From: a virus
Virus record (IMG/VR): IMGVR_UViG_3300036939_000084
Location: 1-33,260 of that record
Reading direction: 5' to 3' (one strand)
DNA length: 33,260 nucleotides
Positions 1-33,260 of the stretch are shown piece after piece. The notes beneath the pieces are model-generated. The model was not told where the DNA came from. It did no database searches and worked only from the letters and a program-made list of their open reading frames with translations. The translations under genes were made by a program, and so were the position numbers. Position 1 is the stretch's first letter. The number at the start of each line of letters is the position of its first letter.

Positions 1-177
1 GTAAAAAATAGAAGCACCGACGAAGAGTTTCTTGCCTTAAGCACTGATAAAGACCCTGACCACATTGGTTGGAAATTCGTAAAAAAGGGTAGAGGATACC
101 TGCCAGCTAGTGAACTATCGAGTGAACTACAAGAAAAACTACTAACTTGGCTTAAAGAGAATTTTCCTGAGTATTAA
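1..177 (+). CDS. 3' end of a truncated ORF, unknown product
   Basis: Frame 1 is open from the window edge to TAA at 175-177 (...LQEKLLTWLKENFPEY*). Confidence 0.55.
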   Translation, partial: VKNRSTDEEFLALSTDKDPDHIGWKFVKKGRGYLPASELSSELQEKLLTWLKENFPEY

Positions 178-273
178 TTCAGAGCATTAATCAAGAGTGT
201 ATGAGAGTGAGCTAGAGCTGCCCAAAGCCATACGCAGTAAAGATTTGTCACTCATAACGGTTTTTTTTATCAT

Positions 274-299
274 CTCCACTGTTGACGTCAACAGTGGAG
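274..299. repeat. Perfect 26-bp palindrome
   Basis: CTCCACTGTTGAC|GTCAACAGTGGAG is its own reverse complement. Confidence 0.95.
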
Positions 300-534
300 C
301 TTCTCTATTAACAGGAAATTGGCTCAGGGACAGGATTAGGACGATCATGTCGTCGAATGTTCGATGACATAACTTCTCGTATTCCCTCGTGATTACTCCA
401 ATAGTGAGTGGAGCAGGGTTGTCAAGGGCGGAGCGAATGCGGAGAGCGAAGCGTCCCTTGATGAGCCTGCGGAACGAACTACACTACGTAGCCGAGGGAA
501 TAGCTTATCAATCAATCCGATTAAATTTTGATAA

Positions 535-597
535 TAAAAAACCCAAGACCTTTAGTTATAGCTTAGGTATTGGGTCGTGACAATATTTAGCTTCATT
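535..597 (-). ncRNA. Candidate ~60-nt antisense (antitoxin-like) sRNA
   Basis: Minus strand shows a TATCAT -10 box at 604-609, the complement of the 23-bp repeat, then an ACCCAATACCT/AGGTCTTGGGT hairpin with a T-run. Confidence 0.4.
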
Positions 598-763
598 GGC
601 ACCATGATACGAAGAAAAAAGATATCTCTCCGGAAAAGTGCTGGTGGGGATAACCGGACTTGACGGCTCTGATTTCGCTCATTTCTTCTAGTCAAATAAC
701 CAGGTAAGCTATCGGGTTAAGTCCCTAAGCAAAGGCTTGATGGGTCGTGACAATATTTAGCTT
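571..763 (+). repeat. 23-bp direct repeat TGGGTCGTGACAATATTTAGCTT (571-593 and 741-763)
   Basis: Two identical copies 170 bp apart. Confidence 0.95.
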
Positions 764-892
764 TGTTCAATGACTAGCTTTCCTAAATTTCGGTTTTTTG
801 GAAAACCTAGTTGTGTTTTGAGTTGCGATCTCCACTTGCTACTGGCTTAGGACTATTGACTATCCAAAGTAAATTTAAGGAGATATCAGCAA

Positions 893-1093
893 GTGGAAAA
901 ATCAAAACGCATCATTGCGCTGAAAAGCATTTTGTTTGCTTCGGTTGCAACCACAGCTATGCTTTTTGCTATCAGCCTTGGTGACTCTGTTGAGATTAAT
1001 GTTCGACCTGGATCGATCCAAGTCAAAGTAGACACCAATGGTTGCCGTTGCCTAATGGATACTTTGCCACCGACCAAGAACGTAAAAGGGTAG
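893..1093 (+). CDS. Small single-TM protein, candidate Hok-like type I toxin
   Basis: AAGGAG RBS at 877-882, GTG start, basic N-terminus, hydrophobic helix ILFASVATTAMLFAISL, then a beta-like SVEINVRPGSIQVKV segment. Confidence 0.5.
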   Translation: MEKSKRIIALKSILFASVATTAMLFAISLGDSVEINVRPGSIQVKVDTNGCRCLMDTLPPTKNVKG

Positions 1094-1191
1094 CTCCTTC
1101 ACTTGTCGCCATAATAAAGGTTTAATAAAAAACGCCCCAGGCGGGAGCGATCACCTCTAATTCCGCAAACTGTTTTCGCAATTTGCAAATA

Positions 1192-1228
1192 GCAAGAGAA
1201 GCCCCCTTGCTGAGGAGGCTTCTCTTGC
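1192..1228 (-). terminator. Long hairpin after the 84-aa gene
   Basis: GCAAGAGAAGCC...GGCTTCTCTTGC inverted repeat directly after the stop codon. Confidence 0.65.
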
Positions 1229-1231
1229 AAC

Positions 1232-1486
1232 CTAGTTGATTGTTGAGCCAAATTTACCGTAGCGGCGAATCCTGGCGTTGGAGCTGACAGGTTTAAAACG
1301 CTTAATATCTTCTAGCCGATCATGTCCTTTGACAGGAATCAATTCGCCATTTCCTAGATAAACGAAATATCCAGGACTAGTTTCTCGTTTTGTCACTTCC
1401 CTTACGGCAATTCCGTCAACAAAGAAATTAATCTCTTCCTTGGTCTTGCCTACCAAATTTCTGATGTTAGTCATCGTTTTATGCAT
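1232..1486 (-). CDS. Hypothetical protein (cassette gene)
   Basis: ORF with its own TGTGATAAAAT promoter motif upstream and a hairpin downstream. Confidence 0.7.
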   Translation of the reverse strand: MHKTMTNIRNLVGKTKEEINFFVDGIAVREVTKRETSPGYFVYLGNGELIPVKGHDRLEDIKRFKPVSSNARIRRYGKFGSTIN

Positions 1487-1613
1487 GTGCTTGTTGTTAC
1501 ATGTTTATTTTATCACATTATTAGTTATATTAAAACTTTAATATAAAAAATCGCTCCCGTTGTGGGAGCGATCGCCTCTAATTCCGCAAACTGTTTTCGC
1601 AAATTGCAAAACA

Positions 1614-3803
1614 CTAGCTTTGCAGACGAGAAGCGAGCTTGGTGTTTCTGGCTTGAATCTTGTTGGTCTTCACCGCAACCTGCAAGGGCTTCTCTTCGCC
1701 GACGAGGATAACCAGCTTCTTTGCACGAGTCACACCCGTGTAAAGAAGGTTCCGCTGCAACATCATGTACTGCTGCATGGAGACAGGAATGATTACGACG
1801 GGAAACTCCGCGCCTTGGGCTTTATGCACCGAAATGCTGTAGGCCAGCATTAAGTCGCTCAAATCGGAAAAGGTGTATTTGACTAGCCGCCCTTCTGGAT
1901 TGTCCAGATCGGGGAAACGGATCTGCACCTCTTTCTCCTTGATGTCCAGCTTCTCAATCTTGCCGATGTCGCCGTTGAAGACGCGCTTGTCATAGTTGTT
2001 ATGGCATTGAATTACGCGATCACCAACCCTGAATTGCCCTTGTTCTATCTTTCCCCCAGCCTTGGGATTCCAAGCCTCTTGAATCAACTTGTTCAACTCG
2101 ATATTGCCGCAATCACCCTTATGCATGGGAGACAGACACTGAATATCGTCTTTGTTCCAACCCAACTCAGGTAGCTTCTCAGAAACCAGCCATTTGATTG
2201 CTGATGGAATTTGCCCCTGGGAACAGTTAACCCAAAGGGCGTCGGTAGTAGGAATACCAGATGAGCGACCGATTTGTTCCAGAACAGGCATCTCTCCCTT
2301 ATTAATCATTAGCGAAGCCTGGATGATGCGACTCGTTGCCGCTTGGCGGAATATTTCGGTTAGTCGAGCCACAGGAATTTCACCAGAAGCAATGATGTCC
2401 CGAAGAACGTTCCCAGCTCCCACTGACGGAAGCTGATTTACGTCGCCCACTATAGCAACTGAGGCATGGGGCGGAATAGCCTCAAACAATGCATAGGCTA
2501 GTAGCAGGTCAACCATAGAGGATTCATCGATCAGAAATGCATCACCAGGAACGGGGTTATCTCGGTTGTGCGTAAATCCGTTTCCCGTCCAGCCGAGCAA
2601 GCGATGAATTGTACTCGCATTGGTTAAGCCAGTGGCTTCTCGAATACGTTGTGCAGCTTTGCCTGTTGGCGCGATCGCGACTATTCTTTTATTAAGTTTG
2701 TGCCAATATTCGGCGATCGCTTTTGATACCGTGGATTTTCCGACGCCGGCCCCACCTGTAATTACTGTTAAACCATTCGACTCAACGGTAACAACAGCAT
2801 TCTTCTGACCTGCTGCCAACTGAATACCATTTTTGTCCTGACATTGTCGCAACCATTCATCTATACTTACTGCGTTGATTGCGCCACTAAGTTGTTTAAT
2901 CTTCTGAGCAAGTTCAACTTCTGCCTGATGGTACGAAGCCAGATAGACATCTTCCTCTTCTTCCACCAATCGTTTGTGGAACTTAGTTTTAATTGATTTG
3001 AGCTTAGTTATAGATTCTATTACTTCTTCTGTTTGAGGCTGATATCCAGGAAGAGCAATCAATTCTTTCACCATTGATTCCAGTTCGGGGCGAGGTAGGA
3101 AGCAGTGTCCATACATGTTCGCCACACCCCTCAAGACGTGAAGGATTGCAGCCTGAATGCGGATAGACGAATTTGGATCTATTTCCAGTCCAAGTGCTAC
3201 TTCATCCGCTTTTTTAAACCCAAATCCACGAACCTCTTCAGCGAGGATGTATGGATCAGCCTTGATTCTCTGAATCGAATCTTCTCTGTACTCCTTATAA
3301 ATCCGAGGAGCGTAGCTAGCCGAGACCCCAAGCTTATGTAGAAATCCGATCAATCTACTCAATCCTTTGGTTTCGTTGAAGGATTTGATAATTCCGGGCA
3401 GGTTTTTTACACCGATACCCCGAATGGTTAGGAGTTGGTCTGGATCTTCCTCAAATACGAGTAATGTATTTTCTCCAAATTTCTCAACAATTTTTCGAGC
3501 GGTAGATTCTCCCAGCCCCTTCAGGGTCGAGATATATGCGACTAGCGCTGTGTCTCCTGTTGGGTCGGGGATTTCGTAAGACACAAAATTAAACTGCTCA
3601 CCATAGCGGGGATGTGTTTTCCAGTTCCCGCGCAAGGTTACCCTTAAACCTTTTTCCGCATCTGGCATAACGCCGGATGCGGTAGTAATTTTGAAGTCGT
3701 CGTCAGCTATTCTCAGGACGACGTACCCAGTATCAGCAGCCTTGAAGGTGACAGTGTTGATAAACCCTACCAGCTCAATTGTCTGAACGCCTTGCGCTTG
3801 CAT
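1614..3803 (-). CDS. recD2: ATP-dependent RecD2-like SF1B DNA helicase
   Basis: N-terminal OB fold (HPRYGEQF), HhH repeats, Walker A GGAGVGKS, IDESSM, GDVNQLPSVG, LTEIFRQA, YSISVHKAQG and LYTGVTRAK. Confidence 0.95.
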   Translation of the reverse strand: MQAQGVQTIELVGFINTVTFKAADTGYVVLRIADDDFKITTASGVMPDAEKGLRVTLRGNWKTHPRYGEQFNFVSYEIPDPTGDTALVAYISTLKGLGESTARKIVEKFGENTLLVFEEDPDQLLTIRGIGVKNLPGIIKSFNETKGLSRLIGFLHKLGVSASYAPRIYKEYREDSIQRIKADPYILAEEVRGFGFKKADEVALGLEIDPNSSIRIQAAILHVLRGVANMYGHCFLPRPELESMVKELIALPGYQPQTEEVIESITKLKSIKTKFHKRLVEEEEDVYLASYHQAEVELAQKIKQLSGAINAVSIDEWLRQCQDKNGIQLAAGQKNAVVTVESNGLTVITGGAGVGKSTVSKAIAEYWHKLNKRIVAIAPTGKAAQRIREATGLTNASTIHRLLGWTGNGFTHNRDNPVPGDAFLIDESSMVDLLLAYALFEAIPPHASVAIVGDVNQLPSVGAGNVLRDIIASGEIPVARLTEIFRQAATSRIIQASLMINKGEMPVLEQIGRSSGIPTTDALWVNCSQGQIPSAIKWLVSEKLPELGWNKDDIQCLSPMHKGDCGNIELNKLIQEAWNPKAGGKIEQGQFRVGDRVIQCHNNYDKRVFNGDIGKIEKLDIKEKEVQIRFPDLDNPEGRLVKYTFSDLSDLMLAYSISVHKAQGAEFPVVIIPVSMQQYMMLQRNLLYTGVTRAKKLVILVGEEKPLQVAVKTNKIQARNTKLASRLQS

Positions 3804-3960
3804 AATTTTCCTTCATTTGTCCTTTTCACTACGTTAGCATAAATGTGATAAATTAACTATATAATCTAAATTGGTAATAAACCTTTAATAAGAAAATCGC
3901 CCCCAGATGGGAGCGATCGCAAATCCTCTAATTCCCCTTGCCTTTCGCAAATTGCAAAAC

Positions 3961-4404
3961 CTAGTCCTTATCGAACTGACTCTCTGTTCTTTCTGTACTC
4001 CAAGAAAATTTGCCGTACCGGAACTTGAGGACGATTTCGGTAGAGACTATGCGGTCATTTTTAAGGGCTTCAATCATTGATGGGATGATGCCTTCACAGT
4101 GGCGCAGGACTCGCTGCATTTCTTGACTTTTTTGCTCTTGCCAGCCTTCTAGGAGCTTGGCGCGGGCATTTTGGGGCTTAAAATCGTCTATCCAGTCCAG
4201 TCGCTGCTTTTCATTGTCGGTCTCTTGAATCAGGATGTCATCGCTCTTTTTCCGGAGGATGATGCTGATCTCACTCATCACGTTCCCCTGACCTTTATCA
4301 AGCGCCCGACCAATGTAGGGTTTTAAAGCGGATATCAGCTCTCCAGGAGATTTCTCTTGCTTTTTGCGGGAGCGAAGGCTAACAAATTTTGCCGTTGAAA
4401 CCAT
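3961..4404 (-). CDS. Hypothetical protein
   Basis: 147-aa ORF starting 3 bp after the gp25-like gene and followed by the composite repeat. Confidence 0.75.
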   Translation of the reverse strand: MVSTAKFVSLRSRKKQEKSPGELISALKPYIGRALDKGQGNVMSEISIILRKKSDDILIQETDNEKQRLDWIDDFKPQNARAKLLEGWQEQKSQEMQRVLRHCEGIIPSMIEALKNDRIVSTEIVLKFRYGKFSWSTERTESQFDKD

Positions 4405-4407
4405 TTT

Positions 4408-4884
4408 TCAGAATCTGCGTAGGGGATACTCATCAAGGTAAAGCTCGTCTAGAAACTGCTGGATTTCGCCATTCCAGATTGCGCCCTGATAAGCGTAATA
4501 GGGGAATGTTAGCAAATGGCGATCAGGTTCACTTTTAGGAGTGAAGTAAATTTCTGTTCGGAGTGCGTTTTGAAAGGCGGTGTACTCGCTGACTCTCACA
4601 ACCAACTCGTCTAATCCGGCTACCCATTTGCGAATTTCCAGCTCGGCGTTGTAAATCCAGTACTCAGGTGCGTAATTCGACAAAGGCTCAAATAACTCCG
4701 GTGCCATGCCGAAATCTGGGTGTAGGGGATTTTCTCCTTTGCGGATGAGGCAGACAGATATGATGCTGTGAGAAATCGTTCTTACACCCGACACAATGTT
4801 CATATTCCCATATTGGTCATATGGGAGCCACAGTGACCAGGCGTTGCCATAAAAATTGTAAGAATTTGAAGAGAGTAATGGCAT
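4408..4884 (-). CDS. GPW/gp25-family baseplate wedge (sheath initiator) protein
   Basis: Motif SIISVCLIRKGENPLHPDFGMAPELFEPL matches the gp25 pattern I..il.T..GE....P.FG.....FEP. Confidence 0.8.
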   Translation of the reverse strand: MPLLSSNSYNFYGNAWSLWLPYDQYGNMNIVSGVRTISHSIISVCLIRKGENPLHPDFGMAPELFEPLSNYAPEYWIYNAELEIRKWVAGLDELVVRVSEYTAFQNALRTEIYFTPKSEPDRHLLTFPYYAYQGAIWNGEIQQFLDELYLDEYPLRRF

Positions 4885-5048
4885 TAAAGCAAAACGCCGA
4901 CTGCGCTAGTCGGCGTCTCGTAAAGAGGTTGATGTTGATTGTTGTGAAAATTATACCAATGGGTTTTCCACAACTTTATTAACATGGGGAATCATATTAA
5001 AGGTTTAATAAGAAATCGCCCACCTATAAGAGGTGAGCGATTTCTTTG

Positions 5049-5333
5049 TTAGATACTAATAAAAACCCGTTCTGCTAACAACAACTGTAAGGCTTGATAC
5101 CTGGTTGTTTTTGCTTGATTCATTTTGTCGCAGATCTTGTCAGTCCAGTCAATGACTACGATCGGAACATCTTCTTCGCCAGTTGCGGCGACAATAGATT
5201 CTCTGACAATGTCGAGAAGAGCTTCTTCTCCGACTTCTGCAACATCTCTTCCATATATCAATCCGCAAACTATTTTGTTGTTTACAACGATAAAGAAATC
5301 GTCAGAGTGACATATTTGTTCGATAGTGATCAT
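5049..5333 (-). CDS. Hypothetical protein (cassette gene)
   Basis: Own promoter motif, and terminator hairpin at 5010-5046. Confidence 0.7.
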   Translation of the reverse strand: MITIEQICHSDDFFIVVNNKIVCGLIYGRDVAEVGEEALLDIVRESIVAATGEEDVPIVVIDWTDKICDKMNQAKTTRYQALQLLLAERVFISI

Positions 5334-5432
5334 GTGGTTTCCTTTTAAACTATGTTTATTTTATCACATTTTATGGCAATATGCTACAAAAGAAATCGCT
5401 CACCTATTATGGGTGAGCGATCGCACAACAAA

Positions 5433-5879
5433 TTAATTAATCCGATAAAGAAGTAGACTATCTTTATCCTTACTGCCGAGACCAAGTGCGCCTAGTAGCT
5501 GTCCCCAGTACTCGAAGTCAATATCATCTAGATCTATTTCATCCCCATCGTAGGGAGAGAGGAAATGTCCTCGACCGTCTTCTGATATCGCGTCACGAAC
5601 AAATTCATCAATATCTTCGATGATTGCCGCGATTGTGTCGTTAGCACCCTCGCACTTAGTGGCTTGGAAGTTACGAATCATCTCTTCCGCTTCATAAGGA
5701 AGCTTTGAGTGTCGCAAGATAAATTCAGTATTGAAAGCCCAGAGGCTTTCTTTTACATATTCACCTGCCGCCTCATCAGCTTCTTCTTCTGAGGTTGCTA
5801 CGGCATATTCTTTGCCGTCAAATTCAAAAACTGGAAGTCCGTAGTGGTCATAACGACGCTTTTTGATTACTTCAGTCAT
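5433..5879 (-). CDS. Highly acidic phage protein, possible DNA mimic or anti-defence protein
   Basis: D/E-rich, DGRGHFLSPYDGDE motif, own promoter plus box A, downstream hairpin. Confidence 0.7.
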   Translation of the reverse strand: MTEVIKKRRYDHYGLPVFEFDGKEYAVATSEEEADEAAGEYVKESLWAFNTEFILRHSKLPYEAEEMIRNFQATKCEGANDTIAAIIEDIDEFVRDAISEDGRGHFLSPYDGDEIDLDDIDFEYWGQLLGALGLGSKDKDSLLLYRIN

Positions 5880-6006
5880 GATAGTTTTCTTTTGTTGTTT
5901 ACATATATTATTTTATCACATTTTTATATTAAATCTTTAATAAAAATAGCCCATCTATCATAGATGGGCTATCACTGCCTAATTGATTTTGCAATTTGCA
6001 CTCATA

Positions 6007-6810
6007 CTATTCGGCTTTTCTGTCTACGATTGGGATGATATTCCGAGCCAGGGATTCTTTTACAGCGTCGAGTGGTTTCAATCCCTGATAGACGACAAGG
6101 CGTGCGCCCAGTTCTTCAACCTGGGAAATCCAGCGCAATTCGTCTGTCGTCAGTGCATCTCTCAGCTTACTCCGGTCTTTAACCTGGAGATCGAGACAAA
6201 GCTTCTTAGCTGTACGACCAAACAAGCCAATATTCAAGGCGTCAGAACAATGTTTATACATCCATTGTTTGGCGTTTTCTGAAAGTTCATCTTTGTGTTT
6301 TTCGATGTACCATTGGACAGCATCGGTCATGTCTAAGCGAACTTGCTTGCCTTCCTGTCGTTTCTTCAACCAGTCTTGGCGATCTTCTTGATCGAATTGA
6401 ATCCCAAAGGCGTCACAGAATGCTTGTTGCAATGACAATCCAGCTAAGTCAATCAATAACTCTGTAGCAGTGCCACTTCCAAGCCTTGAGCAGATCTTGA
6501 GGAACAAGGGAAGTTTTCCAACACTAAGTAAATCGGCTTTTTCGTTAGCCCCTTCAATCGAGACCTTTGGATGTACTAAAAGTCCTTGTGGAGCAAGGGT
6601 TTTAGCCTCTTCCGAAGATGCTGCGCGGATGTACCGTTTTGCTGCTTGACTCCGCTCATATTCTGGATAAGCCAAAAGAACAGCCTGTGTTTTACTAACA
6701 CCGAACTTGTTCGTTGGAGTCCATAAGTTTTCTGGCAACAAATATCCTTCGATCAAAATATTTCCAAGCGGAACTTCAGCACGAATCGCTTTTGTATTAG
6801 AATTGTCCAT
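6007..6810 (-). CDS. Antirepressor-like DNA-binding protein, paralogue 1
   Basis: ATG at 6810 chosen by alignment with paralogue 2. N-terminus resembles P63C-associated antirepressor domains. The last ~115 aa are near-identical to 14734..15531. Confidence 0.7.
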   Translation of the reverse strand: MDNSNTKAIRAEVPLGNILIEGYLLPENLWTPTNKFGVSKTQAVLLAYPEYERSQAAKRYIRAASSEEAKTLAPQGLLVHPKVSIEGANEKADLLSVGKLPLFLKICSRLGSGTATELLIDLAGLSLQQAFCDAFGIQFDQEDRQDWLKKRQEGKQVRLDMTDAVQWYIEKHKDELSENAKQWMYKHCSDALNIGLFGRTAKKLCLDLQVKDRSKLRDALTTDELRWISQVEELGARLVVYQGLKPLDAVKESLARNIIPIVDRKAE

Positions 6811-6896
6811 GTTGTTCGCCACTTGTTCTGGCGGATAGCCCCAGCCATACTTGCGATAGGGGGATGGTGAGACATCTCCTGTTTCGCGCTGGGTTT
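6811..6896 (-). ncRNA. Structured 5' leader RNA, copy 1
   Basis: Stems CCCAGC/GCTGGG, GCGA/TCGC, AGGAGATG/CATCCCCCT and CGCCA/TGGCG; TGTTAAAAT -10 upstream; conserved with copy 2. Confidence 0.65.
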
Positions 6897-7011
6897 TCAC
6901 TTCTTAATTTTAACAATTAAATTAAAAATTACTTGTCTGCAAAAATACAATTTTGAGCTTATTCTTTGCAGTAAATAATGTTTCTTACATTGCTTATATT
7001 AAAGGTTTAAT

Positions 7012-9003
7012 ATGCAAGCAAAAGATCGACCTAGATTAACAACGGCGAATAGAAGAGCGATCGCGAAAGCAACAGATCCAGGAGGAATAAGCGATCGCCG
7101 AAAATTCGCCGCCCAAATGACACGCATCAGAAAAGCCTCTACTGATCGTTGGTACAAGGAGGGTGGTCACTGGTTTCTGTCCTGGGCAAAAGAGAACTAT
7201 AGAACCTGGACAGGTGAACCTCTTCGTTGGGACGATCCCTTCTCAGAAGAGTTTTACCTTGTAATGGGAAATCCTTGGTTTGTCTCCTTATACGTTGAAA
7301 AATCGGCCCAAGTGGGATGGAGCGAAAGTGGAATAGCTTTTACAGCATTTTGCTTAGGCGCACTTCGTGTTCCTACAGCTTATGGCGTTGAACAAGAGCG
7401 CAAGCTAGGGGACATGGTAGGGCCGCGTATTCAACCAGCCCTGGACAATATTGCACCTATCCAAAAACTCAAGGTTGAGTACAAGTCTGCCGTAGGGCGT
7501 AAAGACACTGATACCAAGCAGCGGCAAATCACAGTTGGGGGAGTACTCTTAACCTGCTTCTATGCCAGTACTAGTTCTGGAGGGAAGTCCAAAGAGTCTG
7601 GTGGGCGCGGTCGTCAGGCAGCCTCTGGTCTTTCGTCGTTTACTGCTTGGGTACTGGCATGCTTGGACGAGATTGAGCTATGGCCAGCAGGAGCATTGGA
7701 TGTGGCGCGTCAACGGCAAGAGGCATCCCCTCTCCCCACTAAACCTCTTCGAGCTGGCTCCACACCGGGTCATGAGGGTGGAATTGTCGATAGTTACTCG
7801 CGTTCCGCCAAGCATTTGTTTCAGTGGGAGGTTAAATGTCCCTGCTGCGATTGCCTCCAACACATCGACCCCTTTGGCAATCTCATCCTTTCTGTTCCTG
7901 TAGACGAAGAAGGGAATGAAGTAGCCGAAAGCAGTGAGGAAGAATTCATCGATATCATGGGTCGTCCCCGCAAGTGGTTTTGTCACGATCCATTGCGCCC
8001 GGTAGAGACGGCTTATGTGGGATGTCAGCACTGTGGGAAAGAATTGAGTAAAGAGGCGATCGCAGCAGGTCGATTTACCTGCGTTAACACGGCTATCCCT
8101 TTACGAGAGCTACATGACAAGCTACTAGAACAGCAGTCCCCGCTTTACGATGACGTCGCGTTGCGGTTGCCCAAATTGGCGACAGCTCGGTTCAGTGCTC
8201 CGGAGAGAATGCGCCGCTTGATTACAACCCGAAATCCGGCTGATGAAATTCAACAGGGTCTGGGCAAGGCGGTATCGATTGGTGGGGGTCGTATTAATCT
8301 CACTCGTCTACTTCGATGCATTGGTCGTCCCTATCCTGCGGAGGCGGCTTATTGGGAGGAGTATACGGTTGTTGGCGTAGACCAGGGCATGGTTGGGAAC
8401 TGGGTTGTTGTCTGCAAGTTCTGGGTGCCAGAAGAGGGCGAGGATGATGAAGACCGCTGGTATCGCGCCTTTGTTGAAATAATCTCCTACGAGCAACTGG
8501 GAGGCGGTTTTCCTGCAATCCATCAATTGGCTTTGCGGTACGATGCCGATTTAGTTGGAATCGATAATGAACCGGAAGTGGAAAAAGCTGGGGAATATGC
8601 AAGACAGCATCCGCCTGACTATGACAACGAGGGATATGCAGTATTGATGTTTGACCAGCTCAAGCTGAATGGTCCTAAATATAAGCATTCGGACAAGAAC
8701 GTCCAGGGAGTGGAGACGCCGATTATTGCGTTGCATCGGACGGCTCAGTTGGATGCAGTGCGCGATCGCATTCATCAACTTCAATATCGATTTCCCAAGG
8801 ATTTAGTTTATGACCCAAAGGATGATGAGAATTTCATCCATCACTTGCAAACATCCGAACGGCTGAAGAACGGAACTTGGTCTGAACCCGAGGGTTCGCC
8901 CGATCACTATCATCACGCCCTGGGCTTTGCAGAGATGGCGATGCTTTATTGGCTAGTTGAGGCACCAACACCAATGGTATTTGGCACTATGAAAAGAGAT
9001 TGA
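7012..9003 (+). CDS. terL: Phage terminase large subunit (GpA family)
   Basis: KSAQVGWSE Walker A, LDEIE Walker B, GSTP coupling motif, CPCC/CQHC zinc motif, and nuclease motifs VGVDQG and PDHYHHA. Confidence 0.9.
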   Translation: MQAKDRPRLTTANRRAIAKATDPGGISDRRKFAAQMTRIRKASTDRWYKEGGHWFLSWAKENYRTWTGEPLRWDDPFSEEFYLVMGNPWFVSLYVEKSAQVGWSESGIAFTAFCLGALRVPTAYGVEQERKLGDMVGPRIQPALDNIAPIQKLKVEYKSAVGRKDTDTKQRQITVGGVLLTCFYASTSSGGKSKESGGRGRQAASGLSSFTAWVLACLDEIELWPAGALDVARQRQEASPLPTKPLRAGSTPGHEGGIVDSYSRSAKHLFQWEVKCPCCDCLQHIDPFGNLILSVPVDEEGNEVAESSEEEFIDIMGRPRKWFCHDPLRPVETAYVGCQHCGKELSKEAIAAGRFTCVNTAIPLRELHDKLLEQQSPLYDDVALRLPKLATARFSAPERMRRLITTRNPADEIQQGLGKAVSIGGGRINLTRLLRCIGRPYPAEAAYWEEYTVVGVDQGMVGNWVVVCKFWVPEEGEDDEDRWYRAFVEIISYEQLGGGFPAIHQLALRYDADLVGIDNEPEVEKAGEYARQHPPDYDNEGYAVLMFDQLKLNGPKYKHSDKNVQGVETPIIALHRTAQLDAVRDRIHQLQYRFPKDLVYDPKDDENFIHHLQTSERLKNGTWSEPEGSPDHYHHALGFAEMAMLYWLVEAPTPMVFGTMKRD

Positions 9004-9038
9004 TATGTGGTAAAATAATTAAGTAAACAAATTAAAAA

Positions 9039-9653
9039 GTGACAATGCTAGACAATTTACAAGACCTAGAAATTCAGTTAGCTCAATTACAAGCACGACT
9101 GGATTCTCATCAAGCTGTTTTCAAGGCAGAGCAAGAGCGCTTAGGGAAGGAATTTCCTAAACTGACTCAACTCAAAGATGAGGCTAAACGTCTCAATGAC
9201 GGGTGGATACCTTTTGATAAATATACCAATTTCTCAAGAAAGGAGGACGTTATCAAGTGGATCGCTAAAAAGAATATACCTTCTCCTGAAGAAACTATCG
9301 AAAAGTGGCGCGAAACCAAAAATCGCATCATTGCAACGAAGGTGGGCATGACATACGTTCAATGGAGCATATTGAACAATCTCACCTATGCAGAGTATGA
9401 AGACAGGATGTTTTGGAAAAAAAATCACAATTCGGTTTATACCGATGGTGGTCTGCATTTCTTTTACGCCGTTTTAGCAGCAGAAGAAAATTCGTTAATG
9501 GTCTACTTGGAAGGCAGAACACCTGCCGCCAAGGAGTCTGTTGTTTATCTAGCAGTACCGCCAGATGGTAATACCTACTTAGTCACAGATATTCGTTGTG
9601 AAGAGAAATACGATATTTCATCGATTCGACACGGTGAATTGAAGAGGCTCTAG
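9039..9653 (+). CDS. Hypothetical protein with N-terminal coiled coil
   Basis: Own promoter motif at 9006, terminator 9661-9686, box A downstream. Confidence 0.75.
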   Translation: MTMLDNLQDLEIQLAQLQARLDSHQAVFKAEQERLGKEFPKLTQLKDEAKRLNDGWIPFDKYTNFSRKEDVIKWIAKKNIPSPEETIEKWRETKNRIIATKVGMTYVQWSILNNLTYAEYEDRMFWKKNHNSVYTDGGLHFFYAVLAAEENSLMVYLEGRTPAAKESVVYLAVPPDGNTYLVTDIRCEEKYDISSIRHGELKRL

Positions 9654-9660
9654 TGAAGAG

Positions 9661-9686
9661 TCCGCCCCAAAAGGGGCGGATTTTTT
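9661..9686 (+). terminator. Intrinsic terminator
   Basis: TCCGCCCC-AAAA-GGGGCGGA followed by TTTTTT. Confidence 0.85.
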
Positions 9687-9757
9687 ATTAAAGGTTTAAT
9701 ATACTTTTTTGCTATAAAGTGATAAAATAATTAAGTAAACAAGATTAAAACATTATC

Positions 9758-10558
9758 ATGACTAAAATGATCGAAAGCTTCGCAACAATGCTACTAGCTG
9801 ACGCATTTTGGAGTACATGGGAGGATGACGAGTCCGTCATTGACCTAATTACTCAAGAGGAGCGGGAAAAGTTCTGCCGCAGTTATGCTGGTTCAGGTTG
9901 CGAAATTGTTCAAGGTATGGAATGCGCTCTTGAGGATCTAGAAATAGACATCAAACCATTCCTCCCTTTAGAAGTGGTTCAACAGATTGTAGACAATGTT
10001 AATGAATTTTGGAAAAATAAATACTCAGTGGAAGAACTCCATGAGTATTGCCAGCGAGCATCTCATCGATTAATATTGGGTCGAATCGGTCATGGCGTAG
10101 ACGCTGATGACGATACCCATATCGCCGAGATGTTTGAAGAATTGGGGATATCAACTCCCCCCAGTTCCCACGAAGGAGCTTATGAGCAAGGCGAAAACCT
10201 TGCGAGCAAGGTTGAGGAAACCCTAGCCGTAAAATACGGACACCAGTGGGTTAAATATTCAACGAGTAAGTATGACATTTTAATCCTGGCTCAAAAAGCA
10301 GGTGATGGTAATTCTTACTTCTCTATTAAGGCGATGAACCGTAGCACTTTTAAATCTGACTGGGTAACAAACATGCATAGCATTGTTACCGTAACAGGTT
10401 CATCTGAATGGGAAAAAGAATTTGCAGATTGGGAGATGCCTTTTGAAGAGGCGATCGCAAAGATGCAAATCCTTGAGGACAAAATGAAAGACTCCGCTTT
10501 TATGGAATGGTTTCACAAAGACTTAGAGTCTGACGAAGAAGAGTTTGAGTGGAACTAG
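9758..10558 (+). CDS. Acidic hypothetical phage protein
   Basis: 266 aa, D/E-rich, own promoter and terminator. Confidence 0.8.
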   Translation: MTKMIESFATMLLADAFWSTWEDDESVIDLITQEEREKFCRSYAGSGCEIVQGMECALEDLEIDIKPFLPLEVVQQIVDNVNEFWKNKYSVEELHEYCQRASHRLILGRIGHGVDADDDTHIAEMFEELGISTPPSSHEGAYEQGENLASKVEETLAVKYGHQWVKYSTSKYDILILAQKAGDGNSYFSIKAMNRSTFKSDWVTNMHSIVTVTGSSEWEKEFADWEMPFEEAIAKMQILEDKMKDSAFMEWFHKDLESDEEEFEWN

Positions 10559-10560
10559 CA

Positions 10561-10586
10561 AAAAAGCCCGGATTTACCGGGCTTTT
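10561..10586. terminator. Bidirectional terminator
   Basis: AAAAGCCCGG-ATTTA-CCGGGCTTTT. Confidence 0.85.
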
Positions 10587-10653
10587 GTTTTGTTGTGTGA
10601 TAAACTTAAGTAGTAAACATCCCGTCTTACTTGCACACATTTTTTTTTGAAAA

Positions 10654-11313
10654 ATGACAGTACAACGGCATTGTATTCCTGCTTATGCGGTTTGCAGAAC
10701 AAATAAACATTGGTTATGGGCTGTTTGGACACAAAAACAATTCCGTGTTTCTCATTTTGAGAAATTAATACCAACTCATATAGGTAAGGCAAATTCCAAG
10801 GCAGAAGCGATCGCGGAAATTGGTAAAATTTTAGATTTAGATTTGCTGTCGTGCAAAATACGTATGGTTTCTTACTCTATGAAAACGGGAGAGGGAATTC
10901 CAATTTATCAGTTCGTCCCCTACTGGAAGGCTGATGTAGTTCAACTTTGGTCAACTTCGGCTCTTGTTGGAGCTAGAAAGAAATTGTACAGGACTCGTGA
11001 AGTGAATATTGCAAACAACTGGGAAACAAAGGTCATAGGTTTAGCACCTAGCTTTCTACCACTGAAGGAAGGGGGTGAGTATATAGGAGAAGTTGATCGA
11101 AGAAACGGTGAAGCTTGTGAACCAACCAAGGCGAACATAAAAGTTCACTCAAGATATATCAATCAAGGTGGTTGGATACTCTATAACATCGTTCTAGATG
11201 GCAAAGAGAAAGTCACGATGAGTGAAGACTGTTCTATGCTGGGTGGACTTTACCGCTTTGTTATCTACAATCAATTCTGGAATTTTCACAAACGAAGTGA
11301 AACTTTAGTTTAG
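10654..11313 (+). CDS. Hypothetical protein
   Basis: 219-aa ORF with the promoter motif at ~10595. Confidence 0.7.
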   Translation: MTVQRHCIPAYAVCRTNKHWLWAVWTQKQFRVSHFEKLIPTHIGKANSKAEAIAEIGKILDLDLLSCKIRMVSYSMKTGEGIPIYQFVPYWKADVVQLWSTSALVGARKKLYRTREVNIANNWETKVIGLAPSFLPLKEGGEYIGEVDRRNGEACEPTKANIKVHSRYINQGGWILYNIVLDGKEKVTMSEDCSMLGGLYRFVIYNQFWNFHKRSETLV

Positions 11314-11317
11314 ATCT

Positions 11318-11572
11318 TCAATGCGCTAAAGGTTTAATAACAAAAAGATATCGCTGTATTAATACAAGCGATATCTTTTTGTGTCTAAGTTTCTTCTGGA
11401 TCTGACTCAAAGCGTTCGATAACGTAACGTGTTCAGCTATTGCAACCTGGAGATCTTCCAGGTCGTATTCTCCTTCTTTGTACATGGTAGCAAAATCCAT
11501 CATTTTGCTAAGAAAGTAGAAGTCTGAATCGATATACCAAACAATGATTTGTGTGAATTTGTTTAATTTCAT
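11318..11572 (-). CDS. Hypothetical protein (cassette gene)
   Basis: Promoter motif upstream. The 3' end runs through the hairpin at 11342-11379 and a partial box A. Confidence 0.6.
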   Translation of the reverse strand: MKLNKFTQIIVWYIDSDFYFLSKMMDFATMYKEGEYDLEDLQVAIAEHVTLSNALSQIQKKLRHKKISLVLIQRYLFVIKPLAH

Positions 11573-11707
11573 CTCTTCTGTTTTTGTTATTACTTTACAT
11601 GTGTTTACTATTGTATTTTATCACATTCTTTGAGTATATAGCCTAGATTGGTACAATCTGAACGAAATGTTGCTATTTGAGCTATTTATATTAAAGGTTT
11701 ATTATCG

Positions 11708-13987
11708 ATGGTCAACTCTGCCAATCCTCTCGTTAATTCTGTCAATACCGTCTTCAATACTTCCAACCCGCTCGACGTTCAACCCAACGATTTGGGCGTG
11801 AAATTCATGGCACCTGCGAGCCAGACAGATCCTCGCGTTCCCGTGGCTGAAGAATTTGCCCTTTCATCGGAAATCTTCATCGAGTTGTGGCGCTCATCTC
11901 GCAGGCAGGGGTGGAATACTCTTCCTAAATTTGAAACCAATATCCGCAAATTAAAAATCCTCGGACGCGCCCAGCTAAAGATTTATAGGGATACCTTAAG
12001 TCTGGATACATCAATTACGGTACCTGCATTAGAAAACACAGGCTCAACTATTAAGCGGGACGACTACCTGAGCCTGGTTTCGTTTTGTGCAGAGGTGGGC
12101 GCTATTCAAGATGCAACGCTGGGGCAAATTACTTTTCGCTACCGCCACCCTTTAAACCAAACGATTGAGACTATTCAGAAGGAAAACTCGCGCCGATATC
12201 GTTCTTTTTGGATGTTAGTACTTACATCAAATATTCCAACTGTGGACACATTGCTCAGTGGGATGACGACGGAGGCGAATGGGGATAGGAGACTCGCGAT
12301 CGCCAACACATTAGAAACCGGATTCCCCCTCACCCCAGGAGTCCAGGTTTACGCCAGAGACGCTCGCTTAACCAGTGGTGTCGCCTACACGGTTGTTCCC
12401 GAATCCATTGAGTTTCTCCCCTTGTGTCTGATTCGCAGATTGCAAAACTATCAAGAAGATGGCTTCACCTATGGGTATGGCGGGGAAGAGCCGCTAGAGG
12501 TGGGAGTATCTGTAATTAGTCTTGCTAAGCCGCTAGAATCGGGCGAGATTATGAATCGTGTGCGGGGGCGGATACAGGATATCTGTGCAGGTGTGCCGGG
12601 TCAAGGCAGTAGCTATAAGCGTACAATCCTTAACCTGGTGGCCGGTCAGGTGGCAGGGAATCCAGGTAAAGCAGGGCAGTCGGCAAGTTCTCCCAACGGT
12701 TCAGTTTGCCTTGCGAACGACCAAAGAGTGACGTTTACCAACCAGGCTGTTTCTCAGCGGTGGTCTGTGGTTCGGGTAACGGCAGGAAATGGAGGAGCGG
12801 GTTCTGGTGGTAAGCTTAGGGGTTTGCTCGCTGTTGGTCTCAATACGAATGCTCCGTCTGGTTCAGTGTTCAGCGAAGTCAGAGAAGACCATAAAATCTA
12901 TACGGCTGATGGAGTAGAACAGTCTTCACTGGGGACGTTTTCCAACCTAGGTGGCAGCGGTTCGTTGCAATGGCTAGCTGGGGAGAACTCTTCAATTCTT
13001 CCCGGCATGGTTGCGTATTTCGTGCCATCGGTTCGGTATCCTGCGGGCAGCGGCTTTAATTTGCCTTTTGCAAAATGCGAAAAAGTGTGGAAGGATGGGG
13101 CGGCGATCGCGCCTGAAAACATTCGCCAGGGATACGAAGGAGATATTGACGGGTATCAAGACCCAGCTGGTAACGAAGCTTTTCTGGTAATCGTTGGGTC
13201 GGAACGGGCGGCACTGCACTATATCTATAAGAAAGTGATTATTACAACCGATGGTAGTGGGGCTGCGGTTATTCCTCCCAACGAGTCGGGCTGCTTTGCT
13301 TTTATCCAGGGGCGAACAGGAAGAATTAATTCTCCTGTTTGCACAGGGCTTAAACAGAATACGGCTTATCAAGCGCTGATTTATTACCCTCCCCGCTCCA
13401 CTGAGTCTTGGCAATTCCAATTCACCTATTGTGAATATCAGGGGATGGGATTGAATAATCCTGACTGGGTTGATGGTGCGACAGTCGTTTCACCCGCTTT
13501 ATTCTTCATCCACACCCAGGGTGGGGGATTAAGCGTTCATCAGGGACAGGCGGCAACTCGGTACTCTCCGATCTCATTTCACCTCCCTTCGGTTACGAAC
13601 CCTCCGTCGCCCAGCTATAACTTTGATGCCCCGACTCAACTTGCGGGCGAACCTTATCTGGGGCCGGACACCAATCGGGAGTTGCCTTTAATGTCGGGGT
13701 TTGGTTTGGCTATTCCGACACCTGGGCAGAATCTTAGTCTTCAGAAGAATAGTGGAGTGCAGGCGCGATCGCTCAATGCCACTCTTCTCACCAACAATCA
13801 ACCTGTGGGTTTTCGCACTCCAACCCTGCAAAGCAAAGCCCCCTTCCAAGCGGTGATGTACTTCGCTGCTCAGAAAGGGGAGGATGTGAGGTTAATTATT
13901 GTGACTTACAACTCGCCTGGAACCGATGGCGTAAATGTGGTTGCAAATTCTCAGGCGGGGGCGGCTATCGACTTGTTCCGGTTGTAA
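11708..13987 (+). CDS. Large Gly/Ser-rich protein, probable virion (baseplate/tail) structural protein
   Basis: 759-aa ORF with beta-rich composition and box A 3 bp before the ATG. Function inferred from context only. Confidence 0.6.
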   Translation: MVNSANPLVNSVNTVFNTSNPLDVQPNDLGVKFMAPASQTDPRVPVAEEFALSSEIFIELWRSSRRQGWNTLPKFETNIRKLKILGRAQLKIYRDTLSLDTSITVPALENTGSTIKRDDYLSLVSFCAEVGAIQDATLGQITFRYRHPLNQTIETIQKENSRRYRSFWMLVLTSNIPTVDTLLSGMTTEANGDRRLAIANTLETGFPLTPGVQVYARDARLTSGVAYTVVPESIEFLPLCLIRRLQNYQEDGFTYGYGGEEPLEVGVSVISLAKPLESGEIMNRVRGRIQDICAGVPGQGSSYKRTILNLVAGQVAGNPGKAGQSASSPNGSVCLANDQRVTFTNQAVSQRWSVVRVTAGNGGAGSGGKLRGLLAVGLNTNAPSGSVFSEVREDHKIYTADGVEQSSLGTFSNLGGSGSLQWLAGENSSILPGMVAYFVPSVRYPAGSGFNLPFAKCEKVWKDGAAIAPENIRQGYEGDIDGYQDPAGNEAFLVIVGSERAALHYIYKKVIITTDGSGAAVIPPNESGCFAFIQGRTGRINSPVCTGLKQNTAYQALIYYPPRSTESWQFQFTYCEYQGMGLNNPDWVDGATVVSPALFFIHTQGGGLSVHQGQAATRYSPISFHLPSVTNPPSPSYNFDAPTQLAGEPYLGPDTNRELPLMSGFGLAIPTPGQNLSLQKNSGVQARSLNATLLTNNQPVGFRTPTLQSKAPFQAVMYFAAQKGEDVRLIIVTYNSPGTDGVNVVANSQAGAAIDLFRL

Positions 13988-14226
13988 TGACTAGGTACTT
14001 CGTCATCTTTCCCGTCGATTCGCCGGAGGAATTGCTTACGATTTCGGAAAAATTTGATCGCTCGTTCGTCAAGTTATTGAAGGATGAGCGGTTGTACTTC
14101 CTGGATAGCAAGATTAGTGAGCGGCAGCTGAGGGAACTGTTTGAGGCTTATCCGGAGAAGAAGGTGCGATCGCTCATTTTCTCTCGAATTACAGGAATAT
14201 CTATAGAAAAAAACAACTCGTCTTAG
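13987..14226 (+). CDS. Hypothetical protein
   Basis: TAATG translational coupling to the upstream gene. Confidence 0.7.
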   Translation: MTRYFVIFPVDSPEELLTISEKFDRSFVKLLKDERLYFLDSKISERQLRELFEAYPEKKVRSLIFSRITGISIEKNNSS

Positions 14227-14242
14227 TAGCGAGTTGTTTTTT
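14208..14242. terminator. Bidirectional terminator between convergent genes
   Basis: AAAAAACAACTCG...CGAGTTGTTTTTT. Confidence 0.8.
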
Positions 14243-14249
14243 GAGATTT

Positions 14250-14621
14250 CTAGTTAAGTTTACTTGTTCTCCTTATTTCTTCTACAAAGTAACATAGATT
14301 TTCTGGAGAGTAGGTTAGCCATTCACGATCTTTTCCTCTGATGTAATCGTTTTCTTTTTGACCCCATTGCACCTGTACCATTCTTTTTTCACCTTTCATC
14401 TCTCTTGAGTCATCCTTGAAGGCTACTCCAACCCAAGGGAAGTCTGTATGAATGACGACAATGCCTGGTTTTCCTATTCCTCTGCAACAAAGCTCATCCG
14501 GATTTATCAGTTTTGTTAGGTACCATAAACCATATGGACCTTGACAAATTCTCGCTCCTGCATCTTGTATGTTAGATCGGGCGTGTGATGCTTCTTCAAA
14601 TGAATCGAATGTTTTGAACAT
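14250..14621 (-). CDS. Hypothetical protein (cassette gene)
   Basis: Promoter motif at ~14649 and terminator downstream. Confidence 0.7.
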   Translation of the reverse strand: MFKTFDSFEEASHARSNIQDAGARICQGPYGLWYLTKLINPDELCCRGIGKPGIVVIHTDFPWVGVAFKDDSREMKGEKRMVQVQWGQKENDYIRGKDREWLTYSPENLCYFVEEIRRTSKLN

Positions 14622-14733
14622 ACCGCTTTTTTGAATATCTATCTTATTATTTTATCACAGAATCCTTGCGGTTTGCAAAAAAAGCCCACCAGAAGGTGAG
14701 CGATTGTAATTTGGTTTTGCAATTTGCAAAAGA

Positions 14734-15531
14734 CTATTCGGCTTTTCTGTCTACGACCGGGATGATATTCCGAGCCAGGGATTCTTTTACAGCGTCCAGT
14801 GGTTTCAATCCCTGATAAACAACAAGGCGAGCACCTAGTTCTTCAACCTGGGAAATCCATCGGAGTTCGTCTGCGGTGAGCGCGTCTCTCAACTTACTCC
14901 GATCCTTGACATTGAGATCGATGCAAAGCTTTTTGGCGGTACGACCAAACAAGCCAAGGTTTAAAGCATCTGAACAGTGTTTGTACATCCACTGCTTCGC
15001 GTTTTCCGAAAGTTTGTCTTTGTGCTTTTCGATATACCACTGGACGGCATCGGTCATGTCTAAGCGAACTTTCTTCCCTTCTTCCCTTGCCTGGAATCGC
15101 TCATTCCGTTCTTGTTCCGTTCGGAAAATCCCGAAGGCTTTGTCTGCTCGACGCTCAATGGACTCGGTGTTAGATGCGATCAACATACTCAGGGCTTTTT
15201 GATTGCCCTGAAGTGCGAAATGTCCCCAAATATGTCCAGCGTCTTCTATTGAGACGGTTTGAGCTTTTCTTGCTTTTGCCTCATTTTGAATAGAAACAGA
15301 CAAACGCGAACCTCTAAAACCCCTTTCTAGTAAGGAATTCAGGATGTTTTTCTTCTTTGACGCTAACTCCGAAAACCAGTTGGGTTTTTCGTTTATTCGC
15401 TCCAGCACCTGGGACTGGCTGAGCCTGTACTCGCCATATTCCGCTTGATACTTATCTTCAATGCGGAAAACTTCCAATTGCTCTGAGCCATGTTGGATTA
15501 CAACACGCTCAGCTTTTGCGATAATATCCAT
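14734..15531 (-). CDS. Antirepressor-like DNA-binding protein, paralogue 2
   Basis: Same leader and C-terminal domain as 6007..6810, with a divergent N-terminal domain (LEVFRIED...EYRLSQSQV). Confidence 0.7.
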   Translation of the reverse strand: MDIIAKAERVVIQHGSEQLEVFRIEDKYQAEYGEYRLSQSQVLERINEKPNWFSELASKKKNILNSLLERGFRGSRLSVSIQNEAKARKAQTVSIEDAGHIWGHFALQGNQKALSMLIASNTESIERRADKAFGIFRTEQERNERFQAREEGKKVRLDMTDAVQWYIEKHKDKLSENAKQWMYKHCSDALNLGLFGRTAKKLCIDLNVKDRSKLRDALTADELRWISQVEELGARLVVYQGLKPLDAVKESLARNIIPVVDRKAE

Positions 15532-15618
15532 GTTGTTCGCCACCTTGTATGGCGGATAGCCCCAGCCGTACTGCGATAGGGGGATGGTGGAAACATCTCC
15601 TGTTTCGCGCTGGGATTT
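15532..15618 (-). ncRNA. Structured 5' leader RNA, copy 2
   Basis: Same stems as copy 1 with differences mostly in loops; TGTTAGAAT -10 upstream. Confidence 0.65.
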
Positions 15619-15763
15619 TACTCCCTAATTCTAACAATTTATTTTCTTTTTAATTGTATTTAATGAGACATTTATTGATTTGTAATTTTGTGCTTAGCAT
15701 GGCTTTTATTAAACATTTAATAAAAATGTAATAAAATATAGTTGTAAACAATTTTTAGAGCAC

Positions 15764-15977
15764 ATGAAAAGACCAATAAACAGCCAAATTGTTCAGCTTC
15801 GTAGTCACTCCAAACGACTAGAAGAGTTGGAGAACAAGATAGAAGCAAGTAATGAACTACTCCGACCTAGCGACAGCAGGTCGGAGTAGTTCATTTCGAC
15901 GAGCCAAGCGAATTGTGCATAGAGGGTCTTGGTGCCTCAGAGATTTAGACAATCTGGCGGAAGAACCTTATGAATAG
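15764..15977 (+). pseudogene. Small cassette gene apparently interrupted by a 43-bp hairpin insertion
   Basis: Removing 15852-15894 gives a 56-aa ORF between a promoter motif and a terminator. Confidence 0.5.
15851..15895. repeat. Perfect 18-bp inverted repeat with 9-nt loop
   Basis: AATGAACTACTCCGACCT-AGCGACAGC-AGGTCGGAGTAGTTCATT. Confidence 0.95.
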
Positions 15978-16073
15978 ATAGGTGCGATCACTCCCAACTG
16001 GGAGTAGTTTTTTATTTGATATTTAATCTAAAATGTGATAAAATTAAATAGTAAACAATTAATGGATTTCAAC

Positions 16074-16451
16074 ATGTCTACATATTCAGGAAAAAGCAAA
16101 TTACTGAATTGTTTGGAAACAATTGAAGACTTCAGCAATGAAATAGATTGGGATACTTTACAAGAGTCTGATGAAGGTCTATACGAGAACTTGATTCAGG
16201 ATAATTCTAGAGCCTACGATCTTTTAAATGAAATTCAGGAGGTTTTGTATTCCAAAAAGCAGCCAATCTATACCGTTCGTCAAGTATGTGCCGACGAACC
16301 TTCGAGTTGTTTTGATATTGTTCTTCGGTTGGATGCCTTGATCGAAAAATACCCTTTTCTATTAGAGGCTCTTGCTATTTGCGGACTTGACGAGATATCT
16401 TTTCTGGACAAATCGAGTTTAGTTTCGGTACAGATAAGAAAAGTAGAATAA
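16074..16451 (+). CDS. Acidic hypothetical protein (cassette gene)
   Basis: The ORF-track start lies inside the promoter motif, so ATG 16062 or 16074 is more likely. Terminator and box A downstream. Confidence 0.7.
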   Translation: MSTYSGKSKLLNCLETIEDFSNEIDWDTLQESDEGLYENLIQDNSRAYDLLNEIQEVLYSKKQPIYTVRQVCADEPSSCFDIVLRLDALIEKYPFLLEALAICGLDEISFLDKSSLVSVQIRKVE

Positions 16452-16643
16452 TTGTTTGCGATCGCTCCCAACTGGGGGCGATTTTTTATATTAAACCTTT
16501 ATTATCTTGTACCTTCCAGTTCATACCCCCTTTAGCACAATGCTAAAATAACCAAAAAATCACCATTTGTTAACACTCTCACTTGCGACCCCGCCCGTGT
16601 CTTTTAGATATGAGCGGGGTATTTGTTTTTTACGAGAAACTTT

Positions 16644-17054
16644 ATGCCGTTGATCGAAGCCGCCTTAAGGCATCCCAAAGAGCCATTACAGATTCCCTAT
16701 CCCCGAAACTACCAAGGGGAGAAGAGCGGAAGAGAGTCTGATGCTGAATTCCATATTTCCTGCGAACCTCGGTATTTGACCCCTGGAGAAATTGAGGTAG
16801 CAGAAACCTTTCTCAAAAAGCTGCCATACACCCAGGTTTTAGACAGAACAGGTGCAGTGATTATTGGCGACGACTCGTTGCTAGAGAAAGATCACGACTA
16901 TCTAGACGACATTGAGAAAGCCCAAGGCTTGTCCAATACTCGCTATGTGTCGGCAACCTCCGAGCGAGCCGTAGCGGAAAGGGTGTTGATTATCCGGGAG
17001 CGGGGGTATTTCGGCAACGGTTCAAAAATCCTGGATTCCAAGAAAGCTGAGTAA
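16644..17054 (+). CDS. Hypothetical protein upstream of the sheath gene
   Basis: ATG at 16644; ends 14 bp before the sheath gene, which has an AGGAGG RBS. Confidence 0.75.
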   Translation: MPLIEAALRHPKEPLQIPYPRNYQGEKSGRESDAEFHISCEPRYLTPGEIEVAETFLKKLPYTQVLDRTGAVIIGDDSLLEKDHDYLDDIEKAQGLSNTRYVSATSERAVAERVLIIRERGYFGNGSKILDSKKAE

Positions 17055-17068
17055 CTAAGGAGGGCAAA

Positions 17069-20000
17069 ATGGCAGTAATTCGTAGATTTGGTAGCAAACC
17101 GGGTGGTCCTGGTATTGTCGTCAATGAGCGGTCAGGAATTAACCAAATTCCTGATCCTACCTATGGTTCAACTTTTATGTTGGGCGTCCTCAAGCGTGGG
17201 CCAATGGGCGTAATTGTCCCAGTTCGCAGCAAGCGGCAGTACAATTTAATCTTTGGCGATCCATCCGACGACACCTGGCCTCTTTTTACGGATAGTTCGC
17301 ACCTTTGCCCTGATGCGATTGATGGATTTTTCTCCACGGGAGGTGGGGCTGGGGTTCTGATGCTTTGTCGTCCGGAGTTAGACAAAACCGCTCGTCCAGC
17401 CGAGAAAATATTCAAGGGGCGGAATGGAGCGGAAGTCTTACGTGTAAAGGCGAGTAATGAAGGACGTTGGGGAGGAGCCGCAAATAAAATCGCAGCCACT
17501 CCAATTGTTTACGCTACATCTCGAACATTCACCCTTGTTACTCCTGGGGTAGAGCGCAATGAGTTTAGAGATGCAGATGCTAAATTCTCCAATTTAGATA
17601 ATCGCGTCTACAAAATCGTCTCTAATAGCAAAGCTGATCCCATTTCAGGAGAGACGATCTATACTGTTGGGGCGCAATACGACTTGGTTCGCGAACGTGT
17701 GTCGGGACCTGTGGCAATGACGGGAACCGCAACCTACTCTCCGTTCACTGCACTAACTGGCACAATTGCTTACCCTCTCTATAATGCCGTCACGGGAACA
17801 GCCAGTATCAACGAGCGAGTGATTACAGGTGTTGGCACGTCTTTCTCAACCGAGCTTCAAGTTGGAAATAATATTTATTACAACGGCGAAGCAAGGGCGA
17901 TTGAGAGTATCACTAGTAACACCACTCTTACTGTTGCTGAAGCATTCTCTATTCCCACAGCCAATAACGTCAGCCTACAGCGAGACAACCTGGTAGTAAC
18001 AGGCACCAACAGCCAATTCACGACTGAGCTGGCTGTTGGTGATGAAATCTTTGTTGAGGTTAACGGCATAAGACAGGGACGAGTCGTGGGCGCGATCGCC
18101 TCTCCGACTGAACTCACTTTAAATTCTGGTTTCTCTGACGAAGTAGGCGCAGGAACTCAAGCCACTCGGCGCAACTTTACTTTAAGGGGTACAGGTACCG
18201 CCTTCTTGGCGGAAATCAAACCGGGAGAATTCATTGTAGATCCCAACCGAGCAGGGAAAACCGTTAAGGTTGTAAGGGTTGTTTCCAACACAGAAATAAG
18301 GCTTGAAAAGCCATTCCAGATCAATTTTGCAGATGCACAATTGACTCGACAGCCGTATTTAGCGACTATTGAATATACGCCAGCTAAGTACGAAGGATTG
18401 GCGATTGAGATTAGTCAAGGACTCAAAAAGCCCGAAACACATTTTACGCTTACCGTTTTCTTCAACGGCTCACAAGTTCTTCAGGTACCCGACTGCTCTC
18501 TGGATCGGAATGATCCAGATTTTGTCGATACCAAGGTAAGCAACGCCAATATTGCTCACGCCACCGGGACTCGAAACTACGCCCAGTGGATCGAAGCCGA
18601 GTCTTTGTGGTCGTCAACCTATACCACATCTGAGCAAAACGATGTACGTCCTTGCAACGGGTCGGGCCAGATCGTCCACTTGACCAGCAACACGATGTTC
18701 ACCGTTGCTGACTTAGATTGGGGCAACCTAGTTGGTCAAAGGGTTTATCCCAACCCCTACGAGTACTATCGCGACTTTTATACTATTCAGCAAGCTTCTG
18801 CTCCTATTTCCTTGGAAGGGACAGTTTCTTCTGCTGGGGTAAACGTTACAGGAACAGCGACTCGGTTTGCGTCCCAAGTTAAGGCTGGACAATACTTTTA
18901 CGATCCAGCGACTGGAACGGCAAGAAAAATTCGTTCTGTACTTAGCGATACCCGCCTTGTTTTGGATACGCCCTTCCCCATAAATATGGCGGCTGGCACT
19001 AAAGGAACAATAGCTGGATATATTGCTGTAGGTGAACGGTACGACCTACGGATGGCGACAGAAGTAGGCACTAATCTGCTTGTTGTGCAGCCGCAATACC
19101 TAGAACGTGGCTACGACGGCGATACGGGAACACTAGCCCCCCATTACTTCACCCAATACCTCGATATTGATTACAATTTCATCGAGAAGTACACGCTGAA
19201 TCGCAATCTAGGTTTAGTCAAAATCGCTGTCCCTGGTATTTCTGACGAGACGATTCAGAAGACTGGAATTTATTACGCTCAGCAGCAGGCGTACCAGTAC
19301 CGGGCAGAAATTCCTAGCTACATTACCAACCCGTCTGTGGCGGAGGCATATGTCCTCAACAATTTGGGTCGTAGCGACTTTGAAGCTGTAGCATTTCCAA
19401 GCTACGGTACCATTGCATCGCCTTTTAGTGGGAGCGATCGCCTAATCTCTCTAACTGGTGAAATCCTAGGAGGAGAAGCAAGACAAGCTATCACATATTC
19501 CGGATACCATTATCCATTCGCTGGTTTGAGATCTGTAATGCCGCGAGTACTGCGGCTCCCGGTCGGATTGGATATGGACGACGAAGCTGTTTTAAATATG
19601 GCGGGTATTCAACCTATAAAGATTTTGGACGGTAATGCCATTGTCTTTGGTGCTCGCATTCCTGCCGAGAGTGGTGTATACGACTTCAAACACATCCGCG
19701 AGATTCAGTCGAATTATATTCGAGTATTCTTGGAAGCTCGCAACCTTTTAGAGATGCTGTTTCAGCCCAATCAGCCAGGAGTCCTCAACGAAGCAATTTT
19801 GTTACTCAATGAATTCGCTCGTGGAGAATTCCGTAAAGGCACCATCACTCAGTACCTGAGCTTTCAGCAAGCGGTTAGCGTAACCAGTGATATTCAGTCA
19901 AATACGGCGATCGCGGGAAGTGATGCCAAGTCTTCGTTGATTGCCATCATTAACGGCAAACTGAACATCAAATTTACCTACACCCCAACTGGGATTGTTG

Positions 20001-20074
20001 AGGTGTTGAATGTGACGGTTGGTCCAGACTTACTTGCTGAATCGTTTGGTCAATCTTTGGCTAGCGCGGCTTGA
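17069..20074 (+). CDS. Contractile tail sheath protein with inserted repeat domains
   Basis: N-terminal PGIVVNE...G...RGP....V.S......FG and C-terminal LNMAGIQPI...VFGAR...HIR...FQPN sheath motifs. Confidence 0.9.
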   Translation: MAVIRRFGSKPGGPGIVVNERSGINQIPDPTYGSTFMLGVLKRGPMGVIVPVRSKRQYNLIFGDPSDDTWPLFTDSSHLCPDAIDGFFSTGGGAGVLMLCRPELDKTARPAEKIFKGRNGAEVLRVKASNEGRWGGAANKIAATPIVYATSRTFTLVTPGVERNEFRDADAKFSNLDNRVYKIVSNSKADPISGETIYTVGAQYDLVRERVSGPVAMTGTATYSPFTALTGTIAYPLYNAVTGTASINERVITGVGTSFSTELQVGNNIYYNGEARAIESITSNTTLTVAEAFSIPTANNVSLQRDNLVVTGTNSQFTTELAVGDEIFVEVNGIRQGRVVGAIASPTELTLNSGFSDEVGAGTQATRRNFTLRGTGTAFLAEIKPGEFIVDPNRAGKTVKVVRVVSNTEIRLEKPFQINFADAQLTRQPYLATIEYTPAKYEGLAIEISQGLKKPETHFTLTVFFNGSQVLQVPDCSLDRNDPDFVDTKVSNANIAHATGTRNYAQWIEAESLWSSTYTTSEQNDVRPCNGSGQIVHLTSNTMFTVADLDWGNLVGQRVYPNPYEYYRDFYTIQQASAPISLEGTVSSAGVNVTGTATRFASQVKAGQYFYDPATGTARKIRSVLSDTRLVLDTPFPINMAAGTKGTIAGYIAVGERYDLRMATEVGTNLLVVQPQYLERGYDGDTGTLAPHYFTQYLDIDYNFIEKYTLNRNLGLVKIAVPGISDETIQKTGIYYAQQQAYQYRAEIPSYITNPSVAEAYVLNNLGRSDFEAVAFPSYGTIASPFSGSDRLISLTGEILGGEARQAITYSGYHYPFAGLRSVMPRVLRLPVGLDMDDEAVLNMAGIQPIKILDGNAIVFGARIPAESGVYDFKHIREIQSNYIRVFLEARNLLEMLFQPNQPGVLNEAILLLNEFARGEFRKGTITQYLSFQQAVSVTSDIQSNTAIAGSDAKSSLIAIINGKLNIKFTYTPTGIVEVLNVTVGPDLLAESFGQSLASAA

Positions 20075-20138
20075 TTACCTCTTGAGGCGATCGCATTTTT
20101 TCGCCTCTTTTTTCGCCCTTTACCCCTTTTTTGTAGAT

Positions 20139-21640
20139 ATGCCCATCCAACTCAACAAAGCAGTATTAGAACAAAACATCTTTACCAAGGCAAACCAGAC
20201 CCTAACCATCACGGGTCTAGGCAGGATGCTCATCTTGAGTCGAGATGCCATTACCTTAGAACAACCAACCATTGAATTGGCAGAGTGCGACTCGTTCGCA
20301 GCCTAATACATAAGCTGCGGTGAGAATGACAAGGTAGAACCTTGAAAATTCCATAACTGTTCCTTGGATGGAGGTGCAAATCCTCCCCTTCAAGGTTAGA
20401 AGTGACTCCCTATCTGTCCACGCCGAGGTTAATCACCAGAGCGAAGCTGGAAGCAGGGCGCAATCAGAGCTGAAACAGATTAAGCACACTGGCGCTAATG
20501 GGGAGATACTATGGTGAACTTAATGTGAAGCACCTGAAAAAACGCCTTAACACAGAGCAAGAATCTGTTCATATCTTGACTCAACCATCTGTAAACTCGC
20601 AGTAGAGCTGCCAATAACTGTATAACCATGAGTTGGTGGTAGGCGAAGTGGTGACACCTAAGGTATCAAAACAATCTAAGGAACGGAACGAGGAAAAACG
20701 TCACCGACTTTGTGGGGTTGACAACCTACATGGGAGGTCGTGATTAAACTTCTATCGGAAGGTGACGGGTAGGATGGGGGAATGAAACTACCCCCGGCAA
20801 CCGAGAAGTCTAGGAATGGATTAGACTATGCGTAGACAGCCTGCTATACCTAATACCAAGAAGGATAACAGTATGACTGACGCGGACGGGCAACCTGCCA
20901 AGGTTCGATGAATGGCTAAGAAAGGACTAGATGGAACACAGGCAAGAAAATACAGGGAAACACATGTCATGCAAGTAAGTTGGAAGAGTTGACCTCGAAA
21001 GACTTAAGACGGTGACAAGGTGGAAGTCAATTCCTGAAAACAGCTTGTGAATGGGATTTATGGGTATGTTGCCCAGTTACCCGGTGGTTGCTAGGAGCCG
21101 GATGCGGTGAAAATCGCACGTCCGGTTTTGAAGGAGAGGTGCATCACAGCAATGTGGACATCGACTCTAACCAAAACAAATGTCCCAGGTGGTCGTAACA
21201 ACCCAGGCGAATTTAACTGTGTCGTGCAATTAGCTCACGATGACATGCGGCGCAAAATGATTTCTTGGTACCATCAATGCTTAAACTATGGCAACGGCGT
21301 TAACCCGAACTACAAAAAGCCTGCGCTGTTAACTTTCAACAGGCATTTCCAGGGTGCGCCTGATGCTCAGTTTGGGAACGGCTCCTCCGCTCGCAACCCC
21401 TTGAACGTCACGATTCTGGGCACATGGCCTAAGTCGTGCGAGATTCCGGAATACTCAATGAGTGATGGAGATGACGGTGACGCTGATTGTCAGCTGACAC
21501 TGAACCTGTCCTACGATGATCTGGAGTTTGAGAGCGGAGAGGTTGATGCCCTAGGTGCTCTTAGTGGCTATCAGTCTTCCCGTAGTGTCACTCAGAATGT
21601 CGCGGGTAACGTGACTGGATTCTTGGGCGTTGGTGGCTAG
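20139..21640 (+). CDS. Tail tube protein, spliced (exon 1 20139-20284, exon 2 21172-21640; 204 aa)
   Basis: Follows the sheath gene. Joined exons total 615 nt in frame (..IELAD|KTNVPGGR..). Tube-like motifs SWY..C, ILGTWP and LSYD. Confidence 0.85.
20285..21171 (+). mobile_element. ORF-less group II intron (IIB-like), 887 nt
   Basis: 5' GTGCGA; domain V GAGCCGGATGCGGTGAAAATCGCACGTCCGGTT; domain VI ending CTCTAAC; EBS1-like CTGCCAAT (20608-20615) complementary to the exon end; no RT ORF. Confidence 0.93.
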
Positions 21641-21660
21641 TCGTTTTTCGATATTGCAAG

Positions 21661-21692
21661 AAAAAGCCGCTCAGGCAACTGGGCGGCTTTTT
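21661..21692 (+). terminator. Terminator after the tube gene
   Basis: AAAAAGCCGCTCAG...CTGGGCGGCTTTTT. Confidence 0.85.
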
Positions 21693-21737
21693 GCATTTTG
21701 CGAAAGTTTATTAAAGGTTTAATATTGATATTTGCGA

Positions 21738-21769
21738 TAAAAAGCCCCTCAGTATTGAAGGGCTTTTTT
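21738..21769 (-). terminator. Terminator after the HTH operon
   Basis: AAAAGCCC...GGGCTTTT hairpin. Confidence 0.75.
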
Positions 21770-21789
21770 GTGGGGCGCGATCGCATTTT

Positions 21790-22122
21790 TCAGTTTACGA
21801 TCTTAAATCCTTGACTTTTCAATGCGGCTAGAGCGTCAGCTTTGTCTTCTTTTGCTACTTCAATGATTATGTGGACAATCTTTTTCTGCTTTAGCCAGCG
21901 TTTAAAGTGCGTACTGAATTTAATAGGTGTCTTGTTATCGTCATAATCAGGCACAAGAATCCCAAAGTCGTCTAGTTCAAACTTTTCATTTTCTGGTAAG
22001 CAAAGTATTGCATTTTCGTCTTGGTAGTCCTGAATCCAATCCTTGTTGTCATCCAAAAAATAATTAGGAGGAAAATGATTGTTGTAGAAGTCGTTGATGT
22101 CACGTCCTAGTGCTTTGCTCAT
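21790..22122 (-). CDS. Hypothetical protein
   Basis: 110-aa ORF overlapping the end of the HTH gene. Confidence 0.75.
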   Translation of the reverse strand: MSKALGRDINDFYNNHFPPNYFLDDNKDWIQDYQDENAILCLPENEKFELDDFGILVPDYDDNKTPIKFSTHFKRWLKQKKIVHIIIEVAKEDKADALAALKSQGFKIVN

Positions 22123-22609
22123 TTTCTTTATTGGGGTTGTTTGATAGATGTTCTAGTTTTTGAGCAATTAGCTCACCAGCCTTGGCGACAATCTCAGCTA
22201 GTCGAGCTGGGGACAAATTTCGCATGATCTGAAAAATCTGGCTGACTAAGGCTGATTCATCTTGAGTGTTAAGTCCCCTTTGCTGCTCTAGTTGAGTGAA
22301 AAGATGGCTTGAGTCTGTGTTTCCTGAAAGGAAAGCATCCAGGTCAAGAAGGGTTATGCCTAGCGACTGGGCTAGTCTAGCCTTGTTGGGTCTGCCGATA
22401 GACTGAGAACCATTAGCCCATCGTCGTACCGTCTCGGCGGCAAACTTCTTCCCTGTTGGCAGACTGGAATTCAAGTATTCTGTGAGCGCCTCGTCGGAAA
22501 TATCCTCACCGAGTCGCGATCGTACAAATGCCAACAGTTCCATTAATCGAGGCACTGTTTTGTCGGACAAAAAAACCTCCAGCGCGACTATTTCTTTATT
22601 TTGCAGCAT
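22100..22609 (-). CDS. XRE-like HTH transcriptional regulator, candidate repressor
   Basis: ETVRRWANG....P...LAQSLGI pattern; GAGGA RBS. Confidence 0.7.
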   Translation of the reverse strand: MLQNKEIVALEVFLSDKTVPRLMELLAFVRSRLGEDISDEALTEYLNSSLPTGKKFAAETVRRWANGSQSIGRPNKARLAQSLGITLLDLDAFLSGNTDSSHLFTQLEQQRGLNTQDESALVSQIFQIMRNLSPARLAEIVAKAGELIAQKLEHLSNNPNKENEQSTRT

Positions 22610-22659
22610 CTATCCTCGTATTCCTCTTGACACTCCCCCGACTTGAAGCCGGGGGATTC

Positions 22660-23925
22660 TCAGTTCTTTCCCTTACGGGCTTTGCCAGACGACTTGCAAT
22701 GCAGGCTTGCGCCAACATTGTAGAGGTCGAGCTGTTCCTGAGCGTTAATTCCCGTGTGCCCCACGGTATTTTTTCCTAACATCTCAAGCGCTCTCATTAA
22801 GATGTTGATTGCTGCGTTCTCGTCCCTGTCCAACACAGTTCCACATTTACAAACGTGAGTTCTAACGGACAGCGATTTTTTTACGGTTATTCCGCATCCT
22901 GAGCAGTTTTGACTCGTGTGATGAGGAGGAACAGCAACGACAACTTTATCAAACACCTTGGCAAAATATTCAAGCCACTCCCGAAACAAAGACCAACTAG
23001 CATCACTAATAGATAGTGCAAGCCTGCGGTTTTTTATCATGTTTCGGACTTTCAGATCTTCATAGGCTACCAAATCGCTAGATTGGATTACGCACCTTGC
23101 GGTCTTCACCACAAAGTCTTTACGTCGCCTACTTACTTCTAAATGTTTCCGAGCAACCTGAACTCTTGTCTTGTGATAGCGCTTGGACTGGGGTTTCTTA
23201 GTCTTGACCATCTTCTCGCCTTTTTTCCCTTTGTTGGGATTCCTATATCTACGAGAAAGTCGTCGTTGCGACTTCTTCAGCTTCTTGTGAGCTTTCCGTA
23301 GATGGCGAGGATTATCAACTTTTTTCCCATTAGAATCGGTCAAGAAATGGGTTAAACCTACGTCTATTCCAATCTCATTTCCAGTATATTGAGACTTCTC
23401 TTTTCTCTCAACATCAACACAAAACTGAGCGTAGTAACCATCAGCTCTTTTTACAATTCTGATGCGCTTTATCTGCTTGATGTCATAGAAATTAAGGTCA
23501 CGAGTTCCTTTGAGCTTAAAGCTTCCAGCTTCAAAACCATCCGTCAGAGTCAGGGTTTTCCTGTCCTTAGATAGCTTCCAGCCACTGGTCTTGTATTCAA
23601 CCGAACGACTGTGCTTCTTAAAATTAGGAAATCCCTTTTTCCCAGGTTTATGAGCCTTGCAGTTATCAAAAAATCGACTAATGGCAAACCAGGTTCGGTC
23701 AGCATGAGCTTGACGAGCCATTGAGTTGAGCTTTTTTGCCCAAGGGAACTCCATATTGGAGGCTAAGACCGCACAGTATTTCTGTAGGTCATTTTTAGTT
23801 GTGCCTTTATTATCCATCCAGTACTTGAGGCAAGAATTTCTAATAAATTGCCCCGTCCGAATCGCCTCATCAAGTTTGGCGAATTGGACAGAACTACCTT
23901 TCAACTTGCTCTCAAATACCAGCAA
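22660..23925 (-). CDS. tnpB: TnpB RNA-guided endonuclease
   Basis: RuvC motifs GIDVG, YEDL and DRDENAA; zinc finger CSGC..CKC. Confidence 0.95.
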   Translation of the reverse strand: MLVFESKLKGSSVQFAKLDEAIRTGQFIRNSCLKYWMDNKGTTKNDLQKYCAVLASNMEFPWAKKLNSMARQAHADRTWFAISRFFDNCKAHKPGKKGFPNFKKHSRSVEYKTSGWKLSKDRKTLTLTDGFEAGSFKLKGTRDLNFYDIKQIKRIRIVKRADGYYAQFCVDVERKEKSQYTGNEIGIDVGLTHFLTDSNGKKVDNPRHLRKAHKKLKKSQRRLSRRYRNPNKGKKGEKMVKTKKPQSKRYHKTRVQVARKHLEVSRRRKDFVVKTARCVIQSSDLVAYEDLKVRNMIKNRRLALSISDASWSLFREWLEYFAKVFDKVVVAVPPHHTSQNCSGCGITVKKSLSVRTHVCKCGTVLDRDENAAINILMRALEMLGKNTVGHTGINAQEQLDLYNVGASLHCKSSGKARKGKN

Positions 23926-23968
23926 TGTGTGATCTCCGCTATGATTATTGATTATACAATAATTGTCT

Positions 23969-24364
23969 ATGAATCAGCAATACCGACACAATCGGCACTC
24001 GGTTTCCTTGATGAACTTTCATTTCGTCTGGATTCCTCGTAGACGAAGGAAGGTACTTATCGGTGAGGTAGCAACAAGATTGGAGGAAATCATCAAAGAA
24101 GTCTGTTCTGAACTAAGTCTCAACATACTGGCAATGGAGATTATGCCAGACCATATCCACTTATTTGTCAGCTGTCCTCCTAGTATCGCTGCCGACCAGA
24201 TTATGTTCAGAATCAAAGGTCGCAGTTCTAGGGTTTTAAGAAAAGAGTTTTCTCACTTACTAAAAATGCCGTCGATGTGGACGCGAAGTTACTTCGTTTC
24301 GACGGCAGGTAATGTTTCAACAGAAACCATTAAACGGTACATAGCTGAACAGCGGAAAGACTGA
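23969..24364 (+). CDS. tnpA: IS200-family Y1 HUH transposase
   Basis: HFVW.P..R, DHIHL (HUH), KG.SS, W..SYF and YIAEQ. Confidence 0.96.
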   Translation: MNQQYRHNRHSVSLMNFHFVWIPRRRRKVLIGEVATRLEEIIKEVCSELSLNILAMEIMPDHIHLFVSCPPSIAADQIMFRIKGRSSRVLRKEFSHLLKMPSMWTRSYFVSTAGNVSTETIKRYIAEQRKD

Positions 24365-24663
24365 ACTGACCCTAAAGGGTCTTGCAATTCATCCCCCCGC
24401 TAGAAGCAGGGGGCTTTCTTGCTTGTCCGCTGTAAAAATAATTGTCATAGACTTGCCTTAACATCAATACTTAGATTATAGTTATAACAACGAGGAAAGC
24501 GAGGACTTTGTGTCTCGATACCAAAAACAAAGCCCCTAATGGTTGCGTAATTGCGCGATCGCCTTGTTCGAGACCGAGTGCAAGCTTAAACGAGGTCTAG
24601 ACGAAGACAATTATAAGCTGGCACTTCTCGCGATCGCATAACACTTTAACATCGCACACTACA

Positions 24664-24688
24664 CCGCCCTGAGTGGGCGGTTTTTTTG
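24664..24688. terminator. Terminator hairpin
   Basis: ACCGCCC-TGAGT-GGGCGGT followed by a T-run. Confidence 0.8.
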
Positions 24689-24690
24689 TC

Positions 24691-25143
24691 TCAGTACAAA
24701 AGCTGAGTCGCCATCCCCTTTTCCAGCAAGATGTCGTTGAGGCAGCGACCATCGGGAAAGAAAATCTTACCCAGGTATCGACCGTATTTCTCTTGTCTGG
24801 TTTTGCTTTTAACTCGGATTGTTTCCAGGGTGAGCACGCTTCCGATCGCGCACAGTTCTTCAACAAATTTTGCCACTTCTTTCCCTTTTTCTGTGCTTTT
24901 CTCCGGTGCATTCAATCCAAACAACCGAATTGACTCATCTTTGAGCCACAGTGGTGAGCCTGTTATAATTTGTGCAAGGAAAGTGCGAGGCACAAATACA
25001 GAAAATCCCAGATCAACAAACTCAGTGTCTAGGGCAACTTCATGTAGCTGGTTCAGTGTTGATAAGTTAATGTCTAACGCAAGCGTGTCGCCGTCTTTAA
25101 CTTTAATAATTGTTGCTTGATAGAACCATTTCGTTTTTCCCAT
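24691..25143 (-). CDS. Thermonuclease (SNase-like) family protein
   Basis: KVKDGDTL, IRLFGLNAPE, KYGRYLG and LNDILLEKGMA. Confidence 0.9.
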   Translation of the reverse strand: MGKTKWFYQATIIKVKDGDTLALDINLSTLNQLHEVALDTEFVDLGFSVFVPRTFLAQIITGSPLWLKDESIRLFGLNAPEKSTEKGKEVAKFVEELCAIGSVLTLETIRVKSKTRQEKYGRYLGKIFFPDGRCLNDILLEKGMATQLLY

Positions 25144-25278
25144 TTTTTTTGAAATTAAGAACCCCCGAATTATCGGGGGTTTGACTGGTAAGAATAATAT
25201 AAGGTTAACTACAGTCTATCATTCCTAAGCGAGGAACTTCGGAGAGGAGGGGGTGTCAAGGAGGATCGATTCCCCGCT

Positions 25279-26109
25279 CTAAAGACACAGAGATTCGCTC
25301 CTTTCAATGCTTGGGGCATCACTAAAATTAAAATGTTTCCAAGTTTTCACAGGAAAGTGTTTTTCTAGATGCATTAAGTCATTTTTTTCTAAAACTTTCC
25401 GAAGATGACCTTTCACTTTATAATCAGTATCGTAAAACGGTACAATACCTTCATTAAACGACTCCAAGCAATGGGATATAAGGGCTTCCTTGAATTTTAC
25501 TCTGTCTTGCGCTAATGGTGCTTCTTCGTTTTTTAAAGCGAGTGCTTGCAATATATCAGCCATGACATCACCTGTTTGACCAATAGACCCCAGGTTGTTT
25601 ACCCAAAAATCAGCCATTTCTTCAGCTTTTTTTTTGAAATAGGTTTGTACTGCTACCGACTTTGCAAAATCAGAGGCTATCTGTTCGATTTGTTGTGCTT
25701 GCCAAGTTTTTAGCAAACAACGAGGTAATGAAAAATCTTTTTTTACCAAACTGTGGAAACTTGTGCTATTTAAAACGATCAAAGCCAGCTTGTTTAAATC
25801 AGTAATCCATTTTTCAACGCCACGCACGGGATATTTGTCGAGATATCCTCGATACTCAGGATAGTAAGAAATCGTATCTCCGCAAGTAGTTTTCTCAGCT
25901 CCTATAATAGCTTCTTCCTTTATCCATGTAACGGCGGAAGTAATGTGTTGGCTTGGTACAGCATCGCACCAATCTAAATCGGATAATCCGTGGGGACATA
26001 AAGCCTCAAAATATTTCAGTCGCCCATCTTGGATATACCAATGCTTAAGTTTCAAACATTCTTTATTTCCCTTCCATTCCGCAAATCCATCAATTAATTT
26101 TATTGTCAT
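25279..26109 (-). CDS. Hypothetical protein
   Basis: 276-aa ORF with a TGTTAAAAT...GTAAACAA promoter motif upstream. Confidence 0.75.
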   Translation of the reverse strand: MTIKLIDGFAEWKGNKECLKLKHWYIQDGRLKYFEALCPHGLSDLDWCDAVPSQHITSAVTWIKEEAIIGAEKTTCGDTISYYPEYRGYLDKYPVRGVEKWITDLNKLALIVLNSTSFHSLVKKDFSLPRCLLKTWQAQQIEQIASDFAKSVAVQTYFKKKAEEMADFWVNNLGSIGQTGDVMADILQALALKNEEAPLAQDRVKFKEALISHCLESFNEGIVPFYDTDYKVKGHLRKVLEKNDLMHLEKHFPVKTWKHFNFSDAPSIERSESLCL

Positions 26110-26180
26110 TTTTCTTCCTTGTGGAGATCTGCTAATTCTATTGATTGTTTACAGGGTTATTTTAACACAAGAAAAAACGA

Positions 26181-28814
26181 CTAGAACTGGACTCGATCAA
26201 CTGTAAAGCCACTCCCCACCTCATCGGGAAATAGGATAGTCATTTGTGCTAGTGCCTCTGCTTGTGTTCCAACGCGGAAGTAATAAGCCTGTCTCAATGA
26301 GACATCCGTTTCTGGTAAGTAAAGTGCATTACGGGTGCAGCGATACCAAACGAGGGATTGGAGACGAGCGACAGAAGTACTGAGAGACGTGATCGCCGCC
26401 TGTTGAGCCACATTGTCATTACCAAGCTGGGTCACAGAGGCATTGAGAGAAGCGATCGCCCCCTCTTGAACCACCTTGTCTTCCCCAACCCTAGTTCGGA
26501 AGGTCACGAAGTCATCCCAGAATCGGTAGAGATAGTCCGTTACTCTCACTCCCTCCAGGTATACCCCATCTGGTGATACCTCAATTCCCCGTTCCAATCC
26601 TGTTGCTCCAATTTCAACTCGGTCGTCAAGGGCAGAGATGTGAGAGATGCTCTTCCCCTCTTCATCCTTGTTAGCGAGACTAATCCCCTCCTTGGGATGC
26701 AGAAACATGCCCGCTACCTTCTGCCCCTCTTGCAGAATTTTCATTGCCATCGGCAGCTGGGATAGGAAACCACCACCAAGTGCGTCAAAACCGAACCCAC
26801 CCCAAGGACTGGTAGCACCCACCCCCATTGCCCCAGCGAAAACCTTGCTTACTCCCCCCGGTGCCAGTAACTGACTTACAGCCTTCTGCACTTCTACCGC
26901 AGCTCCAATTCCATTGCTTGATGCAGTCATCTTTGCTGCTTGGTCAGTTAGTTTGAGCATTCCTCCGCCGCCACGACTGGGCGTACTACTAGCCACCTTC
27001 TGAGACTGATGGAATCCTTGCTTGAGTAGAGGTTTGAGCTTTTCGGCTAACGGCTGAATCGCCTGATTGATGGTGTCTTTAATACTGGAATCTTTTGCGA
27101 TATCCAGAGGAGAACTTGCGATCGCCTCTCCCAACACACTCCCCGCCTTCAAGTCATTGAGTAGTGATTGAATTTGAGGGATGCCTTGAACCAGGGGCTG
27201 AGCTTGGGTAAAAGTTGCAGCGGCATCCGAGATAAAAGAAGACTGAACGCCTGCAACAAGGGATGGAATATCTTTGTTGAGCAGGCTAGTCTTAATGGCT
27301 TCTGGCGTAATTGGCAGATTACTGGGTATCTGCTCTTGGACTTTGAGCACCTGAGACTCAACAAAGGAGTCAACATTAAATCCTTGTAGAAGATATTGTG
27401 GTTCAAGTGTTCTAGGGTTTGTGGTGGCAGAGCGTGTAAAATTTTTTAGAGCAGTAGGCAAGCCCTTAAGGTCGATTGCGCTTAGAGGGCTACCTTGAAG
27501 TGAGTTGAAGGCATCCAATACTTCATGAGTTTCATTAATGATTGATTGCATGGGTGCGATCGCCTTATGCAGTCCCATCTCTACCAAATTTTCAACCTCT
27601 CCCAACCCACCAGGGATAACTTTGTCTAATAAACCTTTAATAAGAATATCGGGGTTGTATTGAAGCCCCTTAATAAGGGGAGCCGCTTCTTCCAGTAAGC
27701 CGTGGATGTTTTCTGGGAGCACACCCTTAAGATTGGTCACCAGCTCCTCTGGATTGTTGAATCCACCCCGTACTACGTTTTCCACAGTCGTGGCGAGGTC
27801 GCCGACGTTGCTGCCTAGGATTTGATCGAGTTGAGGTGTGATCGCTTCTGCTAAATCAGAGGTCTTCAGCGACCCTAATTCATTTAATGCGGCTAGTCCC
27901 TGGTCGAATCCTGTTCCCAGCGTTCCTTGCACTTGGTCTAAGATCTCGGTTGCTTCGGACAGTACCTGAGATATGGGGTTGCCAGGAATGTTTTTGGCTA
28001 CGTCGTCCAGTTGGTCTAAGAGGCGGTTGGTAACACCGAGTTTACTGAAGATGCCTGATTTGAGGGAGGAGAGGTTGGAAGCGATCGCATTCACAGGTCC
28101 TGTTAGGTTAGCCTCGCCATTCTGCAATTTCAGGGATGCCTTCTTCGCATTTTGCAAAAGCACTTCCCCGTTTTCGTGGAGTTGGTGAACCGCACCAGCT
28201 GCGTTTTTCTGACTAATCTCGCCTTTGGGAGTTTGACTAATGCTGCTTAAGGGGGTTTCCGAAATGATGTTGCCGTCGAATGCCAACGTGTTACGAGCAC
28301 CGCCGATGGTTTGTTCGACTATACTGCCTTCCTTGGACTCTGTTCGGGCGATTCCGGTCGCAGCAACAAATCGTATCTTGGCAGAGTTGGGTACGTCATG
28401 GGATTCGATCGTACCGTCATGGGTTTGGAATCCGTACATCCCCAGTGAGCGATCATGTTCTGGGGAGGGGGGATCGACTTTGTTGTGCAAGAATCCCATG
28501 CAGATCCATTTGTCTGGCCTACCAAGGACGGGGATGAGGAAGGCGAGTGAACCTTCGGTGACGGGTGCGATCGCGCCTCCTGGTGAGGAATTGCACGTAA
28601 AGGAACTTAGAACTTCGATAAATCCGTCTTCTCCGTTCGGCAGGTCGTGTACTGGGTCAATCAAGTCGCACTTGCACTTGACTCTCCCCCTTTTTAAGGG
28701 GTCTTTGATACTGGTAACGACAGCGGGAACGCCGCCCATGACAAAACCTTCTGCGAGGTGCGTGGCGTAGCTACGTGGATCTTCGGGGTGGGTAAGGCGT
28801 TGGAGGGGGAGCAT
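26181..28814 (-). CDS. Baseplate spike-like protein (gp5/GpV N-terminal OB fold) with long extension
   Basis: PAVVTSIKDPLKRGRVKCK...P..G..........G.P motif, then beta-repeat, helical and coiled-coil regions. Confidence 0.75.
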   Translation of the reverse strand: MLPLQRLTHPEDPRSYATHLAEGFVMGGVPAVVTSIKDPLKRGRVKCKCDLIDPVHDLPNGEDGFIEVLSSFTCNSSPGGAIAPVTEGSLAFLIPVLGRPDKWICMGFLHNKVDPPSPEHDRSLGMYGFQTHDGTIESHDVPNSAKIRFVAATGIARTESKEGSIVEQTIGGARNTLAFDGNIISETPLSSISQTPKGEISQKNAAGAVHQLHENGEVLLQNAKKASLKLQNGEANLTGPVNAIASNLSSLKSGIFSKLGVTNRLLDQLDDVAKNIPGNPISQVLSEATEILDQVQGTLGTGFDQGLAALNELGSLKTSDLAEAITPQLDQILGSNVGDLATTVENVVRGGFNNPEELVTNLKGVLPENIHGLLEEAAPLIKGLQYNPDILIKGLLDKVIPGGLGEVENLVEMGLHKAIAPMQSIINETHEVLDAFNSLQGSPLSAIDLKGLPTALKNFTRSATTNPRTLEPQYLLQGFNVDSFVESQVLKVQEQIPSNLPITPEAIKTSLLNKDIPSLVAGVQSSFISDAAATFTQAQPLVQGIPQIQSLLNDLKAGSVLGEAIASSPLDIAKDSSIKDTINQAIQPLAEKLKPLLKQGFHQSQKVASSTPSRGGGGMLKLTDQAAKMTASSNGIGAAVEVQKAVSQLLAPGGVSKVFAGAMGVGATSPWGGFGFDALGGGFLSQLPMAMKILQEGQKVAGMFLHPKEGISLANKDEEGKSISHISALDDRVEIGATGLERGIEVSPDGVYLEGVRVTDYLYRFWDDFVTFRTRVGEDKVVQEGAIASLNASVTQLGNDNVAQQAAITSLSTSVARLQSLVWYRCTRNALYLPETDVSLRQAYYFRVGTQAEALAQMTILFPDEVGSGFTVDRVQF

Positions 28815-28892
28815 GAAAGAAAAACGCTCCGATATGGAGCGTTGGTTTAGGTTACTGATGCTAATTTTCTCAGATTTGAAATTGCCTGAAGA

Positions 28893-29090
28893 TTAGTCAA
28901 AAACCAGCCACAAACTTAAATAATATTCAACACAGCAAGTTTCTTCATTTCTAAATGAATAAATCCAAGTAAATCCATTCCAGGATGAGTTACTAATTAC
29001 GGCTTGTCTGCTCAGGGTTTCAATATTAACAGTTTGCCCTATTTTGAATCTAGGTATTGTACTTCCAGGTTTTTTAAATGTTGCAGCCAT
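28893..29090 (-). CDS. Small hypothetical protein
   Basis: 65 aa, PRFKIGQTV SH3-like start, promoter-like motif upstream. Confidence 0.55.
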   Translation of the reverse strand: MAATFKKPGSTIPRFKIGQTVNIETLSRQAVISNSSWNGFTWIYSFRNEETCCVEYYLSLWLVFD

Positions 29091-29156
29091 ATTGTATCTT
29101 ACTTATTTGCTTAGTTGTTATTTTTTATTTTATTACTAAAATCAAAGATTAAGCAG

Positions 29157-29183
29157 AAAAAACACCCGAAATGGGTGTTTTTT
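29157..29183. terminator. Terminator hairpin
   Basis: AAAAAACACCC-GAAAT-GGGTGTTTTTT. Confidence 0.8.
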
Positions 29184-29193
29184 CTTGGCAGAA

Positions 29194-29829
29194 TTAAGCG
29201 CGATCGCGCTTAATTCTCGCAATACTTCGCTGTGTATCTTCCACTATCTGAGATATTTCCTCCATGTCTGAAGCAAGAACATGTTTTTTAAGCTCCTCAA
29301 AAACCACATCCATGCTTACTTGATGATTGAGTAATAGCAAAAGGATATCATTCTCGTAAAGTGCCGCTCTTGTGAAATTACCCTGTCTGTACATAGACGG
29401 GATAGCGTATAGTTTTAAAACAACCAATCCTTCCACGGATATAATCCGTATTGTTCGTCCATTGATTTCAGTTTCAGATACATAGTCCTCTTGTGCTTTT
29501 TTGAACAAAGGATTAGTAGTAAGTAACAAATCTACCTGAAGTCCCTCAAATTCACCTCTGGCAAAATTTTTATCCTCTCCAGATAGGATTATTTCTGGGA
29601 TTGACTCCAAGTCTTTCCTAGACATCACAAAATCGATATCTTGAGTATTGCGTCCCTCAACATATGACAGCATTGCAATACCGCCTACCAATACGTATTC
29701 TATTTTTCGTTCTTCTAGTATCTCGAACAGTAGTTCTATTGCTTCTGGTAAATTTACGGGACTAGGCATTTCTTTCTTCCAATTTTTGAGATCGAACAAA
29801 GTTCCATTAAAAATTGCATCGGCAATCAT
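29194..29829 (-). CDS. Nucleotidyltransferase-superfamily protein
   Basis: YVLVGGIA...R.TQDIDF motif, plus VDLL and L..LK motifs. Confidence 0.8.
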   Translation of the reverse strand: MIADAIFNGTLFDLKNWKKEMPSPVNLPEAIELLFEILEERKIEYVLVGGIAMLSYVEGRNTQDIDFVMSRKDLESIPEIILSGEDKNFARGEFEGLQVDLLLTTNPLFKKAQEDYVSETEINGRTIRIISVEGLVVLKLYAIPSMYRQGNFTRAALYENDILLLLLNHQVSMDVVFEELKKHVLASDMEEISQIVEDTQRSIARIKRDRA

Positions 29830-29981
29830 GTTTAGTCGCTGTAGTTTTTATAATTTTATCACATTTTTATTAAAGGTTTAATAAAGCCAATTCTTCCAAA
29901 TTGATATCGTGAGACTGAAATTTCGCATGCACTCCGCAAGGCGGCGGGATATCCTTGCCGTTTTGCTTCCTTGGATTATCT

Positions 29982-30920
29982 ATGGTCACCACTCCTAATC
30001 CTGGTTTTCAGGCTCAGCCAGAACCGGAAGAATCTATTACTGCAACCCTCACCCTTGATAAATTTAAGATCAAAAAAGTCCAGCTTCAGGATTTTCCCAA
30101 TACTTTGCCATTGGGATTTTTTCTAGGCGAAAAGAGGATTGTCAACTTTACCCTTAACCCATTTGACCCGGAGCAAGACTTACTTCTCGCCAAGCTTTAC
30201 TCTAATCAGAAAGCAGACCTTAAGCAAATCCTAGGTCAGTTTTTGCCTCATGCTGTCAGCACGATTGGAGAGTACACGATACCAGAGCTAGCAAAACAAT
30301 GCTCTTGCACTCCCCAAAGGTTAATTGAACGGATGCCGTTGGCTGATGCCTTGACCATTGTCCTCAACCAACGAATGGCAAACGTTGGGGAAGAGATTGC
30401 GATTAACGAGCAATGTCCAAATTGCAACACTCGCAACAACGACAACCCAGAAGAGGGACGCCCTTACCACAATTTAGGAGAAGTGGAGATTGGGCTAGTT
30501 CCTCAGTTGAACGACAAGCTACTGCTTGAAGTTAGCTTGAACAAAGGTTTTAAGATTGGTTCTGATTTGTGCAAAAAAGTGGTCATGCAGCCGATGAAGC
30601 TGTACGACCTTCCGAAACTAGCCAAGGTGGCACGGGGGAAATTGGACTTGGCAATGATGTATCTGCAAATTGCCAGCATCCCAGAATCCTCTATACTGGC
30701 TAACGTGAGTGGTCAGATTTTTGACGACGATACCTATTCTGGCATCCGCGACCTTAAAGATAGAGAATCTCTTTTAGCGGCTAGTCGTAAACTTCAACAG
30801 CTTGGTCCCGATATGAACCTAATGCTGAGCTGCTACAACTGCGGTAACGAATGGCGCACGTCGCTTCCTTGGCCAGACTTGCGGAACTTTCTCTTTGCGT
30901 TTGCTAGTCCTACTGATTAG
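29982..30920 (+). CDS. Baseplate hub / tail assembly chaperone-like protein with two CxxC motifs
   Basis: CPNC and CYNC plus a C-terminal W....F, as in T4 gp26/gp51-like proteins. ATG at 29982. Confidence 0.6.
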   Translation: MVTTPNPGFQAQPEPEESITATLTLDKFKIKKVQLQDFPNTLPLGFFLGEKRIVNFTLNPFDPEQDLLLAKLYSNQKADLKQILGQFLPHAVSTIGEYTIPELAKQCSCTPQRLIERMPLADALTIVLNQRMANVGEEIAINEQCPNCNTRNNDNPEEGRPYHNLGEVEIGLVPQLNDKLLLEVSLNKGFKIGSDLCKKVVMQPMKLYDLPKLAKVARGKLDLAMMYLQIASIPESSILANVSGQIFDDDTYSGIRDLKDRESLLAASRKLQQLGPDMNLMLSCYNCGNEWRTSLPWPDLRNFLFAFASPTD

Positions 30921-30977
30921 GTTTCTTATTTTGCAAATTGCAAAAAAAAGCACCCGGCATGTGCCGGGTACTTTTGA

Positions 30978-31451
30978 TTATTCCTCTTCGTCTGAGTTTT
31001 CTTCGTCGTCGAGTTCTTGTTCCAGTTCTTCAACTATCTCTTCGAGTGAACGAAGAACGGAATGGTAGACCTCTAATTTCTCAAGATGCTGTCCACTTGA
31101 AATAAGATTGATGATGCTGAAGTTTTTGGTGTCTATTCCACCGTATTCTTCAACATACTGGTCACAGTATGCTGGTCGATCTAGATGAGAAGAAAGCCAA
31201 TTGAGCAAGTCTCTGTTATAGATGTCTGCTTCAATAGAATCTTCTCGATCTTCCGCGATCGCCTCCAGTGATTCGACTACGAAATTGTACTTGTAATCGT
31301 TTGGCATCATGTTACCATGTGCCTCCTGAATTAAACCTCTCAGCTCTTGAGGAGCTTCGTCTTTCCAGGTATAAGTGGAAAGACCGTTTTCTCCTTCTTT
31401 TTGGTCGAAATAGTTTAGATACTCTTTCGCCAGCTCTTGAATTGTTTTCAT
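30978..31451 (-). CDS. Very acidic protein, Ocr-like DNA-mimic candidate
   Basis: D/E-rich with tail EELEQELDDEENSDEEE and a helical ADIYNRDLLNW core; own promoter. Confidence 0.6.
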   Translation of the reverse strand: MKTIQELAKEYLNYFDQKEGENGLSTYTWKDEAPQELRGLIQEAHGNMMPNDYKYNFVVESLEAIAEDREDSIEADIYNRDLLNWLSSHLDRPAYCDQYVEEYGGIDTKNFSIINLISSGQHLEKLEVYHSVLRSLEEIVEELEQELDDEENSDEEE

Positions 31452-31555
31452 GGCTTATTACCATTTGTTTACTTCATTATTTTATCACAAATTTAATAAT
31501 AAACCTTTAATATAATTGGTCGTTTTGCAGATTGCAGAAAAATTGATCACCTTAT

Positions 31556-31596
31556 AGCAAAGAAGACTCCCGTGTTATGCGGGAGTCTTCTTTGCT
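31556..31596 (-). terminator. Long hairpin after the 70-aa gene
   Basis: AGCAAAGAAGACTCCCG...CGGGAGTCTTCTTTGCT. Confidence 0.7.
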
Positions 31597-31807
31597 AGGC
31601 GTTAAACCGGAATTTTTGGAGCCATGTTGGACCTCCTTCATTCCTCACTTGCTGTAATTCAGCTTTACAATCTCTAAGGCTTGCTGGGTAAATGCCATTT
31701 TTCCAGCATTCACGCAATTTACTTTTCCAGGTTCGACCCCAATGTTTCTTAGCTTTTTGCAAAGCTTGGTACTGGTTATCGTTAACTTCAAGTTTTGCTG
31801 TTTTCAT
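31595..31807 (-). CDS. Small basic hypothetical phage protein
   Basis: 70 aa, bracketed by two near-identical promoter/box A repeats. Confidence 0.75.
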   Translation of the reverse strand: MKTAKLEVNDNQYQALQKAKKHWGRTWKSKLRECWKNGIYPASLRDCKAELQQVRNEGGPTWLQKFRFNA

Positions 31808-32009
31808 TGATTACTATCAACTCTATACTTTATTATTTTATCACAAATTGAATAATAAATCTTTAATATAATTGGTTTTCGCAAGAGGTCTAATATTGAT
31901 AAAATCAGCCAGATTTTGCGGAAATCCCTAACTTGCCTTGCGACTGATGCTGGGAAATCCACCATTTTTGCTCCTAAAATCCCCAAAAAAGATTTATTGA
32001 TTACTGATT

Positions 32010-33152
32010 ATGTCGAAAAACTACGATCATAAGGTATTGCTAGGTGGTGCGTCTTTCCCGGTTATTGGGGAGGGTTTGTTTTTATTTACGGGGCTTGACG
32101 GAGAAGTTACGGGAGTTAATCTGCCATCGCTTAACTTCAGTAAATTTACGCAGGAGATTCCTAGTGATCGCTGGTTTTTCGAGCACAACTTCGGCTACCT
32201 GCCTTTGGTGCAAGTTTATTCGCAGGGTCGGGTAATCACAGAATCTGTCACAGTGAATGTCACTAACACAACAGTCACTGTTCAGACAGACAATGGTGTC
32301 GCAGTCTCTGGATATATTACCTTAATGGGATCTAGTGGTTCGTTCGGAGGGAATTCATCTACACCCAATCCTGACAACGATCTCCTTTCTAGCTTGATGC
32401 AAACGCTCGAAAGCCATGAACGGATGCGGGGCAGAGGATATCATTTACCGGATGAAGGAGTAACCAATGATGAAATAGCAGAAAGTGCTGGTATTTCTTG
32501 GAGCAAAATTTCTAAAGTTGGTGCCAATCCAGTAGATCTTGGCGCACAGCCAGCAGGAGATTATGCTACCCTAGTCAACGGTGTTGTCCCGACCAGTTTA
32601 CTACCAACAAGTTCGATAATTAATATTTATTCTGCTGGCTCAGAGTCTGCTATGTTGGCGATAGGCGGTGAGCAAGGTGATATGGTTTTGCGAACAGACT
32701 TCACACCACCGGAAGTCTGGATGTTGATAGGTTCATCAGCTTCAGTATTAAGTAGCTGGCGGCGAACGGATGTGACAGTAACTTCCGTCAATGGGCAGAT
32801 CGGTTCAGTTGTTTTAAGCGCTTCAGACGTCGGCGCATTACCTGCCAACGATCCCTCTGTTACGAACGCAAGGGTTCCTTCTGGGAATGCTGGAGGAGAC
32901 CTTGAAGGAAGTTACCCAAACCCGATTCTCAGAGCGACTCCGCTGGGACGAAGAATTTTACAGCAGCTAACAGCAGGAATTACCAATGCTGAAATTGCTC
33001 CAAATGCTGCGATTGCCTGGAATAAGATCTCGAAAGTTGGCGCTGAGCCGAGTGATATCGGAGGATTTACGAGGACAGATATTGAAGAAATTATTGCCGA
33101 TTACTTAGCGACACATCCATCAGATTATTACTTTGGGAGGATGTTTGGGTAA
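32010..33152 (+). CDS. Tail fibre / virion appendage-like protein
   Basis: VTSVNGQIGSVVLSASDVGA fibre repeat, AGGDLEGSYPNP, and a duplicated TN.EIA..A.I.W.KISKVGA.P.D.G motif. Confidence 0.7.
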   Translation: MSKNYDHKVLLGGASFPVIGEGLFLFTGLDGEVTGVNLPSLNFSKFTQEIPSDRWFFEHNFGYLPLVQVYSQGRVITESVTVNVTNTTVTVQTDNGVAVSGYITLMGSSGSFGGNSSTPNPDNDLLSSLMQTLESHERMRGRGYHLPDEGVTNDEIAESAGISWSKISKVGANPVDLGAQPAGDYATLVNGVVPTSLLPTSSIINIYSAGSESAMLAIGGEQGDMVLRTDFTPPEVWMLIGSSASVLSSWRRTDVTVTSVNGQIGSVVLSASDVGALPANDPSVTNARVPSGNAGGDLEGSYPNPILRATPLGRRILQQLTAGITNAEIAPNAAIAWNKISKVGAEPSDIGGFTRTDIEEIIADYLATHPSDYYFGRMFG

Positions 33153-33260
33153 ACCACCTGTGCGATAGCTTCCGATTGGCGTAGGATTCTTTTCCCTAGA
33201 ACATTTTTGATTAAAAGCACAAAAAAATGGTATCGACTGCATACAGCTTCGTAGCGCAGA

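Follow-up and report, generated by a model that had tools for sequence, protein, structure and literature searches.

Two nearly identical hairpin elements of about 85 bases, each preceding a gene for a DNA-binding protein, occur in a cyanobacterial prophage represented by IMG/VR record IMGVR_UViG_3300036939_000084, which is classed as a provirus and of which we analysed positions 1 to 33,260 (the window). Judging from layout, fold and conservation, each copy is probably the gene for a cis-encoded antisense RNA of about 85-88 nt that blocks translation of its target in the manner of P22 Sar. Transcription on the + strand would start at a promoter predicted within the first codons of the facing gene and stop at the second hairpin and a short U tail of the RNA, which would pair with the whole 5' leader of the target as far as the last base ahead of the AUG, so that translation would be blocked. 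If both promoters fire, such pairing may serve to limit the amount of a potentially harmful DNA-binding protein in the lysogen or in early infection.

Both target genes lie on the - strand. Gene 1 (6007-6810; 267 aa from the ATG at 6810) encodes a protein with a KilA-N/Bro-N-like N terminus and a DdrC-related core and C terminus, and gene 2 (14734-15531; 265 aa from the ATG at 15531) is its paralogue with a different N-terminal half. In each case the element begins at the base adjoining the ATG, and a -10-like hexamer on the + strand occupies codons 3-5, 6-7 nt away. For gene 1 this predicted antisense -10 is TAGAAT (6798-6803, 7 nt before 6811); with a weak -35 and no TG, the promoter was not called by a consensus scan. 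For gene 2 a predicted antisense promoter spans 15497-15525 on the + strand (ATTACA, 17 nt, TG.GATAAT; the -10 ends 6 nt before 15532) and has 9 of 12 matches plus the TG, although 1.5 such sites per region are expected by chance. The predicted RNA of copy 1 (6811-6897, +) comprises hairpin 1 (6811-6839, 11 bp), hairpin 2 (6840-6893, 18 bp across three helices) and a U4 tail (6894-6897), and that of copy 2 (15532-15619, +) comprises hairpin 1 (15532-15560), hairpin 2 (15561-15614) and the tail AUUUU (15615-15619). Hairpin 2 is G+C-rich and the tail short (weaker still in the Nodularia phages described below), and a scan for terminators left the predicted stem uncalled. Facing each antisense promoter is a TG-extended -10 on the - strand, which we read from the sequence as the predicted mRNA promoter of gene 1 (TG.TAAAAT, 6907-6915) and of gene 2 (TG.TAGAAT, 15627-15635); the form TG.TARAAT recurs at the equivalent place in copy 2 and in a further copy of the element, from another phage (L003), whose protein is 63% identical to that of gene 1 and in which the element structure is kept.

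This arrangement closely follows P22 Sar (RF00262; immI arc-sar-ant, BK000583), which likewise lies antisense to a phage gene of the DNA-binding class, with its 5' end adjoining the target ATG. Its promoter, too, sits in the first codons with a -10 ending 6 nt off, and it forms a pair of neighbouring hairpins that contain G-U pairs and are followed by a short U tail. In BK000583, sar reaches to the base directly preceding the ant ATG, the annotation of Psar runs from codon 3 on and the far hairpin is the terminator. There are also differences: Sar is 68-70 nt long and unrelated in sequence to the prophage element of about 85 nt, which has interior loops in hairpin 2 and two copies per genome. 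The prophage loci are without arc, mnt or any other small gene between promoter and target, their mRNA promoter abuts the element, copy 1 lacks a clear Shine-Dalgarno sequence (SD) and the target proteins are unrelated to P22 Ant. RF00262 had no match in the record at E up to 10, while the P22 positive control scored 97.8 bits. More broadly, nothing in Rfam 15 reached its gathering score within the element, where there were only five chance matches at E 2-6, and the preliminary suggestion of a possibly undescribed structured RNA is borne out to the extent that the element is conserved and has no Rfam 15 match. A parallel had also been drawn with the C4 and CI RNAs. The CI RNA of P4 is a structured phage RNA that represses antirepressor-type or early genes through mRNA pairing, and C4 RNA is cut from the same transcript as its targets, upstream of them, whereas the prophage element is encoded opposite the leader and complements it exactly. 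According to passages of PMC12197685, the C4 RNA of P1/P7 is a structured phage RNA that represses antirepressor-type or early genes by pairing with mRNA at short target sites. A C4/CI-like design was not upheld, given the match of the layout to P22 sar and the absence of any match to the C4-type models of Rfam.

The two facing -10 boxes, about 110 bp apart, the G+C-rich hairpin 2 with its U tail and the + strand terminase gene just downstream of copy 1 would also suit transcriptional interference between convergent promoters, or an insulator halting transcription along the + strand; the RNA would then be a by-product, and repression would not come from RNA-RNA pairing. We consider this unlikely: interference has no need of hairpin 1, which starts at the predicted +1 and is conserved with pair-preserving changes, and the identical layout in P22 works by pairing, according to passages of PMC12197685.

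The choice of strand argues further for an antisense RNA. On the + strand, antisense to both genes, the element folds into two adjacent hairpins at -42.4 kcal/mol with five G-U pairs per copy (z of -5.0 and -4.6; none of 200 shuffles as good), compared with -28.2 and -29.0 kcal/mol on the mRNA strand (z of -2.4 and -2.7; 5 and 2 of 200 shuffles as good). P22 sar behaves alike in the identical test (antisense -29.5, z -5.5; sense -21.0, z -2.4). Across six sequences there are 19 G-U pairs on the antisense strand versus 2 A-C, and natural variants at 6878 and 6887 turn G-C into G-U on the + strand, at the cost of the pair in the mRNA. The repeat seen in the preliminary description is real, with the correction that it is the + strand, opposite the mRNA, which folds better. 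In the mRNA sense, the final hairpin does stop 6 nt ahead of the ATG, as had been observed. The reported lack of a clear SD is true of copy 1 (anti-SD pairing of -2.5 kcal/mol in the last 20 nt) and less so of copy 2, which reaches -7.2 via an interrupted duplex; L003, like copy 1 and in contrast to P22 ant, is without a Shine-Dalgarno sequence for the RNA to cover. With DNA parameters the strand gap falls to 1.2-1.6 kcal/mol (for example, -15.8 versus -14.6), and we do not favour a DNA hairpin or a single-strand promoter as the explanation.

The original reading was of a structured 5' leader that exerts cis control on translation, for instance by offering the encoded protein a place to bind. 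The element sits between the TG-extended -10 and the ATG and would therefore be part of the mRNA, the sense fold is somewhat better than shuffles and the lack of a clear SD in copy 1 would fit. We nevertheless judge a cis-acting leader quite improbable. The layout is that of P22 sar, and the stems depend on G-U pairs available only to the antisense strand, five per copy being replaced by A-C mismatches in the mRNA. In addition, the two natural variants break mRNA-strand pairs, the -10 in the first codons is left unexplained, and P22 sar shows an equal residual sense fold. A translated N-terminal extension was rejected because homologues read one leader in different frames (P0003 versus P0006 and P0008).

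The spans first reported as near-identical (6811-6896 and 15532-15618) agree in 79 of 88 aligned columns, and their core (6811-6893 and 15532-15614) in 76 of 84 (90%). All eight differing columns of the core fall among its 26 unpaired ones (hypergeometric p 3.6e-5), in line with the earlier impression that changes lie mostly in loops. The divergence noted in the adjoining coding sequence was equally evident (158 of 324 columns, or 49%, over the first 300 nt of both genes). Past 6918 and 15639 the loci are again only 49% identical (40 of 82 columns), and identity is 85% across the final 360 nt of the coding sequences. The element is present only twice in the 107-kb record; as for short target sites of the C4 kind repeated elsewhere, blastn and nhmmer gave no further match in the genome that rose above chance.

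Pairing is preserved beyond this prophage. A model built from three copies (R1), fixed before the Nodularia matches were seen, matched the antisense strand in Nodularia phages 2AV2 and kac68v161 (rough E of 3e-4 and 3e-5), with the matches starting at the base before the ATG of a KilA-N gene and TG.AATAAT 6 nt off. Covariation gave a divided answer: it was not significant in the three close copies alone (48 of 500 shuffles as high), whereas in a six-sequence alignment fitted to the structure 96.9% of cells were paired and 17 of 29 pairs had two-sided changes (0 of 500 shuffles as high). In biocrust contigs, the element was read by hand ahead of at least three other N termini, with TAnnnT kept at 6-7 nt. 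In a further alternative, the similarity would stem from a recent duplication or from gene conversion, in which the leader (90%) and the 3' part of the coding sequence (85%) act as homology arms for N-terminal swaps around an unalignable middle (49%), or the element would be a DNA-level site, in either case with no RNA function. This is very improbable: domain swapping may well occur, given that one C-terminal domain occurs with several N termini, but it leaves unexplained the confinement of differences to loops, the structure kept in L003 and the Nodularia phages, and a strand bias that is largely lost with DNA parameters.

Within the genome, the three paralogues rank 1, 2 and 4 among 127 ORFs for antisense leader energy, and they make up three of the five ORFs with an antisense -10 score of at least 5. 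All three layout criteria, chosen after the copies had been seen, hold for 4 of the 127. The third paralogue has the same layout and an unrelated leader sequence. Residues 3-5 are compatible with a -10 hexamer in 21 of 21 close homologues versus 30 of 127 ORFs of the genome, and the first residues of the target proteins are probably constrained by the opposite-strand promoter. This codon signature occurred in 59 of 121 distant representatives (19-59 of 146 at shifted offsets). Among more distant homologues, most of them chromosomal, none of the 23 starts that were scored had the layout (14 more were skipped, and several starts are uncertain), nor did two further viral homologues.

Searches elsewhere were largely negative. 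R1 had no match in 150 genomes of the cyanobacterial phylum, and single-protein locus scans and alignment scans of GTDB genomes found nothing. DNA-pattern searches returned 0 loci in one case, and in the others 1 of 1 (the L003 phage), 0 of 17, 1 of 54 (L003 again), 1 of 3 and 0 of 11 were real loci; four Acidobacteriota repeats found by pattern matched only in hairpin 1 and were dropped. By blastn, the element had no match in plasmids, and in annotated phages its A+T-rich flank alone was matched, over 21-23 nt. A literature search that mostly did not extend to subscription journals found no paper on the element.

If the antisense reading is correct, Sar-type control would extend from enterobacterial phages to cyanophages, through an RNA family that Rfam 15 lacks. 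The presence of the element in isolated Nodularia phages opens it to testing. A bolder possibility, which we hold only tentatively, is that the element is a portable two-promoter cassette carried by cyanophages all the way from desert crust to the Baltic. Its RNAs would act in trans, both on paralogues and on incoming related phages, the variable loops setting who silences whom as an RNA-based immunity code, and the silenced products would be DdrC-like phage proteins that bind or compact broken DNA, not antirepressors.

The target proteins had been called antirepressor-like, a label that fits their domain class and does not extend to homology with P22 Ant. A structure model of the copy-2 protein (evidence for gene 1 being at family level) has an N-terminal KilA-N/Bro-N-like DNA-binding fold (pLDDT 94.9) whose best viral match is a KilA-N protein (E 3.8e-8), followed by weaker Bro-N, Mbp1 and Dachshund matches; no Pfam sequence match was found for this N terminus. 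P22_AR_N and P22_AR_C, both present in P22 Ant, matched none of 110 family members, and profile comparison with Ant gave a probability of 0.8%. The closest solved relative is Deinococcus radiodurans DdrC (PDB 7QVB, 7UDI and 8U0G), which accounts for the six best-ranked Foldseek hits in PDB (E 1.4e-4 at best) and a profile match across the core and C-terminal domain (E 8e-7). Both proteins have a Dachshund-like N-terminal domain, although identity is about 15%, whole-chain TM is only about 0.3 (monomer model) and the target proteins are phage-borne. A passage of PMC11347143 describes DdrC as without an identifiable sequence homologue outside Deinococcus; the link is a separate lead and, if true, would place DdrC relatives outside that genus. 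Further candidate leads for the proteins are BstA_C (ESM score 0.92) and, for the C-terminal part, PADLOC PDC-S22 (E 7e-8).

The record (107,263 bases, classed as a provirus and 63% complete), of which the window covers bases 1–33,260, was found in four sequencing runs, all from biocrust metagenomes; two of these runs may be its source. Its genes at 6007–6810 and 14734–15531 (both −; genes 1 and 2) are paralogues whose C-terminal halves are nearly identical and whose N-terminal halves diverge, and a terminase gene lies at 7012. The 83 bases preceding each ATG are identical in 76 of 84 columns, while the flanks diverge, with 49% identity both in the first 300 coding bases and in the DNA further upstream, bearing out the preliminary description of a duplicated leader of ~85 nt followed by diverging coding sequence. 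There is no third copy of this element in the whole record, and it matches no known Rfam family.

Each copy probably yields a Sar-type antisense RNA that starts in the first codons of its gene, ends after the second of two hairpins (6840–6893 in copy 1) and restrains translation. In this mechanism, RNA polymerase would initiate inside those codons on the antisense (+) strand and copy the leader backwards, and the transcript, ending after hairpin 2, would pair with the mRNA leader up to the AUG, keeping translation low while the mRNA promoter is weakly active. Codons 3–5 of gene 1 hold a −10-like hexamer, TAGAAT (6798–6803, +), and those of gene 2 a −10-like TG.GATAAT (15517–15525, +) with a −35 at 17 nt; the copy-2 call is weak on its own because 1.5 such sites per region are expected by chance. 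Beyond the other end of the element, a predicted TG-extended −10 for the mRNA occurs in both copies and in L003, a 103-kb viral contig. Interference between these two facing promoters would draw on the same arrangement and is unlikely.

Criteria chosen once the copies were already known were applied to the 127 ORFs of the record. Genes 1 and 2 and a third paralogue (at 44344) ranked 1, 2 and 4 by antisense leader energy and made up three of the five ORFs scoring ≥5 for an antisense −10; leader z was below −3 in 19 ORFs, the strand gap exceeded 8 kcal/mol in 11, and four combined all three properties. The leader of the third paralogue is unrelated to the element in sequence and alike in layout. 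A protein-level proxy for the antisense −10 (residues 3–5 compatible with the hexamer; 27 of 173 proteins skipped for unclear starts) held in all 21 close homologues, in 59 of 121 distant representatives and in 30 of the 127 ORFs, and at shifted offsets in 19–59 of 146. The proxy is strong for the close homologues only, and those are related to one another.

As RNA, the + strand of either copy folds at −42.4 kcal/mol (z −5.0 and −4.6); an 11-bp hairpin begins at the base adjoining the start codon, and an interrupted hairpin of 18 bp comes directly after it, then a short run of U. A cis-acting leader of the mRNA, slightly less likely again than promoter interference, would have to fold on the mRNA strand, at −28.2 and −29.0 kcal/mol (z −2.4 and −2.7); five G–U pairs per copy on the + strand are A–C mismatches there, and with DNA folding parameters the strand difference nearly disappears. 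Changes between the copies had been described as lying mostly in loops with the stems kept, and all eight differences do fall in unpaired columns (p = 3.6e-5). A neutral or recombinational repeat is a very improbable reading. Variants from related biocrust contigs, placed by hand on the + strand structure, turn G–U into A–U at 6814, 6859 and 6862, G–U into G–C at 6836 and 6877, and G–C into G–U at 6878 and 6887. Against pair preservation, a variant at 6838 disrupts a pair in one contig, those at 6863 and 6866 disrupt pairs in a single contig with a depth of 2.4, and that at 6861 could not be phased with its pairing partner.

In L003 the element differs by changes that preserve pairing, with TG.TAGTAT at 7 nt. 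Depth increases over the element in four biocrust assemblies because other contigs have only the element in common, and loose ends there, read by hand, give at least three further N-termini, each with TAnnnT 6–7 nt from the element. Read-through N-termini of the homologous proteins P0003, P0008 and P0030 seem to be translated related leaders, in differing frames. A model of the element, R1, was fixed on three close copies (copies 1 and 2 and L003) before Nodularia phages were examined, isolates to which a fold match of the target proteins pointed. Its best matches in vB_NpeS-2AV2 and kac68v161 (rough E-values, 3e-4 and 3e-5) lie on the antisense strand and start at the base immediately preceding the KilA-N gene's ATG; both phages have the basal stem of hairpin 2 as in the element and TG.AATAAT at 6 nt, and the antisense versus sense strands of a 90-nt segment fold at −32.4 versus −26.9 and −31.8 versus −24.9, respectively, a smaller gap than in copies 1 and 2. 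A weaker match, at locus L001, lacks a clear −10 and stops 32 nt short of a neighbouring gene's ATG. The six sequences, aligned to R1, had 96.9% of cells paired and two-sided changes in 17 of 29 pairs (0 of 500 shuffles as high), in an alignment fitted to the structure and comprising about three independent lineages; the pair-change test on the three close copies alone was not significant. The element was not seen when 23 starts from more distantly related homologues were scored (14 others were skipped), nor at two other viral homologues or in 150 genomes of the phylum.

In P22 record BK000583, sar (15021–15090, −), ant (from 15091), Psar (15097–15125) and the terminator (15021–15058) are laid out as are the element and its genes, and sar shows the same kind of strand bias in that fold test. 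Unlike sar, the element falls outside RF00262 (Rfam model search, with a control run), its unit lacks arc or mnt, and its target proteins are not Ant homologues; by this comparison, it likely works like Sar but is not a member of the Sar family. The literature surveyed, mostly abstract openings, mentions no such RNA in cyanophages.

The target proteins' family has no Pfam match among 110 members; 920 representatives score at E up to 0.001. PHROG 2657 ('transcriptional regulator') matches their C-terminal part, and the N-terminal part is shared with plasmid proteins annotated as P63C-domain. The predicted structure is confident (pLDDT 94.9, pTM 0.69), its top viral fold match being a KilA-N protein from a Nodularia phage. 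Profile (E = 8e-7) and fold (E = 1.4e-4, TM about 0.3) relate both proteins, through family alignment A6, to DdrC as the closest solved relative. Excerpts of PMC11347143 and PMC9303277 describe DdrC as a dimer that binds DNA breaks and compacts DNA, reported without homologues outside Deinococcus; the word 'phage' is absent from both.

Several further features were observed. In the third paralogue (44344–45099 of the record, +), codon 108 is followed by an in-frame stop; its leader, distinct from the element, also folds as two hairpins on the antisense strand and has TAAAAT at 6 nt. A Bro-like gene (65065, +) and a small gene whose product has a hydrophobic N-terminus (45545–45952, −) likewise have antisense two-hairpin leaders, unrelated to the element in sequence, and a −10-like hexamer within their first codons. 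Two paralogous genes at 39273 (+) and 80747 (−) have a common antisense hairpin and U run just upstream of their starts, within the preceding gene. L001:2876–2991 may belong to the RNA family as a remote member; it precedes a different gene and has a third hairpin ahead of the start codon. Four loci of one Acidobacteriota MAG (L006, L012, L014 and L021) carry a palindromic element that matches hairpin 1 only. A 26,824-nt contig of run X2 (depth 25 versus 21.8 for the phage) has the element at both ends and is possibly a circular companion element or a missing part of the phage genome with a further copy. It also carries a 23-nt A+T-rich near-palindrome found in ten copies at gene boundaries of the window (1525–31872; for example, 6994–7016 and 15704–15726), which together with a TG-extended promoter-like motif before many genes makes up repeat families D2–D5. 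An ORF-less group II intron of ~890 nt (20285–21171, +; GTGCG at 20285, Rfam D5–D6 at 21093–21171) appears to interrupt the gene next after a 1001-aa ORF (17069–20074), with open frames on either side (20139–20284 and after 21171).

Follow-up and report, generated by a model that had tools for sequence, protein, structure and literature searches.

Group II introns that lack an open reading frame are already known, as a class, from phage tail genes. A recent survey described 20 phage group II introns, six of which are ORF-less, together with matches in 9,229 IMG/VR contigs (Merk, Jones and Eddy 2025; PMC12350094); the record studied here may be one of these contigs. The ORF-less IIB introns of that survey include one of 683 nt in the minor tail protein gene of c-st and one of 671 nt in the terminase large subunit gene of LPJP1, as well as those of PALS_2 and Internexus, and a route from host to phage was offered there as a speculation from two examples. 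ORF-less bacterial introns nearly always co-occur in a genome with related introns that encode a reverse transcriptase (RT), as stated in the relevant part of PMC4424553. In Thermosynechococcus elongatus, according to the sections of PMC2882425 on these introns, ORF-less cyanobacterial introns are spliced and mobilised in trans by a related RT. Here, we analysed an ORF-less group II intron that splits the tail tube gene of a provirus, and compared it with the cyanobacterial intron family to which it belongs.

A tail tube gene split by an ORF-less intron

The window analysed comprises the first 33,260 nt of the IMG/VR record IMGVR_UViG_3300036939_000084, which is 107,263 nt long and classed as a provirus; the exons, the intron with its elements and the gene directly upstream lie on the plus strand. 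Within it, an intron of 887 nt (20285-21171) separates exon 1 of the tube gene (20139-20284; 146 nt, i.e. 48 codons plus 2 nt) from exon 2 (21172-21640; 469 nt). Removal of the intron joins the two ORF fragments, as a sequence-only reading of this DNA had claimed, into a single frame of 204 aa with the junction GCA GA|C AAA, and the product differs from an intronless database protein (P0001) by one residue, V128I. Unspliced RNA read from exon 1 reaches a stop at 20306 and would yield a product of 55 aa (P0022). Starts within the intron (21107, 21128 and 21152) were considered as another source of tube protein and rejected: the product would miss residues 1-49, which include four predicted strands. 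Full-length tube protein from this copy needs the intron removed, in line with that part of the sequence-only reading.

The assignment of the gene itself rests on profile and fold. A profile built from 36 relatives matched T4 gp19 (E 1.3e-5), Afp1 (E 3.9e-5) and also Pvc1, with exon 1 covering profile positions 2-45 and exon 2 assigned by frame, profile and fold. An AlphaFold model of the tube protein (mean pLDDT 72, with about 35 extra C-terminal residues of low confidence) retrieved Pvc1, Afp1, T4 gp19 and the P1 inner tube in Foldseek with a probability of 1.0 and TM scores of 0.56-0.74 depending on the target, and it also matched tube-fold proteins of phages. Pfam, PHROG and NCBIfam models gave no match to the protein. 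By profile and predicted structure the gene is a contractile tail tube gene of the gp19/Afp1 fold, in agreement with the identity first read from the letters; tube-fold paralogues, e.g. tail completion proteins, score alike, and its placement downstream of a sheath gene rests on a sheath inferred by position. The same profile matched only the two exons across the 107,263-nt record, with no second tube gene.

Directly upstream lies an intact gene of 1001 aa (17069-20074), a probable tail sheath gene by its position and size. It had no Pfam or NCBIfam match, and it is 78% and 42% identical, with no stops, to the genes preceding the tube gene in two relatives. Repeated inserts within it match tail-fibre PHROG models. 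The tube gene and its relative from the intronless phage G693 differ by 97 silent codons and only 5 residue changes over the first 165 codons, therefore indicating purifying selection on the tube gene in this lineage. The genes common to the record and G693 contain no in-frame stops; wherever the comparison did show stops, the frame was antisense or the match a weak paralogue. The two have a shuffled gene order: a RecD2-like helicase is encoded at window positions 1614-3803, and its G693 homologue directly follows the tube gene. The window also holds a paralogous gene pair (6007-6900 and 14734-15543) with nearly identical C-terminal halves, and the first gene of the pair matches a PHROG transcriptional regulator. 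A Crinalium MAG contig of 188.6 kb (G003:C27; loci L089-L094) carries related tube, upstream, terminase and other genes and is a candidate for a fuller genome of this phage group. Its tube gene is related and uninterrupted, and the same MAG holds both of the intron families described below, which ties the phage group to the intron-carrying kind of host without naming the host of this phage.

CheckV estimates the completeness of the record at 63%, so an RT or a second tube gene could sit in its missing part. Four TnpB-like genes and a HEARO RNA adjoining an IscB-like gene are present in the record; an IS200/IS605 element with divergent tnpB and tnpA lies at window positions 22660-24364, and the three further TnpB-like genes and the HEARO-IscB unit lie elsewhere in the record. 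Searches across the 107 kb for an RT (PF00078), a maturase domain (PF08388) and a second domain V or second intron returned none, the single match of an RT query (103205-103363) falling within the IscB-like gene. A related RT-encoding intron, which the sequence-only reading had suggested seeking in both replicon and host, was thus not found in the record and, as described below, is present in cyanobacterial genomes.

The intron has all six domains of a group II ribozyme. Its ends, GTGCG and AAC (the last bases being CTAAC), follow the 5' GUGYG and 3' AY of group II introns, and a consensus fold built from 10 family members comprises 261 pairs, 73 of them changed on both sides. Domain I (20291-20692) keeps 117/118 consensus pairs and has an AAGC bulge at 20444-20447, in line with the AARC bulge at epsilon' that defines IIB introns in PMC12350094. 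In the family consensus fold it is followed by domain II (20699-20767; 19/19 pairs), a linker and a short domain III (20776-20795; 6/7 pairs) abutting domain IV (20796-21092; 297 nt). Domain V, with its AGC triad at 21096-21098, and domain VI, with a bulged A at 21164, occupy 21095-21168 and keep 15/15 and 13/13 pairs. The Rfam model RF00029, whose gathering score is 40, matched 21093-21171 with 59.3 bits, its only gathering-level match in the window being this one and no other model reaching that level; the Rfam D1-D4 models gave no match to this intron even at E 10. The boundaries and the domains V and VI noticed at first are therefore borne out. The ribozyme core of the phage copy is as intact as any in the family, so its mismatches to the exons described below are not a sign of general decay.

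No stop-free stretch in any of the six frames exceeds 60 codons and domain IV carries no RT remnant, in keeping with the description of the intron as maturase-less; an ORF remnant of the T. elongatus type in domain IV was sought and rejected (best tblastn E 2.8, with the RT of locus L002 as query). The absence of a DIII-DIV linker, a stemless EBS2 and an insertion at the basal stem of domain I agree with the IIB2 (CL2) traits given in the corresponding part of PMC4649490, and the 5' end GUGCGACUC has 8/9 bases of the CL2 consensus GUGCGAUUC, which an RT-encoding sister intron (L107) has exactly. On the three structural traits we call the intron IIB2-like; the list of IIB2 introns in the supplement of PMC8643678 does not mention Crinalium.

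Exon recognition and the cyanobacterial intron family

How well does the intron fit its site? The register of the exon-binding sequences was fixed by covariation within the family. IBS2 (TGAAT, 20273-20277) and IBS1 (GGCAGA, 20279-20284) together span 20273-20284 at the end of exon 1; EBS2 is ACACA (20550-20554) and pairs with 3/5 bases of IBS2, while EBS1 is GCTGCC (20607-20612) and forms 5/6 pairs, with a G opposite the A at -1. EBS1 and EBS2 form 159/165 pairs across 15 members, whereas 10,000 reassignments of the exons gave 75 pairs on average and never more than 111. This count leaves out a near-duplicate of L002 (L060), one locus with no stem found (L047), one with no 5' end (L003), four whose 5' end was not found by pattern (L021, L044, L048, L049) and the duplicates L010, L016, L018, L024 and L041. 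Pairing is perfect (11/11) in 12 of the 15 members, which indicates that the family is actively homing even though it is ORF-less. The phage copy is the lowest, with 8/11 pairs, worse than any of its 14 relatives. EBS3 (G20648) pairs with C21172, the first base of exon 2, and in 13/13 family members having both ends the corresponding base is complementary to the start of the 3' exon, with four different bases involved; L003, a 5'-truncated chimeric copy with an EBS3 mismatch, was left out of this count.

The calculated energies differ between the two interactions of the phage copy. Its EBS2 duplex is not stable (+0.4 kcal/mol), and few family members have an EBS1-loop duplex as strong as its own (-12.7 kcal/mol). 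As initially observed, the EBS1 loop pairs with exon positions -2 to -9 and places a G opposite the A at -1. An EBS2a-like U at 20548, two bases 5' of EBS2, faces a T at -13; in relatives this exon position is A (14) or G (2) in 16/16 cases, which amounts to conservation rather than covariation since the U is invariant. The part of PMC8643678 on the EBS2a-IBS2a pair describes it as required for mobility and not for splicing. The delta base (20606) is A, compared with U in 13/15 relatives, and covariation did not locate delta'. The earlier proposal that GTTCA near 20567 acts as EBS2 gives way to ACACA: GTTCA pairs 5/5 with -8 to -12 in the phage copy, but its position shows no covariation, pairs only 2-4 of 5 bases (best of four registers) in all 15 relatives having it, and overlaps a loop complementary to another loop of domain I in a beta-beta'-like manner. 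We regard the 5/5 pairing in the phage copy as a real coincidence. In the record, 297 positions fit the EBS set at least as well as the tube site, 10 of these better (10/11), so the tube gene is not singled out; no fully matching predicted target was found in the record or in the loci retrieved.

Where does the intron come from? It matches cyanobacterial plasmids, best of all a full-length copy of 76.5% identity in Crinalium epipsammum, which interrupts the RT frame of a different intron. Scans with sequence patterns and searches of genomes added members from Crinalium, from Nostoc, from a Xenococcaceae MAG and from metagenomes. All are ORF-less, 798-957 nt long (13 with both ends) and without a stop-free stretch above 96 codons; they are 71-79% identical over their full length and sit at unrelated sites. 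Family matches occurred in 23/401 genomes sampled from the order and in 3/4 genomes of the Crinalium family. The best full-length relative found has 79% identity, and a near-identical donor copy was not found in cyanobacterial genome samples of 401, 401, 4 and 20. On the viral side, the intron had no match in 50,697 GenBank phage records, and scans of IMG/VR, in which closely related records may be lacking, gave no other copy with three intron patterns; exon patterns gave three matches there, all of them unrelated genes, and the exon 2 pattern gave none.

Several loci show the family together with other group II introns. Four members (L002, 1598-4445; L060; L017; L030) sit within other group II introns as twintrons, at an RT N-terminal motif, just upstream of the RT (L017) or within the RT frame. 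Conversely, other group II introns insert into or join domain I of family members at about the same position (L006, intron position about 233; L003, 2923-3001), and L007 (1312-2750) looks like a recombinant, in which domain I comes from this family and domains II-IV, with a frameshifted RT, from the sister family. A Nostoc plasmid carries an internally deleted member of 358 nt with both ends kept (L004, 3001-3358) beside short G-rich repeats; L008 likewise lies in repeats of this kind. In L040 (587-2677), a member splits a putative chromosomal-type oxidoreductase gene; its removal gives a frame of 389 codons, and its exon pairing is perfect.

The sister introns, which encode an RT, are 60-64% identical to the phage intron over the 5' domains and similar in domains V and VI. 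They matched in all five genomes checked, each of which holds a full ORF-less copy. Four of these genomes have an RT frame of 520-525 aa, and the locus from the fifth showed no long frame. The sister RT, which we take to be of the CL2 class, matches TIGR04416 and has 33-47% identity with the L002 RT.

Domain IV of the family contains a folded module with a three-way junction. A model of this module built from nine relatives matched in 32/151 cyanobacterial genomes. Among 20 loci scanned (L134-L153, of 30 returned), a HEARO RNA ends at most 70 nt upstream of the module on the same strand in 11, the module lies in or beside a group II domain V/VI in two, and an IscB match was seen in none. As judged from these sequence matches, the module is common to the intron family and to IscB-less HEARO RNAs. 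In L142 (1477-1687), it lies within a 211-nt RF00029 match and is apparently located inside domain V/VI of another intron. The phage copy shows two deletions relative to its relatives, 24 nt after 20843 and 44 nt after 20992, the latter being the module core; its remaining domain IV stems still fold, with remains of the module at 20954-21035.

Origin and splicing of the phage copy

Intronless alleles fix the boundaries of the intron. The IMG/VR contig L001 has an uninterrupted tube gene whose protein is 90% identical, and its DNA alignment to the record stops precisely where GTGCG begins; P0001 likewise reads through. The intron is absent from close relatives whose proteins are 89-99% identical, and in the 90% protein cluster 7/10 members read through the site and 3/10 start within or after the intron; the intron is therefore not fixed at this site across the lineage. 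Nor is it conserved at the site in the two related phage contigs examined. The 3' junction occurs in two protein variants, P0007 and P0010. P0010, on a contig of 742 nt, has an exon 2 identical to that of the intronless P0001 (contig of 1,897 nt), and the pair reflects either a mixed population or spliced RNA. The peptide across the 5' junction is on record for just one contig of 114,804 nt, which may be the parent of this record.

The poor fit to the site combined with an intact core makes an off-target landing guided by EBS1 and EBS3 the simplest reading. We favour, with a probability of roughly 60%, a recent stray jump of a host-family intron into the tube gene that is tolerated since the intron is spliced well enough. 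The intron would have left the host genome for the tube gene during a prophage stage of the phage, its RNA being mobilised in trans by the 525-aa RT of the sister family. This RNA would have reverse-spliced into the tube site via EBS1 (5/6, extendable to -9) and EBS3, with no usable EBS2. At late transcription the intron would be removed, alone or with a host RT, probably less efficiently than its relatives, and enough 204-aa tube protein would be made for the insertion to be tolerated. Since no RT was found in the record, a maturase, if one is needed, would have to come from the host, and such a dependence may have arisen as a side effect of the insertion. Taken by its sequence, the phage copy looks like a selfish passenger rather than an evolved control point.

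Would such an intron splice well enough? Replacement of IBS2 in RmInt1 left about 71-85% of excision and a change at -1 about 75%, whereas a combined IBS1/IBS2 mutant barely excises (experiments on excision in PMC3123198). An A-A delta pair is compatible with splicing in vivo in a IIB2 intron of Trichodesmium, according to the part of PMC4649490 concerned. In the phage copy, the -1 mismatch, the weak EBS2 and the odd delta are all combined, which counts against splicing, and the discussion of the T. elongatus introns in PMC2882425 expects efficient splicing just for well-matched introns and poor splicing of poorly matched copies. Splicing may accordingly be too poor, in which case the tube gene would in effect be knocked out and no tails would form unless an intronless sibling supplied the tube protein. 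We consider this unlikely, though it deserves the closest attention of the alternatives. The worst exon pairing of 15, the unstable EBS2 duplex, both deletions in domain IV, the provirus state with its four TnpB-like genes and a 5' junction found in one assembly only all fit a knockout. The fully kept catalytic core, the strong EBS1-loop duplex, the 3' junction in two variants, and exons and neighbouring virion genes free of stops speak against it, even if a very recent knockout would look alike.

A further possibility, to which we would give only a small chance, is that the tube mRNA splices only with the sister-intron RT carried by some hosts. The stray off-target insertion would then have made tail assembly, and hence the productive host range, depend on a host retroelement, and exon recognition may also have moved from EBS2 to the GTTCA loop.

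The imperfect pairing could also be secondary, the intron having homed long ago to a matching site, with EBS drift later on and a longer EBS1-loop pairing or GTTCA partly replacing exon recognition. The divergence of at least 21% from all full-length relatives found, the 5/5 pairing of GTTCA and the structure-preserving nature of the two deletions would fit such a history. We regard it as improbable: intronless proteins only one residue away point to a recent arrival, drift would require four or five changes among 13 exon-facing bases with 164/165 core pairs left intact, and GTTCA lacks covariation in relatives and overlaps the beta'-like loop. In the phage copy by itself, later drift of the EBS bases and an off-target landing would look alike.

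The sequence-only reading had gone further and proposed that splicing acts as a host- or condition-dependent gate on virion production. A gate under selection, coupling the assembly of virions to a maturase of the host or to conditions, would draw on the facts that the split gene is the sole tube gene found, that no RT is present in the record and that RT-encoding sister introns are patchy among cyanobacteria, the genomes looked at being the five that have them. However, intronless alleles outnumber intron-bearing ones (7/10 versus 3/10) at 89-99% identity, the intron is not conserved at the site in the two related phage contigs, Rfam detected no sensor-like element, and the host family is mobile among unrelated sites, of which the tube site is the worst fit. 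We therefore consider a gate very improbable; no report of regulated group II splicing of cyanophage virion genes was found in the literature searched, which was mostly non-subscription. That a host intron was stitched into a phage contig during assembly is hardly credible even for a metagenome-derived record, given that the GTGCG and AAC ends are exact and their excision restores the frame to the base, that EBS1 and EBS3 are complementary to these very exons, and that the 3' junction recurs in a second sequence variant (P0010).

Comparison with known systems

The off-target landing favoured here would be a clear example, open to tracing, of how group II introns of a host family get into a structural gene of a phage. 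Since covariation reveals which targets the family recognises, the phage copy offers a natural test of the exon mismatch that an essential gene tolerates, and also of any need of an ORF-less intron for an RT from the host. The family as such, with its many target specificities, its lack of an ORF and a domain IV module shared with IscB-less HEARO RNAs, is arguably more interesting than this insertion.

Like the ORF-less IIB introns of PMC12350094, the present one interrupts a gene for the virion or for packaging that also has intronless homologs, and c-st of that survey is a plasmid prophage whose host carries a diverged relative of its intron. Unlike those introns, it interrupts the gene of the probable major subunit of the tube, not of a minor tail protein, and has a cyanobacterial host, of which there is none among the 20 introns of Table S1. 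It also differs in its length of 887 nt, its structured domain IV of 297 nt and its imperfect exon pairing. LPJP1 has an RT intron in its own record, whereas the record studied here has none.

The closest cyanobacterial parallel is TeI3 of T. elongatus, which is mobilised by the TeI4c RT. As described in the sections of PMC2882425 on this intron, TeI3 is likewise an ORF-less IIB intron with diverged EBS sequences, most of its copies pair well with their targets, and twintrons inside RT-encoding introns occur as they do here (L002, L060, L017). There, too, poorly matched copies were interpreted as products of retrotransposition. TeI3 is a IIB1 intron with visible ORF remnants, as classified in the part of PMC8643678 concerned, whereas the present family is IIB2-like without an RT remnant; TeI3 is described from one genome and the present family extends over several genera. 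Cyanobacterial IIB2 (CL2) introns such as Trichodesmium Tr.e.I7, in the portion of PMC4649490 that covers them, share the consensus 5' end GUGCGAUUC, compared with GUGCGACUC and no ORF here.

Self-splicing introns in the tail tube and tape measure genes of Bacillus cereus group prophages, reported in the respective part of PMC2504315, have the tail tube in common with this case, but they follow group I chemistry in other hosts, whereas the intron described here is group II. The tube protein itself shares its predicted fold with T4 gp19, Afp1, Pvc1 and the P1 inner tube at 10-21% identity.
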